Below, one piece after another: positions 1 through 64,000 of a stretch of 64,000 nucleotides of DNA (positions are counted from its first letter, which is position 1; each line of letters opens with the position of its first letter). Under the pieces are notes generated by a model. That model saw nothing but the letters and a program-made list of their open reading frames with translations, had not been told where the DNA came from and made no database searches. Made by a program: the position numbers and the translations under genes. Where the stretch lies: assembly GCA_965113315.1 (NCBI GenBank), contig OZ220366.1. One strand, written 5' to 3'. This stretch comes from Podarcis vaucheri (lineage: Eukaryota).

Positions 1-171
1 ATTCTTTACGAACAAAATAATTTACCAAATGATGAGATTGTAATGTGAAATAACTGTCCTTGTTCTTGTGTATCTGTTTGCCTACCCTTTTGTCCCTGCT
101 TCCAGCTGCATTAAGGTTGCCAGTGGCTTGGTTCACACATAACACTAAGCCACTGTTTGATTAACAAACTG

Positions 172-530
172 CTATTATTATTATTAGTAGTAGTAGTAGT
201 ATGCCGCCCATCTGACTGGGTTGCCTCAGCCACTCTGGGTGGCTCCCAACAGAATATTAAAAACACAATAAAACATTTCAGATGTCTTCTAAAAGTCAAA
301 TAGTTGTTTATTTCCTTAGCAACCATTCCCAGTCACCAGTCGAGCATCCTCATTCGGGATTATTTGTAGTTTCCAAGTCACTTTCAAAGAAAGCCCCATG
401 TAGAGTGCATTGCAGTAGTCCAAGTGGAAGATAACCAGAGCTTATACCATTCTGGTGTGGCAGTCTGTGGGCAGGTAGGGTTTCAGCCGGCATACCAATT
501 GGATTTGGTGGACAGCTGCTCTGAACACAG
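172..530 (-). mobile_element. L2-clade LINE fragments (3' tail and ORF2 remnant)
   Basis: Tail ccgcccatctgactgggttgcc...ccactctggg shared with other L2 copies in the window; - strand LVIFHLDYCNAL..GL..LK..LQ-like motif. Confidence 0.7.
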
Positions 531-1764
531 AAATGAACACAGTCTATCACACAAAACCATGGCATGTTTCTCCAATGTTCATGTTGTTGTATTCTGGTGT
601 CTTGGGAGATGTACCTGAAGTAAACCATGGTTAAAGAAGGGGGTTGGGTTCAAACCGTGCCTATTATTATTATTATTTATTATCACCATCATTATTATTT
701 CAGTTGTAAAAAGGCAAGGTGCTTAGACATTGTGGCGGCCATAACCTAGGTTTAAGGTGCTATTTGACTATTAGGTTATATATCTGAGTTTCTAACACTG
801 CTTCTTAGTCATAAGCTCACAGCACATGAGGAAATTGAGGAAATTGTGTCCTTCCACTTTAATAGGATTGTGGGGATAATAAAGTTGCGATTTATAGTTG
901 TCATAAGGTCAGCAGGTTACTCAGAGATGAATTGAAATTGACCCTGTTTCCTCATCTGTTTGAATTAATTTGCTGACCTGCTGGACTACTTAGCCTTTCC
1001 AAAGAACCACATTCACTTACAAATTTAGAACTTTTCAAGTTGCCATTAAATCCATTTTTGGGGGAAAGCCAAGATTGTCCTAGGTAAGCCTATGCTCAGT
1101 AGCCAGCTTTTCATAGCATCGTTCAGCAATTTTATTTCCATATGAAAACCTAATGCTAGATGCAGAAATTTCTGCAGCAGCTGTTCAGTACTTTCTCCCA
1201 TCTGTCCGACTATGAATAAGGGGAGGTGGGGGAAGTGATGTAGATAGGATTGAGTAGGTAAAGTCTATTCCCCATCAGGAACAGAATGTGCATCCCCTCC
1301 TACATGTCTTTGTGGGAGAATGGGTCATTGAGAGCAGAGAGATGCATCTTGCTCCCTCCTTCCTGTCTCCATCAGCAGAACTCACACTCTGCTCTTCATC
1401 TGTTTCTTCATAAGAAGTTAGACTGCAAAAAGAATAGCTGGGGAATTGTTAACCAGCAGGGTTAACAAACTCACTTGCTTAACCCTCATAACAATGGACC
1501 TCCTTTGGCGTTTCACTTTGAACAAAGATGGCGCCATTCACTTTACAATCCTAAGGCTCACATTCCTGATACTAGGAGGGAAAGTGTAGGGTTGTTGTGT
1601 TGTTGTTTTTTTAAAAAAAAAAACTCCGCACATGTCGCATTTAATGCTATACCATACAGCAAAGGCGCGGACGACCTTTTGGCTCCATGGGCAAAAATGG
1701 CTAGAGAGAAGTTCACACTCACCATCAATTATACTAGAACCCAGTGTCATACTGAATGTGGGAA

Positions 1765-2010
1765 TATTGGGTTAGACAAAAGGAAGTACTTCTTCACACA
1801 GCACATAGTTAAACCAAGGAACTGACTGTCACAAGATGCATCAATGGTCACCAACTTGGATGGCCTCAAAAGGGGTTGTTGACAACTTCATGCTAGCTAG
1901 CCATGGTGGCTGTGTACCACCCCCGCTGCCTCTGAATACTAGTTGCTAGGCATCCCAGAATGCTAGAGTAGATGGCCTTTGGTCTGATCCAGCACGTCTT
2001 CCTTATGTTT
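1765..2010 (+). mobile_element. CR1 LINE 3' fragment
   Basis: DKRKYFFTQHIVK CR1 ORF2 end and a ggtctgatccagc...cttatgt tail. Confidence 0.7.
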
Positions 2011-3224
2011 ATAATGGTTGTAGCTGCCTTGGGGCATGGGGAATCTTTCTCACATAAAGGCAAGGTGAATTATTATTTTTTTTAAAAAAGAAGGAAGTGA
2101 AATAAAACATTTTTTTGAAATTTTTGGAACTGTCAAGATAGTAAGATTTTAAAATGGAGGAAATCGTTTTCGCCTTTACTTTCTGTGCTGGCATTTCCCC
2201 TTCATAGTTAGAAACCTAGCCTTTAGAACCTCCACCTTTTGTCGGTAATAAAACATTATATCCTTAACTTCTTTGTACTCTGAATTGGCAAAAAAAGAAA
2301 AAAAGCAGCACATTCTGTGAGATGATAAAAGCTTTTTGAATTTGCTCCAACTCGTGCGAGAGATGGGCTGGGCAAAAGCTGCAAAACTGCTTATAAGGTC
2401 AGTTAACTTTCAGAATGTTGCAGCCCTAGACTGATGATCAGAAGCTTCAAATTCTATCACAGGGCTGAAGAGGAGATATTTTACTCGCTTCTGGAAAATG
2501 CTTTTTCAGACGGCGAAAAAAAATAAAAATCAAAGCAAGCTTTCTCTTTGGGCTTCTGATTGAAAAAAAATGCTAGAAGGCCCAGCTGTGTATTAAAGTG
2601 TAACTTTAACAGCTGTCCTAAAATTGAGTTTGACAGCTGATTTGCTACAGGCTTGTCTGAGGCAGCAGGGTAGGCAAGCAGACAAGGAATAGTTTTCTAT
2701 ACTGTTTTTTCCCCTCCCTGAGGTCATTCAGAACAGATTGATAGGAGGAAAAGCAAGGGTTGCATCTTGCACCAGTGATGCAAATGATGTGCATTGGGAT
2801 GACAGTGCGAATAATAATAGTAAACAAAGCTCTTTTTATGGTGCTTGCTTCATGTTTTAAAACCCCTTAGACAACCACCATAAACATAGAGCAGCGTAGA
2901 TGGTGTTCTGGTTTTCCTTCCTCTTGTAATGTCAGTTGCACTTCTCGGTTCTTATTTAATATATCTCTGTATCTTTTCAAGTGTCTCGCAGTTTTGAGGC
3001 TTCACTGGTAGGAGGAAGCACAACAGAACTGAGGCAGTGGAGGTCCAGTGAATTCATATTGGTACAGAAGAGACATTTGAAGTGGCGGGATGGAGGGAAA
3101 ATCACCTTGACATTTAGGAAGACCAGGGTTATTGCAGAGCATAATGGTTGAAGGCAGGAATGAGGGGAGGAAACAAAATGGCATAATGCTAGATGACCTC
3201 ACAGGGAAACAGAGTGAGAAAGTA

Positions 3225-3449
3225 CAGTGGTACCTCAGGTTACATACACTTCAGGTTACATATGCTTCAGGTTACAGACTCTGCTAACCCAGAAATAGTG
3301 ATTCAGGTTAAGAACTTTTCTTCAGGATGAGAACAGAAATAGTGCTCTAGCAGTGTGGCGGCAGCAGGAGGCCCCATTAACTAAAGTGGTGCTTCAGGTT
3401 AAGAACGGACCTCTGGAATGAATTAAGTACTTAACCTGAGGTACCACTG
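3225..3449. mobile_element. Tc1/mariner (Tigger-like) MITE
   Basis: TIRs cagtggtacctcaggtta / taacctgaggtaccactg; TA TSD. Confidence 0.88.
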
Positions 3450-4407
3450 TACTATGGTAAGATGAGATTAAATTGTAGTCAAACAAATAAGAAGAGAGCC
3501 TAAAAGCACAACCCTGTATGTATGTACTCAGCAACAAGTCCCTTTTGGGTTTCCATGGGGATTACTTTGAGTTAAGCAAGTTCAGGACTGCAGGCACACC
3601 TGCGAGTCCTAGGAGTCTAATGATGAAACTGAAAGGAAAAGGGAGTTCACAAGAATTCAAGGAAATTCATGATGTTCGACTCTGATCATGACATCCGAAT
3701 GTATTTGTTGCAGCAGTGTCGTCTTAGAATGTTATGTATTCTGTGCTCCTTTTCGTTTTAATTAAAATGTCAAGGAAGCATTAGCCTATTGATTGAAGGC
3801 TTTATGGTGCAATTCTGTAAACCCCAAAGGTGTTTGAACACGTATGTGCAATGCCAAGGGGTGTCCAAGTGAAAAATTCCCCACATCAGAGCGTGAAGGT
3901 TATCGTTATAAATGAAGAGAGGAGGCTGCAGGCTTAGGAAGAAGTATGCCGAAGCAGTGGCTAGTGGCTATTGCTGTTTGTTTAGTGAGTCTGTAGCTGG
4001 TACAGCTGTGCTACTTTGTGATGGATGCAGTTGTGTTTCTCGGATAATCACATATTTATTGCTGCATTTGCTTTTCTTTCACCAGTAAAAAATTGTTCTG
4101 CATAAATGCTGAAACGCTCAGTGATAAAAATGTTCAGGTCTGTTGGGAAGTACGTAAGATGCTTAAGAGTTTCAGATGCCCCTTGTTTGCCTATCTGTAT
4201 GCCTGATGATATAACAGTGCTGCAAGCAGCCATATCTGTTTCATCGAGCTTCAGTGTCTCCTGTGTTTAGCGAGTGCCTGGACTCTAAATGAGTTCATTG
4301 ATTTCTAATATTTTGAGTTTAATCACCGCATGTAACTGACTTTGTACTTCTTGAAATGCTGGGGAGATGTTGCAGATGCTGTAAAATGGTGAGCATGGGT
4401 ACCTGAA

Positions 4408-4408
<1 letters not shown>

Positions 4409-4465
<57 letters not shown>

Positions 4466-4620
4466 TTTATTTATATCCCGCCCTCCCCAGCCGAAGCCGG
4501 GCTCAGGGCGGCTAACAACAACAAAACAGTATAAAGGTGTAGCATAAACAACACTCTAAAATCATTCATTATAAAATTAATTAATTCAGGCCACTGGCAA
4601 CCATTGGGCCAGAGCTCCGC
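4409..4620 (-). mobile_element. (AAT)n tail plus L2-like LINE 3' end
   Basis: Long AAT run followed by tttatatcccgccctccccagccg...gggcggcta. Confidence 0.55.
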
Positions 4621-4655
4621 GAATGAGTCATAGTAGACCGAGTAACCATTATTAC

Positions 4656-4791
4656 CGTAGCTCAGTTGGTTAGAGTGTGGTGCTGATAACGCCAAGGTTG
4701 CAGGTTTGATCCCCACATGGGACAGCTGCCTATTCCTGCAGTACTAGATAATCCTCAGGGTCCTTTCCAACTCTACAATTCTAGAATTCTA
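4656..4791 (+). mobile_element. tRNA-Ile-derived SINE with CR1-type tail
   Basis: tagctcagttggttagagtgtggtgctgataacgccaaggttgcaggtttgatcccc head (A and B boxes) and a ccttttccaactctacaattcta-type tail. Confidence 0.7.
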
Positions 4792-4808
4792 ATATACAAA
4801 GTTTAGAA

Positions 4809-5129
4809 CAGGGGTCAGCAAACCTTTCCAGCAGGGGGCCGGTCTACTGTCCCTCAGACCATGTGGTGGGCCGAACTATATTTTGGGAAAAAATATGAAC
4901 GAATTCCTATGCCCCACAAATAACCCAGAGATGCATTTTAAATAAAAGTGCACATTCTACTCATGTAAAAACACCAGGCAGGCCCCACAAATAACCCAGA
5001 GATATATTTTAAATAAAAGGACACATTCTACTCATGTAAAAACATGCTGATTCCCAGACCGTCCGCCAGCCGGATTGAGAAGGCGATTGGGCTGCATTCG
5101 GCCCCTGGGCCTTAGTTTGCCTACCCACG
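4809..5129. mobile_element. hAT non-autonomous element
   Basis: caggggtcagcaaac...gtttgcctacccacg termini; 8-bp TSD gtttagaa; internal ~65-nt tandem duplication. Confidence 0.85.
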
Positions 5130-5310
5130 GTTTAGAACTTTTAAAGGCATGCTCTTTCAAATGGATAAGGAAATAGACAGGTAACTAGTACAGCTATTGA
5201 ATGGACTGGCAAATGTGTTCCTTGCTGGCCTAACCTGGCAGGTTTCTCTTAAAGGCTCTGGATGGCCTGTGTTGGAAACAAGATTCTGGACTCCAGTGAC
5301 CTTTGGTCTA

Positions 5311-5502
5311 GGAAAGGGCTGTAGTTCAGAGGCAGAGCATATGCTTTGCATGCAGAAGGCGCCTGGTTCAATCTCTGGCATTTTAAGGTTGAGTTGGGAA
5401 TGTTCCCTGCCTGAAACTTTGGAGAGTTGCTTCTGGTCAGTGTGGGCAGCCCTGAGCTAGATGGACCATGGGCTGACTCTGAATAAGGCATCTTCCTATG
5501 TT
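5311..5502 (+). mobile_element. tRNA-derived squamate SINE (Squam2-like)
   Basis: tRNA-like head and gagctagatggacca...aaggcatcttcctatgtt tail. Related interrupted copies at ~16724-17445, ~45233-45860 and ~56645-57190 (-). Confidence 0.65.
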
Positions 5503-7144
5503 GATCCAACATGACTTTTATGTTCTTAAGTGTCTGTAACAAATTCTCTTGAGCTCCTTTTTCTCTGAAGAACTCCCTTCGTATTTTTGAAGGCGGCAAG
5601 GAAAAGAGGCTATCGGAAGCCATCATTTTCTTTGGAAAGTTAATTAAATTTGGGTGATTAGAATTCCATGCAGTGGGTGGCATTACGAATCCTTGGCTAG
5701 ATGACCTTCATCAAAGGACTCCAGGGCAGCGTACAGATTTGTGAACAAAATTTTTCACACAGTGTACAATATAAAAACCCCACAAATAACCACAGCAAAG
5801 GGACAGGCTGAAAATCTATAAAGAGGCAAAATTTGGACTATAATATCTAAAATGACATTGAGCATGCAGTTTTGTGGACACTGATTGTGCCACAAAAGCT
5901 TTGTAAATATGCCCACAAAAATGACTGGTATGCACAAATAAATAAATCATTGGCTCGCCATAAGTGGTTTGTAGCCTGCTTTTTTCTGAACACAGAAATG
6001 AATCAGGCTGGCATAGGAGGGTGAGAGCAATCCGTCAGTCCTCTGCCAGCTTGCTTGCTCGCCTTCATGGAATTCATGGAATTGGCTATGGCTACCAGGC
6101 AAGTTGTTAAATACAAGGCTGCTGTGCAAATAAATTAAGGTTAATTTTCTGAAACCGTTATTTCCCTAAAATGTGAATCTGTTCTTTTTTCCCCAAATAG
6201 CTCTGTTCCAAATCCAGCAGAGAATTTAGCAAAATCCCATTTCATACGTAGATGGAAATAAATTTGCTTGATCATAATGGAAGCATTAAAATTTGTTTCT
6301 GCGTTGGAGTATATTATGTACGCCTATTCAGACTGATTTAAAAACATGCAAAGCAATGTTTGTGCATCTGGTCCAGATATAAATTAACAGATGCTACTGT
6401 AAGAGGCCTCAGGAAGCCAATATGGATTTTTCTTTTTCTTTTTGGCAAGCAAAATTAAATCCTCATACCATAAGTAAGAGGATAAATGCAACTTAGAATC
6501 TTCCATCAGGCTCTTGAAGAATTATTATTATGCTTGATCTAAAATTACCCAGTGTATCTTCCTTTTGATAGAAAGTGCTGCTTAAAAAATCTGTAGTATG
6601 AAATTGTTCAAAGTGGAGAATCATATATTAGCCTTTCAGTGAAATAATTTGAAACAATAGTTGCAAGTGCACTTTTTAATTTAAAATCTAAGCTGTGCAG
6701 TTTGATGCTATTTAAAATGGAATTCTTTTAATTCAGTAACTTGTCAAGCAAAGCCTTAGCTTTATTAGAGCTAAAAGCATAGAATGGGAAGTCGCTTTCT
6801 GCATTTATTCTGCTGCAAATGTTCCAGGAATATTGGTGAAACTCATGGCAGCAGTTGGGAAAAGCTGTGCAACGAGTCAAATAAATGTGTTGGAGGAATG
6901 GAAGGACAGAGATTTTGTTTGAAAAGTTTTACATTCTAACATTTGACAAATGTGTAGAATTGTGCAGCTCTACTCATTTTAACAGCTCTTCCAACACTTC
7001 ACAGCTCAGAACACTCCTATGTTCGGAACATTTCAGTTTTTATACTGGTGACACCACACTTAGGCTCACACTCTCCTTGGATGCTGTTACGTGTTGCTGA
7101 AGGCTTTCCTCATCTTGCTAAATACCGTTGTCATCTACTCTGTA

Positions 7145-7309
7145 CAGTGGTACCTCTGATTATGTACTTAATTCGTTCTGGAGGTCCGTTCTTAACCTGA
7201 AACTGTTCTTAACCTGAAGCACCGCACAATTCAAAGTGTTGGTGCTGACCTTTAAAGCCCTAAACGGCCTCGGTCCTATATACCTGAAGGAGCGTCCACT
7301 GTACCACTG
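7145..7309. mobile_element. Tigger-like MITE half fused to a 73-nt L2 segment
   Basis: Left TIR after TA; L2 sequence 7224-7296; truncated right TIR gtaccactg plus TA. Confidence 0.8.
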
Positions 7310-7489
7310 TAGTAGCTTATCCTGCACCGATTTAAAAGTGGAAAGGGTTTGTGTGTGCATTTTCAGCTAGATATACTTGAAAAACAAACCAACACGGTAT
7401 CTTAACACCTGGATGGGTCTTATGTCTGTAACAAAGGTATTATCTTGTGTCTTCTCACAGTGATCTAAGTGTTTTACTTAGAAATTGCT

Positions 7490-7584
7490 AAAATAAAAAA
7501 ATTCCTTCCTGTAGCACCTTAAAGACCAACTAAGTTAGTTCTTGGTATAAGCTTTCGTGTGCATGCACACTTCTTCAGATACAC
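7490..7584 (-). mobile_element. Short PLE 3' fragment (second family) with minimal hammerhead
   Basis: - strand GUAU-CUGAAGA-A-GUGUG(CAUG)CACAC-GAAA-GCUU-AUAC; 10-bp TSD agaaattgct (7480-7489, 7585-7594). Confidence 0.75.
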
Positions 7585-7923
7585 AGAAATTGCTGTTATT
7601 GGAATACTTGCATGGCAACCCAATAGTGTACACTTCCTTTATAATATATAGGGTCAAATTCAGGGTTCTGCTGCGGTGAAGGTCCTGTTAGTGCAAGCAT
7701 TGCAACTTTCCAGATGGAATGACACCCCCTTCTTTCCCCCGCCCCCATTTTGTGGTTGGAGGAGGAGGAAGAGGAGGGAGGAAACCCTAACTCAGGACCT
7801 TCATAGAATCATAGACTCTCACTGACAAAACTTTTAAGGTGAATCCCACCTTTAGTGTACAGGGCAGAGAAATGGAGGCATTGAAAATTGTGAAGATGCT
7901 ACGTTAGCACTTCTGGAGAGGTA

Positions 7924-8165
7924 TAGTGGTACCTCGGGTTACATACACTTCAGGTTACATACACTTCAGGTTACAGACTCCCCTAATCCAGAAATAGTAC
8001 CTCGGGTTGAGAACTTTGCTTCAGGATGAGAACAGAAATCGCGCGGCGGTAGCACGGCAGCAGCGGGAAGCCCCATTAGCTAAAGTGGTGCTTCAGGTTA
8101 AGAACAGTTTCAGGTTAAGAACGGACCTCCGGAATGAATTAAGTACGTAACCAGAGGTACCACTG
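7924..8165. mobile_element. Tigger-like MITE
   Basis: Same TIRs and body as 3225-3449; TA TSD. Confidence 0.88.
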
Positions 8166-9066
8166 TATGTGCATAAATAACTGTGCTTCTGAAGGATAGT
8201 CAACGAGAAAGAAAAAATAAGTACAACTTTGATTTTACTTGTGTCCATGAGTTTTCCCAGTTTGATGTTCATTACGTTACTAATTTTTTGAAAAAATAGT
8301 TCTAAAAGAGAAAATTTCTATGGAAAAATATAGTAGTGGAATAGTTTCCATTTCAGAGTTTCTAGCCCTTGTCACTGCCAATAACAGACCTGCACAATTT
8401 GTGATTGACCAATCTACCTTCTGGTTTTTGTTTTCCCAGTACGCAGGAGAGCTGTCCTGCACCCAGAAAATAAATGCAAAGCTTAAGGGTACTACGCGAA
8501 CAAGACTGTAGCTGCAATATTTAATGCACGTGAGGAAATTAATGAGATGATAGTTTCCTTATATAAGTTAATTTGTAATAGATGCACAAAACAGACTTGG
8601 ACGACAAGAAAAAATTATCAGGGAGAAACATGCAAGTGCAACATCTTACGTGAACATTTTTCAGTGGACAATGTAATACAAAGATTTCCTGTGAAGCTCA
8701 CATTTTAAATACACAAGAGGGGGAAGAGGCGGAGAAGAAAATGAGACACTAGCATTCTTTAGGCACCTGGAAATTTGTACATTCTCAAGCTTCTTTGGGC
8801 TTGCTTTCCATTTGTCATCCCTGCTACTAGTCCAGAATAGACCAATGGCTAGTAACAAACAGAAGGCCCAAGGCTGTCTTCCATGCAGTTGCAAATGTGT
8901 ATTTGACTTTTAAATTTTTCAGCCAGTGCCATGTCCCACACCTTTGTCCACCATCCTTGCAATGAAAATTGAATGTTATATTGCCAGTGCTTGGTTACTT
9001 CTAAATGTGAAACAGCCAGCAGGAAAGCTATTATGTAGGTGTATGCAACTTTTTCCATAGGATATA

Positions 9067-9292
9067 CAGTGGTACCTCGGGTTAAGTACTTAATTCGTTC
9101 TGGAGGTCCGTTCTTAACCTGAAACTGTTCTTAACCTGAAGCACCACTTTAGCTAACAGGGCCTCCTGCTGCTGCCGCGCCGCCAGAGCACGATTTCAGT
9201 TCTCATTCTGAAGCAAAGTTCTTAACCTGAGGTACTATTTCTGGGTTAGTGGAGTCTGTAACCTGAAGCGTATGTAACCCGAGGTACCACTC
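9067..9292. mobile_element. Tigger-like MITE (opposite orientation)
   Basis: Same family; TA TSD. Confidence 0.88.
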
Positions 9293-9309
9293 TATTGACA
9301 ATTATTAGT

Positions 9310-9700
9310 TGCTGGACTATCAATGAGATCAGTTTAGCAGAATGCATTAAACACTGGGCAGGCCCACCACATATTGTAAATTTCATTTCATATTGTATCC
9401 CCTCCAACAGGTATATGGCAAGTTGTTATTGATTTAATGTAGCTTTACCGACATGAAATACCACCGGTAAACAATTTCCAGCATAGTCTCTTGGATACAA
9501 GCAGAGGTGGTTTTGACCACACCAGCCTCCATTGGGTACCATCAGTGTGCACAGACAGGTCCCCTTCTCCTTGGTCTCTCCACCCCAAAAGATTTTGTTG
9601 TACTTCTGCAAACCTCAGATTTCTTCCAACCCTTTTGATATCTCCCTCTTGATGCTGCTCTTTTGGCTTCATAACGGTCCATGCTCTGAGAATGCATTTG
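9310..9700 (-). mobile_element. Degenerate L1/Tx1-like ORF2 C-terminal fragment
   Basis: - strand QWRLVWSKPP and MWWACP remnants resemble the L1 C-terminal domain. Confidence 0.45.
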
Positions 9701-11072
9701 CAATCAGTTTATAGGTTTTGAAACCAAGGTTTGAAGCTACTTTGCAGAATATTATTAGTGTTAGTGCAGATGTCATGCTGCACTGTGTGGTTAATGCTGT
9801 GGAGTGAACAGGGCATGAAAGGTTCACAGTGAACAGCAGCCTGATAGCTTGCAGCAGTGTTACGTTGGCATTCGGCTGAAGTAAACAGGTACCCCTGCCT
9901 GGAGCTTTCTGTTGTCACTCTGATGCTCATACGCACAGCTTGCTCCTGCCTGTGCAGATTACTAATTTTAATTTAATATTTGATTCAAACGTGAATGCAG
10001 ATGAGGCATGGTGGCATGCTTGCTGTGACAATATGTTTAAAATACTTATTGGATTGCTTTACTTTGTTGTCTACCTGAGTCTTCAGGGTAGATTCAGAAC
10101 TTAAGAAATAGTTGCATGTGTGGACAGTCTGCCACATTTAAACTTAGAGATGCTGTGTTAGTTTCTGCATTCTGAGCATTTTGCAAACTCCCAGATTTCA
10201 CAAAGCTTTGCACAGACAAATCTTTATCAAATAATTGGATTTATAATTTGTCAGTTTAGGAGAAGGGCCATGAGCATCATTATTTTATATGTGTGCCTCA
10301 AGAGACACTTCAGTTATGTACTGGATGAATATAAATATCTGTACTCTTCATAGCCATACTAAGTGCATTAAAACACACACACACAACCACCACCACACAT
10401 TGCTGCTATTGACAACTTGTTCTGTTTTGCTTTGGTTAGGGCTGTAAGTAAAAGGTGCTTAATTTACATAAGCCTGTTAAGTGGTATCCCCAGGAGAGGA
10501 AGTACTAATAATTTCAAATGCTGTACGCAGTGTTTTGACAGCTTGATCCATTTACAAATTAGATTGCCGGGAGTAGGTAGTGGAGGGCATGGCATGTTCA
10601 GAGTATGCAAATAATTCTTAAACTTTCGGAGTTGCCAAAACGGACAGCTCTGAACAAGAGAGGTGGTGGTGAGATTTTGGAAAAAGGAAACCTGAAAATG
10701 GTTTGAATGCACCTCTGCAAGGAGTTTTGATGCGTTTTATCCATTCTTATTTCCTTTGCAAAAGAAAAGAAAGGTGGTCCCAATGCACAAAAAAAGATCT
10801 CCCCTGTCGCTCCCCCCCCCAAATGCTGACCTTGCTCTGCACCCTCTGATTCTGACTAGCTAGAATCTACGCGTGATCAGGGTGCGCTGTTAGCAGGTAG
10901 GAGGTGGCTGAACCAAATCTTCCTTGCCACAAGAACAACAACAACAACAACTTCTTTATTATTTATACCCTGCCCATCTGGCTGGGTTTCCCCAGCCACT
11001 CTGGGCAGCTTACAGCATATATAAAAACACAGGAAAACATCAAGCACTAAAAACTAAATAAAGATTAAATTA

Positions 11073-11206
11073 CAGTGGTACCTCGGGTTACATACGCTTC
11101 AGGTTACAGACTCCGCTAACCCAGAAATAATGCTTCAGGTTAAGAACTTTGCTTCAGGATGAGAACAGAAATCGTGCTCCAGCGGCGCGGCGGCAGCAGG
11201 AGGCCC

Positions 11207-11248
<42 letters not shown>

Positions 11249-11713
11249 TTATTTATTTATACCCTGCCCATCTGGCTGGGTTTCCCCAGCCACTCTGGGC
11301 GGCTTCCAACTAAATATTAAAAACAATACAGCATTAGACATTAAAAACTTCCCTAAAGAGGGCTGCCTTCAGTTGTCTTTTAAAAGTAAAATAGTTGCTT
11401 ATTGCCTTGACATCTGCTGGGAGGGTGTTCCACAGGGCAGGCGCCACTACCGAGAAGGCCCTCTGCCTGGTTCCCTGTAACCTTACTTCTCGCAATGAGG
11501 GAACCGCCGGAAGGCCCTTGGCGCTGGATCTCAGTGTCCGGCCTGAACGATGGGGGTGGAGACGCTCCTTCAGGTATATAGGACCGAGGCCGTTTAGGGC
11601 TTTAAAGGTCAGCACCAACACTTTGAATTGTGCGGTGCTTCAGGTTAAGAACAGTTTCAGGTTAAGTACGGGCCTCCCGGAACGAATTAAGTGCTTAACC
11701 CGAGGTACCACTG
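11073..11713. mobile_element. Tigger-like MITE with a nested L2 3' fragment (11207-11633, - strand)
   Basis: TIRs plus TA. The insert encodes LTFKALNGLGPIYLKERL...RAFSVVAPALWNTLP...FKRQLKAALF (L2 ORF2 end) with an (AAT)n tail. Confidence 0.88.
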
Positions 11714-11999
11714 TATTTACAATCTGCTATTTAAGACTCACATCGTAAGAATTAATCTTCAACCACAATTGTTTCAGATTCAGAGGTAGAGAGGTTGACC
11801 AGCAATCTCTTGAACAGGCATGGCAGGTACACAGGTATATCCCTCACTTTGTTTCTTGCTAGTTCACAACCAAGAGGAACAACCTCTGAAGAGGGAACTC
11901 TGGACTCCTAAGTCGCAGAGCTCCTTAGTGTTGGGAAGGCATTGAAAAAGGTTTGCATCCTGTGAAAATTTATTGATTGATGGTCTCACTCACGGCAAG

Positions 12000-12590
12000 A
12001 GAGAAGAACCACTTTTGTCACCAGCAACCTAATGTAGAGCCATGCTGGCTGTGAAGACTTCGACACTGTGCATGAGATTGTGCAAAGTTGTTACCATTGC
12101 AGCGCCATTTCCGTGTGAGGTCTCTCTTTAGGGTACATAAGAACTCCGGACAGGCTTCACTTGACTCATTTAGAGCTGTCCATGGTCTCCGTCTCCTGGG
12201 CTCCTTCTCAGGACCAGAGCAGAATAATTAGCCCTCAGCTAGCCTGTTCCCGTCATTGATTCCAAATACCAACAGGTATGAGATGAAAAGGAGAATTAAG
12301 TATCATTAGAATATGGATGACAATGTACCCCAAATATGCAGATGATTTGTACCAGAGGGTCAATGTAGTGGGGCAGGATGCATCCCTGCAAAACACCAAG
12401 GTTCTGACCAGAAGGTTGCCCAGTGCAAGAGGCAAATTCTTGGAGGAACGTGAGGCACAGAAGCAGGACTGTCAGGAGCCATGCTGTGTTGCTGGAGCTG
12501 CAAAATTGATTCCATGCCCTTACCCTAGACACAGATTATTGTCCAGAAAAGCAAGGACAACAGTTGCAGACCTCAGAACACACTGAGGTT
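12000..12590 (+). mobile_element. Degenerate RTE-like LINE 3' fragment
   Basis: ORF remnant ending ...CPY...DLRTH resembles the terminal zinc-finger end of RTE ORFs; heavily decayed. Confidence 0.35.
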
Positions 12591-13111
12591 GTTGTGGAAG
12601 GTGCAGTGTACAGAATGATTCCTGCCGCTTCCCAGAGGAGGAAGTGACTAAACATCAGGAAGAAGTTTCTGATGGCAAGAGCTGTTCAACAACAAAGTGA
12701 ACTGCTTTGGAAAGTGGTGGACTCTCATTCCTTGGCACTTTTAAAGCAGTGGTTGGATGGCCACGTGTCAATGATGCTTTAGTTGAGATTCCTGTATCAC
12801 AAGCGTTTGTAGTACACCTGGCACGTCTAAAAGGTAGATTGTGATCTACCGTTAGATCAGTGAATGTCTGTGGTGGTAGATCACTACTGGTTCCCCACAA
12901 AGAAGCTGTACAACTTTGGCTCCTGCTCAACATTTTCACACTGCACCCCACTCAAAAACGGGGCTTTTGACCCAAACCCTCCTAAAAACAACTCAACAAC
13001 AACTTTGACATGGACCCCAAAAAGCAGGGTTTTTCTTTCTAAAGGAAGGAACCCCCCCAAAAGGGGGTAGTTCATTGCCAGTTTTTAACTATGTGAGTAG
13101 ATAGCAGTCTC

Positions 13112-13378
13112 TTTATTTATACCCTGCCCAGCTGGGCACTCTGGGCGGCTTCCAACAAAATATTGAAATACAGTGGTCTGTTAAACATTCAAAGCTTCCC
13201 TAAACAGGGCTGCCTTAAGATGTCTTCTAAAAGTCTGGTAGTTGTTCTTCTCTTTGACATCTGGTGGGAGGGTGTTCCACAGGGCGGGTGCCACTACCGA
13301 GAAGGCCCTCTGCCTGGTTCCCTGTAACTTGGCTTCTTGCAGCGAGGGAACCGCCAGAAGGCCCTCGGCGCTGGACCT
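13112..13378 (-). mobile_element. L2 LINE 3' fragment
   Basis: RQRAFSVVAPALWNTLPP...TFRRHLKAALF and tail. Confidence 0.82.
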
Positions 13379-14262
13379 GGATGATCCTTGGGTCCCTTCC
13401 AACTCTACAATTCTGATTCTGTGATTCTATTATTCTAAGATTCTAAACCTATCCCTGGCAGGTGATTCAGAAGGATGCCTTTGTCAGATGGTACCATGTA
13501 CTTATCAGAGGTGCAGCAGGACCAAGGGATCATGTCCCACCTCTCCAGTTTCTGGCTTAGGCCAGCTTATAAGATGACCAAGGCTGTCTTACTCCCAAAA
13601 CCCAAAGTTGGACTGAATGGGTCTGTGTGAGAGTGATTGTTTAGAAGTAAACTGGTTTAACCAGTGCAATCCTATACATGTTTACTCAGAATTAATCTTC
13701 GTTGCCACAGAGATCAATGGGACTTCCTCCCATTAAATGTGTATAGGACTGTGGTCTTAGGACATGATATATGCACCCTTAGTAAATGATATATGAAAAC
13801 CGAAAGCCTAGGAGGAATAAGAGAAACCAGAACAAACAAAATACGAACAAAAAAAACTTCATATAGGCTATGAAAAATTTATTAGATGTTTAAAAATATA
13901 AAACCTCATTTGCAACTGGGGTTAGGTTTTTTGTGGGTGGGTTGAGAATATTGTTGGAATGGTGCTGTGCAATGAATTCAAATGATTGCATAACACTTTA
14001 AAATATTGTTTCAGAGAAGTGAGAATTGCAAATGAAAACTAGAGCAGAGGCAAGGGAATAGTTCTGGAGGAAGAGTTATTTCATATCGCTTGAATGAAAA
14101 CCTCTAACCTTTCAGGAAAAGCAACAGCTAAGAACGGCATATCCTTAAAAGTAGTAAAAATATATTTTAAAAATAAAGGATTTACACAGGGTTATTTGTA
14201 ATCTGCAGTGAAGCTTGCGTACACAGGCAGTGCGAATTCTGCAGCATTTTAAAATGGGGCTA

Positions 14263-14738
14263 AGAGACATCACCTTGCCAACAAAGGTCTGTATAGTCAA
14301 AGCTATGGTTTTCCCAGTAGTGATGTATGGAAGTGAGAGCTGGACCATAAAGAAGGCTGATTGCCGAAGAATTGATGCTTTTGAATTATGGTGCTGGAGG
14401 AGACTCTTGAGAGTCCCATGGGCTGCAAGAAGATCAAACCTATCCATTCTTAAGGAAATCAGCCCTGAGTGCTCACTGGAAGGACATATCCTGAAGCTGA
14501 GGCTCCAATACTTTAGCCACCTCATGAGAAGAGAAGACTCCCTGGAAAAGACCCGGATGTTGGGAAAGATGGAGGGCACAAGGAGAAGGGGACGACAGAG
14601 GACGAGATAGTTGGACAGTGTTCTCGAAGCTACCAGCATGAGTTTGACCAAACTGTGAGAGGCAGTGGAAGACAGGAGTGCATGGCGTGCTCTGGTCCAT
14701 GGGGTCACGAAGAGTTGGACACGACTAAACAACAACAA
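14263..14738 (+). mobile_element. BovB (RTE) LINE 3' fragment
   Basis: RDITLPTKV.IVKAMVFPVVMYGSESWTIKKA...RRIDAFELWCWRRLLRVPW; (CAA)n tail. Confidence 0.93.
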
Positions 14739-14759
14739 AAATTATGCAGATATGTATTC

Positions 14760-14915
14760 CCAATTGCTGGGAATGCCAAGTGGAGGCAGAGCACTGTTGC
14801 ACTCGGGTCCTGCTTGCAGGATTCCTGCTGGCATCTGGTTGGCCACCGGGAGAACAGGATGTTGGACTAGGTGGGACTTTGGTCTGATCCAGCAGGGCTG
14901 CTATCATGTTCTTCT
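14760..14915 (+). mobile_element. CR1-type 3' UTR fragment
   Basis: ggcatctggttggccac...ggactag...ggtctgatccagcagggct tail. Confidence 0.55.
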
Positions 14916-15177
14916 GCATGATTTATGTTGCTTTGCATAATTCATTGCAAAACATTTTGCTGTTTTGTATCTTTCTCGTTTTGCAAGTTATGGGAAAGAA
15001 CAAGGAGATATGTTGAGGTGCAGCTCCAACCCCAAAGACAGAAAATAAATTGTGGGCACTTCTGCCTGGTTCGTTCAATCTCTGCACAACTCATTCCTCA
15101 GCTCCTTTTCATTCCTGCAAACACTCACCTTCCTGCCTACACACTCATCCTGCCTATCCTGGTATTGAGCTGATAGT

Positions 15178-15531
15178 TAAAGGTAAAGGGACCCCTGACC
15201 ATTAGGTCCAGTTGTGGCCGACTCTGGGGTTGTGGCGCTCATCTTGCTTTATTGGCTGGGGGAGCCAGTGTACAGCTTCTGGATCATGCGGCCAGCATGA
15301 CTAAGCCGCTGCGAGCCAGCACCAGCGCAACACACGGAAACGCCGTTTACCTTCCCACCGGAGCGGTACCTATTTATCTACTTGCACTTTGATGTGCTTT
15401 CGAACTGCTAGGTTGGCAAGAGCAGGGACCGAGCAACAGGAGCTCACCCCGTTGCAGGGATTCGAACTGCCAACCTTCTGATTGGCAATTCCTAGGCTCT
15501 GTGGTTTAACCCAAAGCGCCACCTGCGTCCC
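15178..15531 (-). mobile_element. Sauria SINE (Squam1), full length
   Basis: aaaggtaaagggacccctgaccattaggtcc...cctgcgtccc; TSD tattga(g/a)ctgatagt. Confidence 0.9.
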
Positions 15532-16456
15532 TATTGAACTGATAGTAGAGTCTTAAACCCTCGTCCCGCACTTTAGAAAAGCTCATTCCTTATCTGTCTT
15601 AAGTCCTAATGCAAAATGTTTGTGCCACCCTGTTTTTACCTCCACTCTTTAATACTGCTTTCATTGTTTGGATAACATAGCAATTTATCATTTGCTTGAT
15701 TTTTGCTTCAATAATACATTGTGGAAATCCTCATCCTGATTTCCAAGGGTATGGTTTTTCAGAACTTTGCCAAATTGCCTTGAAGATGGATTTAAAAAAA
15801 ATAAATCTAGCACTTATATCTGCTGCACACAACCGATTCCTTCTGAAGCATTTGCTGAAACAGTGGCGTTGACACTTACAGATGTTTTCAAATTATCACA
15901 ATTGTTTAGCATTGTGTTGAACAAACAGGAATTTCTGTAAAAACGCATTCCTCTGGATCTGCTTATGGCAGCTTTAACATGCTAGGATAACTCGCTTGAA
16001 ATGAGAAAAAGATCAGTGTGTTAATTTTCTCAGGGTTTTGAACTTGCTGCCTATTCATCTGGTTTTTAATGAAAGAGTGTGAAACTGCAGTTGAATGAAT
16101 ATTGAAGTGTGTGTGTGTGTGTGTGTGTGTACATCTCTTTGTGTGGGAAACAGCTATACACTTGAGTTTGTTACTTGGATCATAAGACAGGATTTTCTGC
16201 CCAGCATCTGCCTGATTAATTCACACCAAAAAGTGAAATTTAGCCCCGACCCTCAATCCTATAGAGCAGCAATAGGAAACCTGTGACCCTGCAGGTGGAA
16301 TTTGTTGGACTCCCAACTCCCATAAGCCGCAGCCAGTATAGCTAATGGCAAGGAATTGTTGGCTTTGTAGTCCAACAGTGGCTGGAGAGGGTACAGGTTC
16401 ACCATCCCTGCAGTGGGGATTCTCTGCTGTGTGAAAAGCTCCCTTCTTTTAGAATA

Positions 16457-16646
16457 CAGTCGTACCTTGGAAGCCGAAAAAAATCTGTTCCGGAAGTGCT
16501 TTCGACAAGCAAGGCGCGGCTTCAGATTGGCTGCACGTTTGGCTTCCAAAGAACGTTCGCAAACCTCAACACTCAATTCCGGGTTTGTGGCGTTCGGGAG
16601 CCAAAACGTTTGACTCGCAAGGCGTTTGGCTTCCGAGGTATGACTG
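16457..16646. mobile_element. Tc1/mariner MITE (second family)
   Basis: cagtcgtaccttggaagcc / ggcttccgaggtatgactg TIRs; TA TSD. Confidence 0.8.
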
Positions 16647-16893
16647 TACTAGCATGTGAGGCAGAAAGGGTTGAGTGTAAACTTCTCTGTGATGTGCTGC
16701 TTCCTATGTGAAGCCATTGGGGTGTGAAAGGCTATAGCTCAGTTATATTTTGCATGCAGCAGTATATTTTTTCAGGTAGATGGTTCCATGTTGAATCCCT
16801 GGCATCTACAGGTATAGCTAATAGAAACTCCCTTCTCAAACACTGGACAGCTACTGCCTGCCAGTGTAGACCAGGGATAGCTAATGTGGTGCC

Positions 16894-17262
16894 CAGGGCT
16901 GGGCGATAGCTGCTTTTCAACATTGTGATATATCACCAGCTAAACATTACTGATATATTACAATGTTTGAAATAAGGATGGAGCTATGTTGAGGTATTGG
17001 CTGGCTTCATGGTTTTCCCCACATTATGATTTTTGCCTAGCACACACAGAGACACATAATGATTCACAATATATTGCCAGGTCAAAAATTATGAACCCAG
17101 TATCATGATATGTAATGAAACCAGTTTTGGATGATATATCACCCAGCCCTAACACACACCATGATTTGCGATATATTGCCAGGTCAAGAACTATGAAACT
17201 GATATCACAATATGGACTTCAAACCAGTTTGGGACGATATAGCAGTATATTATCCAGCCCTA
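16894..17262. mobile_element. Probable DNA-transposon MITE with a duplicated right end
   Basis: agggctgggcgata start; cagcccta end occurs twice (about 17150 and 17260) in a ~110-nt tandem repeat. Confidence 0.5.
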
Positions 17263-17538
17263 GTGGAGACCTCCAGATGTTTTTGGATGGCCTGTCCCAG
17301 CATACCTTGCTGGCTAGAGTTGAGGATGGTAGTAGTCCAAAAACATATGGAGGGCACTCTGTTGGCTATCCAAGGTGTAGGCAGAACTGAGCTAGACGGA
17401 CCAATGTTCTGACTTAATATAAGGCAGTTTCTTATGTTCCTATATCCATTGGGGAGCTTTCAAGCAGGTACACTCACATCTGAATTCTGAAGCAGTACAG
17501 TCCTAGGAGGTCTGTACAGATGGCTGTTTCTCCTCCCC

Positions 17539-17574
<36 letters not shown>

Positions 17575-19539
17575 TGCTTCAAACTTTTTAATTATATTCC
17601 TTTTTTTGATAACAGTAGAGAATAACAATACCCATAACCAAATGGGAACATAGTTGTGATTTCTTTAGAGACACTGGGCTCTTTATCATGACAGTGTTGT
17701 CATATCTGACTGGCCTTCTGTTCACATATGGGCATAGATTGTTCCAAAATAACTTCTTTGCGCTCGGTGGAATGAGCCTGGGGGACAATGGAGATATCTT
17801 TTGCTTTTAAGAAATGGGGATAAAATAGCTGAAAGTAGCAATAACCCGGGAACTTTAAGTAAATTGATAATGTGAAAGAGGTAATTATGAAAAAGTAATC
17901 TTGCAGTGTCTATATATTCAGGTGCCTTTAGAAGTTTTATATCTGATTTATTTCCTTGAACTTGTACTTCAGTTTTTGCCCTGTGAAACTTTCATTTAAA
18001 TTGTATGTACTTGATGAAGAATCTTCAAAATACAAGTTACTTCCACATCTTGAAACTTCTGAATTGGGGTAGTAAGCTTGTATATTTAATTGGTAGTAAT
18101 CTCAGGAGAACAGAAAATATATGAAATAGCCCTCAGTTTTTGTTTTGAAATATTTATTTTTTACAAGCTTCTGCTGTGAAGCTGAAATGCATTGAGATTT
18201 CATATCCATAATAATAGGAAATTCATTTTGTGTAGTGTATCTGCGGCAGGGCAAGAAATGAGAATTCTTAAATATTAAATGTTACCCCTCTAATTGAATA
18301 ATGCTCAGGTAGGTAAAGTAAATTGAGCTTTCAAGGTTAAGTGCTTGATTTAAATGCTTGACATAGGACAGCAGTTTGCTTGCTTTAAGAGGCCACAGTG
18401 AAAAGCTGAGTAGATGTTCCTAAGGCTTTATAGAACATTACAACAGCAGAGCTAGTATTACTGCATGAGTTTTATTGCTCATTTTCTTTTTCCCACTAGC
18501 TAAGCATTTTAGCAATGAAAGTTATTGACGAAATGATAGGGTAATGCCAAAGGCCAGGATTCAAATACTCATGCTACAAGATTGTTCTTTGGACTGGTGT
18601 TTCTTGATCAGTAGCTCTTCTTCAACACATTTCCCACCTGTCAGGATGATGGGCAGATTGCTATTAAATCGTGAAAAGGTTTTGGAGGATGCCTTTTGAA
18701 CTCCCCCCCCCCCGCCCGCCCGCCTCCTGGCACGGCTCCTTGTGCTTTTATTTGTTTTCATTTAATGCCTTTTGTTCCTCTCTTAGCAGCTGACAAAACC
18801 AAAATGATAAAAATGTGTAAAACCAGCTTATTTCAAAAACCAAACTCAAAAGTATCCACATTTCTCATTATCGTCTTCCTATGCAGAATTTTCTGCATGA
18901 AGATTCCTTCTCTTCATATCTTGGTTGCAGACAGCAATGCTCAGGTCTTCCCTCCTTAGCTTCCTTCAAGTCTCCCCCCACTCCATATTTTTGTCACTTC
19001 TGACATGCTCGACAGCCTGACTAGCTGTGTGAGTGGATGATGATTTCTGTGCAGTATAACCATTCTGGAACGAAAGACATTCCTTTTATTTTTTAGCGTT
19101 TTAACTATTTTTAACTGGGTTGTAAGGGCACTTTGTGGGATGTGCCTGGGAGGAGAGGGTGGGGGATAGCAGGGGGAGACCCAATTACAGTGGTTCTGGG
19201 TAGGGGGAGGTATGGTGTGGGAGGTGGGGCAGATTAGGCAAGGGGCACACGACACAGGCAGTTAGTGACTGCGCCGTGTGCTAACCCCTCCTCTAACTTG
19301 GGGAATTGTGGTTGTCCTATCAGCCAGCCCTTGGGCCTGTTTACTGCTGCTGTTAAATGCCAGGTCGGCCCAGAATAAAATCTCCCTCATCCATGATCTG
19401 ATTATTATGACAAAGATTTCGGAAAGCTTGCATTATTGCAAGGGCTACTCAAAAATGGACAACCTTTTATCTGCCGAGGGGGTAATTTGTCAGGGGCTGC
19501 ATGTCAGTGATGGGAAGTGAGATTTCTTTGTATAGAAAT

Positions 19540-19810
19540 TAGAGTTGGAAAGGGACCTCAAGGGTCATGCAGGAATCTCAGCTAAAGCATCCATGACAGA
19601 TGGTCATCCAACTGTTGCTTAAAAACCTCCAAGGAGAGTCCACCACCTTCTGATGGAGTCTGTTCCTCTGTCAAACATCTCTTACTGTCAGAATGTTTTT
19701 CCTGATATTAAATCAGAATCTCCTTTCTTGTAACTTGAATCCATTGGTACGGGCGCTGCCCTCCAGAAGAGGAGAAAGCAAGCTTTCTCCATCCTCCATG
19801 TGACAGCTGG
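19540..19810 (-). mobile_element. CR1 LINE 3' fragment
   Basis: agagttggaaggg...catccaac...aaaaacctccaag...tccaccacc antisense CR1 end. Confidence 0.7.
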
Positions 19811-20675
19811 GTGACATGGATCATATTCTTGAATTGTGTGTGGCTAATTACAAACGATTGCCTTCCAGATTATGCTCTTTCCTCAAAAGAAATTTTCACT
19901 TAATATTTTTGAAAGCTTCTTGTCCCATTACCATTCGAATCAATATCATAGCCTAGCTCAGAAACTTGAAGATGATTAATGTAATTTTAAGGTCAAATTG
20001 GAATTGGCTGTGTTAAAGGCTGCTCTTAGAGGTAGACAGCAGGAGGATGCAGTTAATTAACTGCGGTGGCTTATTAAATTCAAGAGAAATTACTTTTTTC
20101 ACGTTTGACGGGAACTTTTATATTATTATTAAACTTCATCCCATTTGCTTGGTTTGGACATACCACTTAATCACAGCTTAGTGTTATACACACGTGGTTT
20201 GGACACTACCACTTCTCTTCCCTTGTGCACCAGGGGACCTTGATGCATCTGAACTTGGGGAGCTCTGGTTGGTTTACAGTCTAGTTAGTTCAAACAAGCC
20301 AGGGTTAAAGTGTGTGTTTTAGATTCTGTCTTGTTCACTGTCTGTATCAAATAGGCACAAACTGCTTATGATGGTTGAGGTCTATCAATTCAGGTTGCTG
20401 TCAGTATTGGATAGTGTGCTGGGGCTGTGCTGCTCACCTAACCTTCCTCTACCTGAGTTGCTGCTACATATTGGGACATTGAGAGGGTGGAGTAAGATGA
20501 ACGTGCTGGTAGGAGCACCCAGTTAGTTGTATCTGCTGATGCGTTTGCACAGTGTCAACTTTGCAACCACCTTGTCTGTCCCATTCTGTTTCTTACTATG
20601 CAGCAGCGACTCAGCCAGAGGGAAGTCAGATGAGCAGTGCAGCCCCCAATGTCACCCTCTGCTAGCCCCCTATGC

Positions 20676-20853
20676 CGGAGCTTTCCAAACTGTGTGTTGC
20701 GACACGTTAAGTGTGTCGGCTGCAGTGTGTAGGTGTGTTGCGTGAACGCTGGAAAGGGGTTAGTTTAATCTCTGGTTTGCTAGTAAAACTGTGTCGTGAA
20801 ACGATGCAAGTCTAAAAAGTGTGTCACCGACACGAAAAGTTTGGAAAGCTCTG
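20676..20853. mobile_element. hAT-type MITE
   Basis: TIRs c(a/g)gagctttccaaact / agtttggaaagctctg; degenerate 8-bp TSD; same family as 59647-59852. Confidence 0.78.
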
Positions 20854-23409
20854 CTCTGTGCAAATATACTTCCCAGTGCATGCATGGTAATCAGTCCTGG
20901 AGACAATGCGTCATCTGCATATATACAAATAACTGCACAGTGCTTTCTTATAGGCTGTGTGCAGCCTGAGCCTGCCCAGTTTCCACTGAGCCTCTCTTAG
21001 AAATAGTATCATCTACACAGGCCAGTAGCAGCTCTCTTGGATTTCAGACAAATCTGGAGGGCTATAGATTCCCTGCAGATTAAGAGGACATGAAGGAACC
21101 AATCAAGTTTGAGCCTACCATGGTTTTTTCGTGGGTGGGGGGAATTGTCCACACATTGCCAAAGCACTTCTCGCTTTGGCTTTCAGAAAGCAGTTATTTT
21201 TAAGAGACACCCACCCTCAGTTTTAAGAAACAAGCATCTCTAAATGCGGGTGAAACAAAACTGCTGCTCAGCCTTTCCAGGACTAACAAAGCGTCTCGGT
21301 GAAACAGAAGATTGTTTTCTGCATAAATATGCTCAGCATGTATATGTTAACCAAAGTAAATACACTCTTAAGATCCTTCGTGCAGAATTCCCAGGGCAAT
21401 CAAATCGAAGGCTAACTGCATATTTCCCTTTTACCTTATGTGGAAGATTTAGACTGCTTACAAAGCAATTTTATGTCAATTATTTTACCAAATCAGCTAA
21501 TACGCTGATATATTCTTTGCTTAAAGAGTCCATTAAATGCCACAGTGACAAAGTTAATTGCATAGTTACATGCTATGAAATCTCACAATAAAGCCCTTGA
21601 CTAAAAGACCTTTTATTGCCAGCTGTACCCAAGGCTGTGTGTACTCCGTGCCAAGGAAACTCAAATTGTGCCGTCATAAATTATGCACATTTGCATCTCG
21701 TTACTTCGTCTCTTTATTTAGCGTACTCTATCTTGCTTCCAAGGTTCAGATTTTTAGAGAACCTGGAGTCTGTGGCATAGGTTGGTTTGGTAGAGGAGGA
21801 AGCGAAGGCATGTTGGGATACAAAATATGGAAACCCTCTCAATGCATGGGCATTGCTTTGCTCATGTTCCTGTCCCATCTTCCTTCCATGACAAAGCTCA
21901 AAACTGAAAATCACGGGCAGCGTGCTGACAGGGGCTGATGAGAGTTGTAGTCCAGAACACCTGGGGAGACCAGGTTGGCGATTGCAATCGCCATCTGGCA
22001 CTGGAGCTCTTTAAAATTAGCAACTTCTTGCTTGTTTGGGCTGGAGAAGTTTTGTCTTCTGCAACAACACCCCTGTTTTGCTCTTGCATTTATTTGAGAA
22101 ATCAAATTCTCTCAGAATCTCCATTTCCAGGTATGCCATTCTACGGTCTCTGGAAGAAGGATAATGAGGAAGTGTGAAGTAGTGCGCTTTTTCTGAATTA
22201 ATGATGTGACACCATTCAGGTGTGCTTTAATACCAGTCTGGCACATACGCAAGCCGAAATGTTAGCAGCTCTGCTTACTTCAATGTAACTTAATTCAAAA
22301 AGGCATACATTTGCATTTGGGACTGTATAGATAATTATTTCCCCTGCCTGTTGTTTTTCATAATTCACAATTTGCATTTGTCAGCTCCACAGTGTAATAA
22401 ACTAAAAACCTAGCAGGCCGCCTTTGTCAAACTAATAGCAGTTGTACAACAATTCAAACTATTCAATTAAACCCTTCTTGGCAATGTCCTCCCATGTATT
22501 TCATCCGCATGCCACCATCCATACTCACTTTCACCTAGCTTTCCTGGTTGCATCATGCAGTTCTCCCCTTATCCTTGGGGGGCGCCTGCTCCATGAAACC
22601 TCTTGAGACCTAAGATCTTGCCTACTATGTAAGATTATGTACCTTCTGAACCACAGTGGGGGAGATTGGGGGCCAAGGGTGTGTGGGATATCTATGAGGG
22701 CCTAGGGGAGCGGCACTTGCTGGAGTTACCCCTGTTGTCTTCCCCCACTGTGAACCTTCACATCTTCAGGCGAATTCTTCTGCATGCCGTGTGTGTGTGT
22801 GTGTGTATCACAGTTCCGCTCATTTTGCGAGTGGAAATGAACTTGTCAGCATTAATTGGCACTACATATAGCTTGCAGCTTTTCATCTCATCATAGAATG
22901 TTGCCCTTTCCTTCATCAAAAGTACTTTCCACAACTTCGAAAGCAAAGGTTTCTGAGTGGTGTGGGGCAGGAAGAAACATTTTGTTAATGTCAGCAAAAT
23001 AATGTTCTTAGTTCAGCATCAAAGCGCATACCTGCCCTTGGTAAACGCTTTTCTTCTTTTAACTGGAGGCACAACTCTTTAAAAAAAGAAAGAAAAAGAA
23101 GATGAAACATCCAAACAGCTACTTCATATTTTTTCTCCCAGCCTCTTTTACGTCACAAGTACTGGAAACACAGACCCCAAAACAGATTTTTCTGCAGTAT
23201 TATCCCTCACAGAGGCTGTTCTGTGTAAGTGTGGAGCAGATGAAAGAACCATTACCAAGGTAAAACATCGGTCTAGCACATCCACTGCCTCACCTGCAGA
23301 TGTAAAGGAAAAGTAGAGCTGTGTGTCATCAGCATATTGCTGACATTGTACTCCAAAACTCTAGATGAAACCACTCGGCAGTTTCATGTAGATGTTAAAT
23401 AGCATAAGG

Positions 23410-24323
23410 CAGTGGTTTTCAACCAGTGTGCCATGGCACTCTAGGGCGCCTTGAATGATGGTTAGGGGTGCCGCAAGCAACAATGGCCCCTGTCCCTCTC
23501 ACTCTCCTTCCCTCCCTTCCTCTGATGCCCTCTTGCATCTCTGCCTCCCAAAGGTTTGCAGAGCTGCTTGTTGCAGCAGCCCTGGCTACAAGCTTACCAG
23601 GAAAATGGTGCATCTGGGGCTGGCCAGGGGGTACTTCCCAGGCCCCTGTGGAGCAGTGTGGGAAGGCACTTCTCTTGGGGGCAGGGGGAGGGCAGCTCAG
23701 AAACCAGGGGCGGCAGCCGAAAGGACTCTCAGGGAGAGGGGAGAAACACTCCACAAGGGAGGGGGTTCAAAATGGGATTAGGAGCTGCCAGCTCTGCAGA
23801 CAAGGGGTGACATACCGTATTTTTTGCCCTATAGGACGCACTCCCCCCCCAAAAAAAAAAAAATGAAGGGGAAATGTATGTGCATCCTATGGGGCGAATG
23901 CAGGCTTTCGCTGAAGCCCGGAGAGCGAGAGGGGTCGGTGCGCACCGACCCCTCTTGCTCTCCAGGCTTCAGGAGAGCCCCAGCGCCAGCCCCATCCCGC
24001 TGTCTCCCGATGTGGTTTGGAGGCTGACCGCGGGGAGACCCCGCCGCCAGCCCCACAAGCTCCGGGGACAGTGGGGAAGCGCAGCGTGTCTTCCTGCTGT
24101 CCCCGGACCTTGTCTGAAGGCTGGCGGCGGGGAGAAGAGCGCTTCTCCCCGCTGCCGGTCCCACAAGCGCCTGGGGAAAAAAATAATTTCCCCCCCTTTA
24201 TTTCCCCCCAAAAAAACCTGGTGCGTCCTATGGGCCGGTGCGTCCTATGGGGCGAAAAATACCGTAACTGGGCTCCTGAGCTTCACAAGGGAACTGTGGA
24301 CCCAAAAAGGTTGAAAACCTCTG
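23410..24323. mobile_element. hAT non-autonomous element
   Basis: cagtggttttcaacc / ggttgaaaacctctg termini; perfect 8-bp TSD gcataagg. Confidence 0.85.
23815..24264. mobile_element. pogo/Tc2-like MITE nested in the hAT element
   Basis: ccgtattttttgccctataggacgcac / gtgcgtcctatggggcgaaaaataccg TIRs; TA TSD. Confidence 0.8.
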
Positions 24324-24334
24324 GCATAAGGGAT

Positions 24335-24950
24335 AAAATTGAACCCTGAAGGCTGAAAAAGACTCCCCAAGCATCACCCTCTGCGAGTGGTAATCCAAGT
24401 AGGACCGGAACCACAACAAAGTAGTGCCACCAACCCCAAACTCAGAAAGCTGCTCCAGAAGGATACCATGGTTGATGGTATCAAAAGCTGCTGAGTGGTT
24501 GAGGAGAATTAACAGGGATATATTTCCCCTGTCTCTCTCTTGATGAAGGTCATCATACAGGGTGACCAAAGCAGTTTCTGTGCCAAAACCGAGCCTAAAC
24601 CCCAATTGAAATGGATCTTGGAGAATCCGTTTCCTCCGAGAGCACCCAGGTCTGGTCCATAACCACCCACCCAAGAACCTTGCCCAAGAAGGGGAGATGA
24701 GCAACTGGCCAGTAGTTACTTAAGTTTTTTGAGTCCATGGAGGATTTCTTTTCCCCTGCCTCCCTCAAACAGGTAGGAACCACCGCCTCTTTTAAGGAGG
24801 CGTTGATCACCTCCCTGGCCCAGCCAGCTGTCCCCTCCCTGCAAGTTTTTTTCAACCATGAGGGGCAAGAGCGCAAGTGGTTGTCCTAACCAATCGAAGC
24901 ACCTTGTCCACATCCTCAAGCCTTACCAAGTGAAACTCATCCAACACAGC
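24335..24950 (-). mobile_element. L2 LINE reverse transcriptase fragment (frameshifted)
   Basis: DPFQLGFRLGFGTETALV...LLILLNHSAAFDTINHGILL...LLWFRSYL. Confidence 0.85.
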
Positions 24951-24958
24951 AGGACTCT

Positions 24959-25317
24959 GTTCTTGTTGTTTAGTCGTTTAGTCGTGTCCGTCTCTTCATG
25001 GACCAGAGCACGCCAGGCACTCCTGTCTTCCACTGCCTCCCGCAGTTTGGTCAAACTCATGCTGGTAGCTTCGAGAACACTGTCCAACCATTTCGTCCTC
25101 TGTCGTCCCCTTCTCCTTGTGCCCTCCATCTTTCCCAACATCAGGGTCTTTTCCAGGGAGTCTTCTCTTCTCATGAGGTGGCCAAAGTATTGGAGCCTCA
25201 GCTTCAGGATCTGTCCTTCCAGTGAGCACTCAGGGCTGATTTCCTTCAGAATGGATAGGTTTGATCTTCTTGCAGTCCATGGGACTCTCAAGAGTCTCCT
25301 GCAGCACCAGAATTCAA
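24959..25317 (-). mobile_element. BovB LINE 3' fragment
   Basis: RRLLRVPWTARRSNLSILKEISPECSLEGQILKLRLQYFGHLMRREDSLEKTLMLGK. Confidence 0.92.
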
Positions 25318-26714
25318 GGATATAAAGTGCAGTAGATGCTGAAATGGTCCTGGAACAGTTGAAATAAGCCCATGGCTCCCTGCTCACCTGTTTCTGGAAG
25401 GCAGCAGAGTCTCTTCCAAAATGTTCAAAATGGAATCAATATTGCCATTGCTGGAGACCTGGATGAAATCTGAATCAGTTTTAAGCCCTCCCTGCCGAAT
25501 TGCCTCTGGCTGCCTGTTTTCCTAATGTTAGAGGTAGTTATTGAAAGTGGCAGGTTAAAAATTGGATTCCAGAGGGCAAGATATGATTGACTATGTAATT
25601 TTCATTAAAGCCCACAAGGAAATGTATATTCATGCCTTCATTTCTCTTTGCCCCTTATTCTGGATGGAAATCATTGTGGAGAGCACACTTAACGACATCC
25701 ATTTCTTGCTTACTAAGATGGAAGCAATAGAACAGGAAATAAGGACAATTTTCTCTCCTAGTTTAATTTCATTGCTCTTGGCCTGGGGGCATGCTATGCA
25801 TCTATTTCAAATGATTCCAGCAAAAAAGGGCTTGGTATGTAAGATACCTGAGCTAAGTTTGTTTGGTACCTTGGAGTGCTAAATTCTTCTTCGTCTTTCT
25901 TCTTCTCAGTTTTACTTTGAATATTATGTATTACGTTTGTAAGAAACTTTAAAAGAGCGGACAATTTCCAGGCAATACAGGTGTCCCATATCACAAACTT
26001 TTCTTCACATTTCAGTAGTGGAGCTGCTACTTGAATGTGGAGTCAGTTTTTCACTGCCTCTGTAGTGTCTTAGAGGGGTTCTTTTGGCAACAGAGGGCTG
26101 CTTGACAAAGTTATAAAACTTTACTCTGAAGGTGATTTGGATGTCTGCACATCAGGCAGTCTTCAACACCTTTGGAAGCTGTGTCCAGTTGTGAAATCCC
26201 AAACCCAAACATATAAGACATGGCAATCGATTCTTGGTTTACGTATTAATTATTTTATGTTAAATGCAGCATCTGAAGATATATTCAGAATTCCTTTTCC
26301 CCAACAAGGTTCACTAAAGGCTGAGCATGAGCGTCTTCTGAAAGCAATGTAGCTTCTTGTTTTATGGGTTGGGCATCAGCCGGTGGGAATAAATGTGAGG
26401 TGATTTAGACTTATTTTTGCTGCAGTTTCTAAATGTATTTGTGGGAGGGCGGTTATTGGTTTGTGTTTCTTTTTGTCTTATTATGCATTTTGTGTTCTCA
26501 ACTTGTATTTTTATGTTGTGAACCACTGTGTGATCTTTGGATGAAGGGTGGTATAAAAATTTAATAAATTAATTAATACAACAACAACACGTGTGCTCTT
26601 TGTAGCACAGATGTGCCTTTTGGTTGGTGGCAGTGGCATATTTTCATCCTTTTACTGGAATCCCTCTTTGCTAAAAGTTAACCATGCTGTCTTTCTTCTG
26701 CTCTTCTTTTATAG

Positions 26715-26828
26715 AGTACATCGAATTCAAAGCCGAAGAAGAAAATAACTAAAACAAAGGAAGCTAAAAAAGTATTGAAGAGAAAATTTAAAGTAAACAC
26801 AAAAATTGTGTTTACTGAAGATGGAGAG
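26715..26828 (+). CDS. DDX10: DDX10 (DEAD-box helicase 10) internal coding exon, probably the human exon 14 equivalent
   Basis: Pyrimidine tract and ttttatag acceptor (AG 26713-26714); gtaaga donor at 26829. 114 nt, phase 0. Encodes STSNSKPKKKITKTKEAKKVLKRKFKVNTKIVFTEDGE, matching the DDX10 C-terminal region as I recall it (EAKKVMKRNFKVNKKITFTDEGE). Confidence 0.93.
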
Positions 26829-27571
26829 GTAAGATCTAAGAAAACTGGCTGGCTTATCCTGAGGTTTGTGTGTGTGTGTTAGTGTTAGGCCTAGAACACA
26901 AGCTTTCAAATTTTAAAATTTTGGCACACACTTCCCACATTGGGGTGTGTGCCAATAAATTATGAAGTGGCTTTGGAATACTGAGACCTTGCAAAGGATT
27001 TTTGTCATATTCAGTTGATACTGTCCTGGCCGATTAGAATTCAACTAGTACTCCCTGCACACTGTAGGGAAGATGGATAATGGTTGTCAGGCTCTTTTTC
27101 AGATATATTTGTCATTAGTGATCTTACTCTTGTTGAACACACCCCAAATAAGTTCCCAAGAGGAACCCCAGAGTTCATCACGGTTTTGAAAACTATCAAT
27201 TTAGCAAAAAATATCCATTGTTCTTCATAAGCCTGAGCACCACTGTGTTTTCACTGAAAATATAAAAATTATCTCCTAGTCTTCATTATCAGGCACTTAG
27301 ATGTGTGATTTGCAAAATGCTAATTACCAGGAATGTGCTTTTCGGGGGTCTGCAAAACCACAATAAAACTGAGAGGAAGAAATACTGGTGGGCTTTTTCC
27401 ATAGCAGATGGTGACAATTGTCAGTTTCAATTCCTTCTGCAATCTAATGTGACTGTACAGTAACTTGTAGGGTGGAAGGAAAGAGGAAGTGTTGCTAGGT
27501 TGCAGGTAGGTGCTGCTGAATTTGCACATGCTCCTTACCAGTGAAATAGTGGTTATTTACAGTATGGTTTA

Positions 27572-27921
27572 GGGATGCGGGTAGCGCTGTGGGTTAAACC
27601 ACAGAGCCTAGTACTTGCCGATCAGAAGGTTGGCGGTTCGAATCCCCGTGACGGGGTGAGCTCCCGTTGCTCGGTCCCTGCTCCTGCCAACCTAGCAGTT
27701 CGAAAGCAGGTCAAAGTGCAAGTAGATAAATAGGTACCGCTCCTGCGGGAAGGTAAACGGCATTTCCTTGCGCTGCTCTGGTTCGCCAGAAGCAGCTTAG
27801 TCATGCTGGCCACATGACTCGGAAGCTGTACGCCGGCTCCCTCAGGCAATAAAGCAAGATGAGCACTGCAACCCCAGAGTCGGTCACGACTGGACCTAAT
27901 GGTCAGGGGTCCCTTTACCTT
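27572..27921 (+). mobile_element. Sauria SINE, full length
   Basis: gggatgcgggtagcgctgtggg...ccctttacct; TSD ttacagtatggttt. Confidence 0.9.
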
Positions 27922-29645
27922 TTTACAGTATGGTTTGGAACAGAGACCCACCTCTCCCTTCCTTCATGCAACAGCTTTTGACCCCCTTCTATAGTCTCAA
28001 GGGCACAATAGGCCAAATGCAGTCTTTGAGACTACACTGACCGATGATTATCACTGTGGCCATGTTTGTGGTACTGAATTTCTATGGAAATGCATCGCAA
28101 GCAGATTACAGTGGCCCATGATTTCTTGCCTGAAAACGAAGCATTTAGTTTGGCTGCACAGAAGGCTACGACAAACGCTCTGATTAAGCTGAAGTCGTAA
28201 TGCTTTGCTTCTTAAAATAAATACAGCGCATTGCTGTTTCAAAGGCTAATTTGAAACTGCAGACGATGGATAAGTGAGTATAGTAGCTTGATAAAAAGTT
28301 GCCATGGTTTTTTCCCTTCTTTTTAGGAAGCCCTATAATGTGTTTCTGTGGCAGCCATGGATGCTGAACTGTCAGTTTCTATAATTAGGTCGATGTATTA
28401 AGAGTGGTTTTTATGAATTTGTGTGAGGAATGATCGTGTTGGATGCGGCGCTGCGTTCAGAATGTGAAGTAGCAATATGGGCTTTGGTGATATATTCTGA
28501 GCTGATCTCAGAGGGAGAGAAATATGAAAACAAGACTTTAAAGACACAAGGGTGGCCTTTGCAGAAGCCTCTGCATTTGACAATATCAGTTTGTATAATA
28601 CTTGTATAACTCAACACATACTTTAGACAACACATACAGTATGCAGCACCTAGTTGTTGTAGGTGCTTAGGAAGTACATTATGAGAAATCTTAGGCCCAT
28701 GTGTGCATTTCTGCGTGCCAGCTCAGTTCATGCTGCATTGCAGATCCTGCACTGAGGAGAGGGCTCTTCCAGGTCTATAATGACTCTTCAATGACTCTTC
28801 CAGGTCTATAATCCTATCGTTCCAATGTGCCTGAGACCTTGCATTCACCATTTCACATCCATTGGTTCTTCCTTCCCCGCTCTCTCTCCATGCAGCAGAC
28901 CTTGAGACTTTTGATTCTCCAAACACACTAACTCCCCATTTCCAATAATTCCAAGAAGCTCATCATCCTGCTGTGCCACTTTGCCATCCTTCCACGCTGC
29001 AAAATCCTTTTATTTGGATCCCAAACGCCTTGCTGCTGCCCTCTATCTTTCTTTTCACTTAATTTCAAATGTTAGCTTAGGGTGCTTGCTTTTCCTTGAA
29101 GCAGCTCTTTTCGGTTCTGTGTAAGATTTTGAGTTACACAGTTGTTGCCTTTAAATAAAACATTGTGACAACTAATTATTTGCAATTAAATGTTCAATTA
29201 CATTGAACTGAATTTACCAGTGGGACCCGCAACAAACTTGCAGTATGGTGTGCTCCTGTCCATTGTTATCATTAGGCAGACATACTCTATTCCACTGCCC
29301 CAACTATCTAGGGTTTTTTTTTTTTGGGGGGGGGAGGCATTTGGTCATTATTTTGTGGTCATTGAGGACACTCAGTGCTCACAGGGCTAATTTCAGGGTC
29401 CCACAGGATAGATTTCCTAATTCTTTTTTTTTTTTTTTGGTACTTCTGTAGACCTTAGGGTTACTCCAGCTTGACACCTCTCTTGCTGTGTTGACACCTC
29501 TCTTGTTGTGTTGTGGCTGTTCCTGTTTTGGCTACATAAGTGACAGCACTTCAAGTCGTGTACTTCAAGTCTGATTCAAGTCTTGAATCAGAATTAGAAT
29601 GTAGGGTGATGCAATGATATTTTCCATTGTTCTTTTTAAATCCAG

Positions 29646-29807
29646 CTAATTCAGCAATGGCCACCCGCACAAAAATCTGTTCACGACGAAGCAGAAGATG
29701 ACGACGACAGTGGTGGAATCAGTCTCAACAAAGCGAAAGAGAGGCTGCAGGAAGAGGACAAATTTGACAAAGAAGAATATAGGAAGAAGATTAAAGAAAA
29801 ACACAGG
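29646..29807 (+). CDS. DDX10: DDX10 coding exon, probably the human exon 15 equivalent
   Basis: tccag acceptor, gtaagt donor; 162 nt, phase 0. Encodes LIQQWPPAQKSVHDEAEDDDDSGGISLNKAKERLQEEDKFDKEEYRKKIKEKHR. KAKERLQEEDKFDKEEYRKKIK is characteristic of DDX10. Confidence 0.96.
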
Positions 29808-31230
29808 GTAAGTTGATTTCCTTCCATTTGCCAGAAAATTGGAGACAAAACACTGTGAAATGCTGACATGTGTACCCTGGGGAATGAAGGGTTTTGCATA
29901 ACATTTAGCCAATCCAAAACATTGGTTTTTTAAAGCATTTTATAGAATTTGGATGATGTTTTCCTGTGCTTCTCCACTGTATGAACTGGGGAGATGAGGC
30001 AGTAGAAGTGGACAACATGACTGCCTCTCACATCACCATTGCTATTCCTTGGGGACAGGCAACCGTGGCTGACAAGTGACTGTATTGGCCAGCCACTTCC
30101 ATGTGACCTTCTAGCTTCAATTATTACAAGTGACATGGAAGCCAGTATGCAACCAAACCACGCTGGTTAGTTGCCTATTTCAGAAATGAGGAAACTGTGT
30201 CCCCTCCAGTTGTCATTGAGCTACAACTCCCATATCCATACTGGCTGAGGCTGAGGAGAGTTGTAGTCCAACAAATTCTAGAGAGCCAAAGTTTCCTCGT
30301 TCCATATTGTGACAATGTTAAATTTTGGTTTCTTGATGCTCATAGGCAGAAAGCAGGGCAATGTTTGAAGGGTCATTATAGCAGAGGACATGATATTATA
30401 AACCACCAAGAAGAGACCACTAGAGAGTCCTGTATCAATGAGGCCTTCAGCATAATACATTTTATTTAAATGCCTACATGTTTCATAGATGTGATTGAAA
30501 CTCTAATGAATTATTCAGGAAGTGTCATAGCTATAATGTGATTGATTTCAGCTATAATGTAAAGCTTTAATGTCGGTACTTTAAACTCCCTTTTTGGCAT
30601 TAAAAAAAGAGTAAATTGTAGGCCATAAAAATGCAAAGATTGTTTCTGGGCCATTTATTTGTCATAAACCAGAGCTGAAAGTTTGTGAACTTGACAGCAG
30701 AGAATAGTTACAAAGGTAACTCTATCTCTATAATGCTCATTGATCATTCTCCTCATTATTGTTATTTATAGCATTTCTGTTGATAGGGCCTAAAAATCTA
30801 TAACAGGTCAGAGCCCTGTTCTAGATAGATACAAGAAGAAATAATCCCTGTTTCAAAGAATCTAAGGAACTATTAAAAGTTTACTGAAAGGTTCCTGACA
30901 AGGAGAGGCTGAAGAGATGGTAGCAGAATGTTTTATTATTTGGCAGGGGGTGGAAATAGCATGCCTACTTTTGTCTTCTGTAATTAGCCAGGAACATCAG
31001 CTGTAATTTAACATTGCATGTTGGTGTTGTGCATGTGGGGCTTAATACTAATACAGTATATCATCTTTTTTTTTTTGCTCAAGCTAGCCCCAGACTCCAA
31101 GCTCTTGAACTGCAGAGCTAACAGTGTTCTGGCCCTCATCCTTTTTGATTCCTACTTCCTATGTGCAGTCTCTGGGCAGCCCCACATACGGATTTTCACC
31201 TGCACGGAAGGGGTTTCTGAACGCTCTAGA

Positions 31231-31525
31231 ACTGGGATGGAGAACTTGAGACCCTCAGTCTGCTTTTACGTGGCCCACAGCAGCATCTGGGTCTGCAGAG
31301 GCTCTCTAGACGGCCGTTCTGGAAAATGCTTCCTGTGGTGTGTGCATGTGTGTGAAGGCTGGGGAACAGAGAGAGTGTTAAGCAATCCTGCAAGCCCCAC
31401 CCACTTCCAGCTCTTGGTTGGGTTTGGCTCTGTCCACCGACAGCAGCAGCAGCAGACCATGATAGACTTTTCCTGTGGGTCATCAGTCCATCCTAAGGGG
31501 GTGAGGGGAAGGTTCACCACTCCTG
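31231..31525. mobile_element. Old hAT-like MITE
   Basis: ctgggatggagaac...gttcaccactcctg, flanked by ctctagaa / ttctagag. Confidence 0.45.
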
Positions 31526-33347
31526 TTCTAGAGCTGTAGTCCAAAAATTGCTGCTCACCCCATTCCTTCTGGTGAGACTCCTTGGGTATATTCTTCAAAC
31601 CACCATGTTGCAAACAGCAAGTGGAGCCTTCTCTGTAGAAAAATTCTGTTTCCATAATCTTCCATCATTTCCGTTTCCTTCTCCTTAAGGTCTCATCCAC
31701 TCATGGAACATTCCTAGTTTTTATTTTCCTTGCTTTCTCATTTATTTTACTCACATCTTTCTGCTCGCCTCTGCTCCCTAAGTAGCCATGGGCCAGTGCA
31801 CATTCTGTGTTGGGATCCTTGTTGACTACAGTTTTATCATATCAGGAGCCAGGCTCCTCCTTGCACTCTCTCCCAAAAATGGATTTACCCTCTCCCACAG
31901 TGTACCTTTATAGAAATGTATGATGAGATCACCTCATTTTATGTTCCTTTTCCCCTCTGCCCCTGTAGAGGCAGTTAGTAATGTGGGGTGGTAGTAGGAA
32001 AACTGAGAATGTGATGGTGGCCTATCTCCATAATTATACATTAGGGGAACAGGAGGAGAATTTGACATGAAGTTGCCATTCTTGGCAGCAACCTCATGTA
32101 TTGCTCTCTAGAATCCTGGTAATCTCTGCTGGCAGAGATTATGTGCCCTTCATAGGTGAACAATATCTCCCATCATCTCTGACCATTGACTGTATCATTG
32201 GAGTTGATGGGAGTTGAAGTCCAGGCACATCTAAAGGATACCATTTTGGCTGCCTCTGCTGTTGGGTCTTAGTACCGCCTCATGTCTTTCCCCCTTTACC
32301 TGCAGACTAATTGGGTGGGGGCTTATGACACATTTCCCTGGGACTTAGTGATCACTTTCTCAGAAACAAGTTCCTTGGACTTTTGTGAGACTCCCAGGTA
32401 CATATGTAAGATTTCATAATGAATCACAAAATTGCTTAGCAGAATTGTCAGACGGGAACATGAAAATGCAGCCCACAAGTTCTCCAGAAGGAATACTTCT
32501 GCATCTCTTTGAAACAGAAGTAAATTGTCTGATCTGTATGTAAAAGCTGCAATTATACAGGAATCCTCAAATGCAGTATAAAAATTGCAGTCGTATTCTA
32601 AATCAAGAGTCACTTAGATTCTTTTGTCAATACTCCTGCTAATACTATTTCATTACCGTTTCAAGTTCCTTTCATATCATGAAGGATAATGAAGTCCATT
32701 GTATAAAAATAAATACCCTTTGAATCCAATAATAAGGGTGCTAATAAATTTGATTTTTTTTAAAAAAAATGCTTTTCATTGTGAAGAATGTACTATAAAA
32801 CCATTCTTCCAATGTAACTATTAGCTGATTTTATTTTTTTAAATGTCAGATTAATGTGGGTTGTTCACTTACACATTTTTAAAAGTCTGAAGGAGTGACT
32901 GATAAAGTATTTTGTAACTTGGCAATAAAAGTACAAAAACCTAATTTTCAGAGTTCATGAATTTGTCAGTGAACTGGTTCATTGATTTATAATACTGCAA
33001 TCATTCACCTCACACTTCTTCATTACCCCTTATCCTTGGAATTTAATTGCTTTACTTGCATTTTCAATTTTTTTTGTTAATTTGGGGTTTGTATTTTAAT
33101 GAATTATATTGTTCTCGGATTCCCCACGCTTGGAAAACTTCATAATTGGCCCATTTCCCATACCACAGCTGCATGCATAAAGCTGTGATAATCTGAGCAA
33201 ACTAATACTTGACATACCAAAGTGATAAAAATTAAGAGAAAGTTACACTGTGTAGGAGACATTCAAGTGTGTGCAATAGAAATCCTTCAAAATTGTCCCT
33301 AAATAGTAGATGTTAAACAGAATACTGAATTTCCTGGTTTTATACCT

Positions 33348-33682
33348 GCTGTGGGTTAAACCACAGAGCCTAGGACTTGCCGATCAGAAGGTCGGCGGTT
33401 CGAATCCCCGGGACGGGGTGAGCTCCCATTGCTCGGTCCCTGCTCCTGCCCACCTAGCAGTTCGAAAGCACGTCAAAGTGCAAGTAGATAAATACCTTCT
33501 CTGGCGGGAAGGTAAACGGCATCTCCGTGCGCTGCTCTGGTTTGCCAGAAGTGGCTTAGTCATTCTGGCCACATGACCCGGGAGCTGTACGCCGGCTCCC
33601 TCGGCCAATACAGCGAGATGAGCGCCGCAACCCCAGAGTCGGTCATGACGGGACCTAATGGTCAGGGGTCCCTTTATCCTTT
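33348..33682 (+). mobile_element. Sauria SINE, slightly 5' truncated
   Basis: Same body as 27572-27921. Confidence 0.88.
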
Positions 33683-36085
33683 ATATAAAGTTGGGGGGAA
33701 ACAAGCAGCTCTTTTACCAAGCTGTGAAGAGAATGAAAATGGAACTTGTATGCAAATCTGATGTCTCAAATTACTTAACCTTGAAAGAAGAGTTAATAGA
33801 TTTGACTTAGGTACTTAAAATTATGAAGAGCATAATAAAACGCAGATCGATCTTGCTTTCCGTACTTTCACAGCATTCAAACAAGAGGGAGCTGAAAGTT
33901 AATGGCAAATGCCTTGTATCAAAAGGGAAGGATGGAACTATTTTACCCAGCAAGACACTGTCTGCAATGGGGGGTGGTTGACTTTTTAATATTATGCAGT
34001 TGTGAGTTTACAACACCCTTACCAGGCTTACAAACAACAGGAATGGTTTTTAAAAGATTAACGGTATATATGATACCTTTCTAAGTGCCCAGAGTACTTC
34101 GCACACATCTCATTAATCCTTACAACAACTTTGCGAAGTAGGTCAGTATTAATTCCCCATTATTGCAGATGGAGAGTGAGGGCAGAGGCTGCAATTTGAT
34201 GGCAGAGTTGCTTTGCGGTTCTAACGCAGGTTTCTTATGCAGGTAGTATGTATTTATAGTACCATTCTGATCCCACCCTAATGTTGGCGGATCCCCTGAA
34301 GGCAGAAATGTTCCTCATTTAAAGTAGGTAAAGGTAAAGGTATAGTTAAATTGGGGGGGAGTGAGATTTTTCCTTCTGAATCATTGGCTGCTTTTCTATA
34401 GAAGATACTCATTAGAATTGCTTTGCCAACCACTTGCTTCTAAATTACTCCCTTAGAACTTAAAATGGTCCGATAGTTCGGTGGATTTTTCTCTTAGTCT
34501 CCTTTAAGCATTTGACTGATTTGGATATAAATTCAAACTGGGATTAATTAAAAACAAACACTTTTACTCAACAAGAACATGCAAAAATCACTGTTTTGGA
34601 AGATCTGTCTTTAAACAGTATATAGCATATAAAGTGATAATGTACAGCTGCATCCTCCTTCCTGGGATCTTCCAGACATTTTGGACTATGACTCCTATCA
34701 CCATTAGCCAGGATGGCCAATAGTCACAGGTGAGTTCTGGTCCAAAAAATCTGGAGGACATGAGGTTGTGGGTGGCTGGCGTGCAGTGATGCAAGGATGT
34801 ATGTTTGGCTGGAAAATGCTGCCGTTCTAGGCAGCAGTCCTACATGCACTTACTTTGGAGTAGTAGGCCCCATTAGACATAGCTGAACTTAATTCTTCTG
34901 AGTAAGTTGGCCAAAAAACAGGTGCAGCTCTTGCATACTAATGGGTGCAAAATGCTCAGAGCAGAACTTTCGCGCTGTTGTTCATTACTGCAGTAAATAG
35001 AATAACTTCCTTCAAAACTGTCAAGATGTCTCCCCCCCCCCAAACAACGCAGGAGCAGCTGTAATTTTCATCTCCTCATGCACATATTCAATACTTTTCA
35101 CCCACTTACTCTGGGTATTTCTTCCTCTGTCGTCTTAAGGTGTCCCCCCCCCCGCTTTTGACAGTGCCCCAAATGTGACACCTTGGCAGGCATATTAAAA
35201 TACTTAGGAAGTATAGTATGTCTTCAAAGTATTGACTGTCAAGAGTCTGGAGGTTTATCTGAATCCCACCTGCCTGTAGAGTTTTGACATTATGATAAAT
35301 GTCCCAACCTACAGCAGCCTTTCGGTGAATAAATCTAATACTCTTTATTTAGGAGGAGACTTTGGCCTTTTTCCCCCGTCCCCTTTATGACAAGAAAATT
35401 AAACACATTTAAAAAGTAATACTGTTCCCCCACACGAACATACCTTATTTCACACAGAGATTTTTAAGATTCTCCCCTCCCTCTTTTTAATGGAAAGCTA
35501 AGGTTGAGAAATCTGTAGGCTGCCTAATTTGCAGGTACGGTCTGACAAATATCCCCAGGCAAACAGTAAGGTCATGTATTAATTATGATTAGAAAATTAC
35601 ATTTTCCCTCTCTTCAAATAGTGAAAATTTACTATGTGCATACAGGAGAACATTTATTTTTTAAAAAATTCAGTGGACGGGTAATTAATTTTGCAACGCA
35701 AACATCCACCAATTTGCCCTTAGGCTACAACGTCTACATATAATGGAAAAGGTTCTGCAAGTCATTCCCCATGTGAGTTGATACAGAGCTAGTTATGTAA
35801 TGTGTGAAAGTCACTCTAGAGAATGCTGCAGCTGAAATGCTCAGCCAATTCAGTGAAGAATGTTACTGTGAGAGTGAAAGGTGGACCTGGAAGCAGTAGC
35901 TTGTTCCCTGTAGTACCTCTATAATCCCCATGCCCTGCAATTCCAATGCCTGCTAGTTTGAATTTCTGGAACTCATCCTTAGGCAAAATGCTATGCCATT
36001 CTGATCATGGAATCAGCACCTGTGTTTGTATATATGTAGAATCCAAGCTTAAACTTTGAGATCCAAGGCTGGATTCTAGCCTATC

Positions 36086-36415
36086 CAACTGCACTGGTTA
36101 CCAACTAGTTTCTGGACTGAATTCAAAGTGCTGGTTTTGACCCATAAAGCCTTAAAACATCTCAGGACTGCAATACCTAAAGGACCACCTCTTTCCATAT
36201 GAACCTACCAGGACCCCTGAGAACATCTTCTGAGGCCCTTCTTTGTGTGCCTCCTCCTCGAGAGGTCCGGAGGGTGGCAACACGAGAACGGGCCTTATCT
36301 GCAGTGGCTCCCCATTTGTAGAATGCTCTCCCCAGGGATGTTTGCCTGGTGCCTTCATTATATACCTTGAGGCCCCAGGCAAAAATGTTCCTCTTTAACA
36401 AAACCTTTGGTTGAT
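36086..36415 (+). mobile_element. L2 LINE ORF2 3' fragment
   Basis: QLHWLP...FKVLVLTHKAL...RALSAVAPHL.NALP. Confidence 0.78.
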
Positions 36416-36934
36416 TGTCATCCAATGCTCTTTTAAAATGTGTTCTTTTTTTGGGGGGGGTGTTATTCTGTTTCTGTTTTTATTTTAAATATGTATTCTG
36501 TTTTTTATATTGTGATTTTATCCTGTGATAACATGCTAAGTCTACCGACCTGTTCACGCCCATCAGGATATTGGAGTGCTTTACAGTTAGTTGCTGCTTT
36601 GAATCTTTCCTCAAAACCGACCTTCATTTGGCACTGCCACAATTTCACCTATGTCGCACTGATGCTGCTTCACATTTGTCTTGCCGGTCTTACTTGGCTC
36701 CCGGCCAGAAATTTCACAGTCTTCTGCCATATTCATGTTCTGTTAAGTACCTAGCTAACATTTTAGCTGTAGAGAAATATCTAGTTCAGCTGTTTGGCTG
36801 GGCTTCCCTGATTTTGAGCTGAGTGGTTTCTTCTTAATAGTCATAGGAATGAAGCAACTTCTTGGTGGCTAATTAGTTGTCATCAATTGTGAAGACATCA
36901 GTCTAATTACAGCCTTTAAAAGCAAAATATAATA

Positions 36935-37253
36935 CAGTGGTGCCCCGCAAGACGAATGCCTCGCAAGACGAAAAACCCGCTAGACGAAAGGGTTTTCCGT
37001 TTTTCGATGCACTTCGCAAGACGACTTTCCCTATGGGCTTGCTTCGCAAGACGAAAACGTCTTGCAAGTCTTGCGTTTTTTCCCGCTCCCCCCCTTTTGC
37101 TAAGCCGCTAATAGCCTTTTAGCCTCTAAGCCGCTAAGCCTTTAATAGCCGCTAATCCGCTAAGCCGCTAATAGGGTTGCTTCGCAAGACGAAAAAACCG
37201 CTAGACGAAGAGACTGGCGGAACGGATTATTTTCGTCTTGCGAGGTACCACTG
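36935..37253. mobile_element. Tc1/mariner MITE (third family) with internal gcaagacga and taagccgc repeats
   Basis: cagtggtgccccgcaagacgaa / ttcgtcttgcgaggtaccactg TIRs; TA TSD. Confidence 0.85.
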
Positions 37254-39721
37254 TACCTGGCAAAAAAAGAAAAAAAGAAAAGAAAGAGCATTGTGGGTTT
37301 AGAAGCCACCTCCTTGCTTCTGCTGTTTGGCCCGGTGGGTTTTGGTGCAATGTGGTCATGTGCTGTGTGCTCATTGAAAGCCCAGAATGAATGCAAATGT
37401 GAACATGGAAGAAGTGATCCGTGGGGAAGCCCCTCACGGAAAAGAGTTGATGGCCCAAGCTAGGGGGGATCAGTAGTTCCTGGTTCCCAGAAAGGCAAGA
37501 GAGAGAGACAGAGAGAGGGGCTGCATTATACACACAGTTTATTGAGGGTTACGGGCTTACAATGGGGACGGGTGTGGAAATGAAAAGAGGCAGAGCTTGT
37601 GGTGAGTAAAGGGTAAGTTGTGAATGAGGTAAAAAAGAGCTTTCAAGAGTGAGCAGAAGTGGCAGAGATTACCCATCACAGCAATCCATTTTACTGAGAG
37701 GACATTTCATTAGTTGCAATACAATTGGGGGGGGGGATATAATTTGGGTTACTTTTTGGAAATTGTGAAACATAAGAAGATTTTAATAACCAACCGAAAA
37801 TGTGGTGTTTATAAAATTTACTGTTTGCATTTTGACATTGTTACATATTTGCGACGTGCATGCAGTGCCCCCCCAAATGAATTACCTTACAGGGACTTTG
37901 TTGTTGTTGTTTTTTTCCATTAGAGATGTGTAACACATATGAAAAGTAGAACTGCATATTAGAGGACATTAGCATGCCTGGCGGTGTTTCAGAATAAAAC
38001 ACAGTGCTTCCCTTTAAGGCACAATAGCTCTATTTTTCAAGCGTACAAGTCATTTGATTTTAATCACCAATTCTTTCCATGTAAATGGCTTATGGTGAAG
38101 CAAAAGCAAATGATACAATCTCATATTCTTAATGTGAAATATGGACATGCAGCCTCCCAGAAAGCACTGCCTCTTGAATAAGTTATGACGGTTTAGCAAA
38201 ATCTGAAAATCTGAGTGATATCGAGCATTGTGAAAGCCTGCAGATAAAAGCCCAGTCGTAAAATAAGAGCTACCCATTGAAGCAAAAATAGTATGATTAT
38301 GATTTGTGTGCTTCTTCATTGTTTCCCCCCCATTTTTGTTTCTGGCACGGCACAGCTCTGATTTCCACTTAGAAGCTTCTGCATAACTTCCATCACACAA
38401 ATTGCAGTTTCAGTTGCTTGGAGTCCAATCTTGCCGAGGCGGATTTCATGGGTGCTCCCTTGAATAAGGAAGCTAAATAAAAGAAAGCCATGCTATTTTC
38501 TGTTTTGGAGTGTTACTCATTCTTTACCTTTTGTCCCACAAATTACATCCGTCTCACACGAACAGGGACCTGGTGGCAGTGCCTGTCCTTGCATAAACCT
38601 TTCCTCTGCAATTCCACTTGCTATAAGTTTATTCAAAAAGCCTTCTACTCCCTTACAAGCAGGCGCATAACCAGATTTCTATTAAGCCTGTATCATCCCT
38701 TTGTGTCTCCCAATCTTTTCCCCCTATAAATTATTCCATATATTATGTTGCCATCTGTCCTCCTATCTAATACATTGCCCTGGTTCTGCATGTGTTGCTA
38801 CCACTCTTCCATGAAATGTGATTCCATCTGCCTGCCCCCCCCCCCCCACTCCCTTTCCCTATCAACCATCTTCTCTGGCTAGTATTGCATCTTGATGGAT
38901 AAAATCTACAAGGGGCTGCTGCTTTGTAACTTCCACACAGTTCATTGGGATCTGCACCTGATTCCCTTGGAAACCCTATTAAAACGAAGTGAGCTTGCAG
39001 AGGAGCAATGCCTGGTGACTTGCACCCTGCCATTTCCATATGACTCAATTATATTTGGTTGACATGAAATGGGAGACAAATGAGTGTCGCCAAAATAGCA
39101 AAGGGTAACAAAATAACCTGGTGCCTAGAGGAATCTTTCCTCTGTTGAATTTTTCATGTTGTCCTCTTTCAAATCTGTTTTCAGCTTGTTCTGGTTTGTC
39201 AGCTGTCTGAGCTTTTCTTATTCTTCTTCTTCTTCCTCCTTCTCCCCCCCCCCCATTCCTCCCAGGTCACTGTTAATGTAGCTTGACTCCCCCCCCCACT
39301 CCTTTCTCAAAGGTAGCACTTGAAAAGAGAGCAGGTGGTTTTTTAGAGAAATAGGCAAGTGACACAGGTTGACAAGCTACAGCAAAGCAGGTCACGACAA
39401 AGTAGTTTGGAAATTGGATTGCAGGAGGTAGAAAATTGAGTCCTGCCTTAGAGGGGCCAGGATCTTGCACGAAATGCACCAGAATTGAACAAGTCACAGT
39501 TGGGTTGCTGGGGCAGTAAGAAATGACCTACATCGTGGGAACACATTGGTGGAGAGGCAGGGAGGAGTGAGTGGGTTTGCCATTCATTCTCGGTTTGTTT
39601 CATCCTCCTGCTGTGTTATCAAAACAATCACGATCTTCTTAGAATAATTTAGACAAATTGGGTTGTGGATGTCCCAGGCAGTGATCGCTTATGTGTGTGC
39701 ATAGATGTGTCCATATACATT

Positions 39722-40158
39722 GTTGTTGTTTAGTCGTTTAGTCGTGTCTGACTCTTTCTGACCCCATGGACCAGAGCACGCCAGGCACTTCTGCCTTCCA
39801 CTGCCTCCCGCAGTTTAGTCAAACTCATGCTGGTAGCTTCGAGAACACTGTCCGACCATCTCGTCCTCTGTCGTCCCCTTCTCCTTGTGCCCTCCATCTT
39901 TCCCAACATCCGGGTCTTTTCCAGGGAGTCTTCTCTTCTCATGAGGTGGCCAAAGTATTGGAGTCTCAGCTTCAGGATCTGTCCTTCCAGATCCTTAAGA
40001 ATGGATCGGTTTGATCTTCTTGCAGTCCATGGGACTCTCAAGAGTCTCCTCCAGCACCATAATTCAAAAGCATCAATTCTTCGGCGATCAGCCTTCTTTA
40101 TGGTCCAGCTCTCACTTCCATACATCACTACTGGGAAAACCATAGCTTTAACTATACG
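39722..40158 (-). mobile_element. BovB LINE 3' fragment
   Basis: BovB ORF end with a small internal deletion; TSD gtccatatacatt. Confidence 0.93.
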
Positions 40159-40799
40159 GTCCATATACATTAGACAGGTATAATGTCTCCTCTTCATTGC
40201 ACAGCCACAGAAGAGGGGGTTTTGCAGTTACCTTATTGAGTTCCACAGCGTTATCTCTGGCTCACAATGGGCAGCATCTTGCAGACCAAAGATAGGGAAT
40301 CTATGGTTCTGCAGCTGCTATCAACTCAGACCAGTGGCCTTGCTGGCAGGGGTGATAGGAATTGTAGTTCGGCAACACCTAGAGGGCCAAAGGTTCCCCA
40401 CACTTCCTGTAGATCAAGGATAGGGAACCTACGGCCCTCCATATGTTGTTGGATCATGGCTCCTGTCAACTCTGATCATTGGGCACGCTGGCTGGGAGTT
40501 GATGGGAGTTGGAGTCCAGCAATATTTGCACGGTTACAAATTGTGACAACATTGCTCTGTTCAGAGGACAAATCTATGTCTTATTTCTATGTAGCGGAAA
40601 CTGAGTCCGGCAGTTAAGTTTTGCACCTTTGTTCCCTCAGCAACGACTGCCAATTCGGGATGGGAATTTAGTGTTCAGGGATGAGTCTTCGGGCATATAG
40701 CATATACATTTCCTTTACTTAACTTAAAAGTAACTTAAGCATTACAAAAAGAAGATAAATAAGGTGAATAACACAAAAACCTTATAAAATGCTAGTATT

Positions 40800-41317
40800 G
40801 TTGTTGTTGTTTAGTTGTTTAGTTGTGTCAGACTCTTCGTGACCCCATGACCAGAGCACGCCAGGCACTCCTGTCTCCCACTGCCTCCCGCAGTTTGGTC
40901 AAACTCATGTTAGTAGCTTCGAGAACACTGTCCAACAATCTCGTCCTCTGTCGTCCCCTTCTCCTTGTGCCCTCCATCTTTCCCAACATCCGGGTCTTTT
41001 CCAGGGAATCTTCTGTTCTCATGAGGTGGCCAAAGTATTGGAGCCTCAGCTTCAGGATCTGTCCTTCCAGTGAGCACTCAGGGCTGATTTCCTTCAGAAT
41101 GGAGAGGTTTGATCTTCTTGCAGTCCATGGGACTCTCGAGAGTCTCCTCCAGCAGCATAATTCAAAAGCATCAATTCTTCGGCGATCAGCCTTCTTTATG
41201 GTCCAGCTCTCACTTCCGTACATCACTACTGGGAAAACCATAGCTTTAGCTATATGGACCTTTATTGGCAAGGTGATGTCTCTGCTTTTTAAGCTGCTGT
41301 CTAGATTTGTCATTGCT
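40800..41317 (-). mobile_element. BovB LINE 3' fragment
   Basis: AMTNLDSSLKSRDITLP...; TSD aatgctagtatt. Confidence 0.93.
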
Positions 41318-43002
41318 AATGCTAGTATTACAAATCTAAAATACTGATTATTGATATAGAGCTGAGAAGCTCTAATTAAATGATAATTAGTTGAATCAGC
41401 AACACTAAAATTGGGTTGCAAGCAAAAGGTGATATGAAAGGGTGATATACGCTGAGAGAAAGGGATATTTATACCCAGGTTTTCCTTTGGGAGAGAGATA
41501 CTTTTCTAACCTTTCTCAGTTATCAAAGAAAACCAAGACTACATTCCACAAAATATCCAACTTCATGAAAGGATGTGGTAAATGAGATTCCCAAAATACA
41601 TACACTGCAACTTCTGCAATAATTTTGATTAAACATAATTTACTTTCATCAAAGCAAAATAATTTCAGCAACATCTTATAAAACTACATCAATTGCAGAC
41701 GATTTCTGTTTTTTAAAATCCTACCTGGGTAGAAGTTACACAGACATGTTATCAAAAGCTGAGTTATACAAGGATGCGTTTGGCTCCCATCTGCGCATAC
41801 TTTAAGTATAAATGTTTAAAAATAGCATTCGCCTTGAAACCACTTTTTTAACCAACCTATAAAGGTGGATTGATTAAGCCAGGCAAATTCAAGTTTTTCT
41901 TTTTATAAAAGGCAACAGAAGCAAGATAGGGAACGGAGAGTCGTGATGTACTAGTCTGGTATGCAGGTCTGTCCTGTCTCTGAAGGACATTACAGAAATA
42001 GAAATACAACTTTTATTTCCATTTTAATGAGTTTAATTGTGCTGCATTGGAGTAAGCAATAGGGCCTGTTCCTAGCCAGAATGGATGCATAAGTGGGAAT
42101 ATGTCAGGGTCCCCATCACTGTCATACTTAGTAAGCAGAGGTTAATAATAGACTGCTGTAGACTTTTCAGATGACTCAGCTGTAGACATTCCAAGATGTC
42201 AAATATGGGATCTGCCCTGCTAGAGCTGCAGCATATCAGTTTAAACTTCTGTAGCTGAAATAGACTAATAGGAGAACACTGAAGAAGATTTCCCCCCAAT
42301 TCTGCCTTGCTTGGTGATATGCACTGAAGAATCCATGAAAGTTTCATCCTTGTCTTCTTGTCCCTCCAGTGTCTAACTTGACTTTATAATCTCTTGATGC
42401 ACCTATTTTAGCATCCCCCGCTGAGCAGTGGTGCAGGGGGTCTTTTTCATCTGCGGGTTTGTCAGCTGAACATGTGCGCGAGTGAAAATTCCATTACCAA
42501 TGGAAGCAGCATGGGAGGAACTGAATTGCTCATAAAGCATCAGTCTGGCTAAATCAATCGTAGAGTGTAATTTTTATATAAACACAGGAGGTTTTGCAGT
42601 TCCATAGTGACTGTTCTTCCATTTTAAAAGTTGAATGTGTAATGTGCTCTACAAGACATACTTGCTGATGTTGAAATCCCTTAAGCTGCTCCATTATACA
42701 CTTACTCTTCCCCACACAAACCAACCTGGACCCTGAAGGCCCATCTGAGGTCCTTCTCTGTGTCTCCCCTCCACAGATGGTCTGGAGGGTAGAAACACAA
42801 GAAAAGGCCTTTTCAGTGGTGGCTCCCTGCTTATGGAATGTACCCCCCAGGAAGATTTGCCTGGCATTATCTTTATCTATTTTTAAGTGCCTGGCAACAA
42901 ATTTTCGTTTTATTTGAACTTTTATTTGGCCTAAATTTGAAGGGTTTCCAGTACTTCTGGCCTTTTAGAGTGGCAGGATGTGCAAGACTTGCCTTTTATC
43001 TC

Positions 43003-43320
43003 TATTATTATTATTATTATTTACTCTATGCCGCCCATCTGACTAGGTTGCCCTAGCCACTCCGTGCAGCTCCCAACAGAATATTAAAAACATGATAAAA
43101 CATCAAACATTAAAACTTCCCTAAACAAGGCTGCCTTCAGATGTCTTCTAAAAGTCAAATAGTTGTTCATTTCCTTGACATCTGATGGGAGGGTGTTCCA
43201 CAAGGTGGGTGCAACTACTGAGAAGGCCCTGTGCCTGGTTCCCTGTAACCTCACTTATCACAATGAGGGAACCACCAGAAGGCCCTCAGTGCTCGATCTC
43301 AATGTCAGGGCCGAACAATG
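43003..43320 (-). mobile_element. L2 LINE 3' fragment (another L2 remnant on + at about 42730-42900)
   Basis: (TAT)n tail and a body like 11250-11550. Confidence 0.8.
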
Positions 43321-43463
43321 TTTTTTTTAAAAAAGAAATGTTTTAAAAGTTTCTGTTTGTTATTGGTTTTAGTGTTCATCAATCACTTTGGGTCACTTTT
43401 GTGAGGAAAGCAACTAATAACTATAGTTAATAATCATAATCATATTTAATTTTTCACCCACAG

Positions 43464-43520
43464 GAAAAACGATTGAAAGAAAAGGCAGCAAGAAGAGAAG
43501 CCAGAAAGAAAAATGCAAAA
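43464..43520 (+). CDS. DDX10: DDX10 coding exon, probably the human exon 16 equivalent
   Basis: ttttcacccacag acceptor, gtaagg donor; 57 nt, phase 0. EKRLKEKAARREARKKNAK continues the previous exon in frame (human recalled as EKRLKEREARREANKRQAK). Confidence 0.93.
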
Positions 43521-45592
43521 GTAAGGCTATTTTTCATTCTTTCACAGAAATTTTATGGCCTCTGCATACTATGAAGTGCAAGAGGGAACTATCTTATTTT
43601 AGGAATCGAAATAGGCTTTATGTATCTTGGAAAAGAGATCATGGTAGAAAGTTCTCTGAGGATGTCTGTCATGGTGAAAGCGGGAGAAATTCAATGCTGA
43701 GAATTGCTGGAGAAGGTGCTGGAAGCAAAACAACAGATATAATAACATCTGTATATGAATTGGCAAAAGGAGAGCCCAGGGTGACTCACGGCAATAAAAT
43801 TATACAGAACAATACAAAACTGCATGGTAATACACTGTTAGAACCAGCCTATGAAGATCTCCCATCCTTCCCCGCCAGTCATAAGTGTGTTTAAGCGTTA
43901 CATTGGCCTCTATATTAACTGCAGCCACCACCAATGAAAGTTTCCTCTTAACCTAGTTTTGAAGCTAGGCAGCGTTCCCCGATTGAGAACCTTCAAGGCA
44001 ACTCGGTAACTTTACCTGGTCTAAAATGCAGTGGCCGGTGTTCCATTTAGAACTCTGGAACCAGCTGCACTGGTTACCAGTTCATTTGAAAGCCCAAAAC
44101 GATTTGTTCACATGAATGTTGAGAATCCTAAATTGCTTAGGCCCCCAAATATCTAAAAGACCTCCTCAGACCCTTTCAGATGTTAAGATTGTAGTTGTAG
44201 TTACAGGTGTTAACTTTGTAGTTCCACCACCCTTGTGTCAAGGGGAGGGAGACAGACAGACAGAACTCTGTTAGGGCATTTATGTTTATTTTCGTGTGTG
44301 TGTTATTTTGCCATTAGTACTGCTTCATTATTTCTATCTTCCTTTGTACATTATTTCTATGTTTTTTACACAACAGGGGTTTTCTCTCCCCCCCCCCCCC
44401 AGAATGTAAATTTTCATTTCCCTTGGATTATGTATGAACGCATTTGAACGTAATGTAGCCATGACTAAAGGAACTGCAGTGCAACTTTACTGATTTAGTG
44501 TTCAGGAAGAGTTTTCTTCTACCTGAAGGTTGGAATCCTTATGCCACACATAATTCCCAGGAGCCAGCCTTCCAAAGAAGATGTGAATGCAAATCGCATG
44601 TTTAGCTGTAATTTTGCATTGGCATATTTATTGTGGCAAGATGTTCATCCTGTTCAAGGGACATGCTGATTTTTTTCCAGGACGAAGGTCCAATTGTGTG
44701 CGTCATTTCGTTTACCTGAATAACCATGATTTGTACTTGACACTTAGCAAAGATTGGTTTCCTTTGAGAGCAAACTCAAGGTGCTGCTGTGCTGATGCCC
44801 TTTCTGCATGCTCTTCATATTGTCAGTGGAACTTGGAGAACTGGACTGGGAAAATGACTCGCATTGTAGTCTGGAAGTTGAGACACCAGTGCTCTTCTTC
44901 AAGAAACAAAGACTGGTTGTGATGAGCAACTCTTTATTAAAACGTAGCTTTCAGAAATATCATATTGCAGCATGACGTACAAATCATGTCTGGGGTTGTG
45001 GGTACTGGTCCTATAAGCTAGATTTCTGTTATCCAGCCCAGGGTCCTCACAGTCAGGAACTGAAGCCTGATTATTAACAAGACGTTTCTCTGTGCTGACC
45101 AGGAATGGGCAGAAGGCCACACTTAGAGAATTTGCACTTCACCTGGCCAATTCAAGCACTTCAGGTAGTGCAGAATAGTGACCTATGTATTAACAGGGAC
45201 CAGCCACAGAGGGCCTTCGAAACCTATGCTAAGGAAGGGCCATAGCTCAGTTCTAGATCACATGGTTTGCTGGGCAAAGGTCCCAGATTTAATCTCTGGC
45301 AACTCTAGGTAGGACTGGGAAAGGCTCTTGACTGAAATCCCAAAGAGCTATTGACATTTAGTGTACACCAGGGATGGGGAATGTCCTTGACTCGATGGAC
45401 CAGATTCTTATCAGGATTGGCCTTGTTGGCCAAGTGACATCAGGTGCAAGATGCTTTGATTTAACCTTCTTGCTCATCAGCTGATGTTCCAAGTGGATGT
45501 GTATGGGAAACTGTCCTCATGGGCCAACTTGGAAGCCCCTGATGGGCAAAGATTGGCCCAAGGACTCGAGGTTCCCTACCCTTCTTATTGAC

Positions 45593-45795
45593 CAGGGGTA
45601 GGCAACCTAAGGCCCATGGGCCACAAGCAACCCATGGGGGTCGTTTAACTGGCCCACGAGTGCTTCTGCGGCACCGAAAATCACGTCTGCGCAGACACAG
45701 ACGCCGGAAATCACGAGCGGGCGCGCAATCTGGCCCATGGAGGGATCTCGGTTGGAGTGAATCAGCCCAGGTGAGGTAAACCTTGCCTACCCCTG
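45593..45795. mobile_element. hAT MITE inserted in a SINE
   Basis: caggggtaggcaa / ttgcctacccctg TIRs; TSD ttat(t/a)gac. Confidence 0.85.
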
Positions 45796-48700
45796 TTATA
45801 GACAGTAGTGAGCTAGATAGACCATTGCTCTGACTGTAGAATACAGTTTCGTATGTTCCTTGCTCACCTGCATTAGGTGCCTTTGGTCTATTAGGCCCAC
45901 TTCAAGATTTTGGTTATGACTACAATCATAGAGTTGGAAGGGACCCAAGAATCATCTAGTCCAACCCCCTACAATGGCAGAGCCTAGAATGTCTTTGGAA
46001 TATCTCTTATATGGACCTCTCTGAGATCAGCTGGAGAATCCTTCATCTGGATCCAACCACTACACTATACCATACTGGTATATATATTTCATAAGACATT
46101 TGGGTATTAAGTGCATTTCAGGCAGAAAGGCAATTAAAATATTTTATAAACAAATGAATAACATTTGAGAAAATGTTAGGTAGAGAAAAACATGAAATCT
46201 TGAAAAAGTTTGTCCTAAGGTTCGGGAATCTGTGGCCTCCAGGGGTTGCTGAACTACAACTCCCATCAGCCCTAGCTAGGATGATGGACAGTCAGGGATT
46301 GTGGGGAGTTGCTGTTCACCAACTTCTGAAGGACCACAAGTTTCCCTCTCATGACCCTCTCTTTGGGAACTGTTCCTCTGTTGGCATCTTCTGTCAGCAC
46401 CATTTTTTCCTAGTATTTATATACTATCTGATTTTTTTTTTAATTGGAAATTTTATTTACAACATCACCCACCCATACAGAAATCCACCCTCATTAAACG
46501 TGAACATAACATACAATGAGCATAACATACAACAATACAAATAACCATTATCCTGTATCTGGCCTCCTTATTTACTTCTTATAAGCTGTTTCCTTTATGA
46601 ATAATTATTAAGAATTTTCTCATTATAACTTAAATACCATCTGATTTTAGTAAAACCTTTACTTCAAGCAGTATTAAAAAACAACCCATTAAAATTATCG
46701 ATAAAAGACAGTTAAAGCAGGTATTCCATTCCATTACTAATTAAAATGAACAGTAAACCATGCACAGGTTAAAACATGTGTAACTTCTGCGTGTCTCAAT
46801 ATGCTTGTTATAAACGCACATCGAACAGAGTATTGAACTGCGAAGGCGCCTGCCTGATGTCAATAGACGAAGAGTGTAGCCTACAAGGTCAGTTTTTATC
46901 ATTTATATATTGCCAGTTTATATTTCTTTTTCTCCTGTTGGAATGTTGATGGAATGGGGTCAGGACACTTGCTGGGAAGTTGACCCTCACTGTGGCCAAG
47001 TTCCAGAAATGGCTCAGGAACACTTCTTTTTTACTTTGCCTTGATCAGATCCCAATTCCTACCCCTGGCTTAACAAAGACTGTTTAGCAGTGGTTCATGG
47101 TATGTTGTTTTTTGAGGTGTTTCCCACTCCCTGCAGAGCCCTAGAAAAACACCAAAACACCTTCATCTTTGGTTAGGCGTGAAAGAGAGAGCTCAAGAAT
47201 GGTCAGCCCCTAGACAAGAGATTTTGACAGCTTGGAACCAGGAGTCAAATTCTTGTGAGATTCCTGGGGAGCCAACAGTGATGTGTAGAGAAGGCAGTCC
47301 CAAACTGACAGGAGCCCGAGGGATTCTTTTGGAGCATATCCTTGCATCAGAAATCAGTCTAGTTTCAGCACCAGTGCCTGAAGACTTTCACAAGTTCACC
47401 CAGGGTCAGGATCAAGGAGTCCCATGTGGGCTTTCATATTTAACGCTCCGGAAAGAAGCTATAAAACCAGCACTGACTATTACAAAAGAAACTGCTGCTG
47501 CTGAATCAAAAATACAGGTTTTCTTTTTGCACCTCAGAACTCTGAACCTTTGTTACATATCTTTAGGCACCGGGCAAAAATAAATAAATCCTCTTCTCCC
47601 AAGCCTTTGGCTAATTAAACTTTTAAACTGGGGAGCAGAGGGCGGTATTGTTTTGGTTACTATGTTACACATTTTTGTGTTTTTATATTGTAAAATGCCC
47701 TGTGATCCTTGGATGAAGGGTGGTATAGAAAAATAATAAGAATAAGAATTATTAATAATAATAATATCCACAAACAACAAAACATTGGTTAGTGCAAATG
47801 ATTAAGCAATCACTTCTGTATAAGGTTGTGGGCACACATCCCATTCTGTGTAATTTGTTAATTTGGAACAATTTCAAAGGAAGGAGGCTTGAATAATTTT
47901 TTAAGTTTACATGGCCGTCCATCAATCAAATTCTCTAGGCAGCTTACACAATAAAAATAAACATTTATGCAGAGTTTAAAACTACAATAATCAAAACAAA
48001 AAAATAATGTAACAACATAGCAAAATTCCCTAATTGAGACATAAAGAATTTGCAGCTCTACTTAAAACTATGCTAAATGAGTGAGAGCATAAAGTTTTAA
48101 ATCTGAAAACAGATTAGAACAGAAAATAAGCCTAGGGTTTGTTTGGAGACACAAGTGTAAAATGGCCTTCAGCTCGTGCCAAAAAGACCATCAAGAAGGG
48201 AGGAAACAAATTTCTTTGAGGAGATCATTTCTTAAGCCACCACTGATAATCGCCACTCCTTTGTAACCACCTGTTGCACCTCACTTGGGTGGGGGCACAC
48301 AGAGCAGGGCCTCTGAAGAGGGTCTTAAGGTTCACGTAGGTGTATGTGGGTTAAAAAGCTACTCACTGGTTATTCTTGACAAGACAAAATCAGGAAGGAA
48401 CTATCTAAAGAATCAACTGAATCTGAAAAGGATCTCAGGATTTTGCTGTTTTTATTTATCAACTTTTTAAAAAAAGCAATGAAAGCAGCAGTGTATTTTG
48501 CTTGTAAACAGTGCGCATAAGGCTTGAGGTTGGGTGTGTTTTTGTGGATCTGGATTATCACAATTTTTTAAGGAAAAAATATAAAGCGGTTTACAACCTT
48601 ATTAGTGGGTGTAAGTGGGTCCTGTAACAAAATATTGCAGTGCTCCTGTTCAAAATGCCCGCCTGTGCCCTTGGTTCATAATCCATTCCATTCTGTTTCT

Positions 48701-51700
48701 CCCACTGGTTTTCTGTTCCTCTTCACTCCCCGCCTCAATAGTCAGTCAATATTCTATAGCCGCTGATCATGTTCCGTGTTTCATTTGGGTTGTTTGAGGT
48801 TATTGGAATGGGGGGTTGCCCCTTAAGGGCAATTAGAATAACAACAACTTCTGCAAACCTTGAGTTCTCCCCAGCCTTCTCTTATGCATAGGTGGTGCAA
48901 TTTTGGAAAATAAAATGCTATTAGAATATGGGGGTGTGGTGTTTTATTTTGCAATTGGAAAGAGCAGGCCCTTTCCTACATTTTAAAGAGGGATTTGAGA
49001 AGCCGCAGGCTGTGTTATTAATGCTCCCTCGTGCTAGCAAACAGGCTTCCTGGCTGGCCATTCTTCAAGACAGAATAGTGGACAAGATGCAACTTCAGTC
49101 CGACTCATCAAGGCAGTGTGTGTCTGTACAACATTACTAGCAATGTGACACACAGAGTCCATACGCATCTTTTGTTATATTTTCACCAACTGCAGACTAG
49201 GCACAGGCAGGCTTAAATCGAGTTTAGTGAAATTTCAAATTCTCAGCAATGAGGGAGTGTTGCCTAAGAGCCAAAATGTGTCCTAGGTACCATTTCCTTT
49301 CTTTGCAGCCCTAGTGGACTGCAGAGTGTCTTCTGCATCCAGGAATCCTTATCTGGATGAAAACATATTTAGGCATAAAGCGCCACACCATTACAAGATG
49401 TTTTTGAAATGGCTTCTGTGAATAGCTGGCTCTGTAGGGCTGCTTATCACCACTTTGTGATTTGTGAAAGCATGCACAGTTAGGGCTAGGATCCATGCCC
49501 TTATCTTGAACTTCTTTCAGAAATTTTGCATATCACGAAAGATAACATTGCACACAGAATACAAATCATGGCGGTCTTATTAGAGTTGGTGGGTATAATA
49601 AAGAGGAAAGAGATTATCCCAGCTCAGTGTGAAACCGGAGGCGAAAAGTTATATTAGGTTCAAGCCAACAAAGAGAAATAATAGAGATCTCAGAGTCTAT
49701 TTTTATGCCACTGTGTGTATAAAAAATTGTGCTTAATCCGCATTGACTTCATAAATGATCATGACTTTAAATTTTCCTTTCAGGCTCATGACTCTGAAAT
49801 GTTCCACATTACCTATTTGGTGTGTGTGTTGATATACCACAAGGGAGAAATGCAAAAATATATTGGGGAAAAATCAAGTTGACCCAGTCCCGTTATCATA
49901 CCTTTTGAAAGAGGACAGATTTCTGGAAATTGCATTAGGGCAACACAATAAAGATGAATGGGAGTGGAGAAAGGGTAGGGAAAAGCTTAACCTTTCTGCC
50001 CCTGCAGCTGCTATTTAAAGTTTAAAAACTCGTCACATTAATTGCACTCACACAATTGACATCAAACTTAGCTTGGTTCTTTGATATTGCTGGGATATGC
50101 AATAGGGCTTCTCCCTGATTCTCAAAAACTTTCAGCATTTATATAACACTTCCAGATATTCAAAGCATTTTGCATTCATTATCATGTTGCATTCCTTAGA
50201 ACAACCTGTAAAGTTTGGCTAGTTGCCCAAACCTTAGTGTTGTGTAATTGCGGTTCTCATTGAAAGTGTGAGCCTGAGTTAGGCCTGATGCTGAATGACT
50301 TAATGGAAGCGGTGATTTCAAAACCAAGGAGTTTCTGAATCATAGCTTGCCATTATCCTACACCAGCTCTCTCCACTGAAAACAATGACTTTCTTCAGCC
50401 CCTTTTTCATTTGGTAGAATATGAATGGAGTGACCTAATCTTATATTCCAGGTCTTTCAAATATTATTATGTCCCTTTTCATCAAGCTGTTACTGTTCCC
50501 TCCCATGCTCTTTGTTACATTTCAAAAGCATTTCTTAATTTATTACCTGCCACTTAGTGTTCACGGTTTATCCATGCAAATCAATATTCCTGGTTCTTGT
50601 TTGGTTATCTCATTAATTTAGGAGGATGCAACTGTCTCAAGTGGCTTCTGTTTATTTAAAATTTTCAGTACTCGTTGGCCTGAGAAACTACTGTGTGTAT
50701 GTGTTTGTGTCATATGTCAGGAGTGCTCTGATGGTGTTTCCTGCTTGGCAGGGGGTTGGACTCTATGGCCCTTGTGGTCTCTTCCAACTCTATGATTCTA
50801 TGATTCTATGTTTTAAAAGTTCATCAAGGTTGGCTACCAACCTTCAGGACTGCTTTGTAGTAGTCCATCTCTCACATGGAAGGTGTAAGGTCTTCTTCCC
50901 TGATCATAGCAAGTTCTGTTTGGACATAGTCTGCACTGCCCCATCCCACTTCTGCTCAAGGATCAAAGGAATGAATGGGAAGAAGGTTAGCTTGGGTGAA
51001 AATGATCACCACCAGTTTACAGGTGGAAAACTGGGGGAAGCCATTTTGATTCTGCTCCAGGGGCTCACAATTCATGTTCTGAAATTGTTTTGGATGGGAA
51101 GGTTCTAGCACCCAGAAATAATGATAGCGTCCAAAGCTCCACAGTGGCAGTCGTGTGTGGTATCAGCATGTCCTGTCAGTACACGGATTTCCACTTGTGT
51201 AACAGGACTGTTCACATAAACTCTCGTGCATGCCCTGCACCCACTCCAAATCTGCTCCAGAGGTTTGGAAAATTTAAAGGAGGAAAGGGGAAGAACATTC
51301 CATCGTGCAAGCAAAAATCCTTGCTTTGGCAGAGCATTGACATAGTAGTACTTTGGATACAAATCCAGCAGCTTTGAAAATGTTTTTATTTTATTATTTT
51401 ATGAAAAAAGAGTTGGAAGAAAGGGGGAGCCTCGCCATGCCACAACTCTAAACCCATTATCTTCCATTTTGCTTGGGGTGGGGGATTATCCTAATGACAC
51501 CGGCCCCTAGAAAACGGAGGCAAATCTGCCTGAACAAAGGGAGAGTGGTCCTAGTTGTCATTAGCCCATTTCAGATGACTAATGTGGGTGGGTGTGATTA
51601 TCATGGCTGTTAGCCCTGACCAACAAGCATCTATTGAAATGGCCCAGCTGATCCTATCTGTGTATGCATATGTAGATTCTGTTTACGAGGATGGGAGACC

Positions 51701-54700
51701 TGTGACCTCCAACTTGCATCAGCCACAGCAAGTACATAGCCATTGGTCAAGTACTGAGTCCAGCAACATTGGGGGTGTGTGTGTGACAGAGGCACAGATT
51801 TCCCATTCCTAGTTTACACAGATAGCTGAATGCATGTAGGTTGTTGGTGAGTCTGGTTGCCATGATGTACACAGAATTGGTACACAACCTGATGGTTGCC
51901 ATAGTTCAGTACTCCCAATTAAGGTTGTCTGAAAAGGGCTGCAAGTGGTCTTGTCCTTGAAAGAGCAAGACCCTTCTCCCCCGCTCTCTCCAGCTGCTGG
52001 TCAGATCTGTGGCTATTGAGCAAAGCCGTCTTTGGGGGAGCTTTATTTAGCAGCCTTAAGAATCCAAGCTCTAAATCTTTCAGTGAAGTCCAAGAGAGGA
52101 TTTGAGAATTAACGCGCCTTGAATGAGCCTCACTATCTCTCCTCTCTAGCTATTTTTCTTTGGCTGTGTTCAGCAGTTTTGTAGATCAAAGAGCCTTCAA
52201 GTTTTAAAGCAGAACACTCTGCTTACTGCTCTTTTCCCTCCTACCCCAAAGTTGTTTGTGGCTTACATTTCTACGTGACCTACTGCCAGCACGCCTCCCT
52301 ATGCCATCATCGATGCCTCAGAAAAAAATAATAATAGTTACAATCAGCAATCAGAAAAACATTGTTTCTGTGTTGGTTAATTATTTTAGGAACGATTATT
52401 CAATTTAATTGAGGCTGTGAGGATCATTAAGATTCCAGCTGCTGGAAGGGTTTGCTGCTGAACCTTCAAGCTTCTCCTTTTGAAATACGTTAGGGTTGTT
52501 TCAAAGATTTTGAAAGCACAAAACACCCTCGTTTCTTCACCATTATGCCCCATTCAAGAAGAATTGGTACGCAACTGCTTGGTGGTTCAATCACAGCGGT
52601 TTAGTGCCTAAGTATAGAACAAGAGACCCAGAACTTGGGAAACCCTCAGAAGATTTTGTTGAAGATTTATTAAGGTTGCAGTCTTAACACCACTTACCTG
52701 GGAGTAAGCCCCACTGAATTCAGTAGGAGTTACTTCTGAGTAGTTACAGCTAGGTATGCACTGTAACCTATTGCTCAAAACTTCAAATTCACCTACAGTA
52801 TGTAACACTCACCAAAACCTTTTTTGTTTTTGGACCTCTTTTGTCCGATCCATCAGTGTTCTCTCTCTCCCTCCCTCCCCCCTCTCTCTGGATAATGCTT
52901 TTTCTTGAGACATTCTTTCCTTTCAGAGGTGAGCTATACAATCAGCAGAATTATATGGCGAGCTCTTTCTAGACTGTCCTGCTTCAGCTTGTAAAGTGGG
53001 TTGGGAGCTTATCCCCCCACCAATAAAAGTGTCTGGTGCATAAAATGACTCCTTAATAAACTACAAATTGTGATGAAGGCAGATTTTTAAAGCAGTGTTT
53101 TTGTAACAAAAAAAGAAACTGTTACAATTATAATTAGTACGCAGTAAATCCATCCATCGCTTCCCTTCTTCTAGTTGGTATAAACAGCTGAATAATTTTT
53201 TACATGTTCTTCTAAGGCTGTGGTGCTCACTGCTTGGTGCAGAGCTCCTTAAAGAGGTAAATCATCTTAAGCTGCAATGGGTGCAAGCATGAAATATGAG
53301 GTGGGATTGAGGTAAGACCTGTCCTTGTCCCCTCTTTCTACCGTTTGTGAGCTTTTCGCTGGGTGTTCCATTGTTAATATAGCGCATTCTGTTTTCAGTG
53401 GTCTTCCTGCCCATCTCCTTTCCTTATGAATGGCGAAGTTGTTTGCATATCTGTACTGCATCATCATTAAATACGGGTACTCTTGTGAGCTTCTTTGACA
53501 TAAATGACTGGTTGTTTGTGCAGGACCGTTTGAAGTTGTGTCAGCAAAGCAGATCACCTATAGACAAGAAATAATGATCACTAATTGTAGCCTGAGTCAA
53601 CTCATGCTTATACAATTGATTTACCATTTAGCTGCTCTTTGGGATGGAAATCCATAAAGAACATTAAGTTTCTTTTTAAAAGCTCTCACACAGTATCATT
53701 ATCTCAGTAATGAATGTTGATTGTGCGATACGGGGAGGGGGGAGGAACATACAATGTTCGTTTTTAAATACTGCTTTCTGAGTCTTTTAAATGGGGTACA
53801 TTTGCAGTGAGGGCTATTTTTGCTGTCCCCCCCTGGCATTAGTTGTTTTGGTCATGTGTCCCCCCCCTACCCCCGGTCCAGATTCTGCAAGTAATTGCCA
53901 CAAATGCCTACAGGCCCATCTTCCACACCCTGACCACTAGACATTTGGGTAGTAGTAATAGTAGACAAATTTTGAGGGTAGGCCAAAGCATAATACCTGC
54001 CAGTCTACAACCAGTAACCTGTAATCCAAACCTCCACCATCATTTTTCATTTTATTTGCCGGGGAGGGTAATGAATGTAGTTTGTAAGCAATCTTAGCAG
54101 GGAACCCCCACCCCCTTGGTTTTCTCTTAGAGTCAGAATATATGGCAGAGTTCACTGACGTACTATTTGTTTTTCAATGGAAAAGTGGCATCTGCTTATT
54201 TGGAAACATAATACCCCTGGCTGTTTGGTTTCCTTCAAATACATTTCTAAGCAGCTAAACTGCTTTGAGTCACAACTTTTTTTGTTTTTGATTAAACAGC
54301 CATATGCTTCCGAATGGAACAGTCTCAGTTGTTATATTAAATTTGTAGATGACTCGCTACCTTACAAAACTCAATTACCTCACATCCCCCCATCAGCCCT
54401 TTTAGGAGGGAACAGATGGAAGAGTTCGGCTGCCCTGTCATGTTTTTCTTGACTTACGATTAGAATTTCTAAAGATAATGTGTCACTCGCATGTTTTGTA
54501 TTTCTCCTCTGAAGATATGCTTTTGATTGCTCTCTTCCTAAGCCTGCAGGTTTTACGCAGCTGGGGTGCCTTCTGGCTTATGATATGTAGCCGAAACCTG
54601 CATCAGTTCAAGATTGGAGAAAATGGATCTTAAGTTGGCTCTTTCTGAGACTGATCACCCCAACAGTAATTAAGCCCCCCCCCCACACCCAGTGGGCTGT

Positions 54701-55998
54701 TTGGCTGGCAGCTTTTGCTGTCATCTCCATGTCAGGGCCATGTAAATAACAATAAGATATGCAGGCAGAGGAAGGCCTGTTGAATTTGGCTGGGGCTCTT
54801 CAAACATTCTGTATTCAGGGCACACATTCTGTGTTAACCGTTCTGTGGAGGAGCCTCTACTCAGCACATCATGGTGGTTCCTGCATTCTTAAACACAAGT
54901 AGGCAGACTTTGGGCTTGCGGGATCTACTTTTTTTTAAAAAAAAACCAATCAGATCCTGAGATCCACCAGTCAGAGCCGAGGGCAAAATAGTAGCTCAGG
55001 AAGGTGAAGATTATCCTAATATTAGTAGAGGGAGCTCTCTTGGCAGTTCCACCACCACCAGAAGTTCAGGAATGGCGGTAGCCGGGGAGTGGAATCTCCT
55101 AGGTTGTGGAATTCCTTCCCCACAATGGTACATATGTCTAGCACCTTCATTATATAGTTTCCACCTTAAGGTGAAGATGCACCTGGTTACCCTTGCCTTG
55201 GACATCTGAGTTGTTTTCAGGTCCCACTCACACAATTATTTAGTTGAATACTGCCTGTTGTTGTTGTTGTTGTTGTACAGGTACTGATGAGCACATGCTC
55301 AGCCCAGGACAAAAATAATGTCTCCCACTGATGCTTCTTAATATTGTTCCTAAGCAGTGGTGCAAATGTGACCACTGAACCAGCTGTATAGCGTGTCACT
55401 TACACTGTTGTTTCATTCTTAAAACCAGCCCCCCTTGCACCTCTTTGTCATGTAATATATATATATTGAGTGCTTTCTTTTTTACATATAGAGGAGATGC
55501 CTTTGAAATAATTTCCATATAGTTTTTCTTTCAGCACTCAACATAGGTAGACCTTTTCACAATATTATCACCCTCAAAAGATGAGAGCCGCCAAGGAGAA
55601 CACCTCTCCTTTCTGGTGCTCCTAAGTTCACTAAGGCAATGTGCACGAGCAACATAACACACATGCAGCTTGGTGGAGGCACCTTCCCTTGAGGTGAGCA
55701 ATATCCTTAAATAGAGTCACATACCGTCATGATAGGAAACGACTAAAAATAAAAATGCAAAGTTCCCCAGTTTCCATGATTTGGAATTGCTAATGCTACT
55801 CAAAACTAAAAATAAGTATTTGCGTAGAACTTAGTTTTGTCAGGTGATGCCTATGACTCACTAACACATATTTTACAAGTGAAAACTATTGTAACCTTTT
55901 CTGCTGCTTTTCATAGAATGGATACGCCATATGGAATATCATAGAATTGTAGCATTCATCCAGTCCAACATCCCTGATAGATGCCCCTCCAACCTCTG

Positions 55999-56451
55999 TG
56001 TCAGGGAACTGACATCGGAGGAAAGGGAAGTGGTAAGGCTCCCAGAGACTGGGAGAGAGTCAACAGCCAAAGCAGGGACCAGCAGGGGGAGCGCGGGGTC
56101 TCTGGAGGAGGATCTCAGTAATGCTGAGAGAGACGCAGCAGCCCAGGCAGGAAGCAGCAGGGGAGAGAAAGGGGTGAGAGACACTTCGAGCGAAAATAGC
56201 GGGGAGGTGTCAGAAGCAACTGCAGGGAGACCCATGCTGCGCCGGAAGCTGCCACGTCGTGAGTCCAGGAGACGCGTTTCCGTTAAGGAACTTCTTTGCT
56301 GGAAGCGCTTCCGCAGACAGCCACTGTCAGACTCTACTAGTGACTAGAGCAGACATGTCTGAGGAGCTCTGTCACACACAGAGGTTTGTGGGGTCGCACA
56401 AACTCTGAAGGGGCACAATTTTAAGCACAAGCAGCTAACCATCCCCTGACA
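55999..56451. mobile_element. Solo LTR (probably Gypsy-like) inserted in a CR1 remnant
   Basis: tgtcaggg...ccctgaca termini; 5-bp TSD ctctg; the CR1 sequence ccaacctctg|tttaaaaaacctc is interrupted. Confidence 0.8.
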
Positions 56452-56717
56452 CTCTGTTTAAAAAACCTCGAATTAAGGAGGGAAAAGTGAAATGTATGGA
56501 ATAAAATTGGTTAGAGATTCTCACGCCCCTTCATGGTTTGAGGCAGATAAATATTTTGGCTTTTCTGGTTCTTACCTGCCTAGTTCCCTCTTAATATACA
56601 GAGCTGCAGTGAATGCTGTCCTGTGTCATCTTTATTGCCCTTAAGGGTATAGGAAGCTGCCTTATATGAAGTCAGTCCATTGGTACATCTAATTTAGTAA
56701 GATCTACACTGATGAGC

Positions 56718-57054
56718 GGGATGCGGGTGGCGCTGTAGGCCTAGGACTTGCTGATCAGGAGGTCGGCGGTTCGAATCCCCGCGACGGGGTGAGCCCCCTT
56801 TGCTCGGTCCCTGCTCCTGCCCACCTAGCAGTTCAAAAGCACTTCAAAGTGCAAGTAGATAAATAGGTACCGCTCCGGCGGGAAGGTAAATGGTGTTTCT
56901 GTGTGCTGCTCTGGTTTGCCAGAAGCGGCTTCGTCATGCTGGCCACATGACCTGGAAGCTGTATGCCGGCTACCTCGGTCAAAAACGCGAGATGAGCGCC
57001 GCAACCCCAGAGTTGGCCATGACTGGACCTAATGGTCAGGGGTCCCTTTACCTT
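56718..57054 (+). mobile_element. Sauria SINE nested in a Squam2-like SINE
   Basis: Full body; TSD tacactgatgagc. Confidence 0.9.
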
Positions 57055-57922
57055 TACACTGATGAGCAGCAGGTCTCTGGGGTTTTCATCAGGGACTTAC
57101 CCCAGCATTTCCTAGAGATGACAGGGATTGCGCTACAACCCCCTTCCCCCTGCCAGGTTGATCTGCTGCCACTGAAGTTGTTTTGGGGCATAAAACAGAA
57201 TATTTTTGAAGTTAAAGAAATATGGCCTAATGGTAGTGGCAGAGTTTGGGTGGTTCTCTGTACGTACATGTACTGTTGGTGGTTGAAAATGATTTAAAGA
57301 TCTGTTTTATTTTATTTGCAATGTGCTGCTTAGAACAGTTTTGTCCTAACTGAAAGTCCACCCTGCAGAGTTAATCAGCTAAGATTCAAAGGGTCTGGGA
57401 TATGACTTCTTTATAAGAAATGCATGAAAAGGCTGTATAGTTCCAAGTCTGCTCAGGAAAATATGCTATATTGTATTTTTTCATATGCATTTGAAAGACA
57501 ATTCCCAGTGCCATTAATTAAACATTGCCTTTCCAAGTAACCTTCACTTAATATTTTTCATATTCTTGCACATTGCTAATTGCATTTGACTGTCAGTCTT
57601 TCTGGTGAATTAAATTTCTGAAAGCCATCTTGGTAGGAATACAAAAGGGAATTAAGAAGATAAATGTAAACCTGTATAAATGTTAGAATGGTCTGAGACG
57701 TTATCAAAATAATTCAAAATTCTTGGCATGATATCTCTTCATATAAGCCAACTAGTAAATTTGACAGAAGATTATTATCTGCGTATAGGAGATAAAAAGA
57801 CAAATGAGCACTGTTACAGACTAATGCAATGTTTAACCAGAGATAATTCTCTCCCAATGTTCCTCTCCAACTTGGTTGTGATTTATCACCTAAGCCAGGC
57901 ATGAGGAACCTATGGCCCTCCA

Positions 57923-58070
57923 AAATAAAAAAAATTCCTTCCTGTAGCACCTTAAAGACCAACTAAGTTAGTTCTTGGTATGAGCTTTCGTGTGCATGCA
58001 CACTTCTTCAGATAATGGAAGGAATTTTTTTTTATTTTGACTATGACAGACCAACACGGCTACCTATCTT
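57923..58070. mobile_element. Short PLE insertion (second family): inverted hammerhead-bearing arm plus forward tail arm
   Basis: - strand hammerhead at about 57978-58014 (…GAAAGCUC/AUAC), then + strand tggaaggaattttt...cacggctacctatct; 13-bp TSD ctatggccctcca (57910-57922, 58071-58083). Confidence 0.75.
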
Positions 58071-59646
58071 CTATGGCCCTCCAGGTACTGTTGGACTCCA
58101 GTCCCCTTCAACCCCCCCAGAGCCTGGGGAGAGGAATGGTAATCTAGGAAAAGTGGTGAGGGCCAGATAGACCTGGAGGGGCCACATTTGTCCCTCAGAC
58201 TTGAGGGTCCCTGCCCCAAGCTAAGGAGGTAATCTCCCTCGAGTGCAGTGAAAGATCTATCATATCTCCAGTGCTGAAATAAGGATTAACTGCAAGTCTG
58301 GTCAATTTTTGTACATAGATTTGTGTATGCGTGTGTGTGTACACCCACCCACCCCCATCTTGTCCTTTGTCTGGACCACCTCTTTTCCTAGTCTTAGACT
58401 GACTAGGTAATTGCTACACAATACTGGCTATGTCACCATATGAAAATTAGTTATGAATGGAGACTGCTATTGTGTAAGCTGTTAATATTTGTCACTTTTT
58501 ACTGTAACTAATAAAGGGTGAAATACACCATCTTGCATAATCCTGCAGGTCTAAAAATAAATATAAAAATAAAACAATTAGCCAGTGTAGCTGAGTCATA
58601 AACCATTCATATTAAAATCTGGATGTTGGTAGCTAGCCAGACAGTGTTGGCTACTCTGCTGATGACTGCATTGTGATTTTTTTTATATATATAAAAAAAC
58701 TATCCACCAAAAACTCAGACAGTCTGTCCAATTACAAATGTTACTGCTCATAAAATCTATTCAGAAACCTTTTAAAAATGTGCTGTGTTTGGCTTTAATG
58801 TTTTGCTGTTCATGAAGAAAAGTATAGTTAATGTGATAGCAACTTTTTACTAGACCAACTTCTGTGGGTTTAATTACAATGTTTGAGTTGCGTGCTATTG
58901 ACAATGAAATGGGAAGGAAGGAATGGAGCGGAAAGGCAATTCTCACCTCTATACTGATGCAACTCCTGTCTGCTACATCAAACCAACTAATAGCCTAGTT
59001 GAACTATAAGGTGTCTCTCTCGCTGCACACCAGGCTTGCATTTTATTTGCTAAGTGACTGGATGGGGGAGGGGGTGCGGGGAGAGATAATTTTTTTAATG
59101 GGAGGACAATATGGAGTCTTCCCATATATACATGTGCTACAAACTCCTATTTCACAAGTCCCAAAATGGTGCTACAGGTGCAATCTAGCAACACATTTTT
59201 GAGGGGGAAGGTTGTGTTCACATCAATTGCTATAGCATGTTAATAGAGCTTGAAAAATGAGCAGTGGTTATTGTGGGAACCCGTCCCTAGGATGCTAGGG
59301 CTGAATCTCTGAAGTGATTAATCCACACATTACAGTTTTCAATGTCACTGGGTCCTTGGGAACTTTGGGCTTGGGTGTTTTCAGAATATGAGAGGTGATG
59401 CCTGACAGTGCTTTTACCAACATACATTTCTGTTTGCTAAGCTTCTAAGGAAGAGTGTGGCACGGTTAATAAAGTTTGGTGCTGTTCAGTAAACATGACC
59501 GACTGCTTTGCTTATTAGGTCTGCAAATCTTTATTTGTGCGCATTGTACATGTGTTCAGTACGTTCACGTGTACCAGAATAGTCATGCATCTCACTGTTC
59601 TTATTGAATCTGTTTCTCTTCTCCTTGCATTACTGATGATTTAGTG

Positions 59647-59852
59647 CAGAGCTTTCCAAACTGTGTGTCACGACACGTTAGTGTGCTGGCTGCAGTGTGT
59701 AGGTGTGCCGCGCGAACCCTCCCCGCACTGCTCCTGGGGCTGGAAAGGGCTTAGTTCTACTTCGGGTTTGCTAGTAAAACTCAATTACTGTGTCATGAAA
59801 TGATGCAGGTCTAAAAAGTGTGTCATCAGCATGAAAAGTTTGGAAAGCTCTA
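59647..59852. mobile_element. hAT-type MITE
   Basis: cagagctttccaaact / agtttggaaagctcta; TSD atttagt(g/a). Confidence 0.82.
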
Positions 59853-60243
59853 ATTTAGTATGTCAAAGTGACCTGCACCAGGCAAGTTTATTCATTCCAA
59901 CTTACGGTTGACCCACAGAAGTATGGTTGAGTTTCCCCCATTGATTCTTATATCTTCTGTTACTTCTAAACAGCTGTTTGGTGCTGAAGCATGGGTATGG
60001 AGAGATCAATCACATCTTTCAAATTTTAGTGAAAGGAGGAAGACCCATCTCACAGCTGCAAAAAAAGAAAAGCTAAGAAGAAATAAATGCTTCTTAGCTA
60101 TCTATGAGCAAGCCTAAGTCGGACAAAAATGATTAGATTGAGGATGTAAATCTAAGCATAATTGTATGAAAATAGATTCCATTCAAATAGATGGGATTTC
60201 TCTCACATGGGGATTTCCTTATTCTAGCAGTTAACATTCCATA

Positions 60244-60290
<47 letters not shown>
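60244..60290. repeat. (AC)12(AT)n microsatellite, left flank of the PLE cluster
   Basis: Read directly. Confidence 0.95.
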
Positions 60291-60291
<1 letters not shown>

Positions 60292-60403
60292 GCAGGTTTT
60301 GGTGTCTTCGGGTGTCTTCCCGTGTAAGAGTCGGGGTGTCTGGGCGACGTTTCGACGAGGTCTCACTCGTCATCTTCAGGCTGGTGCTTTCGGCTTCTTG
60401 TTA
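60291..60403 (-). mobile_element. PLE pLTR 3' segment, without the 29-nt tail, attached to the long MRPS9 arm
   Basis: Reverse complement of taacaagaag...aaaacctgca, matching 62081-62193; abuts (AT)n. Confidence 0.88.
60344..60381 (-). ncRNA. Minimal type I hammerhead ribozyme motif (PLE), copy a
   Basis: On the - strand: CUGAAGA-U-GACGAG(UGAGAC)CUCGUC-GAAA-C-GUC. 6-bp stem II, palindromic ACGU stem III, stem I only about 2 bp. Confidence 0.75.
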
Positions 60404-60847
60404 ATGCATTACAGAATAATAGGACTGCTTGCCAGTGTAAAAGAGAAAGTGAAATGGGCGGCCATCTTTGTCCCACTGGATTGCTCTTTGCTTTGGAAAC
60501 ATTTCTTCGGGATGCTTCATTACAGGTCTGGCCCTTTTGTCAAACAGACCAGAAGGAAAGAGATAGGCAATAGCTTTATCAATATCCTCTTGGGTAAAAG
60601 TTTCTGGATCTTCTCCCATCATGTTGGCTAAATGTCTCTTTCCTATGTTGAAATCTTCAGTCTGTTTTTTGATAAAAGCTTCTGTGTACTTTTCAGGTCC
60701 TGAAGCAGCAACATTTTTCCTCTGCACTGTTGTGGTAGTGCAGATCAGTCTTAATGTCTTCGGCCCCGCCAACCGCTTCCCCGTCCTCACCGCCCCGCTC
60801 CACGCATGGCTCCCGAGCAGCAAGCGCCCAACCGCCGCCACTACCAT
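60404..60847 (-). pseudogene. MRPS9: Processed (intronless) 5' retrocopy of MRPS9, codons 1-148, fused to a PLE pLTR
   Basis: ATG at 60847-60845, then an uninterrupted frame [10 protein letters not shown]...[83 protein letters not shown], which is the N-terminal part of mitochondrial ribosomal protein S9. No introns. The stop TAA (60403-60401) is supplied by the PLE. Confidence 0.95.
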
Positions 60848-60848
60848 A

Positions 60849-60989
60849 TTTGACAAAAGGGCCAGACCTGTAATGAAGCATCCCGAAGAAATGTTTCCAA
60901 AGCAAAGAGCAATCCAGTGGGACAAAGATGGCCGCCCATTTCACTTTCTCTTTTACACTGGCAAGCAGTCCTATTATTCTGTAATGCAT
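60849..60989 (+). pseudogene. MRPS9: Second, inverted, 5'-truncated MRPS9 retrocopy arm (last 47 codons of the fragment)
   Basis: [11 protein letters not shown]...SYYSVMH; exact reverse complement of 60404-60544; followed by the same pLTR junction. Confidence 0.95.
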
Positions 60990-61131
60990 TAACAAGAAGC
61001 CGAAAGCACCAGCCTGAAGATGACGAGTGAGACCTCGTCGAAACGTCGCCCAGACACCCCGACTCTTACACGGGAAGACACCCGAAGACACCAAAACCTG
61101 CATTCCTGTACCCGTGAAAATCTACGAAAGC
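60990..61131 (+). mobile_element. PLE pLTR 3' segment with tail, attached to the short MRPS9 arm
   Basis: taacaagaag...hammerhead...acctgca plus the 29-nt tail ttcctgtacccgtgaaaatctacgaaagc; followed by (AT)9. Confidence 0.88.
61012..61049 (+). ncRNA. Minimal hammerhead ribozyme motif, copy b
   Basis: CUGAAGA at 61014, stem II GACGAG/CUCGUC, GAAACGUC; predicted cleavage after 61047. Confidence 0.75.
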
Positions 61132-61189
<58 letters not shown>

Positions 61190-61191
61190 GT
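61132..61191. repeat. (AT)9(GT)13(AT)7GT microsatellite between two PLE 3' ends
   Basis: Read directly. Confidence 0.95.
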
Positions 61192-61488
61192 GCTTTCGTA
61201 GATTTTCACGGGTACAGGAATGCAGGTTTTGGTGTCTTCGGGTGTCTTCCCGTGTAAGAGTCGGGGTGTCTGGGCGACGTTTCGACGAGGTCTCACTCGT
61301 CATCTTCAGGCTGGTGCTTTCGGCTTCTTGTTACTGGAACAGAGCAGAATCTGGTGTTTGAGTTCCTATAAATACTGTTGAGGGGTGTGGTGTATAGCCT
61401 CCAACGTTCTAGGCAGAGAGGAAGTTCCTAGATTAGTGTGCCTTTTCTTCTTTTGTTCCTTAATTACTTGAGGGATATCTTGAGTGAT
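61192..61488 (-). mobile_element. Inverted PLE pLTR/3' UTR with tail
   Basis: Reverse complement of the element's 3' end. Joins the + strand copy at 61487 through a 2-nt AT microhomology. An inverted 5' pLTR is a known PLE insertion form. Confidence 0.88.
61274..61311 (-). ncRNA. Minimal hammerhead ribozyme motif, copy c
   Basis: Same motif on the - strand inside the inverted pLTR (core 61276-61309). Confidence 0.75.
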
Positions 61489-62039
61489 CGAGATAGAGAA
61501 ACACCCTCACAACATGAACAAGCGTGACGACACGTCCCGCCTGCCAGACATCTGGAAATTAGCCCTCCCCACAAAAACCGACACCAGAACCAGAGGCACA
61601 CAGAACGCCGTCACCAATCAACCACACCAGACCCAAACCCAGACCCTCTCCACAGACATATTACAGACTCCATCCAGTAGCCAAACTATAGTGGCACCTC
61701 CGGATGCTGCACCCCCCTGCAATCCCTACACAGATCTGGCTGGCACAAGGCACAAAATCACAGCTCGCCCCTATACACGAAGCCAAGCCAGAGCACAACT
61801 AAATGCAGCACAGCCATCTTCTCAAAAAAACTCTTCACAAGCTCAAGAGGTCAAGACACGAAAGCTTTAGCAACTAATCTACACTTAATGACCCACCCAG
61901 TGGTATTCAGAATATCACTCATGAAATCACTCAAGATATCCCTCAAGTAATTAAGGAACAAAAGAAGAAAAGGCACACTAATCTAGGAACTTCCTCTCTG
62001 CCCAGAACGTTGGAGGCTATACACCACACCCCTCAACAG

Positions 62040-62047
62040 TATTTATA
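62040..62047. promoter_or_regulatory. TATA-like element in the pLTR (TATTTATA sense, TATAAATA antisense); also 62916-62923 and 61367-61374
   Basis: Motif only, about 65 nt upstream of the hammerhead core. pLTRs are known to act as PLE promoters. Confidence 0.35.
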
Positions 62048-62060
62048 GGAACTCAAACAC

Positions 62061-62080
62061 CAGATTCTGCTCTGTTCCAG
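62061..62080 (+). promoter_or_regulatory. Splice-acceptor-like site in the PLE pLTR (also AG at 62955-62956 on + and 61335-61334 on -)
   Basis: cagattctgctctgttccag|taacaag; the MRPS9 junction falls exactly after this AG. Confidence 0.7.
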
Positions 62081-62102
62081 TAACAAGAAGCCGAAAGCAC
62101 CA

Positions 62103-62140
62103 GCCTGAAGATGACGAGTGAGACCTCGTCGAAACGTCGC
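62103..62140 (+). ncRNA. Minimal hammerhead ribozyme motif, copy d
   Basis: Core 62105-62138; predicted cleavage after 62138. Confidence 0.75.
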
Positions 62141-62200
62141 CCAGACACCCCGACTCTTACACGGGAAGACACCCGAAGACACCAAAACCTGCATATATAT

Positions 62201-63096
62201 ATAAATGCACGTATCGCAGAACACAAGAATGCCGTCAAAAAAGAAGAAAAAACTTCCTCTCTTTTCCAACACATGAAAGAAACAGGACACGAAATTAATT
62301 TTGCAGATTCCAAATTGCTCTTTAACATGGAACATCACCACAAGAGAATAATCATGGAAGCCATCGAGATAGAGAAACACCCTCACAACATGAACAAGCG
62401 TGACGACACGTCCCGCCTGCCAGACATCTGGAAATTAGCCCTCCCCACAAAAACCGACACCAGAACCATAGGCACACAGAACGCCGTCACCAATCAACCA
62501 CACCAGACCCAAACCCAGACCCTCTCCACAGACATATTACAGACTCCATCCAGTAGCCAAACTATAGTGGCACCTCCGGATGCTGCACCCCCCTGCAATC
62601 CCTACACAGATCTGGCTGGCACAAGGCACAAAACCACAGCTCGCCCCTATACACGAAGCCAAGCCAGAGCACAACTAAATGCAGCACAGCCATCTTCTCA
62701 GAAAAACTCTTCACAAGCTCAAGAGGTCAAGACACGAAAGCTTTAGCAACTAATCTACACTTAATGACCCACCCAGTGGTATTCAGAATATCACTCATGA
62801 AATCACCCAAGATATCCCTCAAGTAATTAAGGAACAAAAGAAGAAAAGGCACACTAATCTAGGAACTTCCTCTCTGCCCAGAACGTTGGAGGCTATACAC
62901 CACACCCCTCAACAGTATTTATAGGAACTCAAACACCAGACTCTGCTCTGTTCCAGTAACAAGAAGCCGAAAGCACCAGCCTGAAGATGACGAGTGAGAC
63001 CTCGTCGAAACGTCGCACAGACACCCCGACTCTTACACGGGAAGACACCCGAAGACACCAAAACCTGCATTCCTGTACCCGTGAAAATCTACGAAA

Positions 63097-63098
<2 letters not shown>
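62201..63098 (+). mobile_element. 5'-truncated Penelope/Poseidon-type PLE, copy 2 (C-terminal half of GIY-YIG endonuclease, pLTR and tail)
   Basis: INARIAEHKNAVKKEEKTSSLFQHMKETGHEINF...KRIIMEAIEIEKHPHNMN fits the R..EH / H..GH / E.IEI / N pattern of PLE GIY-YIG domains. Stop at 62744-62746. About six substitutions versus copy 1. Followed by (AT)26. Confidence 0.9.
62979..63016 (+). ncRNA. Minimal hammerhead ribozyme motif, copy e
   Basis: Core 62981-63014; predicted cleavage after 63014. Confidence 0.75.

Positions 63099-63150
<52 letters not shown>
63099..63150. repeat. (AT)26 microsatellite, right flank of the PLE cluster
   Basis: Read directly. Confidence 0.95.
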
Positions 63151-63153
<3 letters not shown>

Positions 63154-63263
63154 TAAAAATGACATATTGTTCACAATGACAGCTAAGATTTCCTCTGCAT
63201 TTCATGCTCCTCCCTCAGCAATTCACCTTTTAAGCAAACTGCAAACATTGTGAAATGGTGCAG

Positions 63264-64000
63264 CCAGGGCTGTTTTAAGCTTATGCGGCTCCGGGGTGCA
63301 AAGATCCACCCGGCGCCCCTAGGTTGCCCAGAGGTGTCGACCTTTTGGGGGGGCAAAGTTGTTGACCTTTTGCGGGATGCAGGGACTCACAGCGCCAACC
63401 AAAGGGGGTGCCAGCGCAACACACACAGGGGCGTATGAAGGTGGATGCAGGTTCCATGTTGGGGGATGACGAAAAAATGTCGGGTGGTACAGTTGCCGTG
63501 CTGTCCACCCACTGCCCCCCCCCACTGCATGGCGGCGGTTTCGGCTATGCACGCAGTGCCCGGGGAACGATGGGAATGCAAGCCGCAGCGGAGGAAAGAT
63601 CTCCAGACAGTATCTGCGTCCTCATGTTTCGCTGGATTTGTTGCTTCCATAGGCGCTGTTGGTGCACATTCCCCATTGTTCTGTGCTGGCACCCCACATT
63701 GGGCGGTGCTGGGAGCATGCGCCAACAGCAGAAAAGCCACCAAAGGAACCCACAGCTCGGCGCATGCAACAGGATGTGTCGCGTAGCGCCCCCAGCATTA
63801 CACGGCACTCCAGGCGTGGCACTGAAACAGTTAGCCGCCATGCAGCTGGGGCAAGAGCTGACAGCAGAGCAGAGCAGAGCCCATTGGAGTGCCACAGGCT
63901 CTTTTGCTGCGGGCGGCTTGGCACGAGTTTGGGGGTGAGTGTTGGGAGTCCGGGGAAGAGCCGTTCGCAGTAGAAGAGCCTGCGGTGTGCCTATGGGCTC
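63264..64000. mobile_element. GC/CpG-rich probable DNA transposon running off the window end
   Basis: Abrupt shift to GC-rich sequence beginning cagggctgtttt...ggcgcccct; no recognisable protein; other terminus not visible. Confidence 0.35.

Follow-up and report, generated by a model that had tools for sequence, protein, structure and literature searches.

Two inverted element arms in Podarcis vaucheri share a likely splice junction between MRPS9 exons and a Penelope-like element

Results

Anatomy of the element cluster

The window is the whole stretch of Podarcis vaucheri DNA that was analyzed, 64,000 nucleotides in length (assembly GCA_965113315.1, contig OZ220366.1). Near its end, at 60244-63150, five young element fragments lie within one compound microsatellite. 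These fragments are referred to as arms 1 to 5, and the first two carry a passenger from the gene MRPS9.

60244-60291, no strand: left target microsatellite, (AC)12(AT)12; its last bases are common to the arm end
60291-60403, minus strand: element part of arm 1, 113 nt, from the putative acceptor to the tail-less reverse transcription (RT) start, 83 nt into the element ORF
60404-60847, minus strand: passenger of arm 1, MRPS9 codons 1-148, 444 nt, intron-less and in open frame
60848, no strand: single A at the head-to-head joint between arms 1 and 2, which may be either the -1 base of the MRPS9 5' UTR or an untemplated addition
60849-60989, plus strand: passenger of arm 2, MRPS9 codons 102-148, 141 nt
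60990-61102, plus strand: element part of arm 2, the same 113 nt, from the putative splice junction
61103-61132, plus strand: tail of arm 2, 30 nt, ending 113 nt into the element ORF at the second RT start
61132-61189, no strand: spacer microsatellite, (AT)9(GT)13(AT)7, whose first 44 nt mirror the left flank
61191-61488, minus strand: arm 3, a plain, tailed element end of 298 nt with the native pyrimidine tract and CAG
61487-62193, plus strand: arm 4, a plain, tail-less element end of 707 nt; its putative native acceptor ends at 62080
62201-63099, plus strand: arm 5, a separate 5'-truncated, tailed copy that encodes the end of the GIY-YIG domain, followed by (AT)26; its putative native acceptor ends at 62956

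Arms 1 and 2 match without a mismatch across 255 nt (60290-60544 versus 60849-61103), so that the junction between MRPS9 and the element is shared to the base. The initial annotation had described a tail-less left arm in which 444 nt of MRPS9 reach the ATG, a tailed right arm with 141 nt of MRPS9, a head-to-head meeting with one intervening A and a junction common to both arms, and each of these points was confirmed. The content that is exclusive to each arm can also be read directly: arm 1 (557 nt, tail-less) has an additional 303 nt of MRPS9, and arm 2 (284 nt, tailed) has the 30-nt tail. Because each arm has sequence that is absent from the other, neither is a plain copy of its partner, and a simple inverted duplication was rejected. 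A fold-back read, an assembly artefact or a late DNA-level inverted duplication would produce the perfect 255-nt inverted identity along with a mirrored microsatellite, but a mirror cannot add a tail that matches three other positions in the cluster, and the mirrored stretch ends before the unique flank. An origin of this kind is hardly credible.

The microsatellites that flank the chimeric pair, (AC)12(AT)12 at 60244-60291 and (AT)9(GT)13 at 61132-61175, are mirror images, and represent either a pre-existing palindromic microsatellite or the trace of a copy-back. A transcript across 60290-61103 would fold as a perfect 255-bp hairpin that includes 141 bp of MRPS9 coding sequence; as a speculation, the parent gene might then be targeted by small RNAs that arise from this hairpin.

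A second head-to-head pair is made up of arms 3 and 4, which differ at 1 of 269 nt and overlap by AT at 61487-61488. The initial annotation had assigned this pair the same layout as the first; the head-to-head arrangement and the 2-nt AT overlap stand, but the order is mirrored, with the tailed arm on the left. In both pairs, the 30-nt tail is found on one arm only and the tail-less arm is the longer (557 versus 284 nt and 707 versus 298 nt), a pattern that, across these two pairs, fits one RNA copied from two starts. Arm 5 differs from arm 4 at 6 of 708 positions. At all three of the sites compared, arms 3 and 4 share bases against arm 5, but these bases may be the majority state of the family and so are not proof of a common template.

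The remainder of the window yielded no convincing host gene among 41 ORFs of at least 110 aa at 1-60200 (Pfam), a search that short exons would escape. An RT fragment of another retroelement is located at 24231-24719 on the minus strand (RVT_1, E 2e-5), and other dispersed repeats are located at 14263-14740, 24960-25317 and 39720-41283.

The passenger is a processed part of MRPS9

A protein search identified the passenger as MRPS9 (E 3.6e-62 to mammalian uS9m). Counted from the annotated start, it equals the Podarcis raffonei protein at 146 of 148 residues, with V9L and R14H as the two amino-acid differences. In arm 1, the passenger starts at the ATG used as the start by the Podarcis, Lacerta and Zootoca models, and an element-derived TAA directly follows codon 148. 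In arm 2, the passenger start falls between two isoform breakpoints (residues 90 and 111, see below), and not at an exon edge. Two observations fall within the region that the passenger covers: residue 30/31 is the point of divergence of a Podarcis isoform, and a genomic fragment reads out of the MRPS9 gene after residue 90. Lacertid introns are thus indicated after residues 30 and 90 and, as both are absent here, the passenger is processed. The parent MRPS9 gene was not found within the 64-kb window, from which residues 149-382 are also absent. Since the chimeric product is without the C-terminal S9 domain, it is probably inert.

Further copies of the fusion were sought in several collections. 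In a search of indexed sequencing runs (24 rows), the best word share, 0.80, was no higher than that predicted for ordinary MRPS9 mRNA (0.80). Two genome-sized contig sets gave word shares of 0.74 and 0.72, versus the 0.51-0.60 expected for exons only, an expectation that rests partly on one assumed exon end; these values could reflect a processed copy and are not counted as evidence. A protein search with the 47-aa sequence of the right arm returned no candidate for short exon fragments. Neither the MRPS9 exon motif nor the element end had a match in metagenome scans, and one viral scan likewise gave 0 matches. No protein cluster member has an N-terminal extension that would show the bases before the MRPS9 ATG.

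These searches bear on the possibility that the spliced fusion was first fixed elsewhere as DNA, for example as a small non-autonomous MRPS9-headed subfamily comparable to SVA_F1, and was then copied here from a template of any polarity. The spliced template would in that case belong to an earlier event. Such a history would account for two amino-acid changes in the GC-rich first exon versus 0 differences between the arms, and exon-headed SVA subfamilies are known to have expanded (PMC6139936). Against it, the window holds no other chimeric copy, no indexed run rises above the 0.80 word share expected for plain mRNA, and both amino-acid changes lie outside the duplicated part and therefore date nothing. 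Copying from an already fixed DNA source is considered distinctly unlikely.

The chimeric junction has the features of a splice junction

To locate exon boundaries, 68 MRPS9 homologues were aligned to the Podarcis protein, and a breakpoint was defined as a gap of at least 7 residues that begins or ends exactly at a given position. The commonest breakpoint is codon 148, the last codon of the passenger in both arms, which is a gap edge in 10 of the 68 homologues; the others are at residues 111 (9 proteins), 177 (4), 203 (3) and 90 (2). One further homologue model enters intron-like sequence right after residue 148. A pile-up of breakpoints is what would be expected from exon-skipping isoform models, and residue 148 is thus likely a conserved exon end, with the boundary taken from bird, turtle and caecilian models and extended to lizards by conservation. 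Human MRPS9 presumably has the same exon boundary, at c.489, for which a literature search retrieved no paper.

On the element side, a pyrimidine tract and CAG immediately precede the junction position in all three plain copies of the window, an acceptor-like sequence that is observed directly. The tract has 11 pyrimidines in 13 positions and, by pyrimidine count, ranks second of 67 AG sites in 896 nt. A slightly more pyrimidine-rich AG is located 75 nt upstream and is unused, which is counted against a splice reading. The two parents, MRPS9 and the element, share no bases at the junction. A rough estimate, which assumes 10 exon ends, places the joint chance of the exon-end and acceptor coincidences at about 2e-5. 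Because a likely exon end at residue 148 and an acceptor-like pyrimidine-CAG sequence coincide at this position, the junction most likely represents MRPS9 exons spliced to an element acceptor 30 nt before the ATG and hammerhead-like motif. A splice junction would also explain why the junction recurs to the base in both arms. The pre-formed chimeric RNA that the initial annotation had proposed is supported, although the splice-like character of the junction had escaped notice.

The acceptor may be one that the element uses natively. In Drosophila virilis Penelope, the 5' UTR contains a native intron whose end coincides with the 5' edge of the hammerhead (PMC4209133), and by analogy the P. vaucheri element may use the same acceptor for its own intron. 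The best upstream donor match (7 of 9) is at 62823, and the candidate intron would be 134 nt. In the plain copies, a TATA-like sequence, TATTTATA, is found at 62916-62923, about 40 nt upstream of the acceptor, and is a possible pLTR promoter. In P0079 and P0085, the ORF extends across the pLTR to a stop within the hammerhead-like motif (final residues QPEDDE), and the acceptor therefore lies in the coding sequence of this long form.

Without splicing, the junction could have been made by an RT template switch or by RNA ligation between an element RNA 5' end and an MRPS9 RNA broken at an exon end. Native transcripts may start near the junction, as the TATA-like motif about 40 nt upstream would allow. 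However, such an event must by chance coincide with an exon end on one side and with the first base behind CAG on the other, and a junction made by RT would require this twice, which renders it very improbable. The junction is also 58 nt upstream of the predicted hammerhead cut, so that a 5' end made by the ribozyme provides no explanation; ligation of ribozyme-cut RNA was rejected because of this position. An L1 processed pseudogene was likewise rejected, as there is no poly(A) and no 3' part of the mRNA, and both arms end in the element and then in (AT)n.

The element resembles Poseidon

The window contains only the C-terminal part of the element protein, which is 93% identical over 173 aa to P0080 from Podarcis muralis. 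P0080 carries RVT_1 (E 4e-16) and, below the curated cut-off, GIY-YIG (E 0.001). Upon inspection, the CX2-5CxxC linker upstream of GIY-YIG is absent in P0079 and P0080; PMC8557442 gives this cysteine linker as a criterion for Neptune/Nematis versus the Penelope/Poseidon clade. Compared with P0079 and P0080, the low-complexity region after GIY-YIG contains a one-base frameshift that is common to arms 4 and 5 (61840-61870 and 62716-62746). In addition, a snake model named olfactory receptor 10A7-like (P0084) contains a stretch 74% identical to the endonuclease end of the element, and is either wrongly annotated or a further example of host sequence fused to a Penelope-like element (PLE).

A hammerhead-like motif was recognized in arm 2 by inspection and folding. 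Its core begins at 61014 and comprises CUGANGA, a bulged base, a 6-bp helix II, GAAAC-GUC and a 2-bp helix I, with a predicted cut after 61047. A minimal hammerhead motif of this make-up has been described (PMC4209133). Rfam returned no hammerhead among 27 matches, only hairpin and microsatellite matches below the gathering score, and the folding z-scores of the element ends are modest (-1.1 to -2.0). The element ATG, at 61020, is located at helix II of this motif, as in Poseidon of Anolis, where the ORF begins at stem II of the hammerhead (PMC11167929). The two RT starts are at +83 (tail-less) and +113 (tailed) of the element ORF, 30 nt apart, and the tailed start of Poseidon_Ac is at +111 to +118 (PMC11167929). 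Both start sites, 61097-61102 and 61127-61132, end in GCA and are followed by the TA run of the target, which suggests 1-2 nt of pairing with an (AT)n primer. By the absence of the linker and the positions of the ATG and RT starts, the element resembles an EN+ Penelope-like element of the Poseidon type.

The insertions described for Poseidon_Ac and for Penelope-Poseidon elements (PMC11167929, PMC8557442, PMC3846280) share with the present locus a parent-family ORF with RT and C-terminal GIY-YIG; their pLTR holds a minimal hammerhead motif, which the hammerhead-like motif of arm 2 resembles. As in the Poseidon_Ac insertions, the ATG is at helix II, two RT starts bound a 30-nt tail and the target is AT-rich. 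An adjacent inverted, 5'-truncated copy with a tail on one side only is typical of Penelope-like elements (PMC8557442) and is found here as well. The two-ended layout is thus itself standard for the class. In contrast to the Penelope/Poseidon insertions, both arms here run upstream into spliced host mRNA and not into element sequence.

Origin of the two arms

According to PMC11167929, the Poseidon protein of Anolis cuts and extends both strands of AT-rich DNA in vitro, initiates cDNA synthesis internally on the RNA, at two positions that delimit the tail, and uses uncut RNA as its main template. The two arms are probably two reverse transcripts of a spliced, sense-oriented MRPS9-Penelope fusion RNA, each presumably primed from one side of a cut (AT)n target, that were joined head to head. 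The sequence of events would begin with a sense-oriented Poseidon-like copy located within, or behind, the intron predicted to follow codon 148 of MRPS9, and the donor of the MRPS9 exon would be spliced to the pyrimidine-CAG acceptor of the element, 30 nt upstream of its ATG. The element protein, acting in trans, would bind the ORF start, cut both strands of the AT-rich DNA and initiate RT internally on the RNA, at one or the other of two positions separated by 30 nt, as the Anolis protein does in vitro. At the left DNA end, copying from the upstream site would proceed to the MRPS9 start codon (557 nt); at the right DNA end, copying would start from the downstream site (284 nt). Both copies would read through the uncut hammerhead motif, and the two cDNA 3' ends would be joined with little or no homology.

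Two RT events from opposite ends of the target, as the initial annotation had proposed, remain the simplest reading because each arm has sequence that the other lacks, but they are deduced from one locus, and their ingredients were already known (PMC11167929). Counted against this reading is the microsatellite that follows arm 2, 44 nt of which are a mirror image of the left flank, as would result from copy-back through the flank. A single tailed cDNA could have extended to the MRPS9 start and then, after folding back, served as its own template through the tail and into the left flank; the first arm would have lost its tail later, during resolution. The 44-nt mirror, (AT)9(GT)13, and the lack of mismatches between the arms agree with this course of events. 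A homology of 1-3 nt with the MRPS9 5' UTR may also be hidden at the joint. Compound AT/GT microsatellites are, however, common, there is no palindrome at either joint, and the second pair is without a mirrored flank. Moreover, the tail that was lost would need to be exactly 30 nt, removed at the same base where arm 4 independently ends. The literature offers points on both sides, as endonuclease-mediated resolution has been invoked for the tail (PMC8557442) and self-priming for inverted joints (PMC3846280), whereas two RT starts already account for the tail in vitro (PMC11167929). Formation of the pair from one self-copied cDNA is judged rather unlikely, and it leaves the splice origin of the junction unchanged.

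For the favored reading, two reverse transcripts of a fusion RNA, a more tentative extension with two parts can be put forward. A Penelope RT dimer may copy the same RNA twice, with the leading enzyme using the upstream, tail-less start and the trailing enzyme using the downstream, tailed start and displacing the first cDNA, which would explain both the one-sided tails and the shorter tailed arm in the two pairs here. The acceptor before the hammerhead may, in turn, be a general exon trap, and squamate genomes may hold unrecognized hairpin-shaped retrocopies, poly(A)-less and with 5' exons, made by Penelope and not by L1. This combined proposal is possible, but doubtful.

Discussion

In L1 twin priming, cDNAs primed from the two target strands are likewise joined head to head, but they copy two adjacent, essentially non-overlapping parts of one RNA. 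In contrast, the arms described here overlap by 255 nt and their starts are 30 nt apart. A closer parallel for the junction is exon trapping by SVA elements (SVA_F1-MAST2 and pt_SVA_D6-STK40; PMC6139936), where one or more 5' host exons, delimited by the 3' boundary of an exon, are fused to an acceptor in the element end and retrotransposed. The P. vaucheri locus differs from SVA in that poly(A) is absent, RT starts internally, the two inverted arms overlap and several exons are involved; within the window, there is also no sign of expansion into a subfamily.

Transport of host genes by PLEs is known with introns retained (PMC3846280, PMC6431247). In Adineta vaga, mobilization of an NRPS gene between pLTRs (PMC3846280) resembles the present case in that host sequence was moved in trans by the cis signals of the pLTR and in the presence of an inverted pLTR. 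It differs in that the introns were kept and the cargo lay between two direct pLTRs, whereas the cargo here is spliced and has no upstream pLTR. The head-to-head layout, the one-sided tail, the two RT starts and both-strand priming are thus already known for PLEs, and splice capture is known for SVA. Apparently new is the cargo route, the probable capture of host exons by splicing to a Penelope element. Among the papers listed in literature searches, which covered mostly open texts, and in a 2026 retrozyme preprint, no report of splice-mediated exon capture by a PLE was found.

For head-to-head Penelope structures, Arkhipova et al. in 2013 favored self-priming with an antisense template, considered an unspliced sense transcript as another possibility, and did not decide between the two (PMC3846280). 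The spliced sense passenger fits neither proposal, at least for the event that first fixed the passenger. As both arms carry spliced exons, the template goes back to a sense RNA that had been spliced, in agreement with the in vitro model of 2024. The host exons thereby serve as a natural barcode from which the polarity of the template can be read. A fusion RNA of this kind should be rare among the transcripts of the family, and that both arms carry it suggests that each event draws on one RNA or one source. Finally, the locus points to a route by which Penelope elements can generate poly(A)-less, processed partial retrocopies; standard pseudogene scans would overlook these or attribute them to L1.

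Follow-up and report, generated by a model that had tools for sequence, protein, structure and literature searches.

A Penelope-like element in Podarcis vaucheri that seems to have trapped host MRPS9 exons by splicing and pasted them elsewhere in the genome

Among retrotransposons, Penelope-like elements (PLEs) form the class that is least understood. The right end of the window, a stretch of 64,000 nt of Podarcis vaucheri DNA (contig OZ220366.1, assembly GCA_965113315.1), is a cluster of young PLE fragments within a (CA)n(TA)n microsatellite, and in one inverted pair of this cluster the coding sequence of a host gene, MRPS9, breaks off and continues directly as the start of a PLE. How was this joint made: by the spliceosome, by a reverse transcriptase changing its template, or by an event at the DNA level?

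Layout of the PLE cluster and identity of the element

The features on which the argument rests are given below in window coordinates, with the strand where one applies.

60245..60290, no strand: (CA)n(TA)n microsatellite into which the cluster was inserted and which flanks it on the left
60291-60847, - strand: arm A(-), whole, consisting of a PLE end and an MRPS9 fragment
60291..60403, - strand: PLE end of arm A(-), made up of 5'UTR (30 nt from TAACAAGAAG) and ORF nt 1-83, without a tail, defined by exact matches to other copies
60404..60847, - strand: intron-free MRPS9 cDNA fragment of 148 codons, the first ATG and the last His, by translation and homology
60849-61132, + strand: arm A'(+), whole, consisting of an MRPS9 piece, a PLE end and a tail
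60849..60989, + strand: MRPS9 piece of arm A', a second, 5'-truncated copy with the last 47 MRPS9 codons
60990..61102, + strand: PLE end of arm A'(+), with a joint identical to that of A(-)
61014..61047, + strand: putative minimal hammerhead core with CUGAAGA box, bulged U, 6-bp helix II, GAAAC and GUC
61103..61132, + strand: 30-nt PLE tail of arm A', by which the copy reaches ORF nt +113 instead of +83
between arm A' and arm B, no strand: (TA)n(TG)n(TA)n stretch, from reading of the sequence
61191..61488, - strand: arm B(-), PLE end with tail, acceptor context retained, AG at 61335-61334
61487..62193, + strand: copy B'(+), a PLE truncated at the 5' side and comprising the endonuclease C-terminus, the 3' region and the 5'UTR/ORF start
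61944..61952, + strand: candidate donor CAA/GTAATT in B', matching 7/9 consensus positions, the best in the PLE unit
62066-62080, + strand: acceptor tract of B', with the exon starting at 62081
between B' and C, no strand: (TA)5, from reading of the sequence
62206..63099, + strand: copy C(+), a 5'-truncated PLE with GIY-YIG endonuclease C-terminus, acceptor AG 62955-62956 and tail

Exact-match mapping shows a terminal sequence common to all five PLE copies (5/5), which are arranged as two inverted pairs, A/A' and B/B', with B' and C in tandem. The copies terminate either at +83 of the PLE ORF or, with the 30-nt tail, at +113; a tail occupies 61103-61132, 61191-61220 (inverted) and 63070-63099, and is lacking at 60291 and 62193. 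Copy C is followed by (TA)n, and every outer end of the cluster abuts such a repeat, a favoured PLE target (PMC8557442). The left-flank microsatellite (60244-60287) recurs inverted at 61132-61175 as (TA)n(TG)n, over 44 nt with 98% complementarity, so that the palindrome reaches into the target DNA. Arms B(-) and B', reported as 100% complementary, differ at one base (61413 vs 62001, CCTAG vs CCCAG), and this single difference falls in the tract that leads up to the second strong AG of the PLE unit. Directly after the cluster, a G+C-rich stretch runs from 63260 to 64000, and the GC content over 62001-64000 is 0.50 vs about 0.42 elsewhere in the window. At the other end of the window, a tRNA-like match at 4658-4716 (+), obtained at the Rfam gathering threshold with 29.6 bits and covering model positions 8-63 only, might represent the head of a SINE derived from a tRNA.

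B' and C contain the C-terminal part of an ORF, as in endonuclease-containing PLEs of the Penelope/Poseidon type; in copy C this ORF runs over 62207-62746, and its fragment 62207-62743 resembles GIY-YIG domain proteins of Phrynocephalus forsythii (PF01541, E 8e-32). Further searches were uninformative: the sole named lead from the ESM Atlas was a GIY-YIG row (0.89), a direct Pfam run on the endonuclease half-domain returned no match, and NCBIfam and PDB sequences added nothing. All PLE copies in the window are truncated at their 5' side inside the endonuclease, and reverse transcriptase sequence is absent from them. The 113-nt piece that is attached to MRPS9, termed a pLTR in the initial annotation, is present as described, but the label has to be corrected, since the piece joins the 3'-most 30 nt of the PLE 5'UTR to ORF nt 1-83.

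The start of this ORF has the organization known from PAc, the Poseidon element of Anolis carolinensis (Frangieh 2024, PMC11167929). In PAc, the ORF ATG lies at the start of hammerhead stem II, the cut site follows 26 nt after the start codon, and two adjacent internal start sites of reverse transcription, about 30 nt apart, lie in an AC-rich stem-loop (ORF nt 111-118), the tail being the stretch between the two sites (PMC11167929). In the Podarcis copies, the PLE start codon at 61020 overlaps the CUGAAGA box of the putative hammerhead; the helix II hairpin, which is predicted by folding, GAAAC and GUC lie 3' of the box; and the predicted cut falls after GUC at 61047, 26 nt past the start codon as in PAc. 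A stem-loop resembling the AC-rich one of PAc is predicted for the Podarcis element as well. Rfam detected no hammerhead in the PLE ends, either at the gathering score or with E up to 10, which fits a minimal, helix-III-less PLE hammerhead whose 6-bp helix II contains a bulged base; minimal hammerheads of PLEs with these boxes and with a bulged 6-bp helix II have been described (PMC4209133). Rfam matches to miRNA families at 61059-61264 on both strands (mir-5014, MIR537, mir-1277 and others) stay below the gathering score and were rejected as artefacts of the long hairpin that is formed by the inverted PLE ends and tails.

The joint, the MRPS9 breakpoint and the PLE splice acceptor

The joint lies at 60989/60990 on the + arm and at 60404/60403 on the - arm, where the MRPS9 side ends with TCTGTAATGCAT and the PLE side starts with TAACAAGAAG, with no filler between them. 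On the - strand, 60847-60404 is open for 148 codons, from ATG to a complete His codon (...YYSVMH), and the first PLE triplet is a TAA stop. In the three longer PLE copies, TAACAAGAAG is directly preceded by ttctgctctgttccAG or ctctgctctgttccAG. Microhomology can be judged on the readable side only, and none was found there, MRPS9 ending in ...TGCAT vs ...TCCAG upstream in the PLE. Much of this had been noted in the initial annotation, and it stands: a junction at a splice acceptor of the element was proposed for 60975-61005, a span that contains 60989/60990; the acceptor AGs at 62079-62080, 62955-62956 and 61335-61334 (-) are each preceded by a pyrimidine tract and form part of a CAG in all three copies; the lack of filler and, on the readable side (...TGCAT vs ...TCCAG), of microhomology was borne out; and translation of 60401-60847 (-) confirms both the codon boundary at the end of MRPS9 and the immediate TAA.

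Arms A(-) and A'(+) are reported as 100% complementary over 255 nt (254 nt when the element ends are mapped), the joint included, while their outer ends differ: A(-) ends at +83 without a tail, A'(+) at +113 with one. The same joint in combination with different outer ends points to two cDNAs made from one kind of chimeric RNA. Both arms are antisense to the RNA, and their synthesis was primed on opposite strands of the DNA, so that neither can have served as template for the other. Arm A(-) reaches to 1 nt before the MRPS9 ATG and may be a full run-off copy. Arm B(-) stops at 61488 (equivalent to 61926), 21 nt upstream of the best donor-like site; if A(-) and B(-) are both run-off cDNAs to RNA 5' ends, as they may be, PLE transcription would start near the 61926 equivalent. 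This MRPS9-PLE chimera is the only one found in the window, a single locus. Among indexed sequencing runs, the best contain 0.69-0.80 of the sampled words, about the share that lies wholly inside the MRPS9 part (0.77), and thus give no sign of the chimera or of the joint in any indexed run.

Does MRPS9 break off at an exon end or inside an exon? The question was addressed by homology, using residues 86-148 (60404-60592) only. These 63 residues are 74-86% identical to vertebrate MRPS9; the N-terminus of the fragment is as close to frog as to squamate gene models, and a Pfam search with the 148-aa fragment was uninformative. The test makes use of the fact that gene callers working on genomic contigs read exons into the following introns, where a phase-0 GTNAGN is translated as Val-Ser or Val-Arg. 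The search covered 1.84 billion protein representatives and gave 292 matches; among them, those that extend <100 residues past the equivalent of the His were classed as exon-type (n=65) and those that extend >=100 as mRNA-type (n=80). Val directly follows the His equivalent in 42/65 exon-type ORFs, with Ser (26) or Arg (8) mostly as the next residue, compared with 0/80 mRNA-type MRPS9 sequences, in which the position is taken by Asp (35), Glu (21) and others. The first search had already returned three sequences that read ...H and then VS (P0003, P0004 and P0008, the last from a mammal-type metagenome contig). Gene models point to the same position, with MRPS9 similarity stopping exactly after the His in Gekko kuhli (P0002), Naja naja (P0025) and Eleutherodactylus coqui (P0017), and likewise in Umbra pygmaea (P0010) and Prochilodus magdalenae (P0012).

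Taken together, the Val read-through and the breaks in the models identify the breakpoint as a conserved phase-0 exon end. By this homology, a phase-0 intron right after the His codon should be conserved across animals including squamates and therefore, we infer, in Podarcis vaucheri. Similarity of the exon-type ORFs begins at query residues 4-7, often after a Gln (CAG), which marks another intron at about codons 89-91 that is missing from the 148-codon open frame. On this homology, the host part is cDNA of a spliced mRNA, and its 3' break coincides with an exon end. An exon boundary after the His, given in the initial annotation for human MRPS9, is supported by homology (42/65 vs 0/80, together with the gene models), and the break which that annotation had named as refuting its reading, one in mid-exon, is not what we find. 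Past the His, models P0010, P0012, P0025, P0017 and P0002 go on with unrelated or exon-skipped sequence, from which it appears that the MRPS9 donor at this position is either frequently paired with other acceptors or frequently mis-annotated.

On the PLE side, the position of the joint carries a good 3' splice site. When the 65 AGs within the 839 positions of the PLE unit are ranked by their upstream pyrimidines, the acceptor AG comes second, and this rank makes coincidence of the joint with an acceptor go beyond chance. It is part of a CAG, is preceded by 11/13 pyrimidines and an exclusion zone free of AG, and has a branch-like TTTAT 35 nt upstream; it lies 30 nt 5' of the PLE start codon and 24 nt 5' of the CUGAAGA box. 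Together with the homology-inferred exon end, this site supports the proposal, already made in the initial annotation, that the join was the work of the spliceosome. The acceptor probably belongs to an intron in the PLE's own 5'UTR. Such a native intron is predicted to extend from a candidate donor at 61947, which matches 7/9 consensus positions, to 62080 (134 nt). Precedents exist: in Penelope of Drosophila virilis, an intron of 75 nt lies 46 nt downstream of the start site, is removed by splicing in vivo and is required for expression (PMC2377424), the 3' border of the Drosophila Penelope intron coincides with the 5' end of hammerhead helix I (PMC4209133), and Chlamys-3 of Chlamydomonas has a 5'UTR intron, which Craig et al. 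suggest for other PLEs as well (PMC8557442).

Origin of the chimera

We favour, with a probability of roughly 0.7, an origin in which a spliced MRPS9-PLE RNA, made by joining a host exon donor to the PLE acceptor, was retroposed by the PLE machinery. The sequence of events that we infer would begin with a PLE, complete with 5'UTR and ORF start, situated 3' of an MRPS9 exon and oriented like it, most probably within the intron after the exon whose last codon is the His of ...YYSVMH. Splicing in cis would then join the donor of this exon to the PLE 3' splice site 30 nt 5' of the PLE start codon, resulting in an mRNA composed of MRPS9 exons 1 to k, the PLE 5'UTR and the PLE ORF. The PLE protein would bind the ORF-start region of the chimeric RNA and nick both strands of the (TA)n microsatellite, and reverse transcription would have internal starts, at +83 for one strand and +113 for the other; synthesis toward the RNA 5' end would take the host exons along. 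One cDNA would run on to a point 1 nt from the MRPS9 ATG while its partner would stop early, and the outcome would be the head-to-head inverted pair. The biochemistry that this calls for is in part known from PAc, whose protein cleaves and extends both DNA strands in vitro and has as its minimum in vitro template approximately the first 172 nt of the ORF (PMC11167929). Given this need for about 172 nt, the source RNA should have held more PLE sequence than the copy keeps, and the acceptor should have come from a PLE with its ORF start. More generally, whatever lies 5' of the internal start sites would be copied, an upstream unit in the case of a tandem transcript and host exons in the case of a host-PLE mRNA. 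The inserted copy, which has no sequence from +84 or +114 to +172, should not be mobile again; its coding capacity is limited to the N-terminal 148 residues of MRPS9, the uS9 domain is missing, and the copy is probably inert.

The same evidence at the junction would fit splicing in trans, with one pre-mRNA supplying the MRPS9 donor and another the PLE acceptor, and with MRPS9 itself never having contained a PLE. Transcripts carrying the acceptor were probably abundant, judging from the several young copies in the window, but spliceosomal trans-splicing between unrelated vertebrate pre-mRNAs is rare, and we regard this route as unlikely.

We judge equally improbable a template switch, in which reverse transcription would start from +83 or +113 on a PLE transcript whose 5' end lies at TAACAAGAAG, run off this end and jump to MRPS9 mRNA. 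On a single-unit PLE transcript, internal initiation gives a short cDNA that soon arrives at the RNA 5' end (PMC11167929), and retrocopies made by template switching are known for LTR elements (PMC5131818). Moreover, a TATA-like TATTTATA is located 40 nt upstream of the joint position in the PLE, and the joint could thus be near a transcript 5' end; however, this spacing exceeds the usual ~30 nt, and the first base of the transcript would be T. The joint itself argues against a jump, as it is internal to MRPS9 mRNA and lies neither at the 3' end of this mRNA nor at a microhomology, where a template switch would be looked for, and as it shows no extra cap-derived base and, on the readable side, no microhomology. 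A jump would also have landed on a conserved exon end by chance, for which we estimate roughly 1/100 on the basis of about ten exon junctions that we take to be present in the 1.2-kb coding sequence of MRPS9. In addition, two identical jumps would be needed, since the arms are antisense, were primed at different sites and share the same joint base.

An origin in DNA, either by insertion of a PLE into an older processed pseudogene of MRPS9 or by recombination between the two, or an artefact of a misassembled palindrome, seems very unlikely: inverted repeats of PLEs do trouble assemblies (PMC8557442) and the palindrome continues into the flanking microsatellite, but poly(A), the 3' part of MRPS9 and LINE hallmarks are all absent, the outer ends fall exactly on start sites of PLE reverse transcription beside (TA)n, MRPS9 and the PLE have no common sequence that could mislead an assembler, and a DNA break would not choose an exon end and an AG acceptor together. 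Two further candidates were rejected. A processed pseudogene made by a LINE does not agree with a fragment that consists of the 5' 444 nt only, ends in a PLE and has neither poly(A) nor the mRNA 3' end, and hammerhead self-cleavage is not the source of the joint, as its cut site (61047) is 58 nt inside the PLE part.

Implications and comparison with known systems

PLEs thus seem able to trap host exons by splicing and to paste them elsewhere in the genome. In the reading proposed here, in which a spliced chimeric RNA was retroposed, RNA of any origin 5' of the internal start sites would be copied. A broader and more tentative possibility is that vertebrate PLEs have a conserved 5'UTR-intron acceptor just 5' of the hammerhead and the ORF start, in which case any PLE lying in sense within a host intron might serve as an inherent trap for exons and retropose the spliced 5' portions of genes, because reverse transcription starts inside the PLE ORF and copies everything 5' of the start. 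This could provide a recurrent, PLE-specific route to exon shuffling and truncated gene duplication, of which the MRPS9 copy would be the first example seen. The arm ends match the two internal start sites of reverse transcription, which have been mapped mainly in vitro, and these genomic end signatures offer an in vivo correlate. The locus also points to a working acceptor in a vertebrate PLE, about where the intron of fly Penelope ends; if this acceptor is real, a 5'UTR intron would be an ancient feature of the PLE class. In the literature reached by our search, whose coverage is incomplete, we found no description of spliced host exons having been retrocopied by a PLE. Spliced retrocopies of host genes would be a new product of PLEs, previously known for moving intron-containing genes, and surveys of retrocopies in fish, amphibians and reptiles that look for poly(A) or LINE hallmarks would overlook copies made in this way.

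A weak parallel to terminal-exon trapping comes from a 2026 preprint, in which Xenopus retrozymes that overlap exons tend toward last exons. The closest mechanism is the exon trapping, or 5' transduction, of SVA elements, exemplified by MAST2-SVA (Damert 2018, PMC6139936). There, upstream host exons are spliced to an acceptor in the retrotransposon, the chimeric RNA is retroposed, and the host part ends at an exon end, all as proposed for the MRPS9 locus. SVA differs in being non-autonomous, copied by LINE-1 from the poly(A) tail and restricted to hominoids. Unlike SVA, the MRPS9 locus involves a PLE, a start of reverse transcription inside the ORF of the element, only about 113 nt of the element kept, and a product in the form of an inverted pair.

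Among PLEs, the case of Adineta vaga (Arkhipova 2013, PMC3846280) is similar in that Penelope machinery copies host coding sequence linked to PLE termini. There, an NRPS gene lies between two pLTRs with all its introns kept (PMC3846280), whereas the MRPS9 copy is spliced, covers the 5' part of the gene only and meets the PLE at splice sites. With PAc, the Podarcis element shares a putative hammerhead over the ORF start, two ends about 30 nt apart with the tail between them, an AT-rich target and extension of both strands; the PAc study used pure PLE RNA in vitro and does not describe a host-exon template or a splice site (PMC11167929). Penelope of Drosophila virilis, finally, resembles the Podarcis element, with its putative hammerhead, in having an acceptor just 5' of the hammerhead, upstream of the ORF (PMC2377424, PMC4209133). 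Splicing of the 75-nt fly intron has been demonstrated, whereas the native PLE intron at the MRPS9 locus (134 nt) is a prediction; what is seen at this locus is a host donor joined to the PLE acceptor.
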